Virus record (IMG/VR): IMGVR_UViG_2778261464_000003 | Span: 1-8,243 of that record | DNA length: 8,243 nt | Direction: 5' to 3' (one strand) | Source: a virus | Lineage: Duplodnaviria > Heunggongvirae > Uroviricota > Caudoviricetes | Shown here: positions 1-8,243 of the stretch, in pieces | Layout of the letters: every line of letters starts with the position of its first letter | How positions within the stretch are numbered: the first letter of the stretch is position 1 | The notes under the pieces: generated by a model | The model's database searches: none | Told to the model about the DNA's origin: nothing | The model's input: the letters and a program-made list of their open reading frames with translations, nothing else | Made by a program: the position numbers and the translations under genes

Positions 1-26
1 TGTTTAGTTACGAGCGACATTGCTCC

Positions 27-54
27 GTGTATTCACTCGTTGGAATGAATACAC
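27..54. other. Inverted repeat with 9-bp arms (GTGTATTCA / TGAATACAC), 10-nt loop, just beyond the stop of the 99-722 gene
   Basis: Arms at 27-35 and 46-54 are exact reverse complements. A T-rich run follows on the + strand (61-80); no clean U-tract on the - strand. Function is not determinable from sequence. Confidence 0.25.
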
Positions 55-98
55 AGTGCAGTGTTTATTCTGTTGTTAGTGCCAAAAATAAAGGCCGA

Positions 99-722
99 CT
101 ATGCGGACTCGGAAGGAAGTCCAATCATCTTATTCAAATCTTCTACCCGTAAAGCAGGAAGTGCTGTACTTGCTTTGTCTGCTTCTTTTGGTAGCAATTC
201 TTTGCTTTCAGGCCAAACTTCAATAAGTCGCTTAACTGTTGTGACTGAGTTCAAAGCAGCCCATACATTTGATTCGATATCCTTTTTCTTGGCTTCAAGT
301 TTTTGTTGCAATGCGCAGATTTCATCAAACCTTTTTGTTATTTCGTGTTCTGCATCAAACATGCATTTATCTTTGGTTGGAGTAGGGAGCAATATATCTT
401 CGCCGTTGCCGTCTTTCCCATATGAATGCCATCCAACCCTTCTGCCAGATACAGTCAGATAAATTGAAGTAGAACGAACATCGTATGAGTAAAATGAACA
501 TCCCATCTTTTCAAGTTCTTCACTTATAGCTACTAACCTGGATGATAACTGATCCACTTCCTCAGTTTTCTTTTTACCGCCAAACGCAATAACTCTGGCG
601 TCAAGTGCAAGCTGGTTCTTTAACTTTGTTACTTCTTCAAGTTCAGTGAAAACCCCAGACTTAATTAAAGCGTTACGAGCGATTTTCTCTTTCATTCTCG
701 TAGTTAAGCGGATTGATGACAT
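99..722 (-). CDS. Hypothetical early-left (pL operon) protein, 207 aa, charged with coiled-coil-like stretches, no transmembrane segment
   Basis: Long ORF on the same strand as N and immediately downstream of it. The track ORF runs 99-782, but the internal ATG at 722 (MSSIRLTTRMKEK...) is preceded by GAGAGG with 7-nt spacing, whereas the 782 start has no RBS. Stop TAG at 99-101. No family recognised by eye. Confidence 0.6.
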   Translation of the reverse strand: MSSIRLTTRMKEKIARNALIKSGVFTELEEVTKLKNQLALDARVIAFGGKKKTEEVDQLSSRLVAISEELEKMGCSFYSYDVRSTSIYLTVSGRRVGWHSYGKDGNGEDILLPTPTKDKCMFDAEHEITKRFDEICALQQKLEAKKKDIESNVWAALNSVTTVKRLIEVWPESKELLPKEADKASTALPALRVEDLNKMIGLPSESA

Positions 723-783
723 ATTAATTCCTCTCAAATAAGTGGTTTGCTGCCTAATTTTATTTTCTGGCGACCAACACAAG

Positions 784-1056
784 TCATCTTGCTGTCAGTT
801 GTTTGGATTTCCGGTATCCTGCCGCGTAAAGAGCTACGTTCGGAAGACAAGTTGAACCTTCATATTTTCTGGTCAGCGTTGTCAGTGTTATTACTTCTGC
901 TCTCATTGCTGGTTTGCGTTTGCATTGCAAGACCACTCGTGAAGGGGTTGGCCTGTGTAGTTTGTCGGAGCTAATCGCCTCCTGACTTTGCAGGTTTGCT
1001 CGACGAGCTCTACGGCGAGAAGCTGCAGTGCCTTTAAATTCTGTTTTTCTGGACAT
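784..1056 (-). CDS. N: N-like transcription antiterminator (P22 gene 24 type), 90 aa
   Basis: Arginine-rich motif near the N-terminus (GTAASRRRARRANLQ). The C-terminal sequence LPNVALYAAGYRKSKQLTAR closely resembles the P22 gp24 C-terminus as I recall it. Start ATG at 1056 is preceded by GGGAGG with 5-nt spacing; the track start at 1140 has no RBS. Sits downstream of the pL/nutL candidates. Confidence 0.7.
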   Translation of the reverse strand: MSRKTEFKGTAASRRRARRANLQSQEAISSDKLHRPTPSRVVLQCKRKPAMRAEVITLTTLTRKYEGSTCLPNVALYAAGYRKSKQLTAR

Positions 1057-1154
1057 AGATTCCTCCCGAATAAACTCTGGTGATGCAATCTCGAAGCTCC
1101 TCCTGAGACGGTTGCTTCGGCATTGCATCCCACAGCTCATGTGGTTGGGTGATC

Positions 1155-1201
1155 TGGCTTTTCAGCCACGTAGTCGAGTGTTCGACGTTGTTTAAAGAGC
1201 C
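1155..1201 (-). promoter_or_regulatory. nutL-like site: boxA (1186-1201) and boxB hairpin (1155-1168)
   Basis: The - strand reads GGCTCTTTAAACAACG (boxA-like), then a 17-nt spacer, then TGGCT-GAAA-AGCCA (5-bp stem, GAAA loop). Nearly the same arrangement recurs downstream of cro (nutR candidate), which supports both calls. Confidence 0.55.
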
Positions 1202-1246
1202 TGCCAGTCTGTTCCGTTTGGCTTCCAGCGTCCTGCTGACGGTTAA

Positions 1247-1275
1247 ATAGTACGATATGTACTTTATTGGGTCAA
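1247..1275 (-). promoter_or_regulatory. pL-like early-left promoter: -35 TTGACC, 17-bp spacer, -10 TACTAT
   Basis: On the - strand, TTGACC (plus 1270-1275) and TACTAT (plus 1247-1252) are separated by exactly 17 bp. The site is upstream of nutL and N and overlaps the operator-like palindrome. Confidence 0.5.
1249..1263. promoter_or_regulatory. OL operator candidate: 15-bp palindrome AGTACGATATGTACT
   Basis: Near-perfect dyad with half-sites AGTAC(A/G)/TGTACT overlapping the pL -10 and spacer. Related copies occur in the cI-cro intergenic region (3516-3530, 3548-3562). A weaker related copy sits at about 1274-1288. Confidence 0.45.
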
Positions 1276-1464
1276 TACGATTTGTTCTAAAATAGGGTGA
1301 TTTTTTATAACACTTTGTATTTAATAGTGTTGTTTTTTAGCGTGGGTGTATCGCCTCGGCGATGTAAGGAGAGATCAGAATTGCGTGGTTTAGTGAGTTG
1401 TATCTATTTATTTTTCAATAAATACATTTGGTTATGTGTCTTTAGGTGGGGCGTGAGGCAAAGA

Positions 1465-1495
1465 AAACCCGGCGCGGTGGCCGGGTTTATTTATT
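1465..1495 (-). terminator. Intrinsic terminator (timm-like) ending the cI-cassette leftward operon; bidirectional in form
   Basis: 9-bp stem AAACCCGGC (1465-1473) / GCCGGGTTT (1480-1488) with loop GCGGTG. A T-run follows on both strands (minus RNA: hairpin then UUUUCUUUG; plus: UUUAUUUAUU). It directly abuts the stop codon (1491-1493) of the 216-aa gene. Confidence 0.6.
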
Positions 1496-2141
1496 GCTTA
1501 GGAGCTTGTTGTGATGACGATTGGTTAGTTGGAGCGCTCGTTAATGGTTGCTGTGTCGGTACCTGTATTATAATTGGAGCCGGGCTGGTTACTGATGGTG
1601 ACTTGTCATTGCCGGAGATAATCCAACTTGAGGCTAACATCACGCCAGACAGAATCACAGTAACTAAAGTCAAGCCAACGGCCATCGCCCACTGAGTCGT
1701 TGTAAGTCCCGTTTTCAAACCGCCGATTTCACCTTTAATTTCAGCAATACCTCTCTCAATAGAAGAAAATTGCTGAGTATAATAGGTTTTAAAGTCAGCT
1801 GATTCGCGACGCATTTCCGCAGCAATAGACTCTACCTCTGATTTGTTTTGTGAAAGCTTTGCGTCAAGTTCTTCTCTGGACATTCCGCTCACGCTTACCT
1901 CCAGGGTATCACTCTTCATCGCTACATCTTCCTTACTTGGGCGCAAACCCGTTTCGTCCATGGCGTATGAAACTCTATTTGATACCTTAGCATCAATACC
2001 AATACTTTGGTACTGAGATGGATCCCCATAAGGAGAAACGGTTGTCGCTGCTAGGGTTGCACTAACTATAATACTTGGAAGAACTGATGATGTTGTTCCT
2101 GAGGTAGGTTGAACTGAAGAAACTGGCTTCAGTCTTTCCAT
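1491..2141 (-). CDS. Cassette gene 3: 216-aa predicted membrane-anchored coiled-coil protein with a Ser/Thr/Pro/Gln-rich C-terminal tail
   Basis: ORF directly followed by the terminator. N-terminal hydrophobic segment (VLPSIIVSATLAATTV), a charged central region (EELDAKLSQNKSEVESIAAEMRRESADFK...), one clear transmembrane helix (WAMAVGLTLVTVILSGVMLASSWII), then a low-complexity tail. The start at 2141 overlaps the upstream gene stop by 13 nt; a weak AGGGA RBS lies about 9 nt upstream. No family recognised. Confidence 0.6.
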   Translation of the reverse strand: MERLKPVSSVQPTSGTTSSVLPSIIVSATLAATTVSPYGDPSQYQSIGIDAKVSNRVSYAMDETGLRPSKEDVAMKSDTLEVSVSGMSREELDAKLSQNKSEVESIAAEMRRESADFKTYYTQQFSSIERGIAEIKGEIGGLKTGLTTTQWAMAVGLTLVTVILSGVMLASSWIISGNDKSPSVTSPAPIIIQVPTQQPLTSAPTNQSSSQQAPKQ

Positions 2142-2395
2142 AGCCCATTATCCCTGAGAGCTACCTGTAATGATTTTACTAATGCAACAGCTTGATCCGG
2201 GCTCATTGAGACTGACATGTTAGGGGTCAACTCAACTTTTACTTGGAAGCTATTCTTTCCTTGCTCATCAGACTGCATGTGATGCTCAAATTCATGGCGG
2301 TAAAAAGTAATGATTGTTTCAGCACGATCAGGCGTAATAAGAACTGATGTGGCGGTCATGTGCTGAGGTATGATTTTAATAGTGTTATCTGACAT
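2129..2395 (-). CDS. Cassette gene 2: 88-aa hypothetical soluble protein (the track ORF extends to 2536)
   Basis: The ATG at 2395 (MSDNTIKIIPQ...) is preceded by AAAAAGGA with about 6-nt spacing. In-frame ATGs further upstream (2431, 2437, 2536) lack an RBS. Stop at 2129-2131 overlaps the start of gene 3. The start is uncertain; the protein could be up to 135 aa. Confidence 0.5.
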   Translation of the reverse strand: MSDNTIKIIPQHMTATSVLITPDRAETIITFYRHEFEHHMQSDEQGKNSFQVKVELTPNMSVSMSPDQAVALVKSLQVALRDNGLWKD

Positions 2396-2587
2396 AAGTA
2401 TCCTTTTTGTTTCCTTAGTATTTTTTTGCATTGACATCAGAAATAGCGAATCCACAAGAGTATGAGTAAAGCTAATCAGTTTAGTGATACGGTGACTATT
2501 AAAGTGGTAAACCACATCAAAGCTCGCAGAGTGCATACCAGGCTGTCACACATGACAAAGTAACGAGGATGCCTGATCTCATAGCGC

Positions 2588-2743
2588 TCAAAGAGACATG
2601 CCGATAATGGCATTAACCACGCATGACGCCATAAACACGCCGCCAACGATGAAGCTGGCTTGGTTCTTCCTGGTAGCGCCAAGAGTCAACAGAACCACTG
2701 AAAGGGCAAAAAAAGGTATCGCGATTATGCTGAACGTGTTCAT
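2588..2743 (-). CDS. Cassette gene 1: 51-aa small membrane protein with two predicted helices (not in the supplied ORF track)
   Basis: Manual translation of the - strand gives MNTFSIIAIPFFALSVVLLTLGATRKNQASFIVGGVFMASCVVNAIIGMSL. A GAGG RBS lies about 8 nt upstream of the ATG at 2743. Starts 78 nt downstream of the cI stop with no terminator between. Two hydrophobic stretches separated by RKNQ. Confidence 0.45.
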   Translation of the reverse strand: MNTFSIIAIPFFALSVVLLTLGATRKNQASFIVGGVFMASCVVNAIIGMSL

Positions 2744-2820
2744 GTTGACCTCAACTTATTTCGATTCTCCATCACCCTTAATCCGCCGCCCCATGTGTTT
2801 GTTGTGATCCGTTGCTGGCC

Positions 2821-3480
2821 TTAACCAAACGTCTCTTCAGGCCACTGGCTGGCGATAACTTTCCCCACAACGGAACAACTCTCATTGCATGGGATCATTG
2901 GGTACTGTGGGTTTAGTGGTTGTAAAAACACCTGACCGCTATCCCTGATCAGTTTCTTGAAGGTAAACTCATCACCCCCAAGTCTGGCTATGCAGAAATC
3001 ACCTGGCTCAACAGCCTGCTCAGGGTCAACCAGAATTAACATCCCGTCAGGAAAACTAGGTTTGGATCCTGTTGGCGCGGTCATGGAATTACCTTCAACC
3101 TCAAGCCAGAATGCAGAATCACTGGCTTTTTTGGTTGTGCTTACCCATCTCTCCGCATCACCTTTGGTAAAGGTTCTGAGTTCTGGAGAGAACATCCCAG
3201 CCTGAACATGAGAAAAAACAGGGTACTCATATTGTTTTTTAACTGGGGCCGATGAGTATTCGCCAACAGGTGAAAATGTCCCGTCGTGGTTGAATGATAT
3301 GTTATCAATACCAAGGTATTTAAACACCACACCAATATCACTAAGAGATGGATGACGAGATCCGCGCAACCAGTGTCCAATCCCACCCTGCGTCATACCT
3401 AGCTCTTCGGCTAACTTCTCTTGAGTTATGCCGAGCTCTTTCATTCTGGATCTAGCCAGTTCATACCATTTCATTTTCAT
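2821..3480 (-). CDS. cI: cI-type prophage repressor: HTH N-terminal domain plus LexA/S24-like autocleaving C-terminal domain (lambda-type), 219 aa
   Basis: The C-terminal ~130 aa ([30 protein letters not shown]...GNSMT...FKKLIRD...[12 protein letters not shown]) match lambda cI residues about 100-236 as I recall them, including the Ala-Gly cleavage site and Ser/Lys dyad context. The N-terminal ~80 aa are a different HTH domain ([22 protein letters not shown]). Start at 3480 (MKMKWYEL) has AAGGA upstream; the track start at 3522 is probably an upstream extension. Confidence 0.9.
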
Positions 3481-3515
3481 GTCCTTATTATTACGCTCTG
3501 TATTGCAACCATCCA

Positions 3516-3564
3516 TGCACAATGTGTATTTTTACTTGCATTCAAAAAGTACATATTGTATTTT
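3516..3564. promoter_or_regulatory. OR/pR region: two operator-like dyads (3516-3530, 3548-3562) overlapping a pR-like promoter (-35 TTTACT 3531-3536, -10 TATTGT 3554-3559)
   Basis: TGCACAATGTGTATT and AGTACATATTGTATT fit the same pattern as the OL palindrome. The rightward -35/-10 pair has 17-bp spacing and lies about 30 nt upstream of the cro start. pRM (leftward) must lie here too but could not be pinned down. Confidence 0.5.
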
Positions 3565-3590
3565 TTCTTCATGGTTACTATGGAGGGCAT

Positions 3591-3806
3591 ATGAGCAACC
3601 TACGAAAATATCGAGAGTCACTGAATATCTCTCAAACAACACTTGCTAAGGCAGTTGGATGCACACAGGGAGCTATCGGACATTGGGAATCTGGTCGTCG
3701 CTTCCCAGACCTTAAAACATGCCGTGCTCTTGTTGCGTGTCTAAACAAGTTAGGCGCAAAAGTCAGTCTTGATGACGTGTTCCCGCCGGAACACAAAGCC
3801 GCTTAA
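3591..3806 (+). CDS. cro: Cro-like HTH repressor, 71 aa
   Basis: Divergent from cI across the operator region. GGAGGG RBS at 3582-3587. The HTH segment (ISQTTLAKAVGCTQGAIGHWESGRRFP) has a recognition helix nearly identical to the cI N-terminal domain ([15 protein letters not shown]), as expected for proteins sharing operators. The track ORF from 3522 is an upstream extension. Confidence 0.8.
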   Translation: MSNLRKYRESLNISQTTLAKAVGCTQGAIGHWESGRRFPDLKTCRALVACLNKLGAKVSLDDVFPPEHKAA

Positions 3807-3816
3807 TAAGCGGATC

Positions 3817-3862
3817 CGCTCTTTGTAACAACGGACATTCGTCCTACGTCGCTGAAAAGCGA
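3817..3862 (+). promoter_or_regulatory. nutR-like site: boxA (3817-3832, CGCTCTTTGTAACAAC) and boxB hairpin (3849-3862, TCGCT-GAAA-AGCGA)
   Basis: Same boxA core (GCTCTTT..AACAACG), about 16-17 nt spacer and 5-bp stem/GAAA-loop boxB as the nutL candidate on the other strand. Located just downstream of the cro stop. Confidence 0.55.
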
Positions 3863-3937
3863 ATCCCAGAATATCTGACCAACTAAGGCCATATGCGTTT
3901 CCACGCATACCTTTCAACTAACTATTCACTATTGGAA

Positions 3938-3970
3938 ATCTTAAGAAATGGAAAGAACAAGTTACAGCAA
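3938..3970 (-). promoter_or_regulatory. pRE-like cII-activated promoter candidate (TTGC-N6-TTGT flanking the -35, -10 TAAGAT)
   Basis: The - strand reads TTGCTGTAACTTGT (plus 3957-3970, inside the first codons of cII), then a 17-nt spacer, then TAAGAT (plus 3938-3943). This mirrors the lambda pRE layout, where the cII box overlaps the cII start. The second repeat is TTGT, not TTGC. Confidence 0.35.
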
Positions 3971-4244
3971 ACTATCACAGCGTGACGTTGATCGCGCAGA
4001 AACAGATTTACTTATCAATCTGTCAGCTATTACCCAGCGCGGTCTGGCAAAGATGATTGGCTGTCATGAATCGAAGATAAGCAGAACGGACTGGAGATTT
4101 ATTGCTTCGGTCTTGTGTGCTTTCGGAATGGCATCAGACATCAGTCCGATTAGCAGGGCTTTTAAGTATGCGCTTGATGGACTCACAAAGAAAAAATCCC
4201 CGGCCGCCACCGAGGATTTTAAGCAAATTGATATGCAATTCTGA
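3948..4244 (+). CDS. cII: cII-like transcriptional activator, 98 aa
   Basis: HTH region (GLAKMIGCHESKISR) and a C-terminus (KKKSPAATEDFKQIDMQF) closely resembling lambda cII (KKRPAATERSEQIQMEF). Positioned after cro/nutR as in lambda. Confidence 0.85.
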   Translation: MERTSYSKLSQRDVDRAETDLLINLSAITQRGLAKMIGCHESKISRTDWRFIASVLCAFGMASDISPISRAFKYALDGLTKKKSPAATEDFKQIDMQF

Positions 4245-4266
4245 GGGAATTACTGGATCAATCCAC
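4188..4266 (-). ncRNA. oop: OOP-like antisense RNA candidate (~78 nt) overlapping the 3' end of cII
   Basis: On the - strand, an extended -10 promoter TGtCATAAT (plus 4274-4282) lies about 80 nt upstream of an intrinsic terminator inside the cII 3' end (minus RNA: AAAAUCCUCGG-UGGCGG-CCGGGGAUUUU then UUCUUUG; plus 4193-4220). The terminator stem resembles the lambda oop terminator as I recall it. No good -35 found. Ends are approximate. Confidence 0.45.
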
Positions 4267-4276
4267 AGGAGTAATT

Positions 4277-4438
4277 ATGACAAAACGTCGTAAGAAATAC
4301 CAGGAAAAAGAAGAGATTCGACACCCTGATTCACCTGAGGGATTAGTGGTAGCCGCAGCAAATAACAGGGCGTTCGCAGAGCGCCTTGTTGGTGTTTACA
4401 GACTAGCCAAAGCAGGAGTGAAACATGGGCGTCGTTAA
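4277..4438 (+). CDS. Small basic ORF, 53 aa ([53 protein letters not shown]), not in the ORF track
   Basis: Good RBS AGGAG at 4267-4271 with 5-nt spacing to the ATG at 4277. Stop TAA at 4436-4438 overlaps the O start (4425). Fills a 180-nt cII-O gap that is short and non-coding in lambda. Function unknown. Confidence 0.4.
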   Translation: MTKRRKKYQEKEEIRHPDSPEGLVVAAANNRAFAERLVGVYRLAKAGVKHGRR

Positions 4439-5246
4439 GTTAGCTGATTACAGGCCTCAACTTGAGGTCGTGGAGCATCGCGTGGCAGATACCGAAGATG
4501 GTTTCATGCGCGTTGCTAACGAGATTACCGACAGTCTGCTGATGGCTGATTTAACCGTCCGGCAGTTGAAGGTGATGCTCGCTATCATGCGCAAGACATA
4601 CGGATTCAATAAGCCGATGGATCGACTCACAAACACGCAGATAGCAGCCATGACAGGTATTCATCACACTCATGTTTGCGCTGCCAAGCGCCAGCTTATC
4701 GAGCGTAAATTCCTCATTGCTGATGGCGTGAAAATCGGAGTGAACAAGGTGGTTTCGCAGTGGATTAGCCAGGACAGCTTAACATTAGCTAAAACAGCTA
4801 ATAAAACATTAGCCAAGTCGGCTAATGGGTATAAGCCAAGTCAGCTAAACACAAAAGACAATATACAAAAGACAATAAATACAAATACCCCCTTACCCCC
4901 TAACGGGGGCGGCGATGGGCAGGTTAAACCTGAACGTCGCAAGGCAGAACGAATCGACTACGAATCCTTCCTGAACGCCTACAACACCGAAGTCGGTGAC
5001 AGACTGCCACACGCTGTTGCGGTCAACGAGAAACGCAAACGCCGCCTGAAGAAAATCATCCCGCAACTGAAAACGCCAAACGTGGACGGTTTCAGAGCGT
5101 ATGTCAGGGCGTTTGTGCATCAGGCCAAGCCGTTTTACTTCGGAGACAACGACACGGGCTGGACAGCTGATTTTGATTACCTGCTGAGGGAAGATTCGTT
5201 AACGGGAGTACGGGAAGGGAAGTTTGCAGACAGGGGGATTGCATGA
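4425..5246 (+). CDS. O: Replication initiator, lambda O / P22 gene 18 family, 273 aa
   Basis: The N-terminal domain ([15 protein letters not shown]...[38 protein letters not shown]) closely matches the lambda O N-terminal domain as recalled (NVADLDDGYARLSN...ADLTKRQFKVLLAILRKTYGWNKPMDRITDSQLSEIT). RBS AGGAGTG upstream; internal iterons and AT-rich region; stop overlaps the helicase start. Confidence 0.9.
4764..4890. repeat. Origin-like region inside O: four ~18-25-bp iterons (4764-4850) followed by an AT-rich stretch (4851-4890)
   Basis: Direct repeats with the core TTAGC(C/T)A..(G/A)(T/A)C.GCT(A/T)A: ATTAGCCAGGACAGCTTAAC, ATTAGCTAAAACAGCTAAT, ATTAGCCAAGTCGGCTAAT, AAGCCAAGTCAGCTAAAC, each internally dyad-symmetric. 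Then ACAAAAGACAATATACAAAAGACAATAAATACAAATA and a GC hairpin CCCCC-TAAC-GGGGG (4896-4909). Same layout as ori-lambda within the O linker. Confidence 0.6.
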
Positions 5247-6619
5247 GACAGGATATCGAAGCGAGCGTTATCGGTGGCCTGCTGATTGGTGGATTAACAC
5301 CAACCGCCAGCGACGTTCTGGCAACGCTGGAGCCGGAAGCGTTTTCAATTCCGCTCTACCGGAAAGCCTTCGAGGTTATCCGCAAGCAGGCGAGAAACAG
5401 AAACCTAATCGATGCGCTGATGGTTGCCGAGGCGTGCGGAGAGGAGCATTTCACGTCAATCCTGATGACCAGCAAAAACTGCCCGAGTGCCACAAACCTG
5501 AAGGGATATGCCGGAATGGTCGCGGATAACTATCACCGCCGTCTGGTGCTGGAAATCATGGATGAAATGCGTGAACCAATTCAGAGCGGAACCATCGACG
5601 CATCGAGTCAGGCGATGGATGAGCTTGTAAAGCGTCTTTCAGCCATCAGAAAGCCCCGTGACGAGGTTAAACCTGTACGGTTAGGGGAAATCATTACTGA
5701 CTACACTGACACGCTTGACAGGCGTCTGAGGAACGGAGAAGAGTCCGATACCCTGAAGACCGGAATCGAAGAACTTGATGCCATCACCGGAGGGATGAAC
5801 GCGGAAGACCTGGTGATAATCGCTGCTCGTCCTGGTATGGGGAAAACCGAACTGGCGCTGAAGATTGCCGAAGGCGTTGCAAGCCGCGTTATTCCTGGTT
5901 CTGACGTCCGGCGCGGGGTATTGATTTTCTCAATGGAAATGAGCGCATTGCAGATTGCAGAGCGAAGCATTGCCAACGCCGGGAGGATGTCGGTTAGTGT
6001 GCTGCGAAATCCTGCAGCGATGGATGACGAAGGCTGGGCGCGCGTTGCTAACGGCATGAGTCAGCTTGCAGATTTGGATGTATGGGTAGTCGATGCCTCG
6101 CGGTTATCGGTCGAAGAAATACGCTCAATCGCAGAACGGCACAAACAGGAAAATCCAAACCTCTCACTCATCATGGTGGATTATCTTGGCCTGATTGAGA
6201 AGCCGAAAGCAGACCGCAACGACCTCGCAATTGCTCACATCTCCGGAAGCCTGAAGGCGATGGCGAAAGACCTGAAAACGCCCGTTATCTCCCTGAGTCA
6301 GCTTTCGCGCGATGTTGAGAAGCGACCAAACAAACGCCCGACAAACGCAGATTTGCGTGATTCAGGAAGCATTGAACAGGACGCAGACTCAATCATCATG
6401 CTCTATCGGGAAGCGGTATATGACGAGAACAGTAGCGCCGCGCCATTTGCTGAAATCATCGTAACGAAAAACCGTTTTGGCTCGCTTGGTACGGTTTACC
6501 AGCGGTTCTGCAACGGACACTTTGTTGCATGTGACCAGGATGAAGCCAGACAGATTTGCACAACATCAAATGCACCTGCTGCACGTGGCAGACGATATGC
6601 ACAAGGGGCTGACGTATGA
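5243..6619 (+). CDS. DnaB-family replicative helicase (P22 gene 12 type), 458 aa
   Basis: Walker [10 protein letters not shown], DnaB-like motifs [45 protein letters not shown] overlap with the O stop. The length equals what I recall for P22 gp12. Confidence 0.9.
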
Positions 6620-6644
6620 CCATCTACATCACTGAGCTTGTAAC

Positions 6645-6676
6645 AGGCCTGCTGGTAATCGCAGGCCTTTTTATTT
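6645..6676 (+). terminator. Intrinsic terminator (tR2-like) between the helicase and ninB
   Basis: Perfect 8-bp stem AGGCCTGC (6645-6652) / GCAGGCCT (6661-6668), 8-nt loop, followed by TTTTATTT (6669-6676). Confidence 0.6.
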
Positions 6677-6692
6677 GGGGGAGAGGGAAGTC

Positions 6693-7133
6693 ATGAAAAA
6701 ACTAACCTTTGAAATTCGATCTCCAGCACATCAGCAAAACGCTATTCACGCGGTACAGCAAATTCTTCCAGACCCAACCAAACCAATCGTAGTAACCATT
6801 CAGGAGCGCAACCGCAGCTTAGACCAAAATCGGAAGCTTTGGGCTTGCCTTGGTGACGTTTCGCGTCAGGTTGAATGGCATGGTCGCTGGCTGGATGCAG
6901 AAAGCTGGAAGTGTGTGTTTACCGCAGCATTAAAGCAGCAGGACGTTGTTCCTAACCTTGCCGGGAATGGCTTTGTGGTAATAGGCCAGTCAACCAGCAG
7001 GATGCGTGTAAGCGAATTTGCGGAGCTATTAGAGCTTATACAGGCATTCGGTACAGAGCGTGGCGTTAAGTGGTCAGACGAAGCGCGACTAGCTCTCGAA
7101 TGGAAAGCGCGATGGGGAGATCGGGCTGCATGA
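6693..7133 (+). CDS. ninB: NinB (Orf-family recombination protein), 146 aa
   Basis: The protein from MKKLTFEIRSPAHQQNAIHAVQQILPDPTKPIVVTIQERNRSLDQNRKLWACLGD... matches lambda NinB almost residue for residue as recalled. RBS GGGAGAGGGAAG upstream of the ATG at 6693; the track start at 6675 is an extension. Confidence 0.9.
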   Translation: MKKLTFEIRSPAHQQNAIHAVQQILPDPTKPIVVTIQERNRSLDQNRKLWACLGDVSRQVEWHGRWLDAESWKCVFTAALKQQDVVPNLAGNGFVVIGQSTSRMRVSEFAELLELIQAFGTERGVKWSDEARLALEWKARWGDRAA

Positions 7134-7657
7134 CTATCAAATCAAATACGGCAGCACACGACAAGGACTGCTGGCAAACGCCGCTTTGGCTTTTTGATGC
7201 ACTGGATATTGAGTTTGGATTCTGGCTGGATTCGGCAGCGAGCGACAAAAATGCTCTGTGCGCTCACTGGCTAACTGAGGCCGACGACGCACTCAATTCT
7301 GAGTGGATAAGCCACGGTGCAATCTGGAATAACCCACCGTACAGCAATATCAGGCCGTGGGTGGAAAAAGCCGCTGAGCAGTGCATACAACAGCGACAGA
7401 CGGTAGTTATGCTTGTGCCAGAGGATATGTCAGTCGGATGGTTCAGCAAGGCTCTGGAGAGTGTCGACGAAGTTCGCATTATCACTGATGGACGGATTAA
7501 TTTTATCGAACCATCGACAGGGCTGGAGAAGAAGGGAAACAGCAAAGGCTCCATGCTGCTGATTTGGCGACCGTTCATCAGTCCTCGACGGATGTTTACT
7601 ACCGTATCCAAAGCGGCATTGATGGCGATCGGGCAGGGCGTCAGGAGGGCGGCATGA
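7130..7657 (+). CDS. Phage Dam-type DNA N6-adenine methyltransferase, 175 aa
   Basis: Start MTIKSNT at 7130 (ATGA overlap with the ninB stop). Motifs [25 protein letters not shown] and IWNNPPYS (NPPY catalytic motif) are typical of the small phage Dam family. The track start at 7070 is an in-frame extension inside ninB. Confidence 0.75.
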
Positions 7658-7830
7658 GGCGACAGCGACGAAGTTTCACCGACATCATCTGCGAAAACTG
7701 CAAATACCTTCCAACGAAACGCTCCAGAAATAAACGCAAGCCAATCCCAAAAGAATCTGACGTAAAAACCTTCAATTACACAGCTCACCTGTGGGATATC
7801 CGGTGGCTAAGATATCGTGCGAGGAAATGA
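7654..7830 (+). CDS. ninE: NinE-family protein, 58 aa
   Basis: [58 protein letters not shown] matches lambda/P22 NinE as recalled. RBS AGGAGGG at 7643-7649; ATGA overlap with the methyltransferase stop. The track start at 7564 is an extension. Confidence 0.75.
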
Positions 7831-8174
7831 CAATGGATTATTCACAGTTAAGTGATTTTGAAATTAACAGAATGGTAGGAGACATAATTTTTAAAGGCCT
7901 TTGGGCAAGTAAACCGGAAACATCAGGGAATAACACCAACAAATGGTATTACGGAAATGCTGATACAACTTTTGAGCCATTAAATCATTTTCCTGACTAC
8001 TGCAATGATCCGAGCGCTTCATGGCCGATTATTGAGAAATACAGGATTTCTATCTTAGACCAGTTAACTGAATGGTGTGTGGATGCAAAAGGCGTAAGCC
8101 CAATATTTGATACCAGACCTCTCCGCGCCGCCATGATTGTCTTTCTCCTGATGCAGGAGGCCAATAATGCTTAG
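7827..8174 (+). CDS. nin-region hypothetical protein (possibly NinX-like), about 115 aa
   Basis: ORF in the nin gene array between ninE and ninF. Start is either ATG 7827 (ATGA overlap with the ninE stop, like every other junction here) or ATG 7833 (better spacing from GAGGAA at 7821-7826). The NinX assignment is by position only. Confidence 0.6.
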
Positions 8175-8243
8175 CCCATCCCAAACCCTTCAATACCAGA
8201 AAGAAAGCGTCGAGCGAGCTTTAACGTGCGCTAACTGCGGTCA
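8167..8243 (+). CDS. ninF: NinF, N-terminal fragment (continues past the window end)
   Basis: [25 protein letters not shown] matches the lambda NinF N-terminus as recalled. RBS AGGAGG at 8155-8160. The ORF is still open at 8243. Confidence 0.75.

Follow-up and report, generated by a model that had tools for sequence, protein, structure and literature searches.

The lambda region between N and cIII is occupied by ral, sieB, and ea10, and Pfam includes models for Ral and SieB. In the lambdoid locus described here, the gene that follows N encodes a protein of the Nmad5 family, a name that stands for 'nucleotide modification associated domain 5'. The Nmad families were reportedly defined in a 2013 paper. 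In the literature found, neither a biochemical activity of Nmad5 proteins nor a study of this lambdoid Nmad5 gene is reported.

Nmad5 genes of the M6/Yuavirus type are located near those for 5-hmdU DNA kinase, pyrophosphorylase-type enzymes, and pyrimidine hydroxymethylase (PMC9476957). In Dhillonvirus, mutants that escape the Tmn defense carry the nmad5 substitution K216E or K296E; reverting the nmad5 change restores Tmn sensitivity, whereas deletion of nmad5 gives no escape, and the gene was not clonable, apparently through toxicity (PMC11846954). It was also reported in a 2026 preprint that T2 RIIB, described as an early replisome-associated protein, directly activates Tmn (PMC13001434).

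The locus analyzed here is a stretch of 8,243 nucleotides from a virus of the Caudoviricetes (IMG/VR record IMGVR_UViG_2778261464_000003, positions 1 to 8,243), hereafter the window. Its Nmad5 protein has the same length (approximately 200 aa), motifs, and predicted fold as the family represented by PF18757 and PHROG 1965, but its gene lies in a lambdoid pL operon, where the base-modification neighborhood behind the family name is absent. The Dhillonvirus proteins (SM_A8, SMS22) belong to the same Pfam family (E 2.8e-55), with 33% identity over window residues 103-203; that of SM_A8 is longer (254 aa), and its gene is found on the opposite strand, in the head-gene module of a lytic phage. The Yuavirus/M6-group proteins (PAE1 Orf51 and SN1_019) are also members (E 7e-51), although tblastn aligns window residues 121-207 only and their locus is near modification enzymes. 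The lambda genes ral, sieB, and ea10 share with the window gene its operon position and its optional, swappable character, whereas no sequence-family relation between their products and the window protein was detected in a Pfam scan at E <= 1. This agrees with an earlier sequence-only reading of the locus, which had matched the protein to none of the three. Restriction alleviation by Ral and exclusion by SieB are functions without support for the window gene.

The Nmad5 Gene and Its Operon

The features of the operon are listed below in window coordinates.

99 to 722, minus strand: Nmad5-family coding sequence for a stand-alone protein of 207 aa (PF18757), identified by ORF calling, Pfam, and PHROG
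729 to 735, minus strand: Shine-Dalgarno-like GAGAGGA, 6 nt 5' of the ATG at 722, read from the sequence
723 to 783, minus strand: spacer of 61 nt from the N stop to the Nmad5 start, with no terminator (terminator scan and RNA folding)
784 to 1056, minus strand: antiterminator N gene of 90 aa, the upstream gene in the operon (Pfam N_peptide, E 3.4e-32; PHROG 271)
1156 to 1200, minus strand: nutL-like site with boxA GCTCTTTAA at 1192-1200 and a boxB hairpin GGCTGAAAAGCC at 1156-1167, found by pattern match
1247 to 1275, minus strand: pL-like sigma-70 promoter, TTGACC-17 nt-TACTAT (scan, 9 of 12 matches), as a consensus match only
25 to 56, minus strand: 14-bp hairpin with no U-run, 43 nt 3' of the Nmad5 stop, found by RNA folding

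The 207-aa ORF runs on the minus strand from an ATG at 722 to a TAG at 101-99, and of 82 related loci (viral contigs and phage records), 80 preserve this frame. A TTG-started version of 227 aa (99 to 782) is unlikely and was rejected because homologues begin with MSS or MTS and the same 80 loci share the ATG frame. Among 64 distinct alleles from 83 copies, variation is greatest at third codon positions and dN/dS is approximately 0.24-0.29, from which it follows that this is a real coding gene under purifying selection. An antisense ORF of 133 aa (61-462, plus strand) within the conserved gene is treated as spurious. The protein has a mass of 23.2 kDa, a net charge of +1, and a pI of 7.65; 31% of its residues are charged, and no hydrophobic segment was found (best 19-residue Kyte-Doolittle mean 0.6). 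The sequence-only reading, in which the product was called highly charged and free of membrane segments, is therefore correct on both points. It was also right that the gene follows N in the pL operon with a strong ribosome-binding site and no intervening terminator, as seen from the ORF, the GAGAGGA motif, and the terminator scan.

A minus-strand scan of the 61-nt spacer gave no terminator-like site, and the spacer folds at the level of shuffled sequence (RNA fold z 0.01). For the upstream gene, PHROG 271 is annotated as anti-termination protein N-like, and the start at 1056 agrees with the Pfam N_peptide match and with homologues; the N frame is also open 5' to an ATG at 1140 (784-1140, minus strand; 118 aa). 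The boxA and boxB patterns have one match each in the window, the boxB pattern occurs in 0 of 200 shuffles, and both elements agree with the lambdoid consensus. As judged from its sequence, the predicted pL-like promoter would drive both N and the Nmad5 gene, for which a promoter scan detected no promoter of its own. Downstream of Nmad5, the hairpin region (window 1-110, minus strand) folds at -32.1 kcal/mol (z -3.9), and none of 200 shuffles folds as well. Cross-phage similarity continues through the hairpin to window position 1, so the hairpin is part of the conserved cassette; it may mark where the transcript is processed, or where it ends by Rho-dependent or other means.

Elsewhere in the window, three minus-strand ORFs at 1491-2141 (216 aa), 2129-2536 (135 aa), and 2588-2743 (51 aa) are located between the cI-like repressor gene and pL/nutL, which is the position of rexAB in lambda. 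None has a match in Pfam, and PADLOC gives none that is meaningful. A hydrophobic segment is present at the C-terminus of the 216-aa product, and the 51-aa product appears to be embedded in the membrane; these ORFs are candidates for prophage-expressed exclusion or defense genes.

Family Membership and Distribution

The sequence-only reading had described the protein as unrecognized, which does not hold. Its match to PF18757 scores 243.2 bits (cut-off 27; E 3.7e-72) and extends from end to end, with residues 4-203 on profile positions 1-206 of 206. The protein is thus almost certainly a member of the Nmad5 family. It also matches PHROG 1965 (E 1e-83), a family of unknown function, and identical copies are named 'Nmad5 family putative nucleotide modification protein' by PGAP/RefSeq (e.g., WP_021518644.1). 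Therefore, the protein is already catalogued and named, and it is no new kind of element.

Other searches gave few further leads. In the Pfam scan at E <= 1, only weak sub-threshold matches of a coiled-coil type, to YfjL_C, P4Ha_N, Matrilin_ccoil, and SKA2 were present beside Nmad5, and the YfjL_C match (18 bits against a cut-off of 28) was dismissed as helical-composition noise. No family matching the protein was found in NCBIfam or in PADLOC-DB 2.0 (the latter at E <= 1), and neither the single protein nor a 52-sequence profile matched a PDB sequence below E 0.2.

Copies of the gene with 93-100% nucleotide identity are present in 211 of 5426 complete E. coli genomes in RefSeq (approximately 4%), and all 28 full-length E. 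coli copies among the matches listed carry the Nmad5 annotation. Homologues with 41-96% identity occur in prophages of Cronobacter, Klebsiella, Enterobacter, Pantoea, Erwinia, Providencia, and Serratia. A scan of species-representative genomes with close alignment gave 4 loci only, and a profile search of 1.84 billion cluster representatives (50% identity clusters) yielded 2,272 clusters at E <= 1e-3. Stand-alone proteins of approximately 190-220 aa make up nearly all of the 150 clusters listed among these 2,272. In the distant-profile search, domain fusions were absent from the 120 matches listed, all of which are single-domain proteins of about 200 aa.

A Mobile, Optional Cassette between N and cIII

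One Nmad5 cassette is found behind three different N contexts. In mEp235, whose Nmad5 protein is 99.5% identical to that of the window, nun is located between N and Nmad5, which indicates that insertions are tolerated at this junction; the nun gene, for the HK022-type transcription termination factor, occupies 6859-7197 of the locus examined. The gene is also present in HK542, in Stx1a phages, and in PhiR12 phages, and a copy that is 100% identical in nucleotides is found in an E. coli prophage whose repressor is of the P22 C2 type. Similarity to other phages ends at window position 786 (the N stop) or at 849, and the 61-nt spacer therefore moves with the Nmad5 cassette.

In more distant prophages, the gene is likewise part of the leftward early operon. 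A Dryocola prophage has it after an arginine-rich N-like ORF, and a Providencia prophage has it before a large nuclease-like ORF. Enterobacterial prophages carry it 5' of cIII, kil, and the recombination genes.

The slot can be filled by other genes. A sister prophage in E. coli NZ_OY754364, whose immunity region, rex-position ORFs, and N are the same as those of the window, carries a hypothetical ORF of 83 aa and a gene for a DUF2528 protein in the Nmad5 slot (2550-3352 of the locus). DUF2528 is presumably the family of lambda Ea10. In the Stx2a phage LC616047 (1589-3525), Nmad5 is split after codon 35 by an IS3-family element of approximately 1.3 kb that has IS629-type ends and a 3-bp duplication, GAA, on either side. 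The same truncated, two-place Nmad5 match is seen in about 48 other Stx2a records, and the disruption reads as one inherited insertion. This split and the other genes in the sister prophage slot show that the Nmad5 gene is dispensable. The cassette is mobile, and the N-cIII region is a swap site for accessory genes.

These observations agree with the accessory slot after N that the sequence-only reading had proposed, given the three N contexts and the replacement in the sister prophage. That reading had also raised the possibility of a disrupted frame in closely related prophages. Such disruption occurs in the IS629-split gene of the Stx2a phage, whereas the frame is intact in nearly all of the viral-contig and phage-record loci (80 of 82).

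Conserved Residues and Predicted Structure

An AlphaFold2 model built from a 23-sequence alignment is confident (mean pLDDT 86, pTM 0.70). Its N-terminal part comprises a short strand, helices at 8-22, 24-47, and 50-72, and a beta-hairpin at 86-100; the C-terminal part comprises a long helix (127-158), a set of three short helices with the WPE motif (163-182), and a final short helix (193-199). The linker at 184-191, after which the C-terminal motif comes, is of low confidence (pLDDT below 50). The heptad-like stretches noted in the sequence-only reading fit three long model helices (24-47, 50-72, and 127-158).

No fold match to any solved structure was obtained for the model. A Foldseek search of BFVD returned Nmad5-named proteins, the homologue in phage eiAU that tblastn had also detected, and unnamed phage proteins, with E values down to 1e-12 and TM-scores up to 0.75. 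On the basis of the models, the fold is predicted to be common to other Nmad5 family members, and it is a confident prediction with no solved relative. Profile and structure-based homology search, which had been proposed as a check on the sequence-only reading, placed the protein in the Nmad5 family and gave no solved-structure or characterized relative; since the family is named but uncharacterized, no mundane function of a characterized protein was recovered.

Conservation was computed over 145 members with a median identity of 30%. The conserved positions are R5, L6, I14, A18, G23, R43, G48, G49, G93, V153, T162, L166, W170, P171, E172, E175, L176, P178, L188, P189, L196, N197, G201, L202, and P203. 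Conservation is 0.8-1.0 for R5, R43, GG48-49, G93, T162, L166, WPE170-172, E175, L176, P178, and the LP...LNxxIGLP motif. Most conserved positions are turn or hydrophobic/core positions, and His, Asp, and Cys are absent from them among the 145 members. The motif LPA[VIL]x[VT]xDLNx[LM]IGLP is present in 117 of the 145, usually 1-7 residues from the C-terminus, and the window protein carries every family-wide conserved residue and motif, including WPExxELxP and LNxxIGLP. The Dhillonvirus residue K216 of SM_A8 aligns with window R165, a residue of the most conserved block (T162-x-K-R-L166...WPE), where T162 and L166 lie on either side of it.

Judged from the alignment, this pattern looks more like that of a binding protein with a docking peptide than that of an enzyme. 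An active site could be formed from E172, E175, R5, R43, and N197, despite the lack of conserved His, Asp, or Cys. The C-terminal peptide loosely resembles the clamp-binding motifs QLxLxL or QxxLxP. A clamp-binding reading was set aside because the second motif position is variable and because, to our knowledge, phage A-family polymerases work without a sliding clamp.

Gene Neighborhoods of Distant Relatives

The contexts of Nmad5 genes in other phages are as follows.

N4-like Salmonella phage UTK0002: genes for DNA polymerase, ThyX, Nmad5, a PD-(D/E)XK nuclease, and primase
Metagenomic phage contigs: Nmad5 beside an Rv2179c-like 3'-5' exonuclease, a dNMP kinase, or DNA polymerase A
Vibrio phage Athena1: Nmad5 directly 5' of replication protein O, with RecT and an exonuclease nearby
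Yuavirus PAE1 and M6-like phage SN1: Nmad5 in a thymidine hypermodification cassette, near 5-hmdU DNA kinase
Dhillonvirus and some metagenomic phages: Nmad5 among small accessory ORFs within head or terminase modules

The commonest theme, by gene content, is DNA replication, recombination, and nucleotide metabolism, and it is not universal; several of the metagenomic contexts probably come from related phages and hence do not count as independent observations. The accessory-ORF contexts would suit a host-interaction or counter-defense gene as well as a replication factor. In Yuavirus PAE1, an HNH endonuclease gene lies between Nmad5 and the gene for 5-hmdU DNA kinase, which is two genes away. 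This base-modification neighborhood is a contextual feature rather than a criterion for membership in the profile. Genes for 5-hmdU DNA kinase, aGPT-pyrophosphorylase, and pyrimidine hydroxymethylase were found neither in the window, nor in the mEp235 genome, nor in the prophage region with the identical gene. The existence of lambdoid carriers without hypermodification genes means that the family name describes the neighborhood of one lineage and not a demonstrated activity.

Several other genes were observed in these surroundings. ORFs of approximately 100 aa with weak or faint CsrA-family matches adjoin Nmad5 or lie near it in three metagenomic phage contigs (L093, 4404-4709; L098, 6602-6901; L099, 5221-5514), and genes for DUF7740 and Rv2179c-like exonuclease proteins recur near Nmad5 in contigs L092, L093, L094, and L096. 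The contigs bearing CsrA-like or DUF7740 genes may be related phages rather than independent cases. In the window itself, a phage Dam-type N6-adenine methyltransferase is encoded in the nin region (7070-7657, plus strand; Pfam Dam E 4e-64), overlapping the end of ninB. Neither mEp235 nor the identical-gene prophage has Dam alongside Nmad5.

Possible Functions of the Lambdoid Nmad5 Protein

The reading preferred here, which is put forward tentatively as a possible rather than a probable account, is that Nmad5 may be an early accessory protein with no catalytic activity that affects the replication or recombination of phage DNA, or else a host factor encountering these processes. Expression would begin early, from pL with N antitermination, once a cell is infected or the prophage is induced, and the product would work by binding or as an adaptor. 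If the target is a host factor, it would be a conserved one that comes into contact with phage DNA during replication. In either case, contact would be made via the invariant WPExxELxP segment and the C-terminal LNxxIGLP peptide. From the evidence given above we infer that catalysis is absent, that the protein is linked to DNA metabolism, and that the C-terminal peptide has this role. By analogy, the activation of Tmn by RIIB would fit an early Nmad5 protein that works near the replication machinery and is visible to host immunity, and it would fit equally a binding protein that a single change has converted to a Tmn blocker.

Several of the same observations bear on a counter-defense role, in which Nmad5 would bind and neutralize an immune or nuclease component of the host at an early stage of infection, much like Ral, whose gene has the corresponding position in lambda. 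Such a role is suited by the swappable N-cIII slot, filled in the sister prophage by the 83-aa ORF and the DUF2528 protein and in lambda by genes that include ral and sieB, and also by the sporadic occurrence of the gene in E. coli, its dispensability, and its place among small accessory ORFs in several phages. The family also lacks a catalytic signature, and the escape of Dhillonvirus from Tmn by missense changes and not by deletion resembles gained inhibition in a binding protein. However, that protein is only 33% identical to the window protein, over the C-terminal half, and many homologues lie in replication operons of lytic phages and not in accessory islands. Pfam, NCBIfam, and PADLOC give no family but Nmad5, and since the model matches no solved structure, it matches no known inhibitor either. 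Anti-restriction, exclusion, or host takeover, the functions suggested for this gene in the sequence-only reading, thus found no counterpart in PADLOC, NCBIfam, or fold searches, and counter-defense is rated here as doubtful, though it is the main rival of the preferred account.

An early inhibitor of host growth or division, comparable in role to Kil, would account for the reported failure to clone the Dhillonvirus homologue, apparently through toxicity (PMC11846954), and Nmad5 does share its operon with kil and cIII. Yet the toxicity is reported, without characterization, only for a distant and longer homologue, overexpressed DNA- or replisome-binding proteins are commonly toxic, and the carrier phages already encode Kil; such a toxin is therefore regarded as improbable. 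Involvement in base modification is equally hard to credit, whether as an enzyme or as an accessory subunit that may guide a modifying activity to newly replicated DNA or scaffold it there. The M6/Yuavirus-type gene lies in a thymidine hypermodification cassette (PMC9476957), and the window encodes the phage Dam at 7070-7657. On the other hand, Dam is missing from mEp235 and from the identical-gene prophage, and no hypermodification gene is annotated in the complete mEp235 genome or in that prophage region. Most of the approximately 2,270 clusters are stand-alone, the sampled contexts come from varied phage types, and the conserved residues are not of a catalytic type. Despite its family name, Nmad5 is in our view not a base-modifying enzyme. 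An exclusion or defense gene that protects the lysogen is highly improbable. SieB is encoded in the corresponding lambda region. However, pL, nutL, and N all precede Nmad5, for which no separate promoter was detected, and the gene should therefore be silent in a repressed lysogen; PADLOC gives no match, and many homologues occur in strictly lytic phages. A 'nucleotide modification associated domain', unspecified, is listed among predicted defense domains in a 2026 paper (PMC13092281), which favors such protection.

The preferred account of a non-catalytic early accessory protein may be extended to the family, a step that we consider unlikely to be right in full. Nmad5 proteins would then form a new fold class of widespread non-enzymatic early proteins, whose invariant LNxxIGLP peptide docks on a conserved host or replisome component. 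They would serve as counter-defense or takeover factors and at the same time be watched by host immunity, of which Tmn is an example, and their label would be a misnomer taken from one lineage.

Implications for the Nmad5 Family

Nmad5 is a large family (approximately 2,270 clusters at 50% identity) with a confidently predicted fold and no solved relative. Lambdoid phages carry Nmad5 without any hypermodification genes, and the family name is therefore probably misleading for most members. Both mEp235 and HK542 are easily handled K-12 phages with an intact copy in a well-understood operon, which makes them a convenient system for Nmad5 function, and they could also show why a change at the equivalent of R165 defeats Tmn in Dhillonvirus.

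Follow-up and report, generated by a model that had tools for sequence, protein, structure and literature searches.

Paired nut sites with GNRA-tetraloop boxB hairpins and their N protein in a VT2-Sakai-type lambdoid prophage

Two RNA sites in the DNA analysed here (the window, 8,243 nt, positions 1 to 8,243 of IMG/VR virus record IMGVR_UViG_2778261464_000003) are nutL and nutR for the N antitermination protein of a lambda-like, VT2-Sakai-type prophage. The system is ordinary N/nut antitermination in a little-noticed variant, in which N is predicted to bind a boxB with a tetraloop. As a whole, the window is very probably the immunity and early-regulation region of a lambdoid prophage of this type, carrying an N/nut pair with tetraloop boxB. 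We also propose, tentatively and with slightly less than even confidence, that the VT2-Sakai/epsilon34-type arginine-rich motif (ARM) and the GNRA-tetraloop boxB form a fourth natural N-boxB specificity class, orthogonal to those of lambda, P22/H-19B and phi21, which interconverts with the GACAA class via a one-base loop indel and ARM changes. The nut element was already known as a sequence, as it is annotated in the Sakai and epsilon34 records. New in this study are the strict association between ARM and loop, the one-C difference between the loops, and the conserved spacer hairpin of the H-19B type.

The gene order matched that of lambda, with pL, nutL and N on one side and cro, nutR, tR1 and cII on the other (Table 1). 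The nutL site (-) was located downstream of a pL-like promoter, between pL and N, and nutR (+) was located 11 nt past the cro stop codon, between cro and tR1/cII. The N gene has a GGAGG Shine-Dalgarno sequence 5 nt upstream of its ATG. The counterpart of the tR1 region in AP000422 is annotated as 'putative rho dependent terminator for pR transcript'.

Table 1. Coordinates of the N/nut features and neighbouring genes in the window.
Feature	Position	Strand	Basis or remark
N antitermination protein gene, 90 aa, stop codon included	784..1056	-	Pfam N_peptide PF25694, E=3.4e-32, full length
N arginine-rich motif codons, residues 9-26, GTAASRRRARRANLQSQE	979..1032	-	in register with lambda N A3-W18 and phi21 N K10-E27
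nutL: boxA, ACAAC, spacer hairpin, UACG, boxB	1155..1200	-	
nutL boxB UGGCU-GAAA-AGCCA, GNRA tetraloop	1155..1168	-	fold -6.3 kcal/mol
nutL spacer hairpin GUCGA-ACAC-UCGAC	1173..1186	-	
nutL boxA core GCUCUUUA	1193..1200	-	
pL-like promoter, TTGACC, 17 nt, TACTAT	1247..1275	-	consensus scan; AP000422 counterpart is 'putative major leftward promoter'
cI repressor, immunity region between nut sites	2821..3480	-	Pfam HTH_3 and Peptidase_S24
cro	3591..3806	+	Pfam HTH_3, E=4e-12; position matches annotated cro of VT2-Sakai
nutR: boxA, ACAAC, spacer hairpin, UACG, boxB	3817..3862	+	
nutR boxA CGCUCUUUG	3817..3825	+	
nutR spacer hairpin GGAC-AUUC-GUCC	3833..3844	+	
nutR boxB UCGCU-GAAA-AGCGA, GNRA tetraloop	3849..3862	+	fold -5.7 kcal/mol
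tR1-region hairpin, first terminator region for N to overcome	3892..3909	+	read from sequence

On the minus strand, nutL consists of GCUCUUUAAACAACG (1200-1186), UCGAACACUCGACUACG (1185-1169) and UGGCU-GAAA-AGCCA (1168-1155); on the plus strand, nutR consists of CGCUCUUUGUAACAACG (3817-3833), GACAUUCGUCCUACG (3834-3848) and UCGCU-GAAA-AGCGA (3849-3862). The candidate N target RNAs of the window are UCGCUGAAAAGCGA and UGGCUGAAAAGCCA. An earlier note on this DNA had described paired nut sites within 1155-3862, each with a boxB of a perfect 5-bp stem and a 4-nt GAAA loop, and this was confirmed: the sites, at 1155-1200(-) and 3817-3862(+), occupy lambda-like nutL/nutR positions, and both boxB 14-mers folded into a 5-bp stem with a 4-nt loop (z = -2.8 for nutL and -4.6 for nutR). 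A 5-nt GNRNA loop with a paired stem, the pentaloop of lambda-type boxB, was found in no register of either boxB. Both loops are true 4-nt GNRA loops with Watson-Crick closure, a call made on sequence and pairing. Two details of the earlier note had to be corrected. The spacer, given as 16-17 nt, measures 17 nt in nutL and 15 nt in nutR by that note's own boxA definition, and the 'AACAACG' taken as boxA core is really the conserved ACAAC element and the first base of the spacer hairpin. BoxA lies 5' of boxB at both sites, and the core in nutL fits the rrn/lambda consensus (CGCUCUUA / UGCUCUUUA-like; PMC2724277). In the minimum-energy fold of the whole nut RNA, boxA pairs with the 3' arm of boxB and boxB is not formed; this pairing is not kept in relatives.

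The composite pattern GCTCTTT-N20-35-GCTGAAAAGC matched the window exactly twice, once per strand, and appeared in 0/200 dinucleotide-preserving shuffles of the window. The window contained four hairpins that combine five Watson-Crick stem pairs, U-A closure and a GNRA(-like) loop, against 0.37 expected from mononucleotide shuffles, and only nutL and nutR among these four had a boxA and spacer context. Covariation was then assessed over 55 unique nut variants. All cells were paired, a 100% figure that is partly by construction because the variants were selected for a paired boxB and a script fitted the spacer hairpin, and 6 of the 11 pairs showed double compensatory changes. The covariation score was 0.424 versus at most 0.059 in slid controls, and none of 500 shuffles reached it. 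The outer two boxB pairs covary and the inner three are invariant in these variants, as is the U-A closing pair, which lambda N needs in its boxB (PMC12027372); one relative (L045) has C-G instead of U-A at this position in nutL. The outer pair of the nutL boxB is U-A, C-G or A-U in relatives and the loop is GAAA or GCAA, the only loops seen in true nut sites (96/96 sites with the UGGCU stem and 76/76 tetraloop nutR sites). At the anchored position of the nutL spacer hairpin, relatives have four unrelated stems, with 4/6 pairs doubly compensated, and the nutR spacer stem is kept with variable loops across 43 unique variants. BoxA is degenerate or lost in several relatives that retain the spacer hairpin and boxB.

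These hairpins might not be N sites, being instead chance palindromes, terminator or Rho-loading elements, or RNase III sites. No Rfam family gave a match, and nutR overlaps the Rho loading region of lambda and H-19B (PMC3526286), as this explanation would have it. However, the shuffle result, the absence from the window sequence of a U-tract 3' of either hairpin, the nut architecture kept across genera with compensatory changes and at positions exactly fixed relative to pL, N, cro and cII, and the homology to the experimentally used nutR of H-19B make it highly improbable.

Neither the spacer hairpin nor the close relationship to the nut sites of H-19B, which have been studied by experiment, had been recognised in the earlier note. 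The phages H-19B, 933W and HK97 share the order boxA, ACAAY, spacer hairpin, UACG and boxB, and the window has the same architecture, with its spacer hairpins at 1186-1173(-) and 3833-3844(+). In nutR they match the window exactly in spacer hairpin, linker and boxB stem, and the DNA from the spacer hairpin through cII is near identical except for one loop base. These phages carry a 5-nt GACAA loop at both sites and the ARM GNSRSRRRERLKAKALANG, whereas the window carries GAAA, without the C, and the ARM GTAASRRRARRANLQSQ. The nutL boxA is good in the window but absent in H-19B and 933W. Their N (127 aa) is 40% identical overall to the window N and homologous in the N-terminus (M-x-R-K/R-T-x-F-K-G), in EAISS..LHRPT and in the C-terminus. 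According to a previous report, N-dependent antitermination takes place at the nutR of H-19B both in vivo and in vitro and is abolished by ARM mutations (PMC3526286). Binding, footprinting or reporter data for the window N and its hairpins were not found in the searchable literature.

The window N is 100% identical to the N of many Stx phages, among them VT2-Sakai, the Stx1-converting phage, 1717, YYZ-2008 and 2851. Its ARM aligned with those of lambda, phi21, P22 and 933W N; it is in register with lambda N A3-Q17 (BLASTP E=0.001) and identical to phi21 N at 12/20 positions (E=5e-6). The earlier description of N as P22-like at its C-terminus was upheld (LPNVALYAAGYRKSKQLTAR vs P22 LPGVALYAAGHRKSKQITAR), but the ARM, which that note had supposed to be distinct, is not: it is related to those of lambda and phi21. 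The main difference from lambda is Glu26 at the position of Trp18, where none of the 24 ARM variants (24/24) has an aromatic residue; the window N thus lacks the Trp18-bearing ARM of the lambda-type boxB class. Lambda Trp18 reportedly stacks on the boxB loop, a finding ascribed to Legault in 1998. Lambda Lys14 is replaced by Leu, and Ala3, the Thr/Ser cap, R6-R8, R10, R11, Ala12, Gln15 and Gln17 are kept. The boxB also resembles that of lambda in its 5-bp stem, U-A closing pair, loop with G first and A last, and site positions. The lambda loop, in contrast, is a GNRA-like pentaloop (GAAAA or GAAGA) with an extruded fourth base; with one base fewer, the window loop has none to extrude. The lambda spacer is short and linear and holds no such hairpin as that of the window, and lambda N has a lambda-type rather than a P22-type C-terminal domain.

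The last 20 residues of P22 N (gp24) are homologous to those of the window N, and the top of the boxB stem, GCU...AGC, is shared. However, P22 boxB is a GACAA pentaloop with an extruded third base (PDB 1A4T), a C that the window loop lacks; the P22 ARM (GNAKTRRHERRRKLAIERD) also differs, and Arg11 of the P22 peptide is Ala in the window N. The phi21 ARM is the most similar in its N-terminal half (KGTAKSRYKARRAEL vs KGTAASRRRARRANL), and the pL leader and nutL boxA of phi21 are almost identical to those of the window in DNA. Its boxB is unrelated, with a longer stem and a CUAACC hexaloop that is non-GNRA in sequence (PDB 1NYB; PMC12550061), and its N has a lambda-type C-terminal domain, unlike the window N.

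The co-occurrence of ARM and boxB loop types was examined across 135 nutL-N pairs and 87 loci that also had nutR; many of these loci are close, near-identical Stx-phage relatives, so that locus counts do not equal independent events. The window-type ARM (GTAASRRRARRANLQSQ and 23 variants) occurred with GAAA or GCAA in 100/100 nutL-N pairs, and the H-19B/933W/HK97-type ARM (5 variants) with the P22-like GACAA pentaloop in 35/35. Since N and nutL are about 100 nt apart, this coupling could be simple linkage, and only the nutR coupling argues for selection. All 54 nutR sites paired with a window-type ARM had 4-nt loops. The nutR loop tracked ARM type in 87/87 loci, over more than 50 N-to-nutR distances (31 and 22 distinct ones in the two main classes) and 29 upstream contexts, with no mixed ARM/loop combination among the 87. 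The ARM and tetraloop pair was also found in Pantoea, Erwinia, Mixta and Atlantibacter prophages and with three different N C-terminal domains. Some phages (L004, L114) combine a GCAA nut site with a GAAA nut site, which GNRA recognition would predict. The strict co-occurrence supports a separate ARM-RNA pairing. The earlier proposal of a different recognition pair stands to that extent, and its specific recognition is suggested by co-variation.

An alternative is that the nut sites are functional but tetraloop and pentaloop are equal in function, with any GNRA-like fold accepted and the co-occurrence explained by common descent and close linkage. Two properties of other N proteins count for this alternative: the lambda N peptide binds boxB with a GAAA loop, and P22 N is tolerant of a range of GNRA-like loops. 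So do the conserved nutR backbone, in which the tetraloop and GACAA versions differ by a single C, the adjacency of N and nutL, the many near-identical Stx-phage relatives, the lambda-like RRR-x-RR-A core retained by the window ARM, and the dominance of the Arg 6-11 patch in lambda N binding (PMC12027372). We nevertheless consider it rather unlikely. No mixed case occurred in the 87 loci despite the often-exchanged immunity region between N and nutR, and three loci (L041, L094 and L100) combine a 933W-like N backbone and the window-type ARM with a tetraloop in a 933W-like nutL backbone. Moreover, Arg11 of the P22 peptide contacts the flipped-out loop C (PMC12550061), and at the aligned ARM position the GACAA class has Lys and the tetraloop class has Ala.

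Specificity might also come from the spacer hairpin and its ACAAC/UACG flanks, with boxB loop length a neutral passenger. The hairpin and flanks are conserved as strongly as boxB, and ACAAC and UACG are nearly invariant. However, the same GGAC-AUUC-GUCC, ACAAY and UACG serve both ARM classes and thus cannot discriminate between them; only the boxB loop, plus the stem in nutL, changes with the ARM. Deletion of the H-19B dyad is said to have had little effect in the work of Neely and Friedman in 2000. This explanation is very improbable.

Under the proposed pairing of ARM and tetraloop, the pL and pR transcripts would carry nutL and nutR, each as a nut RNA of five parts: boxA (NusB/NusE site), ACAAC, a short spacer hairpin, the UACG linker and boxB, a true GNRA tetraloop on a 5-bp stem closed by U-A. 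N would bind this boxB through an ARM helix that is predicted to be lambda-like (S-RRR-A-RR-A-x-L-Q), without a Trp for stacking on the loop and with Ala where GACAA-binding ARMs have a basic residue; the roles of individual residues are likewise predicted. The middle segment of N (HRPTPSRVVLQCKRK) probably engages NusA, and the P22-like C-terminus probably engages RNA polymerase. Transcription would then read processively through tR1 and the terminators beyond it; such N- and nut-dependent read-through with the help of Nus factors is shown for the homologous H-19B system (PMC3526286). We infer, with a little better than even confidence, that the window N discriminates against pentaloop boxBs. 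This discrimination may be weak, since lambda and P22 N are said, in work ascribed to Legault in 1998 and Cocozaki in 2008, to tolerate GNRA-like variants.

N-boxB complexes are a textbook model of RNA recognition by arginine-rich motifs and a common tethering tool, and in each of the three studied pairs a pentaloop or hexaloop mimics the GNRA tetraloop. A natural plain-tetraloop pair, if real, would allow a test of the role of the extruded base (NusA contact, discrimination between phages) and of how new specificity arises from a one-base indel and a few ARM changes. If the fourth class is real, N-NusA-nut assembly would need no extruded loop base. The pair might also provide an additional orthogonal peptide-RNA tether, and it bears on cross-talk among lambdoid prophages in Shiga-toxin-producing E. 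coli, where N read-through leads to Q and toxin expression. The practical weight is modest, as the system is otherwise ordinary and was annotated before.

In Salmonella phage epsilon34, an annotated 14-nt 'putative NutR - boxB' (tcgctgaaaagcga) is identical to the window nutR boxB, nutL also has a tetraloop (CGGCU-GAAA-AGCCG), and gp43 (N-like, 120 aa) has a window-type ARM. The divergent N-terminus had led the epsilon34 authors to predict a 'novel BoxB specificity' (PMC2629481). This phage differs from the window in its long 933W-like N backbone, a nutL without boxA, a degenerate nutR boxA and its Salmonella host. In VT2-Sakai (Sp5) and the Stx1-converting phage (AP000422, AP005153), boxA and boxB are identical to those of the window at both nut sites, and VT2-Sakai has the same layout relative to pL, N, cro and cII. 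The VT2-Sakai nutL spacer hairpin differs only in its loop (CUC versus ACAC in the window) and nutR only in its flanks. The VT2-Sakai record marks the same stretches as 'putative N-utilization leftward' and 'putative N-utilization rightward'. The annotated spans are approximate, stopping within the boxB loop, and neither the hairpin nor its loop size is described. VT2-Sakai departs from the window in the moron genes and in parts of the immunity and replication regions, where the window shares more with HK97.

The composite motif GCTCTTT-N20-35-GCTGAAAAGC had exactly two matches in the window, at 1157-1200(-) for nutL and 3818-3860(+) for nutR, and it was present in 0 of 200 dinucleotide-preserving shuffles of the window. 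Folding gave the boxB of each site a 5-bp stem and a 4-nt GAAA loop, which confirmed the paired boxA/boxB sites described in the earlier note. A pentaloop register (GAAAA closed by U-G) was ruled out from the sequence, since the next pair would be C-C. By the definition used in that note, the spacer was 17 nt in nutL and 15 nt in nutR instead of the 16-17 nt claimed, and the AACAACG that it assigned to boxA is not part of boxA. We also found a hairpin in each spacer that had not been mentioned, GUCGA-ACAC-UCGAC in nutL and GGAC-AUUC-GUCC in nutR. These hairpins are the spacer dyad of the H-19B type.

An Rfam search at a permissive threshold gave zero matches at nutL or nutR, and no nut or boxB family was matched. 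When the whole nut RNAs (1150-1205(-) and 3814-3870(+)) were folded, the z-scores were only -2.1 and -1.4. In the minimum-energy fold, boxA GCUCUUU paired with GAAAAGC, the loop and 3' arm of boxB, and boxB was unformed. The base 5' of GCUCUUU in the window seems to covary with the second boxB pair. The alternative pairing was taken as a coincidence, because the pattern fails in relatives that combine an AGCU or CGCU boxA start with a UGGCU boxB, and relatives do not keep the complementarity.

Positions of the nut elements and of the genes and promoter around them
Feature	Position	Strand	Remarks
Nmad5-domain ORF	99-722	-	directly downstream of N; 207 aa; full-length Nmad5 domain (nucleotide modification associated domain 5), E=3.7e-72
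N gene	784-1056	-	Pfam N_peptide, E=3.4e-32
nutL boxB	1168-1155	-	14-mer UGGCUGAAAAGCCA; -6.3 kcal/mol
nutL spacer hairpin	1186-1173	-	
pL-like promoter	1275-1247	-	TTGACC, 17 nt, TACTAT; consensus scan
Three ORFs without annotation, probably morons	1491-2743	-	between N and cI
cI-type repressor	2821-3480	-	ORF map and Pfam
cro	3591-3806	+	ORF map and Pfam
nutR spacer hairpin	3833-3844	+	
nutR boxB	3849-3862	+	14-mer UCGCUGAAAAGCGA; -5.7 kcal/mol
cII	3948-4244	+	ORF map and Pfam

The ORF map and Pfam scans identified the window as a lambdoid early-regulation region, in which cII is followed in order by an O-like initiator, a DnaB-like helicase, NinB and a DNA methyltransferase. The N region was 94-96% identical to that of many Shiga-toxin phages, and the N protein was 100% identical in VT2-Sakai, Stx1-converting phage, 1717, YYZ-2008, 2851 and others. 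A match to HK97 at 97.6% identity spans 73% of the window, but HK97 has a different N.

Sequences of lambda, P22, phi21 (from lambda imm21), 933W, H-19B and HK97 were fetched from records for comparison. The nutR of H-19B, 933W and HK97 reads CGCU(A/C)UUUUCACAAU-GGACAUUCGUCC-UACG-UCGCU-GACAA-AGCGA. It agrees with the window in spacer hairpin, linker and boxB stem, whereas its boxB loop has one extra C, giving the P22-type GACAA pentaloop. Since these three elements are common to both, the window nut sites belong to the H-19B-type architecture with a different boxB loop. Two hairpins have been described in the H-19B nut RNA, and its nutR has served as the template in N-dependent antitermination assays, where ARM (arginine-rich motif) mutations abolished activity (PMC3526286). 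In HK97 (L135 among the loci collected for comparison; NC_002167), the stretch from nutR boxA to the cII start codon was almost identical to window 3817-3950, except for a one-base indel in the boxB loop (GACAA vs GAAA) and a few changes in the boxA region. The N and nutL of HK97 are of the 933W type. The two nutR-to-cII stretches are a natural near-isogenic pair, a comparison limited to that stretch, as the HK97 cro and operators differ from those of the window. On the left side, the phi21 pL leader and nutL boxA (L126, from lambda imm21, 2620-2680) were nearly identical to window 1186-1245(-), but the boxB after boxA was wholly different, which places a mosaic junction between boxA and boxB.

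The relationship between ARM type and boxB loop type was investigated across relatives. Two scans of viral contigs, with the nutR stem and the nutL stem and any 4-5-nt loop, and one search of species-representative genomes, based on an alignment of 7 N-terminal sequences of N, gave 211 loci in total together with the records fetched earlier. Among these loci, the loops at true nut sites were GAAA, GCAA and GACAA only. All other loops from the stem scans occurred without boxA and without an N gene; for this reason, non-GNRA matches to the stem patterns in viral contigs (CTGAG, CACA and others) were considered chance. A nutL site followed by an N gene was found 135 times. Window-type ARMs, in 24 sequence variants, made up 100 of these pairs and the loop was GAAA or GCAA in all 100, and H-19B-type ARMs, in 5 variants, made up 35, with GACAA in 35 of 35; many of the loci are close relatives. 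In loci that also contained nutR, its loop type matched the ARM type (87/87). The immunity region between N and nutR was highly variable: the N-to-nutR distance took 31, 7 and 22 distinct values, and the distinct upstream contexts numbered 18, 5 and 6.

A long 933W-like N backbone carrying a window-type ARM was found in three loci (L041, L094 and L100) and in epsilon34. Their nutL backbone is 933W-like, and its boxB is now CGGCU-GAAA-AGCCG or AGGCU-GAAA-AGCCU. The window-type ARM was carried on P22-like, lambda-like (…RGKSIPLI) and 933W-like C-terminal domains, and the ARM-tetraloop pair with its nut architecture was also present in Pantoea, Erwinia, Mixta, Atlantibacter and one Enterobacterales genome. 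The 933W-like backbones with a window-type ARM, the three C-terminal domains and the spread over genera all speak for the ARM as the part that tracks the boxB loop, in preference to other portions of N or the neighbouring DNA. Two loci (L004 and L114) had GCAA at one nut site and GAAA at the other, which suggests that A and C are not told apart at the second loop position, in line with GNRA recognition.

Two further loci were noted. An IMG/VR contig (L045) had a divergent ARM, GTADSRRREARKHLQALPV, with a nutL boxB of UGGCC-GCAA-GGCCA, the only case seen with a C-G loop-closing pair instead of U-A; its nutR keeps UCGCU-GCAA-AGCGA. A 3.5-kb contig labelled as a Segatella copri MAG (L127, JAJXBQ010000280.1) carried this enterobacterial N gene (98% identical) and both tetraloop nut sites. 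The presence of this contig in a Bacteroidota MAG is most likely due to binning contamination.

The ARMs of the window (GTAASRRRARRANLQSQE), lambda (DAQTRRRERRAEKQAQW), phi21 (GTAKSRYKARRAELIAE), P22 (GNAKTRRHERRRKLAIE) and 933W (GNSRSRRRERLKAKALA) were compared. The earlier note had proposed aligning N with its lambda, P22 and phi21 counterparts and had described a P22-like C-terminus with a distinct ARM. The alignment bore out the C-terminus. The ARM proved to be an allele of its own but not distinct in kind, aligning in register with lambda (E=0.001) and phi21, its best match (12/20 identical, E=5e-6). The window ARM keeps Ala3, the cap Ser/Thr, the Arg triplet, R10, R11, Ala12, Gln15 and Gln17 of lambda, whereas Trp18 is changed to Glu. 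Position 9 is Ala in the window and Glu in lambda, where Glu9 was inert in a mutational scan (PMC12027372). The Arg11 position of the P22 peptide contacts the flipped-out C in PDB 1A4T (PMC12550061). The residue aligned with it is Lys in the 933W type and Ala in both the window type and lambda. Ala at this position would suit the missing loop C of the window boxB. A PDB sequence search with N gave zero matches even at E=10, since the entries on deposit are peptides too short to be matched.

Covariation was examined in an anchor-based, N-padded alignment of 55 unique nut variants, which leans towards the structure. It replaced a plain MAFFT alignment, in which the spacer stems and the loop indel fell out of register. 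A standard pair was present in every cell, both sides had changed in 6 of 11 pairs, and the covariation score was 0.424 compared to 0.083 in shuffles (0/500 reach it) and at most 0.059 with slid partners; these values are qualified by the choice of variants, which required boxB to pair, by the scripted fitting of the spacer hairpin and by the close relatedness of many loci. The outer boxB pair was U-A, G-C, A-U or C-G, the second was C-G or G-C, and the three pairs nearest the loop (G-C, C-G, U-A) were invariant in this set. The spacer hairpin had four unrelated stems among relatives (GGAC/GUCC, GGUGA/UCACC, GUCGA/UCGAC and GAUUC/GAAUC) and was always preceded by ACAAC/ACAAU and followed by UACG.

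Ordinary N antitermination is the best-supported reading of the window nut sites. NusB/NusE would bind boxA, and the spacer hairpin would shorten the path between ACAAC and UACG; a "reducer" idea for this hairpin reportedly goes back to Neely and Friedman 2000. The ARM helix of N may dock on the boxB tetraloop (GNRA) together with its U-A closing pair. A further segment of N, HRPTPSRVVLQCKRK, aligned with the start of the lambda NusA-binding region and probably contacts NusA, and the P22-like C-terminus would act on RNA polymerase. In this reading, the anatomy, homology and co-variation of the nut/N system are observed, and N binding, the residue roles and discrimination against pentaloops are predicted from sequence. 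NusA also touches boxB through its KH domains in the lambda complex (PMC8632103). At the window boxB, any such contact would be made without an extruded base.

The nut sequences are known, having been annotated since about 2000 in VT2-Sakai and 2008 in epsilon34. In the VT2-Sakai record (AP000422), the corresponding stretches are already labelled "putative N-utilization leftward" and "rightward", with boxA and boxB identical to those of the window. These features (L001 4428-4468 and 7073-7112) contain boxA, the spacer and half of boxB and end inside the loop; thus, the hairpin was left undescribed by the annotators. The epsilon34 record has an annotated 14-nt "putative NutR - boxB" that equals the window nutR boxB letter for letter, and a "novel BoxB specificity" was predicted for its N from the divergent N-terminus (PMC2629481). 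The boxB loops in the literature are pentaloops (lambda, P22) or a hexaloop (phi21), all mimicking GNRA (PMC12550061, PMC12027372). We found no description of a natural tetraloop boxB or of a test of the window N in the searchable literature, and an earlier mention may exist in subscription papers. Since the N/nut system and the sites were already known, this is a variant of a familiar kind that has drawn little notice. The novelty lies in the comparative evidence, which suggests that the tetraloop forms an ARM-RNA pairing of its own, one base from the GACAA class.

Several other features were observed in the window. ORFs 1491-2141(-), 2129-2398(-) and 2588-2743(-) occupy the interval from the cI-operon terminator to cI, where lambda has rexAB. 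Neither of the first two had a Pfam match, and both are located where the HK97 match annotates gp48 and gp49, and the third encodes a 51-aa hydrophobic peptide. All three are probably lysogenic-conversion or exclusion morons. An A/U-only hairpin, UUAUU-GAAA-AAUAA, at 1408-1421(-) upstream of pL lacks a boxA context and probably matches by chance. A 6-bp hairpin, CCGCUU-AAU-AAGCGG, at 3799-3813(+) spans the double TAA stop of cro directly 5' of nutR boxA; it is common to VT2-Sakai, and its minus strand was scored terminator-like in the consensus scan. Another hairpin at 3892-3909(+), with the core UGCGU-UUCC-ACGCA, lies inside the stretch that VT2-Sakai annotates as putative Rho-dependent tR1. 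Its minus strand is a GGAA tetraloop hairpin, and a pRE-type transcript would carry that strand.

What the first reader, a model, noticed from the sequence alone, without database searches (positions are those of the whole stretch)
1491..2743. Three-gene cassette of unknown function in the slot where lambda carries rexA-rexB
Between the cI stop (2821) and the timm-like terminator (1465-1495) sit three co-oriented genes with no terminator after cI: a 51-aa two-helix membrane peptide, an 88-aa soluble protein, and a 216-aa membrane-anchored coiled-coil protein. In lambda the same position holds the RexAB abortive-infection system, and in other lambdoid phages it holds other exclusion genes (for example stk in 933W). 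None of the three proteins resembles RexA, RexB or any family I can name. Being transcribed with cI means expression in the lysogen, which is the signature of lysogenic-conversion or exclusion genes. This is the best candidate in the window for an undescribed system.
Basis: partly seen in the sequence, partly recalled or inferred. Interest (0 to 1): 0.8.

Follow-up and report, generated by a model that had tools for sequence, protein, structure and literature searches.

The report
Repressor-linked membrane gene pair of HK97
The three small genes after the prophage repressor are real. They are two separate mobile units of unknown function: a tiny membrane peptide gene, and a widespread two-gene pair (phage HK97 gp49/gp48) that takes the place of lambda's RexAB exclusion genes and is probably an uncharacterised anti-phage or lysogen-fitness module.

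Summary
**Observation: confirmed.** On the minus strand, between the cI stop (2821) and a tImm-type terminator (1465-1488), lie three ORFs:
- a 51-aa two-helix peptide (2588-2743);
- an 88-aa soluble protein (2129-2395);
- a 216-aa protein (1491-2141) with a disordered N-terminus, a long helix, one C-terminal membrane helix and a Pro/Gln tail.

All three evolve under purifying selection.

**Identity.** The block is 99-100% identical to phage HK97 genes 49 and 48 plus an ORF left unannotated in HK97. These are known "hypothetical" genes, not new sequence.

**Structure of the cassette.** It is two modules, not one trio. The 51-aa gene travels alone, in other prophages with different cargo and in chromosomes. 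The 49/48 pair is a conserved, translationally coupled unit.

**The gp48 family.**
- It has about 200 representative clusters.
- In 35 loci every member has an abutting upstream partner, of at least three unrelated classes.
- The partner and the gp48 N-terminal region swap together, against a conserved helix-plus-anchor.
- 28 of 35 pairs follow a CI-type repressor.
- In HK244 and HK542, which carry lambda-type immunity, a pair sits exactly where lambda has rexAB.

**Homology and function.** I found no homology to any Pfam, PADLOC or PDB family. Function is untested. My best guess is a lysogen-expressed exclusion or abortive-infection module.

The parts
2821..3480 (-). Context: the cI repressor gene (HTH_3 + Peptidase_S24). 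The ORF is open up to a TTG at 3522, but the likely start is the ATG at 3480 or 3474. Its N-terminal domain differs from HK97/lambda-type cI; its C-terminal domain is shared with them.
   Evidence: Peptidase_S24 E = 6e-29, HTH_3 E = 2e-10. One search gives the HK97 cI sequence for comparison.
2744..2820 (-). A 77-nt spacer between the cI stop and the 51-aa gene. It has no terminator-like hairpin. A GAGG ribosome-binding site lies before the ATG at 2743.
2588..2743 (-). Module 1: gene for a 51-aa two-helix membrane peptide (MNTFSIIAIPFF...TRKNQ...VGGVFMAS). The positively charged loop is probably cytoplasmic. It is an independent, mobile small-protein gene.
   Evidence: conserved family, purifying selection. 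(shared on its own with L019/L020). (chromosomal copies).
2396..2587 (-). A 192-nt untranslated spacer between the peptide gene and gene 49. It is part of the 1.39-kb block shared with HK225, but it is not shared with L019/L020 or with Klebsiella. No Rfam family and no consensus promoter was found in it.
2129..2395 (-). Module 2a: gene 49. It encodes an 88-aa soluble protein of the class A partner family, with predicted beta strands followed by a C-terminal helix. Its stop overlaps the gene 48 start by 13 nt, which suggests translational coupling.
   Evidence: (phrog_26809).
1878..2141 (-). Module 2b, gene 48 residues 1-88. This is a variable, low-complexity, predicted disordered cytoplasmic N-terminal region. 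It is inherited together with the upstream partner.
   Evidence: pLDDT below 50; co-swapping.
1701..1877 (-). Gene 48 residues 89-147. This is the conserved long helix (REELDAKLxxNKAEVxxVAxxMRxEMAxxR...). Nearly invariant positions are E91, A94, L96, N99, K100, A101, E102, M114, A115 and R118.
   Evidence: (helix 89-142, block pLDDT 60-90).
1611..1694 (-). Gene 48 residues 150-177. This is the single C-terminal transmembrane helix, preceded by the conserved Q150-W151. The inferred topology is N-in, C-out.
1491..1610 (-). Gene 48 residues 178-216 plus the stop codon. This is a Pro/Gln/Ser-rich tail carrying the PIIIQVP motif, presumably periplasmic. It is dispensable in the family, because some members end at the membrane helix.
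   Evidence: (L043 and L044 lack a tail).
1465..1488 (-). Intrinsic terminator of tImm type. It has a 9-bp GC-rich stem and a U-rich tail, and lies immediately after the gene 48 stop. It acts as a conserved mosaic junction shared with HK244, L005, L006 and L019-L021.

Best explanation
**What it is.** The region is lysogen-expressed accessory cargo in the cI-tImm slot of a lambdoid prophage. It is read through from the repressor promoter and stopped at the tImm-type hairpin.

It holds two independent modules:
1. A 51-aa two-helix inner-membrane peptide, a stand-alone small-protein gene of unknown role.
2. The translationally coupled pair gp49-gp48.

**Proposed mechanism for the pair.** I propose a two-component, membrane-associated anti-phage exclusion or abortive-infection module.
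- gp48 is anchored in the inner membrane by its C-terminal helix.
- Its conserved cytoplasmic helix, together with the anchor, is the constant 'effector'. It would act by membrane perturbation, or by capturing a conserved target at the membrane.
- The variable N-terminal region of gp48, together with the small cytoplasmic partner gp49, forms the exchangeable specificity or control unit. This unit would keep the effector silent until an infecting phage is sensed.

**Shown here**
- The genes are real.
- The pair is a conserved unit.
- The architecture is modular.
- The pair is linked to repressor genes and to other moron slots.
- It is unrelated to known families.

**Inferred, not shown**
- Co-transcription with cI.
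- Membrane topology.
- A gp49-gp48 interaction.
- Any anti-phage activity or mechanism.
For: **Slot**
- The order cI, three genes, terminator, with no terminator after cI, is in the sequence.
- In HK244 and HK542, which carry lambda-type immunity, a gp48-family pair (HK24405/HK24404; E = 5.5e-37 against the family profile) lies between cI and the annotated Timm.
- The same immunity type as this window occurs in 776 of 5426 complete E. coli genomes. The block occurs in only 52.
- Other cargo in this slot includes a BRO protein and a DUF1828 pair that matches the PADLOC candidate PDC-M24B.
- Owen et al. 2020 (PMC7067206) describe the repressor-to-N region as a common site of accessory loci such as rexAB and bstA.

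**Pair as a unit**
- The genes overlap by 13 nt here and in Klebsiella.
- An abutting co-oriented partner is present in 35 of 35 loci.
- The partner is gp49-like in 24 of 35 loci. There are two or more other partner classes.

**Modularity**
- In 23 locus pairs the helix-plus-anchor part is 60-93% identical, while the partner and the N-terminal region are 0-9% identical.
- The converse also occurs: in L037 against L044 the partner is 99% identical, the N-region 96% and the C-part 36%.

**Context**
- A co-oriented CI-type repressor lies upstream in 28 of 35 loci.
- The remaining loci sit near Arc-type repressors or among tail genes, which are also typical moron positions.

**Site of action.** Members without any periplasmic tail (L043, L044) place the conserved function on the cytoplasmic or membrane side.

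**Family size.** 202 representative clusters at E <= 1e-3, and 107 at E <= 1e-10.
Against: - There is no experimental or transcriptomic evidence for expression in lysogens, or for any phage-exclusion phenotype. I found no paper on gp48 or gp49 function.
- No member matches a validated defence family. PADLOC gives only scattered weak hits of the coiled-coil type.
- All loci found are prophage or viral contexts. None was seen in a chromosomal defence island.
- The structure models are low confidence (pLDDT 44 and 52). No fold-based inference is possible.
- The helix does not show a clean heptad pattern.
- 'Variable partner plus constant anchor' would equally fit a membrane tether or an addiction module.
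- Slot occupancy is only circumstantial, because non-defence cargo also occurs there.
Confidence: 0.45

Rival explanations
1. Superinfection exclusion at the DNA-entry step. gp48 sits in the inner membrane and its periplasmic Pro/Gln tail (PIIIQVP) blocks the injection machinery or the inner-membrane receptor of incoming siphophages, as HK97 gp15, P22 SieA or T4 Imm do. gp49, and perhaps the 51-aa peptide, would be helpers.
For: - gp48 has a single-pass membrane topology, with a conserved PIIIQVP-like tail in many members.
- The 51-aa peptide is a small inner-membrane protein, as many Sie proteins are.
- HK97 prophage already uses an inner-membrane Sie protein, gp15 (PMC3594210).
- One homologue lies beside an Arc/Ant region.
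Against: - Several family members end at the membrane helix with no periplasmic tail, and the Klebsiella tail is unrelated.
- The most conserved part is the cytoplasmic helix.
- Sie proteins, to my knowledge, do not need a cytoplasmic partner or a 150-residue cytoplasmic domain.
- The variability lies in the cytoplasmic N-region and partner, not in the exposed tail.
Confidence: 0.15
2. Lysogenic-conversion cargo unrelated to phage defence. A membrane-anchored helical protein and its partner would change host envelope physiology, stress tolerance or host interaction, in the way lambda bor and lom are fitness factors.
For: - The pair sits in moron-type positions, after repressors or among tail genes.
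- It has no similarity to defence proteins.
- Chromosomal homologues of the 51-aa peptide sit among ordinary small-protein genes.
Against: - Rapid swapping of partner classes and N-regions against a constant effector is more typical of conflict systems than of physiological factors.
- The family was found here only in Enterobacterales prophages and viral contigs, which suggests phage-centred selection.
Confidence: 0.2
3. A function in the phage's own lysis-lysogeny control or prophage maintenance. For example, the pair could be a membrane-tethered sensor that modulates induction, or a toxin-antitoxin-like addiction pair (gp48 toxic, gp49 antidote) that stabilises the prophage.
For: - The pair is tightly and repeatedly adjacent to repressor genes of many types.
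- A translationally coupled small soluble protein next to a membrane protein resembles antitoxin-toxin gene order.
Against: - An identical gp49/gp48 follows three unrelated or differently specific repressors: HK97 lambda-type cI, this window's hybrid cI, and the HK225 repressor. A repressor-specific regulator is therefore unlikely.
- The same immunity type mostly lacks the pair (776 against 52 genomes). The pair is therefore dispensable for lysogeny.
- Some pairs lie far from any repressor.
Confidence: 0.12

Closest known systems
Phage HK97 gp49 and gp48 (AAF31128, AAF31127; PHROGs 26809 and 5820), and the same block in HK225 and Lambdavirus PDP110P1
   Same: The DNA is 99-100% identical across 1457-2845. 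The gene order, the 13-nt overlap and the terminator are the same.
   Different: These entries are only 'hypothetical protein' or 'unknown function'. HK97 does not annotate the 51-aa ORF, and HK225 annotates opposite-strand ORFs there. The window's repressor has a different N-terminal domain from that of HK97.
Lambda RexA-RexB
   Same: - Same slot: between cI and tImm, co-oriented with cI. HK244 and HK542 carry a gp48-family pair there, next to a lambda-type cI.
- Both are two-gene cassettes combining a soluble and a membrane protein.
- Rex is expressed in lysogens and excludes other phages (PMC7067206).
   Different: - There is no sequence similarity.
- From memory, RexB is a multi-pass membrane protein and RexA is about 280 aa. 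Here the membrane protein has a single C-terminal helix and a long cytoplasmic helix, and the soluble partner is only 88 aa.
- The function of the present pair is untested.
HK244 HK24405/HK24404 and HK542 homologues (immunity-region records EF120457 and EF120458)
   Same: The membrane protein belongs to the gp48 family (E = 5.5e-37). Its partner abuts with a 4-nt overlap. The position between cI and Timm is the same, and the terminator is almost identical.
   Different: The partner is class C (144 aa, beta-rich) and is not detectably related to gp49. The N-terminal region of the membrane protein differs. There is no 51-aa gene.
Other cargo of the repressor-to-N slot: BstA of Salmonella phage BTP1, and Stk of 933W
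   Same: They are encoded directly downstream of the repressor. BstA is transcribed from the cI promoter and is an abortive-infection defence (PMC7067206; PMC8585504, listed).
   Different: They are unrelated proteins.
C-terminally anchored helical proteins (Pfam CCDC90-like/DUF1640; E. coli ElaB/YqjD type)
   Same: The overall architecture is shared: a cytoplasmic helical region followed by one C-terminal membrane helix. Weak sub-threshold Pfam hits to CCDC90-like occur in 18 of 60 family members.
   Different: HK97 gp48 scores 12.6 bits against a 33.5-bit cutoff. The hits cover only the generic helix-plus-membrane-helix part and sit alongside other coiled-coil 'noise' families (Baculo_PEP_C, NPV_P10). 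The comparison with ElaB/YqjD is from memory only and was not tested.

Membership tests
HK97 gp48 / gp49 (PHROG 5820 / 26809) | Sequence identity to the deposited HK97 proteins, and a match to the PHROG profiles | tested here: met
   The DNA is 99.1% identical to AF069529. phrog_5820 matches at E = 9.6e-69 and phrog_26809 at E = 2.7e-62. WP_015980176 is annotated over the matching ORF in E. coli.
Lambda RexAB | Sequence homology to RexA and RexB | tested here: not met
   No Pfam, NCBIfam or PADLOC hit to any Rex model for any of the three proteins.
Lambda RexAB | Position between cI and tImm, co-oriented with cI | tested here: met
   HK244 and HK542 carry the family next to a lambda-type cI, pRM and Timm.
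Lambda RexAB | Multi-pass membrane RexB plus a large cytoplasmic RexA (architecture recalled from memory) | tested here: not met
   gp48 has one hydrophobic segment (150-177), and gp49 is 88 aa with none.
Lambda RexAB | Expression in the lysogen and exclusion of other phages (for example T4 rII) | not testable with these tools
   This needs RNA-seq and plating assays.
Known anti-phage defence systems (PADLOC-DB v2.0) | A significant match of a component to a defence-protein model | tested here: not met
   No hits for the three window proteins. Among 60 family members there are only scattered weak hits to coiled-coil parts of LmuB, JetC, ZorA and LeoA; each family was matched by at most 4 of 60 members, best E = 9e-6. 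No partner class gave a hit that amounts to a match. The database dates from 2023.
Pfam CCDC90-like (DUF1640) | A score above the Pfam gathering threshold | tested here: not met
   12.6 bits against a 33.5-bit cutoff for gp48. 18 of 60 relatives match at E <= 0.01, best 2.4e-7, alongside other generic coiled-coil families.
Superinfection-exclusion membrane proteins (HK97 gp15, P22 SieA, T4 Imm) | Homology to a characterised Sie protein, and a block of DNA entry | tested here: inconclusive
   No PHROG or Pfam family with a Sie annotation was hit. I did not compare directly with gp15 or SieA sequences, and the entry block cannot be tested here.
Toxin-antitoxin / addiction pair | One product is toxic and is neutralised by the adjacent product | not testable with these tools
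   Only the gene order and coupling are compatible. No TA family was hit.

The most novel reading that the evidence does not exclude
The gp48 family defines a previously unrecognised, widespread class of repressor-linked prophage immune modules in Enterobacterales.
- A constant membrane effector consists of a conserved cytoplasmic helix anchored by a C-terminal membrane helix.
- It is armed by interchangeable specificity units. Each unit is a small partner protein, of at least three unrelated classes, plus the matching N-terminal adaptor region of the effector.
- The system is transcribed with the repressor, so that only lysogens are protected.

HK97, a standard laboratory phage, would then carry an undescribed abortive-infection or exclusion system in place of RexAB.
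Probability: 0.35. Interest if true: 0.8.

Novelty: new variant of a known kind. Interest (0 to 1): 0.6.

Why it matters
**Why the slot matters.** The slot after the prophage repressor is where lambda keeps RexAB, the first abortive-infection system ever described. Other phages keep BstA or Stk there.

**What this work adds.** HK97 and many other enterobacterial prophages fill that slot with a conserved but completely uncharacterised two-gene membrane module. Its architecture, a constant anchor-effector with exchangeable partner and adaptor, looks like a conflict system.

**If the pair is a defence system:**
- It adds a new family with a new effector type.
- It would be a ready-made natural series of specificity swaps.
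- It would help explain what HK97 lysogens are protected against beyond gp15.

**If it is not,** it is still a widespread lysogen-specific membrane factor worth knowing about.

**Testability.** The case is directly testable, because HK97, HK225, HK244 and HK542 are isolated E. coli phages.

**Annotation.** The work also corrects existing records. The 51-aa ORF is a real gene, and it is missed in HK97 and in most PGAP annotations.

Tried and rejected
**Structure prediction**
- AlphaFold2 on gp49 (3-sequence alignment) gave pLDDT 44. On gp48 (9 sequences) it gave pLDDT 52. Both are too poor for fold comparison.
- I therefore ran no fold search.

**Profile searches against PDB sequences**
- gp49 family (A2, A6): nothing meaningful.
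- gp48 family (A1): nothing meaningful.
- Class C partners (A7): nothing meaningful.

**Family databases**
- Pfam, NCBIfam and PADLOC gave no family. PHROGs matched only two families of unknown function (phrog_5820 and phrog_26809)..
- My recollection that gp49 resembles DUF3467 was not borne out: Pfam gave no hit to it at E <= 1.

**RNA.** Rfam found no RNA family in the window.

**Literature**
- I searched by gp48/gp49, by accession numbers, by HK97 lysogen and prophage, and by lambdoid defence hotspot. Nothing on function turned up.
- One search was badly designed and wasted.
- Cumby 2012 and Brenes & Laub 2025 are not held in the library, and Degnan 2007 did not turn up in a search.
- The DefensePredictor supplements do not list these accessions.

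**Genome scan.** With A1 it gave only 4 loci.

**Hypotheses considered**
- gp49 as a repressor-specific antirepressor held at the membrane: rejected, because identical gp49/gp48 follow different repressors.
- Opposite-strand ORFs as annotated in HK225 over the peptide gene: the antisense frame stays open in homologues, but it has a higher pN/pS than the sense frame in 9 of 10 pairs.
- The 135-aa and 102-aa extended starts for gene 49: rejected, because the Klebsiella homologue starts at the 88-aa position and the upstream DNA is unrelated.
Full report
**1. The observation**

The minus strand of the window carries four features in order:
- a cI-type repressor gene, whose stop occupies 2821-2823;
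- a 51-aa ORF (2588-2743);
- an 88-aa ORF (2129-2395);
- a 216-aa ORF (1491-2141).

A GC-rich hairpin with a U-rich tail follows at 1465-1488. The repressor has HTH_3 and Peptidase_S24 domains.

Transcription signals:
- The consensus scan finds no terminator-like site between cI and the 51-aa ORF.
- The hairpin after gene 48 folds at -19.1 kcal/mol, z = -3.6 against shuffles.
- It is almost base-for-base the terminator annotated as "Timm" in the immunity-region record of phage HK244.

Protein features:
- Hydropathy gives two hydrophobic segments in the peptide, none in the 88-aa protein and one (150-177) in the 216-aa protein.
- AlphaFold2 gives gp48 a confident helix at 89-142, a second helix at 148-177, and disorder elsewhere.

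So the description is accurate. The 88-aa start, rather than the 135-aa or 102-aa extensions, is supported by the ribosome-binding site and by the Klebsiella homologue. That homologue starts at the same residue, and its upstream DNA is unrelated.

**2. The ORFs are genes**

The 51-aa ORF is not annotated in HK97. In HK225 it is overlapped by opposite-strand calls. Even so:
- It has 36 clusters of homologues, mostly exactly 51 aa, at 67-100% identity, with an invariant MNTFSIIAIP start.
- Its synonymous sites are close to saturation while its non-synonymous sites are not (pS 0.65-0.84, pN 0.12-0.19).
- The sense frame has the lowest pN/pS of all six frames in 9 of 10 comparisons. The tenth is a tie with the codon-aligned antisense frame.
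- The antisense frame also stays open, so openness alone is not evidence.

gp49 and gp48 show the same signature of purifying selection against Klebsiella and Yersinia homologues.

**3. Identity**

Positions 1457-2845 are 99.1% identical to phage HK97, where the genes are gp48 and gp49. They are 99.8-99.9% identical to HK225 and Lambdavirus PDP110P1.
- The proteins fall into PHROGs 5820 and 26809, both of unknown function.
- The block occurs in 52 of 5426 complete E. coli genomes, always at 99% identity or more, and only within this block.
- The window itself is not HK97. Its repressor has a different N-terminal DNA-binding domain joined to the same C-terminal domain, and the region left of about 1400 differs as well.

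The same block therefore follows at least three repressors in E. coli:
- the 237-aa lambda-type cI of HK97, and of the four E. coli genomes I inspected;
- this window's hybrid cI;
- the unrelated HK225 repressor.

**4. Two modules, not a trio**

Pairwise DNA comparison shows what two Rac-like prophage contigs (L019, L020) share with the window. They share only the peptide gene (2576-2794, 92% identity) and the terminator. Between those two elements they carry a 331-aa gene instead of 49-48.

More distant peptide homologues lie in ordinary chromosomal neighbourhoods:
- after a DinI-like gene in Klebsiella;
- after a DUF6500 gene in Raoultella;
- near pmrD in Atlantibacter;
- near a RIO1 kinase gene in Lelliottia.

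Conversely, the 49-48 pair directly follows the repressor, with no peptide gene, in Klebsiella and Kosakonia. In Yersinia it follows two other small membrane-protein genes.

**5. The gp49-gp48 pair is a conserved, modular unit**

Family size and architecture:
- A word-indexed search found only 11 gp48 relatives.
- A full profile search found 202 representative clusters at E <= 1e-3 and 107 at E <= 1e-10. Nearly all of those listed are 90-280 aa.
- The family shares a variable N-terminal region, a conserved helix (REELDAKLxxNKAEVxxVAxxMRxEMAxxR) and a variable number of short helical repeats.
- These are followed by a Q-W motif, one membrane helix and usually a Pro-rich tail.
- Some members end at the membrane helix (L043, L044).

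The upstream partner, across 35 loci. These are the window, 26 IMG/VR contigs, 4 species genomes and 4 loci retrieved through individual homologues.
- Every gp48-like gene has a co-oriented ORF abutting or overlapping its start.
- 24 of these partners are gp49-like (local hmmsearch, E down to 1e-35).
- 4 form a second class. Three of them carry paired CxxC motifs, which suggests a zinc ribbon.
- 6 are a beta-rich class of about 145-158 aa, and one further partner (L049) may be a distant member.
- Classes A and C are not detectably related (hhalign probability 0.1%).

The key result is the swapping pattern:
- In 23 locus pairs, the helix-plus-anchor part of the membrane protein is 60-93% identical. 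In the same pairs both the partner and the N-terminal region are 0-9% identical.
- In the converse case (L037 against L044), the partner is 99% identical, the N-region 96% and the C-terminal part only 36%.
- Recombination therefore repeatedly breaks inside gene 48. The partner and the N-terminal region are inherited as one unit against an exchangeable helix-anchor unit.
- This is what one expects if the partner works with the N-terminal region. That step is inference.

**6. Context**
- A co-oriented CI-type repressor (HTH_3, with or without Peptidase_S24) lies upstream in 28 of 35 loci, usually 25-210 nt away. Pfam confirmed 13 of these in the IMG/VR loci, alongside the hits already on record for the others, and the remainder were found by phmmer against these.
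- Of the other seven loci, L004 lies beside an Arc-type repressor gene and an Ant-like gene, and L043 has an Arc-like gene upstream. L041 and L042 are flanked by a Big_2 gene and a DUF6246 gene that I read as tail genes. L024, L031 and L038 were not resolved.
- HK244 and HK542 are isolated coliphages whose records annotate a lambda-like repressor, pRM, pL and Timm. They carry a class C partner plus a gp48-family protein between cI and Timm, which is where lambda has rexA-rexB.
- The slot is polymorphic. The window's immunity type is present in 776 E. coli genomes, but the block is in only 52.
- E2348/69 has a BRO-family gene there. Nissle 1917 has a two-gene cassette whose DUF1828 protein matches the PADLOC candidate PDC-M24B.
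- Owen et al. 2020 describe the repressor-to-N region as a common site of accessory loci such as rexAB, and they show that bstA is transcribed from the cI promoter (PMC7067206).

**7. What the pair is not**
- The three window proteins, 60 gp48 relatives, 15 gp49 relatives and the other partner classes match no Pfam, NCBIfam or PADLOC family above threshold. They also match no PDB sequence profile.
- The recurrent weak hits (CCDC90-like, Baculo_PEP_C, NPV_P10, LmuB, JetC, ZorA) are generic helix matches.
- Rfam finds nothing in the window.
- I found no paper that addresses gp48 or gp49.

**8. Most likely mechanism**

Shown here:
- There are real genes in the repressor operon position.
- There is a coupled pair.
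- A tail-anchored protein has a conserved cytoplasmic helix.
- Specificity-like units (partner plus N-region) are exchangeable.
- The pair is restricted to moron slots of prophages.

Inferred:
- Transcription from PRM in the lysogen, as for lambda rexAB.
- N-in, C-out topology.
- Binding of gp49 to the gp48 N-terminal region.

My preferred model is a lysogen-expressed exclusion or abortive-infection module. The partner-plus-adaptor unit would sense or gate. The conserved helix and anchor would act at the inner membrane.

I put about 0.45 on an anti-phage role of this kind, and much less on any specific effector chemistry.

Three points favour action on the cytoplasmic or membrane side over a periplasmic block of injection:
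- some members have no periplasmic tail;
- the cytoplasmic helix is the most conserved part;
- the variability lies in cytoplasmic parts.

Rivals:
- Injection-blocking superinfection exclusion (0.15).
- Non-defence lysogenic conversion (0.2).
- Phage-internal regulation or an addiction module (0.12). A repressor-specific role is argued against because identical pairs follow different repressors. It is also argued against because the pair is dispensable within one immunity type.

The 51-aa peptide's role is open. It may be an independent small membrane factor.

**9. Novelty and score**

The sequence is already in GenBank as hypothetical genes of a model phage, and it is established that this slot carries exclusion cargo.

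Three things are new:
- the 51-aa gene is real and is a separate module;
- gp49/gp48 belong to a sizeable, repressor-linked family;
- that family has a constant helix-anchor and at least three exchangeable partner-adaptor units, and it literally replaces rexAB in phages of lambda-type immunity.

I rate this a new variant of a known kind: a repressor-linked two-component prophage cassette. It is unrelated to all described families, and its function is untested.

Interest is 0.6. This is a strong and easily testable lead, not a demonstrated system.

Noticed in passing
window 2821-3522 (cI), compared with L001 5419-6132: The window's repressor is a hybrid. Its C-terminal (S24) half is shared with HK97/lambda-type cI, but its N-terminal HTH domain is different. 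HK97's own cI reads like lambda cI ([27 protein letters not shown]...). The window's immunity type (3230-3810) occurs in 776 of 5426 complete E. coli genomes, including E2348/69, Nissle 1917 and UTI89.
   Followed up: partly
window 1457-1495; L053 1365-1390; L005, L006, L019-L021: The tImm-type terminator sequence is conserved across otherwise unrelated prophages with different cargo (84-96% identity over 24-44 nt). It behaves as a fixed junction of the slot, possibly a recombination linker.
   Followed up: partly
window 2396-2587: A 192-nt untranslated spacer lies between the peptide gene and gene 49. It contains a near-palindrome, TTGTCATGTGTGACA. The weak hairpin 2613-2598 sits at the end of the peptide gene. 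No promoter consensus and no Rfam family was found, so the spacer's role (internal promoter, attenuator or sRNA) is unknown.
   Followed up: no
L019/L020 5296-6291: In a Rac-like prophage, the same 51-aa gene and terminator flank a 331-aa gene with a weak SDH_protease (ClpP/SppA-like) hit instead of 49-48. This is another uncharacterised cargo of the slot, with no PADLOC hit.
   Followed up: partly
L052 2246-3552 (E. coli Nissle 1917 prophage): With the same immunity type as the window, the slot holds a hypothetical gene plus a DUF1828 gene. The DUF1828 protein matches the PADLOC candidate defence family PDC-M24B (E = 4.7e-10). A SieB gene lies further left.
   Followed up: partly
L011 3755-4183; L018 4738-5156: Chromosomal copies of the 51-aa gene are tightly coupled to an upstream small gene. 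In Klebsiella this is DinI-like with a 3-nt gap. In Raoultella it is DUF6500 with a 4-nt overlap. The Raoultella region also holds genes hitting the GhoT/OrtT, YncL and GnsAB families. This hints at a small-protein operon or a remnant moron.
   Followed up: no
L003 4746-5691 (Yersinia intermedia prophage): Between cI and the gp49-like gene lie two paralogous-looking ORFs of about 133 aa, each with an N-terminal membrane helix. They take the position that the 51-aa gene has in the window.
   Followed up: no
L057 2439-2705 equivalent (E. coli BA22372): In this genome the block is 2 nt shorter. PGAP calls only a truncated 51-aa product where gene 49 should be, so gene 49 appears frameshifted while gene 48 is intact.
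   Followed up: no
window 784-1140 and 99-782, minus strand: The ORF at 784-1140 contains an arginine-rich motif (GTAASRRRARRANLQ) typical of N antiterminators. It differs from HK97 N, so the window is mosaic to the left of the terminator. Downstream lies a 227-aa ORF of unknown function.
   Followed up: no
L004 5652-6501 (Xenorhabdus); L031; L033: Class B partners carry paired CxxC motifs, suggesting a zinc ribbon. In Xenorhabdus the pair lies next to an Arc/KilA-N antirepressor region and a RelB/ParE pair, not next to a CI-type repressor.
   Followed up: partly

What the first reader, a model, noticed from the sequence alone, without database searches (positions are those of the whole stretch)
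1491..2141. 216-aa protein with hydrophobic N-terminus, coiled-coil core, one transmembrane helix and an S/T/P/Q-rich tail
The architecture suggests a bitopic or signal-anchored envelope protein: an N-terminal hydrophobic segment (residues about 20-36), a roughly 110-aa charged helical region, a transmembrane helix (about 148-172) and a low-complexity tail (SPSVTSPAPIIIQVPTQQPLTSAPTNQSSSQQAPKQ). Its start overlaps the stop of the upstream 88-aa gene by 13 nt, suggesting translational coupling and possibly a stoichiometric complex. This is unlike the four-helix RexB.
Basis: seen in the sequence. Interest (0 to 1): 0.6.

Follow-up and report, generated by a model that had tools for sequence, protein, structure and literature searches.

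The report
Repressor-linked tail-anchored membrane protein, two isoforms
The ORF is phage HK97 gene 48, an uncharacterised inner-membrane protein held by one C-terminal helix; with the small gene 49 it sits where phage lambda keeps its rexAB exclusion genes, probably comes in a long and a short form, and probably (inferred only) protects lysogens against other phages.

Summary
The ORF is real. It is nucleotide-identical to HK97 gene 48, and the overlapping 88-aa gene is HK97 gene 49. Neither has a known function.

Confirmed: the 13-nt overlap, one strong TM helix (residues ~148-175) and the S/T/P/Q tail, which carries a conserved PIIIQVP motif.

Not confirmed: the "hydrophobic N-terminus" is sub-threshold, predicted unstructured and absent from homologues. 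The helical region is about 50 aa, not 110.

The family (phrog_5820; at least 203 clusters at 50% identity) is single-pass and anchored by its C-terminus with the N-terminus in the cytoplasm. It is not bitopic.

New findings:
1. The pair sits immediately downstream of the prophage repressor in about 25 distinct contexts. In HK244/HK542 it replaces rexAB behind lambda's own cI.
2. The partner gene and the hypervariable N-terminus travel together, while the conserved helix-TM cores are shuffled among them.
3. A conserved internal Shine-Dalgarno site plus start lies exactly at the core boundary (GGAGG-5 nt-GTG84/ATG87 here). A Met is there in 123 of 141 members (p ~ 2e-91). This predicts nested long and short isoforms.

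Best reading (inferred, ~0.45): a Rex-like exclusion module expressed in lysogens, with a swappable cytoplasmic sensor and a membrane effector. No experiment or homology supports a defence function so far.

The parts
1491..2141 (-). Long form of gene 48 (216 aa + stop); HK97 gp48, phrog_5820
   Evidence: ORF list. DNA identical to HK97 gene 48. phrog_5820 E=9.6e-69. RefSeq WP_015980176.1 'hypothetical protein'.
1884..2141 (-).
   Evidence: Not alignable among homologues. pLDDT 41-59 and no secondary structure. KD19 max 1.42. Stop-free beyond chance. Its type co-segregates with partner type.
1898..1902 (-). Internal Shine-Dalgarno GGAGG, 5 nt upstream of GTG codon 84
   Evidence: Read directly from the sequence. 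Anti-SD duplex dG -10.6 kcal/mol against a regional mean of -1.6.
1491..1892 (-). Predicted short isoform (133 aa from GTG84 at 1892-1890, or 130 aa from ATG87 at 1883-1881): conserved helix + TM + tail
   Evidence: Met within 9 residues before the core in 123/141 family members against 12% expected, p ~ 2e-91. In-frame ATG/GTG with SD in 14/14 independent N-types, mean dG -7.0 against -1.7 background. Gene callers started 11 representatives there.
1731..1877 (-). Conserved long helix, residues 89-137 (REELDAKLxxNK.EV...EMRRE...), heptad pattern leading into the membrane
   Evidence: AF2 helix with pLDDT 90-95. Invariant or near-invariant residues E91 A94 N99 K100 E102 A107 M110 E113. a/d spacing read from the sequence.
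1617..1712 (-). Single transmembrane helix, residues ~144-175 (hydrophobic core 152-170)
   Evidence: KD19 2.25. AF2 helix pLDDT ~85. 135/154 family members have one C-terminal TM.
1494..1616 (-). S/T/P/Q-rich tail, residues 176-216, predicted periplasmic; conserved PIIIQVP motif at residues 189-195 (window 1557-1577)
   Evidence: Composition. P189 I192 Q193 P195 Q197 near-invariant among close homologues. The motif P[ITV][IV][IV][QYN]x[PQ] occurs in 53/135 members.
2129..2395 (-). Partner gene 49 (88 aa, soluble; phrog_26809); its stop overlaps the gene 48 start by 13 nt
   Evidence: HK97 Gp49. SD AAGGA 6 nt before the ATG. phrog_26809 E=1e-69. Weak but co-linear similarity to the partners of distant loci.
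1465..1488 (.). Hairpin + T-run terminator ending the module (equivalent of lambda Timm); homology with HK225-type phages stops here
   Evidence: Scan. Sequence AAACCCGGCCACCGCGCCGGGTTTTCTTT. Boundary alignment. The same element is annotated Timm in HK244.
2588..2743 (-). 51-aa ORF with two hydrophobic helices, with SD (GAGG), inside the same mobile module; not conserved in distant loci
   Evidence: Annotated in some RefSeq genomes as WP_001091427.1. Identical in all 24 loci that hold the region.
2821..3522 (-). CI-type repressor (HTH_3 + Peptidase_S24) directly upstream on the same strand; presumed source of the lysogenic transcript
   Evidence: Pfam E=7e-29 and 2e-10. The C-terminal domain is shared with HK97/lambda-type cI and the N-terminal domain differs.
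1247..1275 (-). pL-like promoter (TTGACC-17-TACTAT) downstream of the terminator, ahead of the N gene (784-1140)
   Evidence: N peptide Pfam E=2.6e-32.

Best explanation
Genes 49 and 48 form a two-gene accessory module. It lies between the prophage repressor gene and the Timm-type terminator, in the position of lambda rexA-rexB. It is therefore presumably co-transcribed with cI in lysogens.

gp48 is a single-pass inner-membrane protein anchored by its C-terminus. The N-terminal ~145 residues are cytoplasmic and the 40-residue P/Q-rich tail is periplasmic.

The gene probably yields two nested products. The 216-aa long form starts in translational coupling with gp49 and carries a hypervariable, intrinsically unstructured N-terminal region. 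The 130/133-aa short form starts at a strong internal SD and consists only of the conserved helix, TM and tail.

Proposed mechanism (inferred): gp49 binds the variable N-terminal region, and together they form a swappable cytoplasmic specificity or sensor unit. Long and short forms co-assemble through the heptad helix and the TM segment. When a superinfecting phage perturbs the sensor unit, the assembly switches to a state that compromises the inner membrane (Rex-like abortive infection) or otherwise excludes the invader.

Shown here: gene anatomy, single C-terminal TM, conserved synteny, modular shuffling, conserved internal SD plus start. Inferred: expression from pRM, existence of both isoforms as proteins, gp49/N-terminus binding, anti-phage function and membrane-damage output.
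For: Position: cI -> (51-aa ORF) -> gene 49 -> gene 48 -> terminator -> pL -> N. No promoter-like site on the minus strand inside the module. In HK244/HK542 a family pair sits between lambda-type cI/pRM and the annotated Timm, where lambda has rexAB.

Synteny of repressor -> small partner -> family member holds in Yersinia, Kosakonia, Sodalis, Buttiauxella, Enterobacter and unnamed remote members, behind S24-type, short-HTH and Arc-type repressors. The repressor-to-N interval is a recognised site of accessory/defence loci such as rexAB and bstA (PMC7067206).

The module is mobile: it is bounded at 1457 and 2845 against HK225, is linked to at least 3 cI alleles and occurs in 52 of 5,426 complete E. 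coli genomes.

Topology.

Modularity: 12 partner clusters and 14 N-terminus clusters are tightly coupled, while 9 core clusters are shuffled among them (C1 with P1/P2/P4/P5/P6; C2 with P2/P3/P7; C4 with P1/P7).

Dual start. The long frame is open back to the partner stop in 14/14 N-types, summed log10 P about -27.
Against: There is no experimental or homology evidence for any anti-phage activity. No PADLOC, Pfam, NCBIfam or PDB match exists for either protein or for the other partner types, and no paper was found on gp48/gp49.

Co-segregation of partner and N-terminus could arise simply because they are adjacent and recombination occurs in the conserved 'SREELDAKL' DNA, without any physical interaction.

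The internal Met could be a structural residue, although its variable spacing and the preceding SD argue otherwise.

A single TM helix is a weak basis for predicting pore formation. The conserved periplasmic PIIIQVP motif is not needed by a simple depolarisation model, and it is absent from a subfamily with 1-8-residue tails.

Expression from pRM is inferred; the 190-nt gap before gene 49 could hide a promoter.
Confidence: 0.45

Rival explanations
1. Superinfection-exclusion protein that blocks DNA entry. The membrane-anchored protein uses its periplasmic tail (PIIIQVP strand motif) to interfere with the incoming tail or tape-measure channel, or with a host periplasmic or inner-membrane factor, as HK97 gp15, P22 SieA or T4 Imm do. 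No cell death is involved.
For: Inner-membrane location with an exposed tail that is conserved among many members. Lysogen-expressed position. HK97 is already known to encode one such membrane exclusion protein, gp15 (PMC3594210).
Against: The most conserved and largest part is cytoplasmic (helix 89-137). A subfamily has essentially no tail (1-8 residues) and only 53/135 members carry the motif. An injection block needs neither a hypervariable cytoplasmic N-terminus, nor a co-varying soluble partner, nor a nested short isoform.
Confidence: 0.2
2. Not a defence module: a lysogeny-associated regulator or host-physiology moron. For example it could modulate the lysis-lysogeny transition (as recently proposed for RexA/RexB) or membrane and stress physiology, like tail-anchored coiled-coil proteins of the host.
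For: Same operon position as cI. RexAB itself has a reported role in the lysogenic-to-lytic transition (bioRxiv 10.1101/2021.04.19.439022, listed). Weak sub-threshold similarity to coiled-coil stress proteins (sll1863_fam E=0.003). CCDC90-like hits in 17/50 members.
Against: Extreme diversification and cassette-like swapping of the partner and N-terminus (12-14 unrelated types on homologous cores) is typical of arms-race specificity determinants rather than housekeeping regulators. The module moves independently of the cI allele.
Confidence: 0.15
3. Only the short protein is real. Translation starts at GTG84/ATG87, and the upstream 83-86 codons, including the 'hydrophobic N-terminus', are untranslated spacer.
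For: Strong internal SD (dG -10.6) against a modest SD at ATG1 (dG -4.9). A conserved Met at the boundary. PGAP and other callers start 11 representatives there. The N-terminus is unconserved and unstructured.
Against: The frame is open from the internal start back to the partner's stop in all 14 unrelated N-types, while the other frames carry 1-17 stops (summed log10 P about -27). The long start overlaps or abuts the partner stop (ATGA, 11-14-nt overlaps) in 89 of 91 loci.
Confidence: 0.1
4. One reading: a bitopic or signal-anchored envelope protein in which residues 20-36 form a first TM helix or signal anchor, the coiled coil lies in the periplasm and the tail lies in the cytoplasm.
For: A moderately hydrophobic S/T/A/V/I-rich stretch exists at residues 17-37 (KD19 up to 1.42).
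Against: The stretch is below the TM threshold, has pLDDT below 50 and no helix. It is absent from every other N-terminus type. Only 3/135 members have a second TM-like segment. The short isoform would lack it.
Confidence: 0.05

Closest known systems
Lambda RexA/RexB exclusion system
   Same: Identical genomic slot: downstream of cI on the same strand, ended by Timm, before pL. In HK244/HK542 the pair literally replaces rexAB behind lambda-type cI. Two genes, a soluble protein followed by a membrane protein. There is a possible means of varying effector stoichiometry: lambda makes extra RexB from pLIT (my knowledge), and here there is an internal start.
   Different: No sequence similarity. 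The membrane component has 1 TM helix plus a long cytoplasmic helix rather than 4 TM helices. The soluble partner is 84-165 aa and of several unrelated types, rather than the 279-aa RexA. No function has been demonstrated.
P22/lambda SieB with its in-frame internal product Esc; lambda S107/S105 holin-antiholin (from my knowledge of these systems, not tested here)
   Same: One membrane-protein gene with two in-frame starts giving a longer and a shorter product that could antagonise or tune each other. SieB is an abortive-infection function expressed in lysogens.
   Different: No homology (no SieB or holin Pfam/PHROG hit). The two starts here are 83-86 codons apart, against 2 codons in S. The module is not in a lysis cassette. 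The isoforms are predicted, not observed.
Tail-anchored coiled-coil membrane proteins (Pfam CCDC90-like/DUF1640; E. coli ElaB/YqjD-type proteins)
   Same: Architecture: a cytoplasmic helical/coiled-coil region followed by one C-terminal TM helix. 17/50 family members give sub-threshold to moderate CCDC90-like hits (best E=2e-8).
   Different: The window protein scores 12.6 bits against a 33.5-bit cut-off. The family has its own signature (SREELDAKLxxNKAEV, GLKTSLTTTQW, PIIIQVP), a phage repressor-linked context and a partner gene.
HK97 gp15 / P22 SieA / T4 Imm membrane superinfection-exclusion proteins
   Same: Small prophage-expressed inner-membrane proteins that protect lysogens (PMC3594210; PMC10883804 listed).
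   Different: Unrelated sequences and different loci. Those act alone, without a variable cytoplasmic module or a partner gene.

Membership tests
phrog_5820 (phage protein family of unknown function; HK97 gp48-like) | Significant full-length match to the family profile | tested here: met
   E=9.6e-69, residues 20-210 on profile positions 2-198 of 200. Distant members P0025, P0055, P0036 and P0080 also match.
Lambda RexB | Sequence homology to RexB, with RexA as partner | tested here: not met
   No Pfam, PHROG, NCBIfam or PADLOC match to Rex families for either gene.
Lambda RexB | Polytopic (four-helix) inner-membrane protein | tested here: not met
   One TM helix only.
Lambda RexB | Located between cI and Timm/pL, co-directional with cI | tested here: met
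   Direct replacement of rexAB in HK244/HK542.
Lambda RexB | Excludes superinfecting phage (e.g. T4 rII) by membrane depolarisation | not testable with these tools
   Needs plating and membrane-potential assays.
Pfam CCDC90-like (PF07798, DUF1640) | Score above the gathering threshold (33.5 bits) | tested here: not met
   12.6 bits, E=0.12 for the window protein. 17/50 relatives hit at E<=0.01, so a distant relationship or shared composition remains possible.
   KD19 max 1.42, no helix, pLDDT below 50, not conserved.
C-terminally (tail-)anchored single-pass membrane protein | Single TM helix near the C-terminus, no signal peptide, short low-charge tail | tested here: met
   TM at 152-170 of 216. 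135/154 relatives are the same, with median tail 35 aa and a subfamily at 1-8 aa. K+R is 1.85 on the N-flank and 1.13 on the C-flank. Orientation itself is inferred, not measured.
Dual-start membrane proteins (holin/antiholin, SieB/Esc type) | Two in-frame translation starts, each with a ribosome-binding site | tested here: inconclusive
   Sequence evidence is strong, but the protein products were not observed.
Dual-start membrane proteins (holin/antiholin, SieB/Esc type) | Homology to a holin or SieB family, or location in a lysis cassette | tested here: not met
   No such Pfam or PHROG hits. The gene lies in the immunity region.
Known anti-phage defence systems (PADLOC-DB v2) | Match to any component model | tested here: not met
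   No hit for gp48. The only hit for gp49 is E=0.0095 to candidate PDC-S52 on the untranslated-extension version. No hits for the other partner or core types.

The most novel reading that the evidence does not exclude
phrog_5820 plus its interchangeable partners is a widespread, previously unrecognised class of prophage defence that substitutes for RexAB. In this reading a tail-anchored coiled-coil effector is made as nested long (sensor-bearing, partner-bound) and short (effector-only) isoforms. Their ratio or interaction forms an effector/anti-effector switch. Specificity is re-programmed by swapping the 'partner + N-terminal peptide' cassette at a conserved recombination joint (the SREELDAKL coding sequence).
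Probability: 0.3. Interest if true: 0.8.

Novelty: new variant of a known kind. Interest (0 to 1): 0.62.

Why it matters
HK97 is a model phage, yet the two genes in its rex position have had no description beyond 'Gp48/Gp49' since 2000. This analysis turns a vague hypothetical ORF into a defined, testable module. It gives a precise topology and a predicted pair of nested isoforms with exact start sites that can be mutated. It also gives a natural set of at least 12 partner/N-terminus cassettes on interchangeable cores, which is a ready-made specificity-swap experiment.

If the module does exclude phages, it would be a second, non-homologous answer to the long-standing question of how Rex-type systems couple a cytoplasmic sensor to a membrane effector. 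It would also add a defence family that current predictors (PADLOC) miss, and it is present in about 1% of complete E. coli genomes and across Enterobacterales prophages.

Tried and rejected
- Pfam, NCBIfam and PADLOC on gp48, gp49 and the 51-aa ORF gave nothing significant. The weak Hsp20, GrpE and sll1863 hits were dismissed as coiled-coil or composition noise.
- A PDB profile search returned only coiled-coil noise, best a short tail fibre at E=0.0024. Foldseek against BFVD and PDB gave no match. The third fold-search slot was not used, because the model is just helix-hinge-helix.
- The first AF2 run on the 11-sequence alignment was too weak (pLDDT 47.5) and was superseded by the 50-sequence run.
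- The word-index homologue search made the family look tiny, at 11 clusters. That was rejected after the exhaustive profile search found 203.
- The search for related loci failed with the 50-sequence alignment, and the genome-contig scan gave only 3 loci.
- My first regex for the core failed and was replaced by an HMM.
- The heptad-moment test on the HK97 helix was not significant (p ~ 0.10). I therefore call the region 'a long helix with a heptad pattern' rather than a proven coiled coil.
- gp49 homology to the partners of distant loci is only suggestive (hhalign probability 54%, E=1.3e-4).
- Five literature searches found no functional study. The gp15 paper PMC3430355 is not held.
- I considered that the PIIIQVP strand might mimic a TonB-box-like strand-addition motif. 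This rests on memory only and was not testable, so it was not adopted.
- I considered holin or spanin roles and rejected them, because the genes are in the immunity region on the cI strand and not in a lysis cassette.
Full report
WHAT THE WINDOW IS. The 8.2-kb window is the immunity/replication region of an HK97-like lambdoid phage or prophage. On the minus strand it carries Nmad5 protein, N, pL, then [terminator, 216-aa ORF, 88-aa ORF, 51-aa ORF], then cI. On the plus strand it carries cro, cII, O, a DnaB-type helicase, NinB and a methyltransferase. Bases 1333-3231 and 3816-6275 are 97-98% identical to HK97. The finding's ORF is nucleotide-identical to HK97 gene 48, and the upstream gene is HK97 gene 49 with one substitution, K47N. 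Both are 'Gp48/Gp49' or 'hypothetical protein' in every record examined. Five literature searches found no functional work on them.

CHECK OF THE OBSERVATION. The ORF, the 13-nt ATG/TGA overlap, the TM helix and the S/T/P/Q tail are all there. The TM segment has a Kyte-Doolittle 19-residue maximum of 2.25 at residues 152-170. AlphaFold2, given a 50-sequence alignment, models a helix at 144-175 with pLDDT about 85.

Two parts of the description do not hold. The 'hydrophobic N-terminus' peaks at KD19 = 1.42, which is sub-threshold. It is unstructured in both models and lies in a region (residues 1-86) that no homologue shares. The 'roughly 110-aa helical core' is a single helix of about 50 residues (89-137, pLDDT 90-95); residues 38-88 are neither helical nor conserved. 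A heptad a/d pattern runs into the membrane (F125 I128 I132 I135 I139 L142 L146). It continues upstream with a register shift, but a single-register moment test on this member alone was not significant (p about 0.10). Longer relatives have a textbook 3-4 spacing in Gly-containing heptads (IDGKxDSVDGxVKAINGKFEGIQGQIxGINTAIxGIQSG).

THE FAMILY. The word-index search suggested a tiny family of 11 clusters. An exhaustive HMMER profile search found 203 clusters at 50% identity (105 with E <= 1e-10), nearly all 110-270 aa. Named members come from Escherichia, Citrobacter, Yersinia, Xenorhabdus, Kosakonia, Morganella, Enterobacter, Sodalis and Buttiauxella.

All share the same plan:
- a hypervariable N-terminal region of 30-130 aa;
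- a conserved helix ('ISREELDAKLxxNKAEVxAIAxEMRREMAEWRE');
- a variable number of heptads;
- 'GLKTSLTTTQW' followed by one TM helix;
- usually a P/Q-rich tail carrying P-[ITV]-[IV]-[IV]-[QYN]-x-[PQ].

Of 154 members, 135 have one strong C-terminal TM and only 3 have any second TM-like stretch. The median is 143 residues before the TM and 35 after, and a subfamily has tails of 1-8 residues. K+R is 1.85 on the N-side flank and 1.13 on the C-side. With no signal peptide, this is a C-terminally anchored, N-in/C-out topology.

No curated family, defence model, solved structure or viral fold matches. Relatives give only coiled-coil-type Pfam hits: Baculo_PEP_C, NPV_P10, and CCDC90-like/DUF1640 in 17 of 50. 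All core variants map to phrog_5820, 'unknown function'.

CONTEXT. In every informative locus the family member lies just downstream of a phage repressor on the same strand, preceded by a small ORF. This holds for Yersinia intermedia, Kosakonia, three Y. enterocolitica prophages with three different cI alleles, Y. aleksiciae, Sodalis, Buttiauxella, Enterobacter and metagenomic relatives, behind S24-type, short-HTH or Arc-type repressors. One Xenorhabdus copy instead sits beside an Arc/Ant immI-like region.

Most tellingly, the wild lambda-immunity phages HK244 and HK542 carry a 144-aa ORF plus a 206-aa family member between lambda-type cI/pRM and the annotated Timm terminator, exactly where lambda has rexA-rexB.

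In the window the module is bounded by a hairpin/T-run terminator (1465-1488) followed by pL (1275-1247). Homology with HK225, which has a different cI, runs only from 1457 to 2845, so the cassette is a mobile unit. It occurs at 99% identity or better in 52 of 5,426 complete E. coli genomes. The repressor-to-N interval is a recognised mosaic site for accessory loci such as rexAB and bstA (PMC7067206).

MODULARITY. From 91 loci I extracted the family ORF with an HMM, split it at the core boundary and took the ORF immediately upstream as the partner. In 89 loci a same-strand partner stops within -56 to +18 nt of the long-form start, most often with overlaps of 4, 11, 13 or 14 nt.

Independent clustering gave 12 partner types, 14 N-terminus types and 9 core types at 60% identity or more. 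Partner and N-terminus types are tightly coupled (P1-N1, P3-N2 [HK97], P5-N3, P6-N5, P7-N6, P4-N7/N9). Cores are shuffled across them: C1 with P1, P2, P4, P5 and P6; C2 with P2, P3 and P7; C4 with P1 and P7.

Partner types fall into these groups:
- gp49-like small proteins with an I-[TSHN]-F strand and a C-terminal helix (weak mutual similarity; hhalign probability 54%, E=1.3e-4);
- Cys-rich zinc-ribbon-like proteins (phrog_4293);
- beta-rich proteins of ~145-165 aa (phrog_5893);
- singletons.
None has a known function.

The natural reading is that 'partner + N-terminal peptide' is one functional cassette, with the partner probably binding the otherwise disordered N-terminus, and that it is exchanged against a common membrane module. 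The caveat is that adjacency, plus recombination within the conserved SREELDAKL coding DNA, would give the same pattern without any physical interaction.

A NESTED SECOND START. The window has GGAGG (1902-1898), then 5 nt, then GTG at codon 84 (1892-1890), and ATG at codon 87 (1883-1881). These sit exactly at the start of the conserved core.

This is a family property. Of 141 members with an N-terminal extension, 123 have a Met within the 9 residues before the core, against 12% expected from Met usage in the rest of those regions (binomial p ~ 2e-91). Several exceptions have Val there, and gene callers started 11 representatives at that point.

At the DNA level, all 14 independent N-types have an in-frame ATG or GTG there. 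Mean anti-SD pairing is -7.0 kcal/mol, against a regional background of -1.7. Nine of 14 fall at or below their own 10th percentile (1.4 expected). Examples are AGGAGG, AAGGAGGAG, CAGGAGG and AGAGGAGGAAG. The long-form starts average only -3.1.

Yet the long frame is open all the way back to the partner's stop in all 14 types, while the other frames carry 1-17 stops (summed log10 P about -27; HK97 alone 0.46%).

Both starts therefore appear to be selected. The long form is translationally coupled to the partner. The short form (133 or 130 aa here) consists only of helix, TM and tail. The isoforms are predicted from sequence, not observed.

HOW IT MOST LIKELY WORKS. Shown: the anatomy, the single C-terminal TM, the repressor-linked synteny, the cassette shuffling and the conserved internal SD plus start.

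Inferred: transcription with cI from pRM. No promoter-like site was found on the minus strand inside the module, but the 190-nt gap before gene 49 could hide one. Also inferred are N-in/C-out insertion, gp49 binding to residues 1-86, and co-assembly of long and short forms through the heptad helix and the Ser/Thr/Gly-containing TM.

My best estimate (0.45) is a Rex-like exclusion module expressed in lysogens. In it, the variable cytoplasmic unit detects or is targeted by a superinfecting phage, and the membrane module delivers the output, most simply loss of membrane integrity or potential. The short/long ratio would act as an internal brake. From my own knowledge, this compares with S105/S107, SieB/Esc, or extra RexB made from pLIT.

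Rivals:
- a DNA-entry block acting through the periplasmic tail (0.2). The conserved PIIIQVP motif favours it; the cytoplasmic bulk, the tail-less subfamily and the sensor-like variability count against it;
- a non-defence regulatory or physiological role (0.15);
- short form only (0.1);

COMPARISON AND NOVELTY. The module works in the place of RexAB and may work like it, but it is not a member. There is no homology, it has one TM rather than four, and the partners differ. It is a member of phrog_5820 and of the general class of tail-anchored helical membrane proteins. It does not reach the CCDC90-like threshold.

The genes are long deposited but uncharacterised. What is new here is the definition of a repressor-linked two-gene module with swappable sensor cassettes and a conserved nested start. 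I rate it a new variant of a known kind (prophage exclusion modules at the rex position), with interest 0.62. Nothing about function is demonstrated. The predictions are nonetheless specific and cheap to test in a model phage.

Noticed in passing
window 2588-2743 (-): A 51-aa ORF (MNTFSIIAIPFFALSVVLLTLGATRKNQASFIVGGVFMASCVVNAIIGMSL) with two hydrophobic helices and a GAGG SD 5 nt before the ATG. It lies between cI and gene 49, inside the mobile cassette. It is not annotated in HK97 or HK225, is annotated in some RefSeq genomes (WP_001091427.1), is identical in all 24 loci that carry the region, and is absent from distant loci. It may be a third small membrane component or just a spurious ORF.
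   Followed up: partly
window 2821-3522 (-), junction near 3231: The cI gene is a domain mosaic. Its C-terminal S24/oligomerisation domain (from ...[14 protein letters not shown] onward) is essentially identical to the HK97/lambda-type cI, but its N-terminal HTH domain, the operator region and cro (3232-3815) are unrelated. Recombination has occurred at the repressor's inter-domain linker, creating a new immunity specificity.
   Followed up: partly
window 99-782 (-): The gene after N encodes an Nmad5 (nucleotide-modification-associated domain 5, PF18757, E=5e-72; phrog_1965) protein. HK97 has the unrelated Gp45 in this position.
   Followed up: no
window 1440-1488: The terminator hairpin after gene 48 (CCCGGC..GCCGGG + T-run) recurs on its own at 91-100% identity in about 50 other E. 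coli genomes, next to unrelated genes (HicA toxin, a P63C-domain protein). It also recurs after the HK542/HK244 pair and in mEp234/HK106. It looks like a shared Timm-type module boundary and possible recombination joint.
   Followed up: partly
L016/L017 (HK542, HK244) 1896-2947: Wild lambda-immunity phages HK244 and HK542 lack rexAB. Instead they carry a 144-aa beta-rich ORF (phrog_5893) overlapping (ATGA) a 206-aa phrog_5820 member. This is by far the most common variant among IMG/VR viral contigs.
   Followed up: yes
L008 (Xenorhabdus sp. KK7.4) 3610-4501; L058: Two atypical contexts. In Xenorhabdus the pair (Cys-rich partner + family member) lies next to an Arc/Ant immI-like region and a RelB/ParE pair, near tail genes, rather than behind cI. 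In L058 the family member has no N-terminal extension and follows, after a 90-nt gap, a 281-aa ORF6N-domain (antirepressor-like) protein.
   Followed up: no
L003 (Yersinia intermedia) 3746-4691: Between cI and the pair there are two paralogous 132/135-aa ORFs, each with an N-terminal TM helix and no known domain. This is another uncharacterised insert in the same hotspot.
   Followed up: no
window 2129-2536 (-): The gene 49 frame is open for 135 codons. PHROG 26809 and HK225 use a 100-102-aa version, while HK97 and PGAP use 88 aa. Only the 88-aa start (ATG 2395) has a plausible SD (AAGGA, 6-nt spacing).
   Followed up: partly

What the first reader, a model, noticed from the sequence alone, without database searches (positions are those of the whole stretch)
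2588..2743. Unannotated 51-aa two-helix membrane peptide directly downstream of cI
The ORF is below the track threshold but has a GAGG RBS at good spacing and two clean hydrophobic helices separated by a short polar turn (RKNQ). Small membrane peptides of this size in prophages are often toxins, holin-like effectors or membrane sensors of defence systems. Its placement as the first gene after the repressor makes it constitutively expressed in lysogens.
Basis: seen in the sequence. Interest (0 to 1): 0.6.

Follow-up and report, generated by a model that had tools for sequence, protein, structure and literature searches.

The report
Overlooked small membrane gene after cI
A 51-codon gene for a tiny two-helix membrane protein sits directly after the repressor gene of HK97-like prophages; it is genuinely conserved and probably made in lysogens, but its job is unknown.

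Summary
Window 2588-2743 (- strand) is a 51-aa ORF with GAGG 5 nt before the ATG and two hydrophobic helices joined by TRKNQ. It is a real gene. Twenty-eight distinct 51-codon homologues keep the frame, with dN/dS 0.04-0.14 where dS could be estimated. Variation is concentrated at codon position 3. Nucleotide homology to divergent copies starts at the ATG and ends at the stop.

The window is an HK97-like lambdoid immunity region. No terminator separates cI, this ORF, gp49 and gp48. A strong terminator and then OL/pL follow gp48, so the ORF lies in lambda's rexAB slot. Expression with cI in lysogens is therefore plausible but inferred.

In about 30 prophage loci the ORF lies 9-104 nt downstream of a repressor, across four groups of repressors with little or no detectable similarity. 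The downstream cargo varies. Chromosomal homologues exist in Klebsiella, Atlantibacter, Enterobacter and others; in Klebsiella the gene follows a LexA-boxed dinI.

No Pfam, PHROG, NCBIfam, PADLOC or PDB family matches. Function is unknown. My best guess is a lysogen-expressed inner-membrane factor such as superinfection exclusion. Toxin, holin or defence-sensor roles are untested. It is a new member of a known kind, of moderate interest.

The parts
2588..2743 (-). CDS of the 51-aa small membrane protein (stop codon included)
   Evidence: ORF list and sequence. Frame conserved in 28 of 28 distinct homologues, dN/dS 0.04-0.14 where dS was estimable, codon-position entropy 0.55/0.32/1.31. Homology to divergent copies is limited to ATG..stop.
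2749..2752 (-). Shine-Dalgarno GAGG, 5 nt before the ATG
   Evidence: Sequence. An SD core at 4-12 nt is present in 26 of 29 otherwise unrelated upstream regions of homologues.
2675..2734 (-). Transmembrane helix 1 (residues 4-23, invariant Pro10)
   Evidence: Hydropathy 2.33. AF2 helix 3-25. Conservation.
2660..2674 (-). Short basic loop TRKNQ (residues 24-28), predicted cytoplasmic
   Evidence: The loop region carries net charge +1 to +3 in all 28 close members and is positive in 16 of 17 distant representatives; the termini are uncharged in all but two distant representatives, which carry +1 at the C-terminus. Topology follows from the positive-inside rule (inference).
2591..2659 (-). Transmembrane helix 2 (residues 29-51; invariant G34, G35, N44, G48)
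   Evidence: Hydropathy 1.93. AF2 helix 28-50. Invariant columns.
2744..2820 (-). 77-nt cI-ORF spacer without a terminator or sigma-70-like promoter
   Evidence: Scan. Fold -12.8 kcal/mol, z = 0.09.
2821..3522 (-). cI-type LexA/S24 repressor, upstream cistron
   Evidence: ORF. NCBIfam lexA-like. C-terminal part identical to HK97 cI, about 72% identity overall.
2396..2587 (-). ORF-gp49 spacer; no convincing terminator or promoter
   Evidence: Scan. Fold z = +0.85. The only terminator-like hit is a weak 5-bp hairpin at 2613->2598 inside the CDS.
1491..2395 (-). gp49 (2129-2395) and gp48 (1491-2141): a separate cargo pair of unknown function, downstream in the same transcription unit
   Evidence: HK97 annotation. 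PHROG 26809 and 5820. The pair occurs after cI without the peptide in a Klebsiella phage.
1465..1488 (-). Strong intrinsic terminator right after the gp48 stop (analogue of lambda t_imm)
   Evidence: Scan. Sequence followed by TTTTCTTT. Fold -19.1 kcal/mol, z = -3.58.
1245..1275 (-). OL-like operator overlapping a pL-like promoter (TTGACC-17-TACTAT) that reads towards N (1140->784)
   Evidence: Promoter scan. 21-nt inverted match to the OR site at 3546-3566. Sequence. N identified by Pfam and PHROG.

Best explanation
Window 2588-2743(-) is a genuine gene for a 51-residue inner-membrane helical hairpin. The basic loop is predicted to face the cytoplasm and both very short termini the periplasm.

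It is the first cargo cistron of the leftward immunity operon: cI, this gene, gp49, gp48, then a terminator. This is the slot that rexAB fills in lambda. It is therefore most likely transcribed with the repressor from pRM/pRE and made in lysogens.

It is an autonomous, horizontally mobile one-gene cassette. It is shared with a small enterobacterial chromosomal family and is independent of gp49/gp48 and of the other cargo found downstream.

Almost the whole protein is buried in the bilayer, and it carries conserved Pro10, Gly34-Gly35, Asn44 and Gly48. It must therefore act through helix-helix contacts within the membrane, either with itself or with a host or phage membrane protein. My committed guess for the prophage copy is a lysogen-protecting function: interference with an inner-membrane step of infection by other phages, as with T4 Imm, HK97 gp15 or DicB.

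Shown: the coding status, the hairpin prediction, the operon anatomy, the linkage to repressors and the mobility. Inferred: expression in lysogens (about 0.75), topology (about 0.7) and the exclusion function (about 0.3).
For: Coding status:
- 36 database homologues, nearly all exactly 51 aa.
- 48 loci retrieved from genome and viral collections, identity down to about 50%, nearly all with an intact ATG, SD and stop; a few are truncated, have a non-ATG start at the aligned position or run 52-54 aa.
- dN/dS 0.04-0.14 with dS saturated, and entropy 1.31 at codon position 3 against 0.55 and 0.32 at positions 1 and 2.
- Homology starts at the ATG and stops at the stop codon.
- SD present in 26 of 29 distinct upstream regions.

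Structure and topology:
- AF2 hairpin, pLDDT 86.6.
- Loop charge is positive in all 28 close members and the termini are uncharged.

Operon anatomy:
- No terminator between cI, the ORF and gp49.
- Strong terminator after gp48, z = -3.58.
- OL/pL at 1245-1275, upstream of N.

Repressor linkage:
- In all 30 E. coli-clade prophage loci examined plus the window, the ORF lies 9-104 nt downstream of a repressor-like ORF on the same strand.
- These repressors form 11 clusters at 90% identity, falling into four groups with little or no detectable similarity between groups.

Independence from neighbours:
- The peptide occurs without gp49/gp48 and is followed instead by a ParA-like gene, PD-Lambda-2, DUF6932 or other genes.
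- gp49/gp48 occur without the peptide.

Precedents for small membrane proteins made by prophages that block phage entry: PMC3594210 (HK97 gp15), PMC9936078 (a 7.9-kDa exclusion protein in the repressor transcript of phage Fc02) and bioRxiv 10.1101/708461 (DicB).
Against: There are no expression data of any kind, and pRM was not mapped here.

The scan flags a weak terminator-like hairpin at 2613->2598, inside the 3' end of the CDS.

Gene callers usually skip the ORF.

For the exclusion function there is no homology to any Sie or defence protein.

Many homologues are ordinary chromosomal genes outside prophages, next to cytochrome b561, Hsp20, PmrD, DUF1304, DUF1440 and others. This fits a general membrane or stress role at least as well as a phage-specific one.

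In Klebsiella the gene appears to be SOS-induced with dinI. That is the opposite regulation to a pRM-driven gene.
Confidence: 0.55

Rival explanations
1. It is a host-physiology modulator. In this reading it is a small regulatory membrane protein, in the manner of MgtS, AcrZ, SgrT or MgrB. It would bind a host transporter, sensor or protease such as FtsH/HflKC. It would change stress tolerance or lysogen fitness rather than acting on other phages.
For: The family is carried as a stand-alone chromosomal gene in Atlantibacter, Klebsiella, Enterobacter, Siccibacter, Buttiauxella and Erwinia, in non-phage neighbourhoods. It is stable within species: one protein is seen on 24 or more contigs and another in 61 blocks of the collection. 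The protein is almost entirely intramembrane with conserved small and polar positions. Comparison with MgtS, AcrZ, SgrT and MgrB rests on my own knowledge of those proteins.
Against: No conserved partner gene is found in any context. The repeated placement directly behind phage repressors suggests a benefit specific to lysogeny. No homology to any characterised small regulator was found.
Confidence: 0.25
2. It is a membrane-damaging toxin. It would oligomerise and depolarise the inner membrane. It could be a TisB-like SOS persistence peptide, a type I toxin, or the effector of abortive infection.
For: It is small, very hydrophobic (GRAVY 1.42) and has a Ser40-Asn44-Gly48 stripe and a Gly-Gly pair that could line an oligomer. 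In Klebsiella it sits 21 nt after a dinI gene whose promoter carries a LexA box, CTGTATATAATCACAG. That would give SOS induction, as for TisB and DinQ (comparison from my own knowledge).
Against: It has a good, unsequestered SD. Its position in a constitutively transcribed repressor operon is hard to reconcile with strong toxicity. No antisense promoter is predicted. No flanking non-coding sequence is conserved that could encode an antitoxin RNA. There are no Pfam hits to the Hok, Ldr, TisB, Ibs, Sho or DinQ families. The exact sequence is carried on 772 public contigs without signs of decay.
Confidence: 0.13
3. It is the membrane subunit of a three-gene Rex-like system together with gp49 (soluble) and gp48 (membrane-anchored).
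For: The three genes are contiguous, on the same strand, between cI and the operon terminator. They travel together in HK97, HK225 and the roughly two dozen viral contigs that carry gp49/gp48. gp48 has a C-terminal hydrophobic segment.
Against: The peptide occurs behind repressors without gp49/gp48 in L045, L046, L050, L051 and L058. It also occurs alone in chromosomes. The gp49/gp48 pair follows cI without the peptide in Klebsiella phage ST15-VIM1phi2.1. No PADLOC hit was found for any of the three.
Confidence: 0.05
4. It is not a gene on this strand. Either the ORF is spurious, or the real feature is the + strand ORF annotated in HK225 (HK225_046), or it is a non-coding RNA.
For: The HK225 annotators chose the + strand ORFs. 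The antisense frame is open in 22 of 28 homologues. Most annotation pipelines skip the - strand ORF.
Against: Variation peaks at the third codon position of the - strand frame, and dN/dS is far below 1. The + strand ORF runs into the spacer at 2744-2807, where homology to divergent copies is lost. Its length varies from 0 to 110 aa among homologues. There is no Rfam match and no excess RNA structure.
Confidence: 0.02

Closest known systems
Lambda rexA-rexB (cargo of the cI operon)
   Same: It occupies the same slot: between cI and OL/pL, on the cI strand, closed by a terminator just before OL. RexB is also an inner-membrane protein made in lysogens (established knowledge).
   Different: There is no sequence similarity. 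RexB is about 144 aa with four TM helices and needs RexA. This protein has 51 aa and two TM helices, and it occurs without any fixed partner.
Small inner-membrane superinfection-exclusion proteins (T4 Imm, HK97 gp15, P22 SieA; phage Fc02 7.9-kDa protein)
   Same: It is a small phage-encoded protein predicted to sit in the inner membrane, at a position expected to be expressed from the prophage. [quoted passage not shown]
   Different: No homology was found. No exclusion phenotype has been tested. Unlike those proteins, it has many chromosomal homologues outside prophages.
Type I toxins and SOS membrane peptides (TisB, DinQ, HokB)
   Same: Size class and hydrophobicity are similar. One context (Klebsiella) has a LexA-box promoter upstream.
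   Different: It has two TM helices instead of one. It has an ordinary accessible SD. No conserved antisense or flanking RNA element was found. There is no family hit.
Gifsy-type LexA-controlled dinI-antirepressor operons (PMC3121763)
   Same: In Klebsiella the layout is a LexA box, a dinI homologue and then a small ORF.
   Different: GfoA and GftA are soluble proteins that bind repressors. This ORF encodes a membrane hairpin. No similarity was tested or is expected.

Membership tests
Protein-coding gene (as opposed to a chance ORF) | Reading frame and length kept across diverged relatives, with purifying selection | tested here: met
   28 of 28 distinct 51-codon sequences are open in this frame. 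dN/dS is 0.04-0.14 where dS was estimable. Codon-position entropy is 0.55/0.32/1.31. All HMM-detected representatives are 36-57 aa, nearly all 48-57.
Protein-coding gene (as opposed to a chance ORF) | Translation signals kept although the flanks are unrelated | tested here: met
   ATG in nearly all copies. SD core at 4-12 nt in 26 of 29 distinct upstream regions.
Protein-coding gene (as opposed to a chance ORF) | Detected translation product | not testable with these tools
   No ribosome-profiling or proteomics data were available.
Lambda-type immunity-operon cargo (rexAB slot) | Lies between cI and OL/pL on the cI strand | tested here: met
   cI 3522->2821, ORF 2743->2588, OL/pL 1275->1245, N 1140->784.
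Lambda-type immunity-operon cargo (rexAB slot) | No terminator between cI and the gene; terminator at the end of the unit | tested here: met
   No terminator in the spacers. Strong terminator at 1488->1465.
Lambda-type immunity-operon cargo (rexAB slot) | Transcribed from pRM in the lysogen | not testable with these tools
   Inferred by analogy with lambda. pRM was not mapped here.
Moron in the strict sense (gene with its own promoter and terminator) | Own promoter upstream and own terminator downstream | tested here: not met
   There is no sigma-70-like promoter on the - strand in 2744-2900. The only terminator-like hit is a weak 5-bp hairpin inside the CDS.
Moron in the strict sense (gene with its own promoter and terminator) | Inserted or exchanged as a unit between otherwise different genomes | tested here: met
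   Homology limits coincide with the CDS. The gene lies behind 11 repressor clusters and ahead of varied cargo.
Type I toxin-antitoxin | Small hydrophobic membrane peptide | tested here: met
   51 aa, GRAVY 1.42.
Type I toxin-antitoxin | Conserved antisense or overlapping antitoxin RNA with its own promoter | tested here: not met
   No + strand promoter is predicted in 2396-2900. No conserved sequence lies outside the CDS. An RNA lying wholly inside the CDS cannot be excluded.
Type I toxin-antitoxin | Sequence membership in a known toxin family | tested here: not met
   No Pfam or NCBIfam hit above threshold.
Type I toxin-antitoxin | Toxic on over-expression | not testable with these tools
   Needs an experiment.
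Holin / antiholin | Located in a lysis cassette next to an endolysin, under late control | tested here: not met
   It lies in the immunity region, between cI and gp49.
Holin / antiholin | Match to a holin family | tested here: not met
   No Pfam or PHROG hit. The BFVD fold search gave only generic hairpins, none with E <= 0.001.
Superinfection-exclusion membrane proteins | Inner-membrane protein made from the prophage | tested here: inconclusive
   Predicted hairpin in an operon position that favours expression in lysogens. There are no expression or localisation data.
Superinfection-exclusion membrane proteins | Blocks infection by other phages | not testable with these tools
   Needs plating assays.
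Known anti-phage defence systems (PADLOC) | Profile match of the protein or its fixed neighbours | tested here: not met
   No hits for the peptide, gp49 or gp48. Only variable downstream cargo in other phages matches PD-Lambda-2 or PDC-M63A.

The most novel reading that the evidence does not exclude
The peptide is not ordinary cargo. It would be a membrane component wired into the RecA/LexA induction circuit. Its two recurrent upstream partners are RecA-cleavable S24 repressors of several unrelated types and a LexA-controlled DinI, which modulates the RecA filament. In this reading it tunes prophage induction or the SOS response from the membrane. Possible routes are control of FtsH/HflKC or of RecA-dependent repressor cleavage. 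It would be a new class of lysogeny regulator.
Probability: 0.06. Interest if true: 0.75.

Novelty: new member of a known kind. Interest (0 to 1): 0.42.

Why it matters
HK97 is a model phage, and its immunity region was thought to be fully mapped. This analysis indicates a conserved gene missing from both reference records, AF069529 and NC_002167.

The gene lies in the slot where lambda keeps rexAB, and where other phages carry PD-Lambda-2-like defence genes. Whatever it does, it probably does in every lysogen. The exact sequence is on 772 public contigs and in about 1% of complete E. coli genomes.

It also defines a small uncharacterised family of enterobacterial membrane proteins, absent from Pfam, PHROGs and NCBIfam. 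One branch of the family appears to be SOS-controlled.

The practical value is a cheap, well-defined target for a deletion or over-expression experiment. It is also a correction to annotation, including the probably spurious + strand ORFs of HK225.

Tried and rejected
- Profile libraries (Pfam, PHROGs, NCBIfam, PADLOC) gave only sub-threshold noise, for example the PspC TM region at 16.6 bits against a cut-off of 27.
- A PDB profile search gave nothing meaningful.
- An Rfam scan of the whole window gave two chance-level hits elsewhere.
- A fold search of the AF2 hairpin against BFVD returned only generic hairpins. The afdb50 library was unavailable.
- An exhaustive HMM search of 1.8 billion representatives found only 18 small relatives and no link to a larger or named family.
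- Literature searches for HK97 gp48/gp49, for WP_001091427 and for HK97 prophage defence found nothing on this gene.
- DinR, the sRNA from the 3' end of K. pneumoniae dinI (PMC10907235), was considered. I rejected it because it is described for an 83-aa DinI and, at 157 nt starting inside the dinI CDS, is too short to span a 51-codon ORF, whereas the dinI next to the peptide encodes 80 aa and lies beside cybB; the two loci were not compared directly.
- svsR, an sRNA reported at the 3' end of cI in prophage NC-SV (PMC12803456), lies inside cI and not here. I did not pursue it.
- A Gifsy-type antirepressor was considered because of the dinI-small ORF layout (PMC3121763). I rejected it because those proteins are soluble.
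- A cleavable signal peptide was rejected. There is no basic N-region, and the positive charges follow the first hydrophobic segment.

Full report
**1. What the window is**

- The 501 bases around the finding are 100% identical to phage HK97 (AF069529, 27818-28318) and to prophages in 52 of 5426 complete E. coli genomes.
- Comparison with HK97 shows a mosaic, hetero-immune relative. gp48, gp49, O and P are about 99-100% identical to HK97.
- cI is only about 72% identical; the aligned 3' end (2821-2900) is 100% identical at the nucleotide level, so the divergence lies further upstream in the protein. N is only about 37% identical.
- On the minus strand the order is as follows:
  - cI, 3522->2821
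  - the 51-aa ORF, 2743->2588
  - gp49, 2395->2129
  - gp48, 2141->1491
  - N, 1140->784
  - an Nmad5-domain ORF, 782->99

**2. The observation**

- The ORF, its GAGG (2752-2749, 5 nt before the ATG) and an in-frame TAA five codons upstream are present as described.
- The protein is MNTFSIIAIPFFALSVVLLTLGATRKNQASFIVGGVFMASCVVNAIIGMSL. Its GRAVY is 1.42.
- It has two hydrophobic segments, with Kyte-Doolittle means of 2.33 and 1.93, joined by TRKNQ.
- AlphaFold2 on a 28-sequence alignment gives helices 3-25 and 28-50, mean pLDDT 86.6.
- 'Unannotated' is true for both HK97 records and for most RefSeq genomes. PGAP does call it in some genomes as WP_001091427.1, 'hypothetical protein'.
- The exact sequence is on 772 public contigs, named only 'hypothetical' or 'putative membrane protein'.
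- The HK225 annotators instead called two ORFs on the opposite strand.

**3. Is it a gene?**

Yes, as far as sequence analysis can show.

- A database search found 36 relatives, nearly all exactly 51 aa and 67-98% identical. They come from Klebsiella, Raoultella, Atlantibacter, Enterobacter, Kosakonia and Lelliottia.
- Scans of genome and viral collections added 48 loci, with identity down to about 50% (Erwinia, Buttiauxella, Siccibacter). Nearly all have an intact start and stop.
- Among the 28 distinct 51-codon sequences:
  - The frame is open in all of them.
  - dN/dS against the window copy is 0.04-0.14 for the divergent copies where dS could be estimated, with dS near or at saturation.
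  - Column entropy is 0.55, 0.32 and 1.31 at codon positions 1, 2 and 3.
- Nucleotide homology to divergent copies begins at the ATG (2743-2744, at most 2755) and ends at the stop codon (2583-2597). One example is L007, which matches exactly 2743->2588.
- An SD core sits 4-12 nt before the start in 26 of 29 otherwise unrelated upstream regions.
- The opposite-strand ORF (HK225_046) is open in many copies, as often happens opposite a real gene. It varies from 0 to 110 aa and extends into non-conserved spacer.
- No RNA family and no excess RNA structure were found.

**4. Transcriptional setting**

- No terminator or sigma-70-like promoter is predicted in the 77-nt cI-ORF spacer or in the 192-nt ORF-gp49 spacer. 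The only hit is a weak 5-bp hairpin inside the 3' end of the CDS.
- Immediately after the gp48 stop there is a strong terminator: AAACCCGGC-CACCGC-GCCGGGTTT followed by TCTTT, -19.1 kcal/mol, z = -3.58.
- To its left lies a pL-like promoter, TTGACC-17-TACTAT (1275->1247). It is overlapped by a 21-nt site 86% complementary to the OR site at 3546-3566. N follows.
- This is lambda's plan, cI-rexA-rexB-t_imm-OL/pL-N, with the ORF, gp49 and gp48 in place of rexAB.
- Expression with cI in lysogens is therefore a sound inference. It remains an inference.

**5. Genomic company**

*Prophage copies*

- In all 30 E. coli-clade prophage loci examined plus the window, the ORF lies 9-104 nt downstream of a repressor-like ORF on the same strand.
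- These repressors fall into 11 clusters at 90% identity. They belong to four groups with little or no detectable similarity between groups:
  - window/HK97-type S24 repressors
  - HK225-type repressors of about 257 aa
  - short HTH-only repressors of 133-172 aa
  - S24 repressors of 246-250 aa
- What follows the ORF varies:
  - gp49/gp48
  - a ParA-like ATPase (L058)
  - PD-Lambda-2 (L050)
  - DUF6932 / PDC-M63A (L051)
  - other genes
- Conversely, gp49/gp48 follow cI directly, with no peptide, in Klebsiella phage ST15-VIM1phi2.1.
- The peptide gene is therefore an independent cassette. Its linkage to repressors is much tighter than its linkage to any downstream gene.

*Chromosomal copies*

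- Outside this clade the family is chromosomal.
- In Atlantibacter and Klebsiella it sits in the variable cybB/frmRA/trg neighbourhood. Elsewhere it lies next to Hsp20, DUF1304, DUF1440, DUF1349 or a Trp/Tyr permease.
- In K. michiganensis, K. oxytoca and K. spallanzanii it follows a dinI paralogue; the gap is 21 nt in K. michiganensis.
- In K. michiganensis and K. oxytoca the dinI promoter carries a LexA box (CTGTATATAATCACAG in K. michiganensis). No exact-pattern box was found in the K. spallanzanii locus.
- In one viral contig (L049) it lies between a umuD-like gene and a tail-fibre chaperone.

**6. What it is like**

- Nothing in Pfam, PHROGs, NCBIfam, PADLOC or the PDB matches.
- An exhaustive profile search of 1.8 billion representatives finds only 18 relatives, nearly all 48-57 aa.
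- In those distant members the overall pattern persists: an M-S/N-T-F start, IAIPFF, a basic loop, Gly34 and a VVNA..G tail. Only Ala8 is invariant across them.
- Within the close family Pro10, Gly34-Gly35, Asn44 and Gly48 are invariant.
- Termini are uncharged in all 28 close members. The loop carries +1 to +3.
- By the positive-inside rule the loop is cytoplasmic and both ends are periplasmic.
- With about three residues outside the bilayer at each end, the protein can only work through intramembrane contacts.

**7. Mechanism**

- Shown: a conserved gene for a membrane hairpin, in the repressor operon, mobile as a single CDS.
- Inferred: it is made in lysogens and acts in the inner membrane.
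- For the prophage copy I favour, at about 0.3, protection of the lysogen at the membrane step of infection by other phages. The analogies are T4 Imm, HK97 gp15 (PMC3594210), the small exclusion protein in the repressor transcript of phage Fc02 (PMC9936078) and DicB (bioRxiv 10.1101/708461).
- A general small-protein regulator of a host membrane complex is nearly as likely, at about 0.25. The chromosomal homologues fit it better.
- A depolarising toxin (about 0.13) fits the SOS context in Klebsiella. It fits poorly with an open SD in a constitutive operon and with the lack of any conserved antitoxin element.
- A three-gene Rex-like system with gp49/gp48 is unlikely, because the parts occur separately.
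- A holin is excluded by position.

**8. Novelty and verdict**

- The gene is not described in the literature searched. It belongs to no curated family.
- Its kind is familiar: a small membrane protein carried as cargo in a prophage's repressor operon.
- I rate it a new member of a known kind, with interest 0.42.
- The most novel reading not excluded is a membrane component wired into the RecA/LexA induction circuit. It is suggested by the double association with S24 repressors and with LexA-controlled DinI. I give it about 6%.

Noticed in passing
window 2462-2563 (+) and about 2607-2807 (+): HK225_045 and HK225_046, annotated in phage HK225 (JQ086371), lie antisense to the conserved 51-aa CDS and its spacer. 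Codon-position variation and the limits of homology indicate that they are probably mis-annotations.
   Followed up: yes
window 1491-2395 (-): gp49 (88 aa) and gp48 (216 aa, with a C-terminal hydrophobic segment) overlap by 13 nt. They form a cargo pair of unknown function (PHROG 26809 and 5820, no PADLOC hit). Distant homologues of the pair follow cI directly in Klebsiella phage ST15-VIM1phi2.1.
   Followed up: partly
window 1245-1275 and 1465-1488: An OL-like operator overlaps a pL-like promoter. A strong t_imm-like terminator lies directly after gp48. These place the left border of the immunity operon.
   Followed up: yes
window 2764-2796; L051 4236-4267: Homology of several heteroimmune phages (L029, L045, L046, L047) starts at exactly 2796, so this is a recurrent mosaic breakpoint. 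A 32-nt copy of the spacer (2795-2764) lies downstream of the ORF in L051. The significance is unknown.
   Followed up: no
L050 4204-5554; L051 4344-4928; L058 4474-5583: In other prophages the slot just after the peptide carries PD-Lambda-2 (a HigB-like plus HTH pair), a DUF6932 / PDC-M63A protein or a ParA-like ATPase. The post-repressor slot therefore behaves as a cargo or defence hotspot.
   Followed up: partly
L056 3701-4183 (Klebsiella michiganensis): A LexA box overlaps the promoter of a dinI paralogue. The peptide gene follows 21 nt after the dinI stop. The layout resembles the Gifsy dinI-antirepressor operons (PMC3121763).
   Followed up: partly
window 99-782 (-): A 227-aa ORF directly downstream of N matches Pfam Nmad5, 'nucleotide modification associated domain 5' (E = 5e-72), and PHROG 1965. 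Most HK97-type loci carry only a 17-residue fragment of it or none.
   Followed up: no
window 2821-3522 (-): The repressor looks like a hybrid. Its 3' end is identical to HK97 cI, but overall protein identity is only about 72%, which suggests a different N-terminal DNA-binding part and a different immunity specificity. An sRNA, svsR, has been reported at the 3' end of cI in prophage NC-SV (PMC12803456). I did not test whether it is present here.
   Followed up: no

Follow-up and report, generated by a model that had tools for sequence, protein, structure and literature searches.

A natural hybrid cI repressor with a Nil2-type DNA-binding head and the C-terminal domain of phage lambda

Introduction

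Lambdoid phages can swap their immunity as one unit and retain their other functions, as in the lambda imm434 and lambda imm21 hybrids, and the domains of the repressor are functionally separable. Mosaic boundaries at domain junctions, reportedly described in these phages by Juhala et al. in 2000, are textbook material. The imm434 and imm21 hybrids, like the lambda-186 hybrid repressor (PDB 7jvt), are laboratory or engineered swaps, whereas the exchange analyzed here is natural, recurrent and based on homology within the repressor gene. In phages 434 and P22 the repressor head and Cro are paralogous HTH_3 proteins with nearly the same recognition helix, as they are here, and act on common operators, as is predicted here; the 434 and P22 C2 heads have a marginal similarity to the head described below (E 0.25-0.5), and their repressors carry no lambda tail.

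The combination of a different head with a lambda-type tail is already known: such hybrids are real, common in E. coli, present in many sequenced phages and in the literature since 2000. [quoted passage not shown] The cI mosaic is not mentioned in PMC3430580, PMC3064807 or PMC3694055. What we add is the exact position of the breakpoints in one such hybrid, a second recombination linker, an independent crossover in a prophage of E. coli F404 and a contrast in diversity between head and tail.

The window, by which we mean the whole stretch of DNA analyzed, comprises 8,243 nucleotides of a virus of the Caudoviricetes (IMG/VR record IMGVR_UViG_2778261464_000003, positions 1 to 8,243). A sequence-only reading of this DNA had proposed that its repressor is a mosaic in which a lambda-type C-terminal domain is fused to a DNA-binding domain of another origin, and the analysis below follows up that proposal.

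Results and Discussion

The cI gene and its two domains

The cI gene lies in a lambdoid early region, with cII (3948-4244), an O-type initiator and a DnaB-type helicase to its right and, to its left, an accessory cassette followed by N and then by a protein with an Nmad5 domain (Table 1). The cI reading frame is on the minus strand, its stop codon ends at 2821, and the encoded protein begins MKMKWYEL; an alternative start is possible at 3474. Automatic annotation (PGAP and others) calls a protein of 231 aa that starts at 3516, the additional part being 3481-3516. This extension of 36 nt, or 12 aa, overlaps OR3, takes in two bases of OR2 and has no conserved counterpart in the homologues, which begin at MK(T/M)xW. 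Judged from these features, a start giving 219 or 217 aa is more likely than the 231-aa start.

Pfam searches place an HTH_3 domain at residues 10-57 (E 1.9e-10) and a Peptidase_S24 domain at residues 86-208 (E 6.4e-29). An AlphaFold (AF2) model of the head, built with 20 homologues, has a pLDDT of about 79-92 over residues 1-80 and consists of four helices followed by a beta-hairpin, with neither an N-terminal arm nor a counterpart of lambda helix 5. When a model of the full-length protein was used in a fold search, lambda cI and LexA were matched through the tail and the head received no classification of its own. The hallmarks of an autocleavable repressor of the LexA/S24 family are all present, namely an N-terminal HTH, a Ser-Lys dyad and an Ala-Gly bond, the last within the motif VQAGMF, which is the same in lambda. 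The protein also has the surroundings of a lambda-type repressor, with tripartite OR and OL (predicted sites) and a divergent cro. We put at roughly 90% the probability that this cI is a working lambda-family repressor made of two modules with separate histories.

Table 1. Coordinates of the features of the window that are discussed in the text.
Feature	Position	Strand	Details
cI repressor gene	2821..3480	-	219 aa from ATG at 3480
N-terminal DNA-binding domain (head), residues 1-83	3232..3480	-	HTH_3; AF2 model; Nil2/VT2-Sakai immunity type
Predicted recognition helix TQGGIGHW, residues 30-37	3370..3393	-	Sequence and model (helix 31-38)
C-terminal cleavage-site, oligomerisation and S24 autopeptidase domain (tail), residues 84-219	2824..3231	-	Lambda cI 102-237
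Ala94-Gly95	3196..3201	-	Equivalent to lambda Ala111-Gly112 scissile bond
Ser132	3085..3087	-	Equivalent to lambda cI catalytic Ser149
Lys175	2956..2958	-	Equivalent to lambda cI catalytic Lys192
OR, three 17-bp operators (predicted)	3489..3563		OR3 3489-3505, OR2 3515-3531, OR1 3547-3563; AP005153 annotation and pattern search
OL, three 17-bp operators (predicted)	1248..1322		OL1 1248-1264, OL2 1273-1289, OL3 1306-1322; AP005153 annotation and pattern search
cro, all-helical HTH_3	3591..3806	+	71 aa; paralogue of cI head; helix TQGAIGHW 3663-3686
Crossover interval, 31 bp	3147..3177		Codons 102-112; HK97-type left, Stx-phage-type right
HK97-type block	1488..3177		Most of cI tail plus accessory cassette in rex position
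Conserved block	1444..1488		Common to lambda, HK97 and Stx phages; left crossover of HK97-type block here
51-aa strongly hydrophobic ORF	2588-2743	-	Directly downstream of cI, lambda rexA position
HK97 gp49-like ORF	2129-2536	-	rex slot
HK97 gp48-like ORF	1491-2141	-	rex slot; C-terminal hydrophobic segment
Nmad5 ('nucleotide modification associated domain 5') protein	99-782	-	E 5e-72; just beyond N

The tail is phage lambda's own sequence

The sequence-only reading had likened the protein to lambda cI from about residue 90 onward. The likeness turned out to be complete: residues 84-219, including the Ala-Gly site, are 100% identical to lambda cI at the amino acid level. The corresponding DNA (2825-3231, 407 nt) differs from that of lambda at 14 positions, all of them synonymous, which amounts to an identity of 96.6%. 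Pairwise alignment with lambda cI, protein and DNA, placed the junction at nt 3231/3232, where identity to lambda, taken over 30 nt at a time, drops from 0.9-1.0 to 0.13-0.37. This is the first base of the Tyr84 codon, so that the join lies between residues 83 and 84, at the end of the inter-domain linker and thus near the hinge, as had been suggested. The homology to lambda ends on its other side at the cI stop codon, downstream of which lambda has rexA and the window has different DNA.

The tail is also 100% identical to lambda C-terminal domains of known structure. Chain 8gmu, the lambda repressor on a RecA filament, spans exactly residues 84-219 of the window cI. Its chain A has Ala at the position of Lys175, and entries 2ho0 and 2hnf are named K192A; apart from this engineered change of Lys192 to Ala, the residues of the 8gmu chain are identical to those of the cI tail. 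The window cI has unchanged the cleavage site and the catalytic dyad of lambda cI, the surfaces through which lambda cI forms dimers, tetramers and octamers, and the region with which it docks on RecA.

The head and Cro belong to the Nil2/VT2-Sakai immunity type

A comparison of the head alone, which the sequence-only reading had put forward as a way of finding the donor immunity, gave a clear answer: the head is of the Nil2/Stx-phage type. It is 100% identical in amino acid sequence to the heads of Nil2, 1717, 2851, YYZ-2008, AP005153 and Stx2 II, and likewise to those of the non-Stx phages 2B8, ev207, 2G7b and PhiR57_1; the VT2-Sakai cI head is 98.8% identical. The next relatives are found in Salmonella P22-like phages (about 52% identity). 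Over the whole cI gene, DNA identity is 97.3% to Nil2, 1717, 2851, YYZ-2008, AP005153, Stx2 II and many O157 Stx2a phages.

By contrast, the lambda head is only 26% identical to that of the window, which is 18 residues shorter. A stretch running across helices 2-3, ELG-(L/I)-(S/T)-QE...GM.Q.G.G, is better conserved, and lambda chain 1lli is matched with an E-value of about 5e-4. In our own reading of the alignment, the lambda positive-control residues Glu34 and Asp38 align with Glu21 and Glu25, acidic residues of helix 2. The first 80 or so residues had been called a distinct HTH domain; this stands in the sense that the head represents a different immunity type, and needs amending in that its sequence still marks it as a distant homologue of the lambda head rather than an unrelated domain.

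The recognition helix is common to cI and Cro, as had been pointed out, with one difference between the two (TQGGIGHW versus TQGAIGHW). The relationship extends well beyond this helix, Cro and the cI head being 35% identical over 62 aa (pairwise E 9e-13). A homologue of this Cro has been solved (28tn, E 4.5e-17). The Cro of the window is an all-helical HTH_3 protein and does not have the lambda Cro fold. The cro gene is 99.1% identical to that of AP005153. The window thus has the head, the operators and the Cro of the Nil2/VT2-Sakai/Stx2-II immunity group, and has neither the lambda head nor the lambda operators that define imm lambda. The Stx phages and related lambdoids of the Nil2 group share with the window the head, the operator set, Cro and the lambda-type hybrid architecture; the cassette downstream of their cI differs from that of the window.

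Predicted operators and the OR region

Six operators were mapped from the 'putative operators' annotated in AP005153, with 0-2 mismatches in the window: three are identical, two are one base off and one is two bases off. They cluster three and three in the intergenic regions where they are expected, between cI and cro and next to N. The consensus of their half-sites is A-R-T-A-C-A. A pattern search of the window allowing up to two mismatches returned eight matches, six of which are the mapped operators, a figure that is partly circular because the consensus came from the sites themselves. The other two matches overlap at 48-69, with two mismatches each, and are distant from both OL and OR. Most of their length falls within window 1-59, where the DNA is 100% identical to that of HK97, a phage of different immunity; these two matches probably arose by chance. 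No lambda operators were found in the window with up to three mismatches allowed, and the window OR aligns with lambda OR at 43% identity.

The arrangement of the operators also departs from that of lambda. Centre-to-centre distances are 32/26 bp in OR and 25/33 bp in OL, compared with 24/23 and 24/20 in lambda, and the patterns of OR and OL are not mirror images of one another. As these spacings are unlike lambda's, either the geometry of cooperative binding through the identical tail must differ or the different linker absorbs the change. Lambda-like cooperative binding via the shared tail can therefore not simply be assumed from the predicted sites.

A simple consensus promoter scan did not recover PR or PRM. 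By eye, the hexamer TTGCAT at 3536-3541 would be the -35 element of PR, an assignment that no tool result supports and that was dropped. The spacer and promoter region of OR (3503-3571) contains nine differences from the Stx1-converting phage (AP005153): two at the edge of OR3 (3503 and 3506), a cluster at 3539-3546 between OR2 and OR1, and two at 3567-3571. The cluster sits where the -35 element of PR is expected; on either side of the region, the cI head and cro match AP005153 at 99-100% identity. These differences may tune promoter strength.

A crossover inside the tail and an HK97-type block

To map crossovers, the window was aligned with HK97, AP005153 and lambda and the informative sites were scored. 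From 2399 to 3146 all of the 337-339 informative sites are HK97-type, and 2413-3177 is identical to HK97 base by base; from 3178 on, almost all informative sites are of the Stx-phage type, and 3147-3480 matches the Stx-phage allele at 99.7% with a single difference. The switch between the two parental types thus falls within 31 bp, about 55-85 bp inside the shared tail. The tail allele of AP005153 has 17 substitutions relative to the window, one of which exchanges Trp112 and Leu; the two differ because 2821-3146 of the window is the HK97 allele.

The HK97-type block extends leftward through the cassette. At 1488-1698 every informative site is HK97-type, the base-by-base identity mentioned above covering 2413-3177 only. 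To the left of a conserved block at about 1444-1487, OL and the N-proximal DNA are again Stx-phage-type. The right part of this block contains a GC-rich hairpin (1465-1488) followed by a run of T on both strands; the minus-strand RNA folds with -19.1 kcal/mol (z -3.9). The sequence around the hairpin is 88% identical in lambda and is conserved in HK97 and the Stx phages as well. From its sequence, the hairpin, which stands at the left end of the rex-position cassette and looks like a terminator in either direction, probably ends transcription of the leftward cI operon; the block around it probably serves as the left recombination linker.

HK97 itself, as far as its sequence tells, carries lambda immunity: in alignment its cI has two residue differences from lambda cI, and lambda operators can be read in its OR and OL. 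The most recent event in the history of the window would then have joined an HK97-type segment (about 1488-3177) to an immunity unit of the Nil2 type. A single double crossover, at 3147-3177 and in the terminator block around 1444-1487, would have brought the rex-position cassette and most of the tail-coding DNA into a phage with Nil2-type immunity. That the HK97-type block is the most recent import is indicated by the 100% identity of 2413-3177 to HK97, against 94-97% in the other matched segments.

The opposite polarity, in which an HK97-like phage of lambda immunity was the recipient and gained the Nil2-type immunity determinants, deserves weighing, since HK97 is the best overall match of the window (73% coverage, 97.6% identity) and also matches it to the right of cro (3816-7827, about 97%). 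Phage 2851, however, matches the right-hand region equally well (97.5%), and the HK97-type block is flanked on both sides by Nil2-type DNA, OL (1248-1322) on one side and the head-OR-cro unit on the other. An HK97-like recipient would for this reason require two replacements and four breakpoints in place of one double crossover, and the higher identity of 2413-3177 again speaks for the block as the newcomer. We therefore consider an HK97-like recipient unlikely and prefer a Nil2-type recipient that took up the HK97-type block.

The hybrid recurs in other genomes

The hinge region had been described as a classic recombination point. Three observations bear this out: the crossover at 3147-3177 in the window, another between the same two parental types at 2846-2901 in a prophage on the complete chromosome of E. 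coli F404, and the occurrence of three head types on tails that are at least 97% identical. The positions of the crossovers widen the original statement, in that exchanges occur by homologous recombination anywhere in the shared tail of about 400 bp and not just at the hinge. The hinge marks the end of the homology, and there is a second mosaic boundary at the stop codon.

The exact 231-aa annotated protein is encoded on at least 24 contigs. A contig of 5.02 Mb (GCA_902810155.1) is 100% identical to window 1-7516, and three further assemblies are 99.75-99.96% identical to the window. Elsewhere the cI-cro-cII unit is flanked by four downstream cassettes and four replication modules, and in assemblies with other cassettes the similarity to the window begins exactly at 2821/2825. 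Such recurrence makes it very improbable that the hybrid is an assembly chimera of two co-resident prophages joined at the shared tail. The location of the junction, in 31 bp identical in both parents and within a repeat of about 400 bp present in up to three copies per E. coli genome, is just where a misassembly might occur; but the same arrangement is found on the 5.02-Mb contig and in the three nearly identical assemblies, the same head sits on a lambda-type tail in dozens of finished phage genomes, and F404 has a different crossover point in a complete chromosome.

Among loci that encode the identical protein, there were no differences in the 285 nt comprising the head and the 36-nt upstream extension, whereas the DNA encoding the tail (411 nt) had 0-24 (Fisher p 5e-6 to 3e-4). 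One of these tails (L011) is 2 nt away from lambda's own allele. With an invariant head and a variable tail at the DNA level, it follows that a single, young haplotype of the head has been combined with several tail alleles of greater age. The differences in L005-L012 are all synonymous, partly by construction because the loci were retrieved by exact protein identity; dN/dS from this set was for the same reason rejected as evidence of selection, and the diversity contrast was used instead.

A search of the Enterobacteriaceae with the tail only gave a graded family of 99-60% identity. At least three types of head occur on lambda-type tails, type A (lambda), type B (the window) and type C, which begins MKTMHEIIGERIKS; identity between the types is mostly about 25-35%. 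In 26 pairs of proteins with heads of different type, the tails show identities of 97% or more, and the identity of heads correlates poorly with that of tails (r 0.23). That heads of unrelated type sit on such similar tails in many independent pairs indicates that shuffling at the hinge is recurrent. In protein P0040 the switch to the lambda tail comes only past the cleavage-site region, which is another junction. Of 5426 complete E. coli genomes, 776 have the head-OR-cro module; the tail DNA was found at 1436 places in 1212 E. coli genomes, with up to three per genome.

The idea that cI is an ordinary S24 repressor, diverged uniformly from lambda's and resembling it at the level of the family only, draws on the distant homology of the heads (1lli), which makes one broad family of them, and is practically negligible given a tail at 100% (protein) and 96.6% (DNA) beside a head at 26% with DNA identity at chance, a step between them within a few bases, and a search of solved structures in which the lambda repressor scored E 3.5e-98 and LexA and UmuD chains 1e-6 to 7e-3.

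A proposed working of the hybrid repressor

Our explanation builds on the domains, identities, breakpoints, operator sequences and recurrence observed above; operator binding, cooperativity, PRM activation and RecA-dependent induction we infer for this cI by analogy with lambda. Dimers of the head would bind the six 17-bp operators, three in OR and three in OL, through the ARTACA half-site. Bound there, cI would repress PR and PL and probably regulate PRM, and Cro, as a paralogue of the head, would compete for the same sites. Since the tail is lambda's own, it can be expected to provide dimerisation, cooperative binding and docking on the RecA filament. RecA-stimulated self-cleavage would then take place at Ala94-Gly95 through Ser132 and Lys175, as in lambda cI.

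The near-identity of about 400 bp, which begins with the Tyr84 codon (3231) and extends as far as the stop codon, is common to phages of different immunity, and homologous recombination within this tail DNA re-assorts the head-OR-cro unit on one side with the rex-position cassette on the other. The locus is a clear natural example of how temperate phages alter their immunity without rebuilding the induction machinery. The half of the repressor that acts in sensing and oligomerisation is near-invariant as a protein, and its DNA offers homologous recombination a landing pad, which also allows the accessory genes beside the repressor to be swapped. As Nil2-type immunity occurs in many Shiga-toxin phages, the question of which prophages share repressor tails bears on their co-induction and on toxin release.

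Heteroimmune prophages in one cell often have the same tail, with up to three copies of the tail DNA in one E. coli genome, and their repressors may mix. We offer only as a tentative and rather doubtful suggestion that co-resident heteroimmune repressors with the same tail form mixed dimers or higher oligomers and so cross-talk. If they did, mixed oligomers would link the immunity and induction of prophages in the same cell, or weaken them, and could underlie the cross-immunity of lambda and VT2-Sa reported by Fattah et al. Selection on the shared tail would in that case have two targets, the protein interface and the linker for recombination.

Neighboring genes

Outside the repressor, a sequence at 4252-4284, ACTGGATCAATCCACAGGAGTAATTATGACAAA, matches the conserved motif of the oop promoter and 5' end quoted in PMC3349717, and the start of a 53-aa ORF (4277-4438, phrog_1331) falls within it. 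An Rfam scan of the whole window gave no family at threshold, at this motif or elsewhere.

The gene for the Nmad5 protein is present in some related prophages, and other genes replace it in others. A PADLOC scan of this protein and of the rex-position cassette gave nothing significant. In the rex slot, the gp49-like and gp48-like ORFs have PHROGs matches of unknown function only (phrog_26809 and phrog_5820). Other assemblies have in this slot a 345-aa ORF, a pair of 146 and 118 aa, or a 339-aa CbiA/AAA_31 protein. The short ORF directly downstream of cI had no match in Pfam, PHROG or PADLOC. Its DNA matches HK97 at 100% identity, and the gene calls of a related assembly (L008) include it; the product may be a small membrane protein that lysogens make from the repressor operon.
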